This document shows positions 1 through 12,874 of a DNA stretch of 12,874 nucleotides, one piece after another. Below the pieces are notes generated by a model. That model had not been told where the DNA came from. It saw only the letters and a list, made by a program, of their open reading frames with translations, and searched no databases. The stretch is taken from assembly GCA_024276825.1 (NCBI GenBank), contig JAJRWI010000035.1:1-12874 (forward strand), given 5' to 3'. This stretch comes from an archaeon (lineage in GTDB: Archaea; Asgardarchaeota; Thorarchaeia; Thorarchaeales; Thorarchaeaceae). Both the position numbers and the translations under genes were made by a program. How positions within the stretch are numbered: position 1 is the first letter of the stretch; every line of letters begins with the position of its first letter.

Positions 1-121
1 CAGAAGTAGAACATTTCTCAATACAATCAGGTGGTTGTGATTTGATTGTTCAGATGGCATTGTATCCATTGAAAAAAGCTATTAGGCAAATATCTCTGCG
101 TCAGGGACGCGGCGATGAGTC

Positions 122-2017
122 ATGGCGGAAAAGGTGAATGATTGGACAGAGCGTTATAAGAAGAAAATCTTGACAGCAGAGCGAGCGATAAAGCAGATTA
201 AGAGGGGTTCACGAATCTTTCTTGGAACTGGATGCGGAGTGCCATATCATCTGGTGCAGGAACTTGCAAAGAGTGCAGCTCGGATGGCCGACAATGAGAT
301 CGTCCATCTATTAACTCTGGGTGATACACCCTCAGCTGACCCAGAATTTCAGAATCAGTTTAGACACAATTCTTTCTTCATCAGTGAGAACATGAGAGAT
401 GCGGTCTCTGAAGGACGAGCAGATTACACTCCAATAATGCTGTCAGACATTCCATATCTCTTCAAGAGGGGAAGAATGGCAATAGATGTTGCACTGATTC
501 AGGTAAGCCCACCTGATAGACATGGTTATTGTTCCTTAGGAATCTCTGTAGACATCACAAAGTCTGCTGCTGAAAATGCTGACATGATCATCGCTCAAGT
601 CAATGAGAACATGCCATTTACTCATGGTGACACTTTCATCAATGTCAGAGATATTGACTATCTCGTTCCCTATACCGAACCCATATTCGAGTTTCATGCT
701 GATGAGCCAAATGAAACGATTCAGTTGATAGGCTCCTATGTTGCAAGATTGATTGAGAATGAATCCACATTAGAACTCGGAATCGGAGCCCTCCCACAGG
801 CAGTATGCACCAGTCTATTGGAAACTGGCGTAAATGACCTCGGCATTCATACAGAGATGTTCAGCGACAGTCTGATCGACTTGATTGAGTCAGGCGTCGT
901 CACTTGCAAAAAGAAGACTCTTCACCCAGGCAAAGTCATTGCAAGTTTTGTCATGGGTACTAAAAAGCTGTATGACTATATCGACAACAACCCGCTATTT
1001 GAGTTTCATCCATCAGAGTATGTGAATGATCCATATATCATCGCTCAGAACAACAAGATGGTAGCAATCAACTCTGCATTAGAAGTCGATCTAACAGGAC
1101 AGGTTTGTGCAGACTCAATTGGCCATAAATTCTACAGTGGTATCGGCGGTCAGGTTGACTTTATCCGTGGTGCAAAGAGGTCTCCAAAGGGTAAAGCGAT
1201 AATATGCATGCAATCTACTGCAATGGATGGAACGGTTTCGCGAATTGTTCCAAGACTTAGTGAAGGTGCGGGTGTGGTTACAACGCGTGGAGATGTTGAC
1301 ATAGTGGTCACTGAATATGGACTCGCATCATTGCATGGTAAGACTATCCGTGAACGCGTATTGTCGCTAATTGCCATTGCTCATCCCAAGTTCAGAAATG
1401 AACTATTGGAAGCAGCAAAGAAAATGAAGTATGTCTTTGAGGACCAAGTACCATTCAAATCAAAGGGCACCTACTTCGCATCGGAGTACGAGACCTCTGA
1501 AGTATTCAAAGGACCTGATGGCAGACCTATACGAGTCCATTTCAGATTGATTCGTCCCGATGACGCAGACAGAATCAAGGAGTTGTTCTATGACCTCTCT
1601 GAAGAAAGTATTTTCTTCCGCTTTCTGACTCCGCTTAAGAGCCTACGCAGGCAGACATTACAGGATTTCTATGATGTAGATCAGGACAGAGACATTTCAA
1701 TCGTGGCAGTAATCAAGCCTGATGATGAGAGTGAGACTGAACGAATTATAGGCGCTGCCAGATATCTGTTGGACAGAAGTACAAATGAAGCAGAGTTCGC
1801 CTTACTTGTTCAAGACGACTATCAGAATCGTGGTATTGGAACATTCATGTTGAATCATCTCATGAGGATTGCAAGAAGCAAGGGTGTAGAGACCTTTGTC
1901 GCTTATGTGCATCCCCGCAATTATCCAATGATCAAGTTCTTGCACAAGAGGGGCAACATCATTGAGAGTAGACTCAGCATGGCTGATGATGAGTATATTT
2001 TCAAGATCAAGCTATAG
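122..2017 (+). CDS. Acetyl-CoA hydrolase/transferase family protein (4-hydroxybutyrate CoA-transferase-like) fused to a C-terminal GNAT acetyltransferase domain
   Basis: 631-aa ORF. Family I CoA-transferase motifs: DVALIQVSPPDRHGYCSLGISVD, LGIGALP, LGIHTEMFSD (catalytic Glu position, E245), INSALEVDLTGQV, SGIGGQVDFIRGA, VVTEYG. The last ~170 aa resemble the GNAT of Pat/PatZ acetyltransferases (IRPDDADRI..F..LSEESIFFRF, AEFALLVQDDYQNRGIGT acetyl-CoA-binding motif A, N.PMIKFL.K.G). Confidence 0.92.
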   Translation: MAEKVNDWTERYKKKILTAERAIKQIKRGSRIFLGTGCGVPYHLVQELAKSAARMADNEIVHLLTLGDTPSADPEFQNQFRHNSFFISENMRDAVSEGRADYTPIMLSDIPYLFKRGRMAIDVALIQVSPPDRHGYCSLGISVDITKSAAENADMIIAQVNENMPFTHGDTFINVRDIDYLVPYTEPIFEFHADEPNETIQLIGSYVARLIENESTLELGIGALPQAVCTSLLETGVNDLGIHTEMFSDSLIDLIESGVVTCKKKTLHPGKVIASFVMGTKKLYDYIDNNPLFEFHPSEYVNDPYIIAQNNKMVAINSALEVDLTGQVCADSIGHKFYSGIGGQVDFIRGAKRSPKGKAIICMQSTAMDGTVSRIVPRLSEGAGVVTTRGDVDIVVTEYGLASLHGKTIRERVLSLIAIAHPKFRNELLEAAKKMKYVFEDQVPFKSKGTYFASEYETSEVFKGPDGRPIRVHFRLIRPDDADRIKELFYDLSEESIFFRFLTPLKSLRRQTLQDFYDVDQDRDISIVAVIKPDDESETERIIGAARYLLDRSTNEAEFALLVQDDYQNRGIGTFMLNHLMRIARSKGVETFVAYVHPRNYPMIKFLHKRGNIIESRLSMADDEYIFKIKL

Positions 2018-2030
2018 TTGAAACAATACA

Positions 2031-4508
2031 TCATCTATGCCTTCTTGAAACTAAGAGTACTATGACAGATACCATGCCAATCAGTAGAATGATGGCCATT
2101 ATGGCAGGATCGGGAAGAGATAGATTACCTGAACCATTTGAAGGTATAGTAGTTGAGGTGGATGTTTGGGTTGACGTTGAAGTAGTTGTGTCATTAGAAT
2201 ATTCAAGAACTGTGACAAATACAGTATCTTTTGCTGCATTGTCATAATAATCTTGTACAACAATGGTGTAATTATGGGTTCCCAAAGGAAGACCATCCAC
2301 ATCGATAATGACGGAAACATTTGCACCATGGTCAGAGTAAATAAGCTCAGAGTCTTTAAACACATTAATACTGATGTTATGTTCATCAGTAGGGCTCCAA
2401 GTTATGTTATGTCCAGTTTCACCGTAGTAGTATTCAATGTCTGGTGGATGATTGAGTGTTGGGGCATCATAGTCGACTTGATAGACATCCACAATTGCGT
2501 CATCAGAAGCATTGTTGTTTGAGGTGTCAAAGACAACCATAGTGAGCTGATGTTGCCCGAGGTTCAGGTTATCAATACTCACGATGATGTCAGAGCCATT
2601 CCAAGAGCCTGATTCTTTTAGTAAGCCATCAATGTATAGCTCATAGTGGCTTGGAAACTTATCATATGCATACCATTTGAGGGTGTTTCCAGTAGATTTG
2701 TAACCTATGGCAGGATTGTATGAGTGCCAGAGTGTTGGCGGTCTGATATCTAACCCTTTAATTGGATAGTGATCAACAGCTCTTGCAGTACCAGATATCT
2801 GATAATAACCTGTGCCGTTGTAGTCATCCCATTCATTGCCTGTATCAATCGCATTGTCCCACATGTTGTCAGATGAGTTATCAACAGCATTGATCACATT
2901 GCTCAAGATAGCATTTCCCCAGATAGAGTTATTACCAGAGCTTCCAGCTGAATAGATTCCAATCCCTTCAGTGAGCTGAATTGTGTTATTCAAAATCGAG
3001 CTATTCGTTACGCCGTAGAGATAGAGACCGTATTCTTGATTGGCAGACAACAGATTGTTAGTGAACTCGCCAAATCCAGAACCAGTAATCCTAGCGCCAA
3101 CATTGTTTGATATTATTTTGTTGAAGGAAATTGTGATATTGCCACCTAACAACCAGAGTGCATAGTCAGAATCAGTGATTGTATTGTTCAAGACTTGAAT
3201 ATCCTGTAGAGCATCACCTTGAATACCTACTCCAGTGGTTTCTGAAAACGTATTGTTGAGTAATGTTATGTTTTCACTTGACCTGAGCCAAGCAGCATAA
3301 TATGATCCTCTAACTTCACTATTTGAGATTGTCAAATTGCTGCTATTCTCAATGAATAAATTGGAATCGTCAGCAGATGAATAAAATCTACTGTTATCTA
3401 TTACCGTAAGATTGGCATATTCAACTTCAATAGCATTCCTGCAATTGTTTACGAATATATTGCTTAGTGTAATTCTTGTTGAAAACTGAACTCGCACTCC
3501 AATGGATAGATTTTCAATCTCAGCATTGAAAATAATCAATTCAGAAGAGTTCCCAATCAGCAGCTGTCCATATTCACTGGCATCAATTGTTAATCCACTT
3601 GCATTGAAGAAATAGCCCAGTTTCTTACCATTTACTAGATTGTTCTGGAAGGTGTGGGCCCAATCACCAGTGTCCGAAGCATAGATGTCAAAGCCACAAT
3701 AAGTAAGATTATTGTCCGAAATGCTGTTGAATGATGAGGAGAAGATCTTAATGCCATCTGCCCGATTGAGTCCAATAATGGTGTTATTTCTAATCTCAGA
3801 ATAATAGAGATATTGCAAACTCATTCCATAGTCAGTGGCTTCAGTGATTATGTTTGACTCAATAATAGTATTAGAAGAAAAGATTGCATATATTCCATAT
3901 TTGCTGCCAGGTTCAATCGTATTTTCTGCAACCTGAAGGTCATTACTAAATCCAATTCTAATGGGAGCCTCATCATGGGCACCAAATGAATTGTCTGTAA
4001 TGTTGCAGTAGGATTCTTGTGTGAAAAAGATTCCATAGACATTGTCATAGAACACATTGCCTTCAATCGTCATGTTTGGTGAATGAAGCACATAGAGTCC
4101 ACGATAGTTTTGAGTGAAGATGTTTGAGTAGATGCGAGAATTAGTGGCATTGTCCATGTAGATCCCACTGCTGCTACTCTTGTCCATTGAATTCAGCAGA
4201 CAATTTTGGATGATGAAGTAGGCTCTTGTGTCTTGGATATTGATGCAGTCACCTGTTCCTGTGATGTTTAGGTTCTCAATTCTATACGGATCGCCTTTAG
4301 TTCCACTTCCAGGCCAACCTTGCGAGGAAAAATCTGAATCAGATGCAATTGTGATGGGTCCGTGATTCACATAAGCAATAGCAGTTTGTAATGTCGTTTG
4401 TATCTCATGTGATATAATAGCATCACTCGCCTGATAATTTGTTAAAACTGAATTCATGAGAAATGCTGAAAATAAAAGAAGACAGAATATTGTGAGATCA
4501 TTTCGCAT
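2031..4508 (-). CDS. Secreted, membrane-anchored right-handed parallel beta-helix (NosD/CASH-like) surface protein with 2 Ig-like repeats
   Basis: 825 aa. N-terminal hydrophobic signal, GWPGSGTKGDPY cap, many I.NN.I/GI.L coils of ~22-23 aa, GNEWDDY...DHYP C-cap, two ~90-aa Ig-like repeats, Thr/Ser linker, TM helix, basic tail RRHR. Convergent with the 122..2017 gene, with a 13-bp gap. Confidence 0.88.
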   Translation of the reverse strand: MRNDLTIFCLLLFSAFLMNSVLTNYQASDAIISHEIQTTLQTAIAYVNHGPITIASDSDFSSQGWPGSGTKGDPYRIENLNITGTGDCINIQDTRAYFIIQNCLLNSMDKSSSSGIYMDNATNSRIYSNIFTQNYRGLYVLHSPNMTIEGNVFYDNVYGIFFTQESYCNITDNSFGAHDEAPIRIGFSNDLQVAENTIEPGSKYGIYAIFSSNTIIESNIITEATDYGMSLQYLYYSEIRNNTIIGLNRADGIKIFSSSFNSISDNNLTYCGFDIYASDTGDWAHTFQNNLVNGKKLGYFFNASGLTIDASEYGQLLIGNSSELIIFNAEIENLSIGVRVQFSTRITLSNIFVNNCRNAIEVEYANLTVIDNSRFYSSADDSNLFIENSSNLTISNSEVRGSYYAAWLRSSENITLLNNTFSETTGVGIQGDALQDIQVLNNTITDSDYALWLLGGNITISFNKIISNNVGARITGSGFGEFTNNLLSANQEYGLYLYGVTNSSILNNTIQLTEGIGIYSAGSSGNNSIWGNAILSNVINAVDNSSDNMWDNAIDTGNEWDDYNGTGYYQISGTARAVDHYPIKGLDIRPPTLWHSYNPAIGYKSTGNTLKWYAYDKFPSHYELYIDGLLKESGSWNGSDIIVSIDNLNLGQHQLTMVVFDTSNNNASDDAIVDVYQVDYDAPTLNHPPDIEYYYGETGHNITWSPTDEHNISINVFKDSELIYSDHGANVSVIIDVDGLPLGTHNYTIVVQDYYDNAAKDTVFVTVLEYSNDTTTSTSTQTSTSTTIPSNGSGNLSLPDPAIMAIILLIGMVSVIVLLVSRRHR
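2202..2750 (-). repeat. Two tandem ~90-aa Ig-like stalk domains (protein-level repeat)
   Basis: Both units fit PT..H.......TG....W...D............I..D.L.LG.H..T.VV.D...N.A.D...V.V. Boundaries are approximate. Confidence 0.75.
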
Positions 4509-4600
4509 GCTATTTTCCCCAACTGTGAATTAACTCCTACTGAGAAGAATAATTGGAGCTATTAATGAAACATATGAAGGGGAGTGTTATAGAGTTTTTG

Positions 4601-4633
4601 AAAAATAGGAGGAGAGGGAAAGGACTCCCTCTC
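4601..4633 (-). terminator. Stem-loop followed by a pyrimidine/U tract, downstream of the 1214-aa gene
   Basis: Perfect 8-bp stem GAGAGGGA (4612-4619)/TCCCTCTC (4626-4633) with a 6-nt loop, 10 nt after the stop codon. On the - strand it is followed by CTCCTATTTTT. Confidence 0.65.
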
Positions 4634-4643
4634 AAGTATATAA

Positions 4644-7600
4644 CTAACTCTTCTTCTTACGAATGTAGTAGATCACACCAATGACTAATATTGTTCCAGC
4701 AGTACCAGCAAGAATCAGCATTATCATGGTTGGACTCAGACCTTCAGCAGGAGTCGTTGTAGTAGTTATTGTTGGTAAGCCCGAAGGCAGTACATACACT
4801 ATGACCGTATCAGTCGCACTGTTGTATGCTCCATCGTATACGGCTAATTCAAATTCATACACACCAACATCCAGTCCGTCAAGTGAGATTGCAATTCTTT
4901 CGCCTGCCCAATCTCCAGTATTTACAAGACTGCCATTTATGAACAGTTTGTAATGATCTGGATGTTCATCGGTTGGACTCCAGATTATCACTTGACCCAA
5001 TGTTCCTTCATTCATAGCAACATCATCAGGATTGTCGATTGTTGGTGCTGTGTCATCCACTATGACAACTACCCTTACACTGTCACTAGCAGAGTTTCCA
5101 TCAATATCATAGACTGTCATGATGATATCATGGGTTCCCACAGAGAGAGAGCCGAAATCAACTCCAATCTGTTGAGTCTGAAATTCCCAGTTGCCATTTA
5201 CAAACAATGTGCCATCAACAGTAACTGAATATGTCCCAGGATGCAGGTCTTCTGCGGTCCAGACAATCATTTGGTTAGGACTTCCATGAAACAGGGTTGT
5301 GTCACTCTCATGACTCAGGGTTGGAGTGGTGTCGTCGAAAATATTGACCATAACACTGTCAATGACATAATTTTGATAGATATCCCAAACAGTCACCTCT
5401 ACTATGTGAGTGCCATATGAAAGACCATCAATATTGACAGTGATATTATTGAAATTCCATGCATCGGAATCCCAGAGATAGCCATCAATTGTCACAGACC
5501 AATTCTTGAGATTATCATCAAAAGGCAGCCATGTTATGGTATTCCCAGTTGATCCCTCTGCATACGACACATCCATTGGTTGGTTGATGATTGGTGTCGT
5601 TGTTGTAAACTTCGATGGATAGTGATCTATTGAATCGGCATCTATATTGTAAACGCCCAAACCAGAGTAGTCATCCCATGTGTTGCCAGATGAAACGCCA
5701 TCATCCCATGACATTGCAACATTATCGCGTCCATTTGCTATAAGATTCATAACAAAAGTATTGTTGTAAATCACTATGTTGGTTGAACTGACGATGTCAA
5801 CACCATAGTTAGTATTCCACCTGAACAAATTGTCATGGATGGTCATATTGTCGACTGATGATATGTACAGCCCTGTTTGGCATTCTTCAATATTGTTTTG
5901 AAAGATATGCCCAGTTTGAGTAAAGATACCAGGCAAATTAATGCCATATAATGAACAATGTTCAATGGTGTTGTATGCAATTGTAAAGTCGTTAAGGTTA
6001 TACATTACTATTCCAGTACTACTGTCGTAAATGTAATTATTTATAATGGATGTATATTTGAAACTAGCCGCATTGAGATAAATTGCATCTTTGTATGAAT
6101 GGTAGAATTCATTATTTGCATAAGTCTGGTTGTGCGATGTATAGCATTTGATTCCAATATAATTGGAAACGAAACTAGATTGCGATACCGTGATGTTATC
6201 TGATGAGGTAATATAAACACCAACATCATTCATGTTTCGAAACTGACTGAATGAACAATTGGACACACTGGAGAAGTCGGATATTCTTAGACTCACACCA
6301 TAGCTCGCATAATTATTGTTTATGCTCTCAAAGTGTGAGTCAATAATCTCAGTGTTTTCTGATTCATAAGCAATCACTCCAAACATATTATCAGATGAAA
6401 TTATGCTTGTAACAGAAATGCCAGGGGAATAGAAGATTTCAATTGCCGCGGTGCATCTTTCAAATATACCGTTAGTTATGGTGCCACTACTGTTGAATAA
6501 GAGTATTTGTCCATATTGAGTGCCATCGACATTTCCTGCAGGGGTGTCAGTCAAATAGAGGATTGGCTTGGAGTTAACCATATTGTTGCTTATCGTATGT
6601 ATATAGGAATCTATTGGATCACCCGGAACGAAATAAATACCGCAATTTGTGAGGTCATTGTCTTGTATGGTCAAGTTTTCATTTTGTATGAAATTCATGC
6701 CGTATAGAGCATCAGTGATGGTATTATTCTGAATCACTATATTTTGTGATGACGTTTCAAATATTCCAGCCCATGAAAAACTGGATAGTGAGTTGAGTTC
6801 GACAGTGCCATCTTGGGAATTATCAAAGAAAATTCCTTGTTGGAAGTCATTAATCAAATTGTTGCTAATTAGAAAGTTTGTACACGAAATGATTCTGATT
6901 CCATCTCCATCACCGCCTGTTATCAGGTTATTGCTGATATAGATACCAGTGCAGATTTCAAGCGAAAATCCATCGGAATCAACAACACCATCATTGTCAA
7001 AAAGGCTCAAATTCTCCGATTGACTTGCGGTCAGAAGGGTTTCAACATTCGTGAACATATTTGATTCAACCACAATGTGGTTTGATAGAGTCATAGAAAT
7101 GCCAGTCTGAAATCCATCAAACTGAGCATTTCGAATCTCCGTGTTGTTAACAGTATCTAGACTCGCTCCAGTGAAAGCGGTTGATGACACAGTGAGATTC
7201 TCAATATGAATCCAGTTCGAGTTGGTGACTGTGACACCATCTTTTGCTACCTGACCTAGATCAATCGTTCTCAATGTCACATATTCACTATCATCAATTA
7301 TGATTCCTGATGCTGTTGTGTCTAATGCATTTCCTCCTGATATCTCAGCAATTTGGCAATTCTGCAAATTCAAGAGAGTAGAAACACTAATGAATTGGTT
7401 GTTAGTGAAAAGTAAATTCGTTGAACCAGATACATCAATGGCATAAGTATCGATGTTCTTGAAAAGGCTGTTTGTAATGTTGATGTTATCCAAGCTAGAA
7501 GCATGAACGCCCCTACCTTGACCATCTGCATAAATGCCATTGATTGAAGTGTAATTGCAGACTGCAAGTCGTATTGCGGTCAATTTGCCATTTAGAAAAC

Positions 7601-8288
7601 GGTCATTTGATATATCAATGTAATTGCTTGATGAAAAGTAGGTGATGTAGTAAGACGGGTTGTCTGTTATGTAGTCATTGCCAATGCTTGTGATGTAGTC
7701 GGTCTGTGATATTGTCATAGCCCGCCTATCATCAGATGATATAATGTTATGAAGAACTGAAACATACTCGGAATAATGTATATTCAGAGCAATGTCTTGT
7801 GCGGAGTGAATGTTGCAGTAAGAGATCTCCAAGTTTTGTGTGCCATTGATATAGATTGCATAGTTATCCAACGCATCAATATCTGAATACTCAATTGTCG
7901 CATGACTGACCTGATTGAAATGAATCGCATAATCATTCCCTTTATGATCAAGCCAGACATCACTTATGACAAAATATGCATCTGTGTTTATGATTCTGAT
8001 ACATGGTTCTGATATTGATGTGGTGATATTGAGTCCATGGATCAAGAAGGGGTCATCAGAAGCGCCTGAACCGGGCCAGCCTTGTGCAATGAAGTCATCC
8101 GTTCCATTTATGAAGATAGGAACATGATTCGTATATTCACCCGGATCAAGGCGAGAACCAGGTTCTTGTGTAAGGCTCATCTGCTTTTTTGGCATGGAGT
8201 ATGTGGACCCCATTGTATTTGAAACAAACACTGGTTGTAGTATTATCAGAGCCATTAGAATGATTGAGGCTATTCTGTATACTCTCAT
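4644..8288 (-). CDS. Large secreted, membrane-anchored beta-helix (NosD/CASH-like) surface protein with 3 Ig-like repeats; paralog of 2031..4508
   Basis: 1214 aa. Signal peptide, GWPGSGASDDPF cap, long run of beta-helix coils, VNSKPILY...YGQILLFN insertion, GNTWDDY...DHYP cap, three Ig-like repeats, TITTTTT linker, TM helix, RKKKS tail. Confidence 0.88.
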   Translation of the reverse strand: MRVYRIASIILMALIILQPVFVSNTMGSTYSMPKKQMSLTQEPGSRLDPGEYTNHVPIFINGTDDFIAQGWPGSGASDDPFLIHGLNITTSISEPCIRIINTDAYFVISDVWLDHKGNDYAIHFNQVSHATIEYSDIDALDNYAIYINGTQNLEISYCNIHSAQDIALNIHYSEYVSVLHNIISSDDRRAMTISQTDYITSIGNDYITDNPSYYITYFSSSNYIDISNDRFLNGKLTAIRLAVCNYTSINGIYADGQGRGVHASSLDNINITNSLFKNIDTYAIDVSGSTNLLFTNNQFISVSTLLNLQNCQIAEISGGNALDTTASGIIIDDSEYVTLRTIDLGQVAKDGVTVTNSNWIHIENLTVSSTAFTGASLDTVNNTEIRNAQFDGFQTGISMTLSNHIVVESNMFTNVETLLTASQSENLSLFDNDGVVDSDGFSLEICTGIYISNNLITGGDGDGIRIISCTNFLISNNLINDFQQGIFFDNSQDGTVELNSLSSFSWAGIFETSSQNIVIQNNTITDALYGMNFIQNENLTIQDNDLTNCGIYFVPGDPIDSYIHTISNNMVNSKPILYLTDTPAGNVDGTQYGQILLFNSSGTITNGIFERCTAAIEIFYSPGISVTSIISSDNMFGVIAYESENTEIIDSHFESINNNYASYGVSLRISDFSSVSNCSFSQFRNMNDVGVYITSSDNITVSQSSFVSNYIGIKCYTSHNQTYANNEFYHSYKDAIYLNAASFKYTSIINNYIYDSSTGIVMYNLNDFTIAYNTIEHCSLYGINLPGIFTQTGHIFQNNIEECQTGLYISSVDNMTIHDNLFRWNTNYGVDIVSSTNIVIYNNTFVMNLIANGRDNVAMSWDDGVSSGNTWDDYSGLGVYNIDADSIDHYPSKFTTTTPIINQPMDVSYAEGSTGNTITWLPFDDNLKNWSVTIDGYLWDSDAWNFNNITVNIDGLSYGTHIVEVTVWDIYQNYVIDSVMVNIFDDTTPTLSHESDTTLFHGSPNQMIVWTAEDLHPGTYSVTVDGTLFVNGNWEFQTQQIGVDFGSLSVGTHDIIMTVYDIDGNSASDSVRVVVIVDDTAPTIDNPDDVAMNEGTLGQVIIWSPTDEHPDHYKLFINGSLVNTGDWAGERIAISLDGLDVGVYEFELAVYDGAYNSATDTVIVYVLPSGLPTITTTTTPAEGLSPTMIMLILAGTAGTILVIGVIYYIRKKKS
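4785..5600 (-). repeat. Three tandem ~90-aa Ig-like stalk domains (protein-level repeat)
   Basis: Units begin TTPIINQPMD, TTPTLSHESD and TAPTIDNPDD. They share I.W...D, (D/N)G.L....W, D..L..G and V.D...N...D.V.V. Boundaries are approximate. Confidence 0.78.
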
Positions 8289-8293
8289 TCATT

Positions 8294-8299
8294 ATCACC
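8294..8299 (-). promoter_or_regulatory. Archaeal-type Shine-Dalgarno GGTGAT for the 1214-aa gene
   Basis: GGTGAT lies 5 nt upstream of ATG 8288, inside the 15-bp gap after the upstream stop. This suggests the two genes are co-transcribed. Confidence 0.7.
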
Positions 8300-8303
8300 A
8301 TCC

Positions 8304-10658
8304 TTATGCGCCAGCACCTCTTCTTCTTTTCACTAAAACGACTACGACAACCACTACTGCAACTACTCCAATCGCACCACCAATGACAAGTGGGTCAAAT
8401 CCAGCTGCGGCACTGCCCCCACCAGAACTTGGGAAATAGTGAGGTGCAGGGGGATGCTCATACTTGTTTGTTGTGAATGGGGATATTAGTATGTCAAAAG
8501 AACCTTCAGTGCCTGCTGTCCTTGTTAGCGTTATCATGAGATAGACTTTGTTTGATACAGCACCAAATTGAAACTGACCTTTAGAAGCATCACCAACAAG
8601 AGCATCATCAAGACTGAAGTATTGAAGAATTTGAGTGAATCCACGATATACTTGATAAGCAGAAATATCATCGATCGATGAAACATCCTCCGTTATATAG
8701 GTGACATTATACCAAGTTCCTGCAACTGCATTCATCTCAAGCAGATAGATCTCAGTGGGATCACCAGGTTCACCAAGTGTTATGTTAACCCAATCTGTGC
8801 TTCCATGAGTCCATGTTGTAGTTCCGTTAAATGCCCTGTCATTGTAATCTTCAAAAGTGATGTTGAATCCAAGAGTGTGCTCACCAGGCAGTGTACTAAG
8901 TCCTGATGTGTTATTGGACACTGAGTATGGACTTATTGCAATAATTCCAAATCCATCATCGAACATGTCATATGTGGTTGGAAATCCAGTATGCAGGGTT
9001 GTTTGATTTTCTGGAAAAGCAATCCAAGCAGTGCCTGATTGCTGATTACCAAGAGTGACATCAACATTTCGTAGTTCATTGCCATATTGGTTGAATAGAT
9101 AGATATTCTGAGAAGAGGAGATATTTTCATGATTCAATAGTGTCACATTGACCTCGTAGAATGTGAGGTAGTTGGTAGGAACCTTTACTCCAACAATATC
9201 ACCAACATCAACAGGCACAGCACCATCGCCATCGATCACAGGGCCAAGATTGAATGTTGTCAGGGGAGGATTTAGAGTGCTGCCCTCTCCAATCAAGAGA
9301 TAATTGCCTGTAGGTAAGTATATTGGCTGAGCATCGCTAAATACTTCATCGTCATCGAGGTTACTTAGTCTATAGACACCATTTTCTTGAACAGTGAAAA
9401 TCTTCCACTGAAAGGCAGAAGAGTCAGTAGTATTCACTTTCATCAAGGAGTCTTGAGCCAAATTCAGTTTAAAGGCAAATGTTGCAGTGTCGAGTCTATT
9501 TTCCTCCAAATAAATAGGAACGCCTATTGGAAGTGTCGGAATATCTGGCGTCCAATGATAAAAGGAGTAAGAGGTCTCCTCCATTCCTACAATTGTGATG
9601 TAATAGATCTCACCTTGGAAGGACTGATAATAAAACACTCCACCAGCAGGATTCAGGTTGTCGAAATACTTGCTACCTGATGGGAGAAATGTCTTGTCTG
9701 ATGTTACCTGAACCCTTGTTTGAAATGGAGTATAGATATCATCATCCAGCTCGGGAGAATTCACAGAGTATTCTACTACTGCAGGCATGCTTGTGTTTGA
9801 TCTTACTTTGAAAGTCCGAGCAGTGGGGGCCTTTTCTCTATGAATGATATCGCCACCATTAGGATTTACCATAAATTCGCTGCCCTCCAGGACACCTTCA
9901 ACAATCATTCCTGAATCAAGTTCTTCAGGGGCAATTGATTGAAGTTCAAGAGTTAATGAGTTGAGTTGAGACTTGGCTCCATAAGAGTATATCATGATGA
10001 AATACATTCCCGGGCCGTTTGTCGCAAAGGGAAGGATATCAATATCTCCATCATTGATTGTAGCAAAACCACACATTCTGCCATATGGGTCAATCACAGA
10101 GATTCCAAATGTGATATCATCTTGATGTGATATTATCTTCAGATAGAAAAACTCCTCGTCAGTAACATTGAATGTCCCATAGTATGGACGATCTTGTTTG
10201 ATTATTATGGAGACTTCCTCATTAATTGGCATACCAAAATAGGTGATCCTATCCACCGCAGTGAGGTCATATGTGTTAGTTGAATTCATGAACTCATAAA
10301 ATATCGGGAGAGTCGTCCAGTTGGATAACCAGCCATTCATGGCATACCAAGACTCTTGAAAAGCAACTTCCTTTGTTCCGACTCCAGGCAGAGCAAAGGA
10401 GCTAAGCCACCACCTATTAGTTCCATAGTGATATTTCTTCACATTCATCTCATTGGAATAAGTCACCCGCGAGTAATCATAGAGTTCTCTCATATCGGGT
10501 GCTGTATAGACATATGTATGTCCGTTCGCATCAGGTTCGAATTCTTGAGTGAATGTGAAGTCGTAAAGTGTTGCATTGTAGGCATTCACCATTGGCGTGC
10601 TCAAATTCAATAGAATCATAAAGAGAGCTAAAAATGGCGCAGCTTTACTTCCTTTCAT
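8304..10658 (-). CDS. Uncharacterised secreted, C-terminally membrane-anchored beta-rich surface protein
   Basis: The frame is open from TTG 10682/ATG 10679. ATG 10658 gives the cleanest signal peptide (MKGSKAAPFLALFMILLNLSTPMVNA), so the start is uncertain. The body is aromatic and beta-strand rich, followed by a Pro/Gly linker, a Val-rich TM helix and a KRRR tail. Confidence 0.8.
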   Translation of the reverse strand: MKGSKAAPFLALFMILLNLSTPMVNAYNATLYDFTFTQEFEPDANGHTYVYTAPDMRELYDYSRVTYSNEMNVKKYHYGTNRWWLSSFALPGVGTKEVAFQESWYAMNGWLSNWTTLPIFYEFMNSTNTYDLTAVDRITYFGMPINEEVSIIIKQDRPYYGTFNVTDEEFFYLKIISHQDDITFGISVIDPYGRMCGFATINDGDIDILPFATNGPGMYFIMIYSYGAKSQLNSLTLELQSIAPEELDSGMIVEGVLEGSEFMVNPNGGDIIHREKAPTARTFKVRSNTSMPAVVEYSVNSPELDDDIYTPFQTRVQVTSDKTFLPSGSKYFDNLNPAGGVFYYQSFQGEIYYITIVGMEETSYSFYHWTPDIPTLPIGVPIYLEENRLDTATFAFKLNLAQDSLMKVNTTDSSAFQWKIFTVQENGVYRLSNLDDDEVFSDAQPIYLPTGNYLLIGEGSTLNPPLTTFNLGPVIDGDGAVPVDVGDIVGVKVPTNYLTFYEVNVTLLNHENISSSQNIYLFNQYGNELRNVDVTLGNQQSGTAWIAFPENQTTLHTGFPTTYDMFDDGFGIIAISPYSVSNNTSGLSTLPGEHTLGFNITFEDYNDRAFNGTTTWTHGSTDWVNITLGEPGDPTEIYLLEMNAVAGTWYNVTYITEDVSSIDDISAYQVYRGFTQILQYFSLDDALVGDASKGQFQFGAVSNKVYLMITLTRTAGTEGSFDILISPFTTNKYEHPPAPHYFPSSGGGSAAAGFDPLVIGGAIGVVAVVVVVVVLVKRRRGAGA

Positions 10659-10703
10659 TATAAATCCCGTGAGATTCATCAAGTAAAACGAAATAAAGTT
10701 TTG

Positions 10704-10712
10704 GGAATTTCA
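10704..10712 (+). repeat. Left target-site duplication GGAATTTCA
   Basis: Identical to 11711-11719. The match extends to 10 bp (GGAATTTCAA) if the IS starts at 10714. Confidence 0.88.
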
Positions 10713-10730
10713 AGCCCTGTGTAAAAAGTC
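10713..10730 (+). repeat. Left terminal inverted repeat AGCCCTGTGTAAAAAGTC
   Basis: The reverse complement of 11693-11710 is GGCTCTGTGTAAAAAGTC. Mismatches are at positions 1 and 4. Confidence 0.9.
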
Positions 10731-10751
10731 GTTGATGTAATACAAAGATTA

Positions 10752-10772
10752 GTGACCAGACTGACTGGTCAC
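10752..10772 (+). promoter_or_regulatory. Perfect 8-bp inverted repeat just upstream of the transposase start
   Basis: GTGACCAG-ACTGA-CTGGTCAC ends 7 nt before ATG 10780. A regulatory role is inferred from position only. Confidence 0.45.
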
Positions 10773-10779
10773 ATGATCT

Positions 10780-11694
10780 ATGAACTACCAGACATCATAT
10801 GACGCAGCCAGGTCTCGTCATCTTCAGTTCCTACTTGATGAACTTATCAAGCTTAGTAATATGGTCCCCACCAAGACCTCCAACTTTGGGAGACCCGTAG
10901 AGTTCCCTCTTCATACTCTCTTTGTCCTTCTGGGACTCAAGTTCGACTCCAGACTCGGGTACAGGACCTTCATCTCCCATCTCAACTCCAATCCGTACCT
11001 GCTCCAATGTCTTGGACTCAAGATGTCCCCCTCCTACTCACTCCTCCAACAGGCACTTAAACGACTGAACTCTCAACTCCTCCATCGCATGTATCAACTC
11101 CTTGCCCGGAAGAGACCCCCTCCAAGGAACATCGCGGTGGACTCCACAGGGTTCTCCCACTCCACCGGTGGAGAGTGGATGTCGTTGCGCCTCAAGAGGA
11201 CCCTGAAACGGCGTTTCACCGCACTTCACGCAGCCGTGGACACTGGCACACTCATGATCCATGCAGTGCGTGTACGAGCATGACCGGGCGGTGACGCAAA
11301 GGAGATGGTCCCACTCCTAAGACACGTGCCATCTCGGAATCTTGAGAATGTCTATGCTGACAGGGCCTACATCTCACGAAGGAATGTCCAACACATCCAT
11401 GACCTGGGGGCGTGTCCTGTGATCGAACCGAAGAAGAGGTTGAAGGCCCGGTCCCGGGGACACCGGGGATACAAGGAGTTGCTCGTAGAGTATCGACGAG
11501 ACCCTGAGGAATGGAGACGGGTCCATGAATATGGAAAGAGGAGTCTAGTGGAGACCGTGTTTGGAATGCTGAAGGTGAGGTCAGGTGGGGGGTTGAGTTC
11601 AAGAAGACACAAGGAGCAGCGGCGTGAGTTATTGATCAAGGTGGTCCTTCACAACATTCAACGTCTGAACCTCTTGGAGTGTGACGGGAGGTGA
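10780..11694 (+). pseudogene. IS5-family DDE transposase interrupted by a single in-frame TGA at 11281-11283
   Basis: Track ORFs 10780..11283 and 11305..11694 are in the same frame and join as HAVRVRA*PGGDAKEMVPLL. The first D is in IAVDSTG, the second D in VYADRAY, and the E is in YGKRSLVETVFGMLK, an exact Y(2)R(3)E(6)K signature. The stop separates the first D from the other two catalytic residues. Confidence 0.85.
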
Positions 11695-11710
11695 CTTTTT
11701 ACACAGAGCC
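11693..11710 (-). repeat. Right terminal inverted repeat GACTTTTTACACAGAGCC
   Basis: Pairs with 10713-10730 and overlaps the transposase stop codon (11692-11694). Confidence 0.9.
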
Positions 11711-11719
11711 GGAATTTCA
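11711..11719 (+). repeat. Right target-site duplication GGAATTTCA
   Basis: Identical to 10704-10712. Confidence 0.88.
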
Positions 11720-11724
11720 AATTG

Positions 11725-11732
11725 TTATAAAA
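11725..11732. promoter_or_regulatory. Candidate TATA box (TTATAAAA on +, TTTTATAA on -)
   Basis: Best TATA-like match in the divergent intergenic region. Before the IS inserted it would have been ~40 bp upstream of ATG 10679 on the - strand. Confidence 0.4.
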
Positions 11733-11787
11733 ATGATTACTAGTTCTGTCTTAATGCAGAAACAATATCCTTTAACTATGAAACTCT

Positions 11788-11803
11788 GATTCACGCGTGA
11801 GTC
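11788..11803. promoter_or_regulatory. Palindromic candidate operator GATTCACGCGTGAGTC
   Basis: Perfect 10-bp core TCACGCGTGA (11791-11800), 14/16 symmetric overall. It lies between a TATA-like TTTAACTA (11771-11778) and the acyl-CoA ligase start. Confidence 0.4.
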
Positions 11804-11834
11804 TAATGCATGTATGACCAAGGAGTTAAATGAT

Positions 11835-12874
11835 ATGGACCGACAAAAGGGCATTGATGTCTTGTTCAATCCAAGATCGATTGCTGTCATTGGTGCTTCA
11901 AGCAAGAAAGGAAAACTTGGCAACGATGTCATGAGAAACCTGATAGAGAGCGGATTCGATGGGAAGATCTACCCTGTGAATCCCAGAGGTGGTGAGATTC
12001 TTGGCCACCCAGTTTACAGAAAAATTGGGAATATCCCTGACGATGTTGATGTTGCCGTCATTGTTATACCTGCCAGATTCGTTTCACAGGTAGTTGAGGA
12101 GTGCGGGCAAAAGGGAGTAAAAGCACTGATCATCATAACTGCAGGCTTCAAAGAGATCGGCCATGAAGGGGCTAAGGCTGAAAAGAAACTGGTTGAGATT
12201 GCTGAGAAATATAACATGGTCATACAAGGTCCCAACTGCCTTGGCTTCATTAATATGTCGCGTCCATATAACGCCTCATTCTCATCAGGAACGCCAGAGA
12301 AGGGATCTATTGCATTTGCCTCGCAATCAGGAGCTTTGATGACAGGCATTCTAGACTGGAGCCTGATGGAGAACATAGGATTCTCAAAATTCGTCAGTCT
12401 TGGGAACAAGGCACAACTAAATGAGTCCGATTTTGTTGAGGCCTTTGGTCGAGACCCTGACTCCACATTCATTTTGCTCTATATTGAGTCGGTGACAGAT
12501 GGTCGCAAATTCATGGAGGTCTGCCGCAAGGTGGTGCCCAAGAAGCCGATCTTTGTTGTAAAGTCAGGAGTCAGCCAAGCAGGAGCCCTTGCAGCCTCCT
12601 CGCACACTGGGTCTCTGGCAGGGAGTGATACTGCATATTCAGCCGCATTCAAGCAGTGTGGTGTTATTCGCGCAGACAGCATTTCTGAATTGTTTGCAGT
12701 GGCAAACATCTACGATGACATGAACCTGCCTCGAGGAAACCGAGTGGCTATAATCACGAATGCTGGAGGACCCGGAATTCTCACTACTGATGCATGTGAA
12801 GCAAGTGGTCTTGAAGTTGCACAGTTGTCTGAAAAAACCATGGAATATCTGCGTAAGCATTTACCACCAGCAGC
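11835..12874 (+). CDS. acdA: Acetate--CoA ligase (ADP-forming) / NDP-forming acyl-CoA synthetase alpha subunit or domain; 3' end is outside the window
   Basis: My translation: MDRQKGIDVLFNPRSIAVIGAS...IYPVNP...IITAGFKEIG...GPNCLG...SQSGAL...VSLGNKA...LYIE...KSG...AASSHTGSLAG...IITNAGGPGILTTDA. The phospho-His motif is intact (CAC at 12603). AGGAG SD at 11821-11825; an alternative in-frame ATG is at 11814. No stop before the window ends. Confidence 0.92.
   Translation, partial: MDRQKGIDVLFNPRSIAVIGASSKKGKLGNDVMRNLIESGFDGKIYPVNPRGGEILGHPVYRKIGNIPDDVDVAVIVIPARFVSQVVEECGQKGVKALIIITAGFKEIGHEGAKAEKKLVEIAEKYNMVIQGPNCLGFINMSRPYNASFSSGTPEKGSIAFASQSGALMTGILDWSLMENIGFSKFVSLGNKAQLNESDFVEAFGRDPDSTFILLYIESVTDGRKFMEVCRKVVPKKPIFVVKSGVSQAGALAASSHTGSLAGSDTAYSAAFKQCGVIRADSISELFAVANIYDDMNLPRGNRVAIITNAGGPGILTTDACEASGLEVAQLSEKTMEYLRKHLPPA

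Follow-up and report, generated by a model that had tools for sequence, protein, structure and literature searches.

Positions 10780 to 11694 of the window, by which we mean the whole 12,874-nt stretch of Thorarchaeota DNA analysed here, raise the question of whether a transposase gene can carry a structural message beneath its protein-coding one. The initial annotation had read the complementary blocks along this gene as the two arms of a rod-like hairpin of ~780 nt (10911–11694), written into the gene through its choice of codons. A rod of this kind would have meant a new layer of transposon regulation, and the claim fails. The apparent rod is probably an effect of base composition in a dead copy of an IS5 element, whereas the compositional gradient from which it arises is itself real and family-wide.

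The stretch from 10713 to 11710 (plus strand, 998 bp) is an IS903-like insertion sequence of the IS5 family, bounded by inverted ends and a target duplication and having every structural feature of such an element except an intact transposase. An inverted-repeat search located its 18-bp terminal repeats on the plus strand, AGCCCTGTGTAAAAAGTC on the left (10713–10730) and GACTTTTTACACAGAGCC on the right (11693–11710, also placed by homologous ends), the right one overlapping the stop codon of the transposase. The repeat returned by the search was 26 nt long; its excess over 18 bp is a palindromic part of the target duplication, a 9-bp sequence, GGAATTTCA, that can be read from the DNA at 10704–10712 and again at 11711–11719. 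Terminal inverted repeats are likewise conserved in homologous copies, whose ends (n = 16 compared) follow the consensus GGCTCTGTGTGAAAAGTC...CTTTTCACACAGAGCC with 9-bp duplications adjoining, as seen at the copies L001, L003 and L013.

The transposase frame (10780–11694, plus strand), defined from open reading frames and homologs, comprises 304 codons and a stop, and contains one in-frame TGA that divides it into two open reading frames in the same frame, 10780–11283 and 11305–11694. The DDE_Tnp_1 domain (PF01609) is matched by the C-terminal part at 43.8 bits (cut-off 23) and by the whole frame at 71.7 bits, and an alignment of 30 proteins shows no variation at D121, D194, E258, Y251, R254 and K265, with the motif Y-(2)-R-(3)-E-(6)-K. 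Relatives of the transposase are uninterrupted proteins of 304 aa, annotated as IS5-family, from Thorarchaeota and other Asgard MAGs. The closest bacterial relatives belong to the IS903 group (IS903, ISAha2, IS17, ISEc35, ISVa2 and ISPpa3), which resembles the window element in a length of about 1 kb, a single DDE_Tnp_1 transposase of ~305 aa with the DDE triad and the YREK motif, inverted ends of ~18 bp, a 9-bp duplication, and a right repeat that contains the stop codon. The archaeal element differs from this group in its host, in a protein identity of only 26–29%, and in its gradient, which is missing from the bacterial members examined.

The in-frame TGA at codon 168 (11281–11283, plus strand) stands where homologs have Arg, encoded mostly by CGA and in some cases by AGA or other codons. 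Among 89 full-length copies of the family, 12 have premature stops, the window copy included, and the other 11 are interrupted at other codons by TAG, TAA or TGA (codons 4, 11, 49, 67, 280, 282 and others). The stop at codon 168 is found in the window copy alone, and we therefore rejected the idea of a programmed recoding site. Judged by its reading frame, the window copy is an inactivated element that has undergone ordinary decay, in which a single C-to-T change after insertion would have turned codon 168 from CGA into TGA.

The raw materials of the proposed rod are present in the sequence. All 18 of the complementary block pairs that were checked were found in place or at most 4 nt away (the three that are off by 4 are split blocks, in which the tested sub-block begins 4 nt inside the longer stretch), and they fall on near-constant anti-diagonals, with coordinate sums of 22610–22618 and 22565–22576. 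The best 9-wide anti-diagonal band of the window copy lies at 22617, matching the initial annotation. The asymmetry between a C- and pyrimidine-rich 5' half and a G- and purine-rich 3' half is also real and extends to all three codon positions; it exceeds that of every other ORF among 1478 of the host with 250 aa or more.

The predicted fold is a different matter from the claimed rod. Whether 10911–11694 or the whole element is folded, the minimum free energy (MFE) structure holds just 29 of the 116 listed pairs, and these 29 constitute one long-range stem of ~32 bp between 10999–11041 and 11575–11619 (plus strand), which is the only long-range stem predicted with high probability (0.8–0.99). 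The perfect 10-bp helix at 11095/11481 has a pair probability of 0.44, nearly all other listed helices have probabilities near 0, and the interior of the fold is branched. G-U pairs had been thought to favour the sense RNA, but folding of the antisense strand is no weaker (-286.0 versus -281.5 kcal/mol). The side hairpins to which shifts of register had been ascribed are 34% and 60% paired in 42 homologs, and are thus unconserved.

Shuffled controls placed what pairing there is within reach of composition. Against dinucleotide shuffles of the whole sequence the MFE of the window copy had a z of -0.5 on each strand, and against dinucleotide shuffles inside 50- or 100-nt blocks, which keep the skew and flatten composition inside the blocks, a z of about -1. 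The block shuffles were the more rod-like, with 82–86 band pairs versus 64 in the window copy, 85–88 long-range pairs versus 55, and a ladder distance of 135–137 versus 119; their 5'/3' complementarity scores were equal to that of the window copy (98–99 versus 94). When synonymous codons were shuffled within each half, the check that the initial annotation had itself proposed, the MFE of the window copy had a z of -1.6, with 4 of 55 shuffles as low, its complementarity had a z of 0.1, and the measures of rod shape were again higher in the shuffles. Skew-preserving shuffles are thus about as stable as the real sequence and equally collinear, the outcome that the initial annotation had said would refute its rod. 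Detrended correlation across offsets gave no sign of fine-scale composition mirrored about the proposed axes: the outer axis had a correlation of -0.15 to -0.3, within about 1.4 sd of other offsets, and the inner axis had the wrong sign.

The homologs gave no more support to a rod. Our alignment contained 42 distinct full-length genes of exactly 915 nt, gapless, with 60–79% protein identity to the window copy. Across these, the 116 proposed pairs were 65.1% paired, compared with 65.3% when partners were shuffled, and their covariation score was 0.127, compared with 0.126 in the shuffles. The stem that is predicted with high probability in the window copy (10999–11041/11575–11619) was 56–68% paired in the homologs and showed no covariation, and many proposed pairs were broken in most of them (167/885, for example, was paired in 2 of 42). 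RNAalifold recovered no consensus structure: its 64 pairs had -13.9 kcal/mol, compared with -19.8 +/- 2.7 for alignments shuffled by permuting codon columns inside 15-codon blocks. Folded singly, the homologs gave MFE structures with 35–170 long-range pairs in registers whose anti-diagonal sums span some 600 nt, and any one long-range pair occurred in 10 of the 42 at most. As far as folding models and aligned homologs can tell, the gene is not a conserved structured RNA of rod-like shape, as energy and shape on the one hand and shared pairs on the other both speak against it.

We also considered co-adaptation of the two arms within single lineages. Chimeras built from 5' and 3' halves of different lineages had a ddG of +6.3 kcal/mol per two chimeras, each folding at about -300, and each lost about 8 long-range pairs; stability fell by ~1%, and a junction effect could explain the losses. 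Lineage-specific co-adaptation was rejected, since halves from different lineages are nearly interchangeable.

Comparison with RNAs that do fold back sharpens the distinction. In the fold-back inhibition of IS10 and IS50, read-through transcripts form a short, specific helix that hides the start codon together with the ribosome-binding site. The initial annotation had proposed something alike, in which self-pairing of the transposase RNA would restrain its translation, but the present family conserves no specific helix, and the proposed rod does not reach the start codon. Since the rod begins at 10935, 155 nt downstream of the transposase ATG, the predicted structure is not obviously a case of masked initiation. 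Viroids and hepatitis delta virus have rods that are about 70% paired in one unbranched, conserved and covarying register. The proposed rod would share with them long-range pairing of 5' and 3' parts over the whole molecule; it differs in that 25% of its pairs are predicted, its interior is branched, and the registers of homologs differ.

The composition of the gene is the more unusual feature. GC skew runs along the transposase gene from about -0.45 to +0.4, through a pyrimidine-rich (C and T) arm at 10850–11150 (plus strand; GC skew -0.2 to -0.5, at all three codon positions) to a purine-rich (G and A) arm at 11400–11694 (plus strand; GC skew +0.2 to +0.6). The change in GC skew from first to last third, 0.69, is the largest among the 1478 host ORFs of at least 250 aa (z 6.2; the next is 0.41), and the corresponding change in purine content has a z of 5.6 against the same ORFs. 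The asymmetry is one of purine versus pyrimidine, in which T tracks C and A tracks G. Part of it belongs to the protein, which is rich in Leu, Ser and Pro at its N-terminus and in Arg, Glu, Lys and Gly at its C-terminus.

The gradient is nonetheless largely found at synonymous sites, and so is not dictated by the protein. All 42 homologs share the switch: the skew at 4-fold degenerate sites goes from -0.60 to +0.44, and the pooled counts at these sites are G118/C404/A177/T418 for the opening sixth of the gene and G377/C142/A219/T116 for the final sixth. Purines at 4-fold sites rise in the family from 0.25 in the first third to 0.7 in the last, with 24–34% in the 10850–11150 arm and 61–81% in the 11400–11694 arm, and stratification by codon box and the base that follows leaves an odds ratio of 3.3 in favour of a purine in the last third relative to the first. 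Homologs with 60–70% protein identity, compared in pairs, have an identity of only ~0.47 at 4-fold sites. Codon choice shifts between the first and last thirds within every degenerate amino acid: CTC and CTT fall from 82% to 28% of Leu codons; GTC falls from 50% to 19% of Val codons as GTG rises from 17% to 63%; TCN falls from 71% to 39% of Ser codons, with a shift to AGY; and CGY falls from 41% to 6% of Arg codons, with a shift to AGR. Relative to the composition of 4-fold sites in the host (A.32, T.30, G.16, C.22), the first third has gained C and lost A, and the last third has gained G and lost T.

The same gradient is present in 22 of 22 further family members from 61 Thorarchaeia genomes, down to 48% identity, and absent from the ORFs that neighbour those 22 copies. 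It is weak in relatives at 28% identity. A mobile-element family thus keeps its codon choice polarised along the gene over many hosts, and full-text searches of the literature turned up no account of IS elements with an intragenic purine/pyrimidine codon gradient.

Several ordinary causes were tried and set aside. An overlapping or antisense ORF was rejected, as alternative frames that stay open in 90% or more of the homologs run to 72 codons at most. A gradient of translation speed was rejected, as host codon adaptation is flat along the gene (0.58–0.75). Codon bias imposed by neighbouring bases was rejected, as host genes have no such context effect and the gradient survives stratification. 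An effect of the protein family was rejected, as the gradient is absent from six bacterial IS903-group genes.

On the sequences compared, then, the gradient is real, family-wide, and unexplained by the protein, sequence context, host codon adaptation or an overlapping ORF. Established strand-asymmetric mutation processes (deamination, and the biases of replication and transcription) yield skews of G+T against A+C. The present asymmetry is one of purine against pyrimidine, unlike those known skews, and for that reason makes selection on the nucleic acid the likelier source, ahead of mutation bias. Purine loading, or Szybalski's transcription-direction rule, is one parallel, and the pyrimidine-rich transcripts of hydrophobic proteins (PMC1262711) are another. 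They share with the gradient an asymmetry of the coding strand that is purine/pyrimidine and not keto/amino and is partly tied to amino-acid make-up, but here the sign flips inside one 0.9-kb gene and the asymmetry persists at 4-fold sites after control for codon box and neighbouring base.

How such a gradient could give rise to an apparent rod may be outlined as follows. The element would have inserted between two divergent host genes, duplicating 9 bp of target. Its C/T-rich first third and G/A-rich last third would cause short complementary words to stack on many anti-diagonals, and the words along any one of these could be chained by a careful reader into what looks like a 780-nt rod. In the transcript of either strand, the predicted effect is to exchange local pairing for long-range 5'–3' contacts in no fixed register, with nothing gained in total stability; this register-free stickiness may be a selected function, or a side effect of another need of the element that is itself two-fold symmetric. 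Strongly skewed sequences always offer chains of complementary words, and skew-preserving controls together with comparison of homologs are needed to expose them. The notion of a second code carried by codon choice survives in part: a position-dependent synonymous signal does make the ends of the gene broadly complementary, but the shuffles, the lack of covariation and the lack of a consensus structure leave no room for a code of base pairs.

This exchange was predicted by folding in silico. Shuffling the whole sequence lowered the number of long-range pairs from 78 to 30 and left the MFE slightly lower (-276 versus -270); because the shuffled MFE is no higher, the gradient redistributes pairing without adding stability. 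Isolated arms fold at -0.29 to -0.30 kcal/mol per nt, the same as the centre and as their own shuffles. Intact homologs, unlike the window copy, showed a modest excess over their own shuffles: in 13 of 14 the MFE was lower and long-range pairs were more numerous, with 96 pairs versus 73 for synonymous shuffles in 33-codon blocks and 96 versus 69 for dinucleotide shuffles in 60-nt blocks (mean z of pairs about +1.3 to +1.5, mean z of MFE about -1.2 to -1.8), although the sequences are kin and counts across them overstate their independence. The 5'/3' complementarity of all 42 homologs was 4–8% above local-composition nulls, with a mean z of 0.5–1.4 depending on the null. In these models, more than 90% of the complementarity is composition, and the remainder is generic to the family and register-free. 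The small but consistent excess in intact homologs may come from weak selection for a fold-back whose register does not matter; another possible source is a limit of the null models, given kinship and blocks that flatten fine structure.

The first of these possibilities leads to a bolder proposal, namely that the IS lineage evolved position-dependent synonymous codons for a fold-back that is register-free, robust to mutation and available to the transcript of either strand. With its 5' third rich in C and U and its 3' third rich in G and A, a finished transcript would close on itself, which could stabilise the RNA, flag it for host surveillance, or allow translation during the co-transcriptional round only. 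The gradient is held at synonymous sites over a diverged family, and its particular changes, C for A in the 5' third and G for T in the 3' third, are those that raise inter-arm G-C pairing; it also lifts long-range pairs from 30 to about 70–96, and nearly all intact homologs exceed their local shuffles, as described above. We nevertheless consider selection for this fuzzy fold-back to be rather unlikely, as the total folding energy is no better than that of a fully shuffled sequence, the arms are not kept open for each other (each alone folding like the centre and its own shuffles), the excess over composition is small, and co-adaptation within lineages does not go beyond a possible junction effect. 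Moreover, the most skewed part begins about 150 nt past the start codon, and the antisense strand shows the pattern equally. Were the proposal true, it would describe an RNA 'structure' that is compositional and not pair-specific, restraining or timing transposase expression, or engaging or evading host RNA surveillance; composition alone could then encode a tendency to fold back that covariation methods do not see.

The gradient might instead serve another purpose of the nucleic acid, such as an antisense transcript over the 5' third, with purine loading of the opposite strand, insulation from read-through transcription on either side, or a DNA property of the arms during synapsis. We regard this as unlikely. 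The pattern is symmetric on both strands, and selection, rather than protein or sequence context, would account for the gradient. Antisense RNAs against the 5' regions of transposase genes are known in IS10-type systems and lend the first variant some precedent; visual inspection of the arms, however, showed no conserved TATA-like box or T-tract. IS10 regulation is treated in the literature (e.g. PMC5006887).

Less probable again is a mutational footprint of transposition, left by repair synthesis or single-strand exposure acting from both ends. The two-fold symmetry of the pattern about the middle of the element fits action from both ends, and the gradient is strongest at 4-fold sites. An asymmetry of purines and pyrimidines would, however, need transversion biases, and deamination of cytosine on an exposed strand predicts that T should go up where C goes down, whereas T is rarest (0.13) in the C-poor third. 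Rare transposition would also, we infer, have to hold skews of +/-0.5 against host mutation pressure, and the bacterial relatives of the IS903 group, whose DDE chemistry is presumed to be the same, have no gradient. Finally, a specific, conserved hairpin of ~780 nt encoded pair by pair through codon choice is extremely improbable: aligned blocks, a best band at 22617 and one 32-bp stem of high predicted probability are in its favour, but 87 of 116 pairs are missing from the fold, covariation and a consensus structure are lacking, and shuffles are equally stable and collinear. Composition, with a gradient that is real and shared by the family, thus remains our preferred reading of the apparent rod.

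Other features of the element and its surroundings deserve mention. Several stretches of the alignment, columns 154–168, 575–596 and 751–785 among them, are almost invariant at synonymous sites in the 42 homologs (GGACTCAAGTTCGAC, GGTGACAAGGCCTACATCTC and TATGGAAAGAGGAGTCTTGTGGAGACCGTGTTC are examples), to a degree that exceeds the need of protein conservation. Upstream of the gene, a perfect 8-bp hairpin with a 5-nt loop, GTGACCAG-ACTGA-CTGGTCAC, can be read at 10752–10772 (plus strand), 7 nt before the start codon. Homologs of the closest clade retain most of this hairpin, whereas more distant clades have other sequence in its place; it might control initiation of the transposase.

The short spacer that holds the element has divergent host genes on its two sides, a 792-aa ORF on the minus strand with its 5' side at 10682 on the left, and an ORF starting at 11814 on the right, the N-terminus of which we take to resemble ADP-forming acetyl-CoA synthetase. 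Because the spacer between these divergent genes is short, the insertion may have displaced promoters of the neighbours. The IS5-like family is common in Thorarchaeota: it was found in 19 of 61 Thorarchaeia genomes, compared with 1 of 61 for IS256-type and 0 of 61 for IS630-type elements. Of the types searched, it is apparently the chief DDE insertion sequence of Thorarchaeia. Further copies of the family, 83–93% identical, lie in the genome that carries the window (G000) on contigs C42 (64824–65262), C29 (10524–10643) and C13 (1–109); two of these three are cut off at a contig end, which indicates that the family breaks the assembly.
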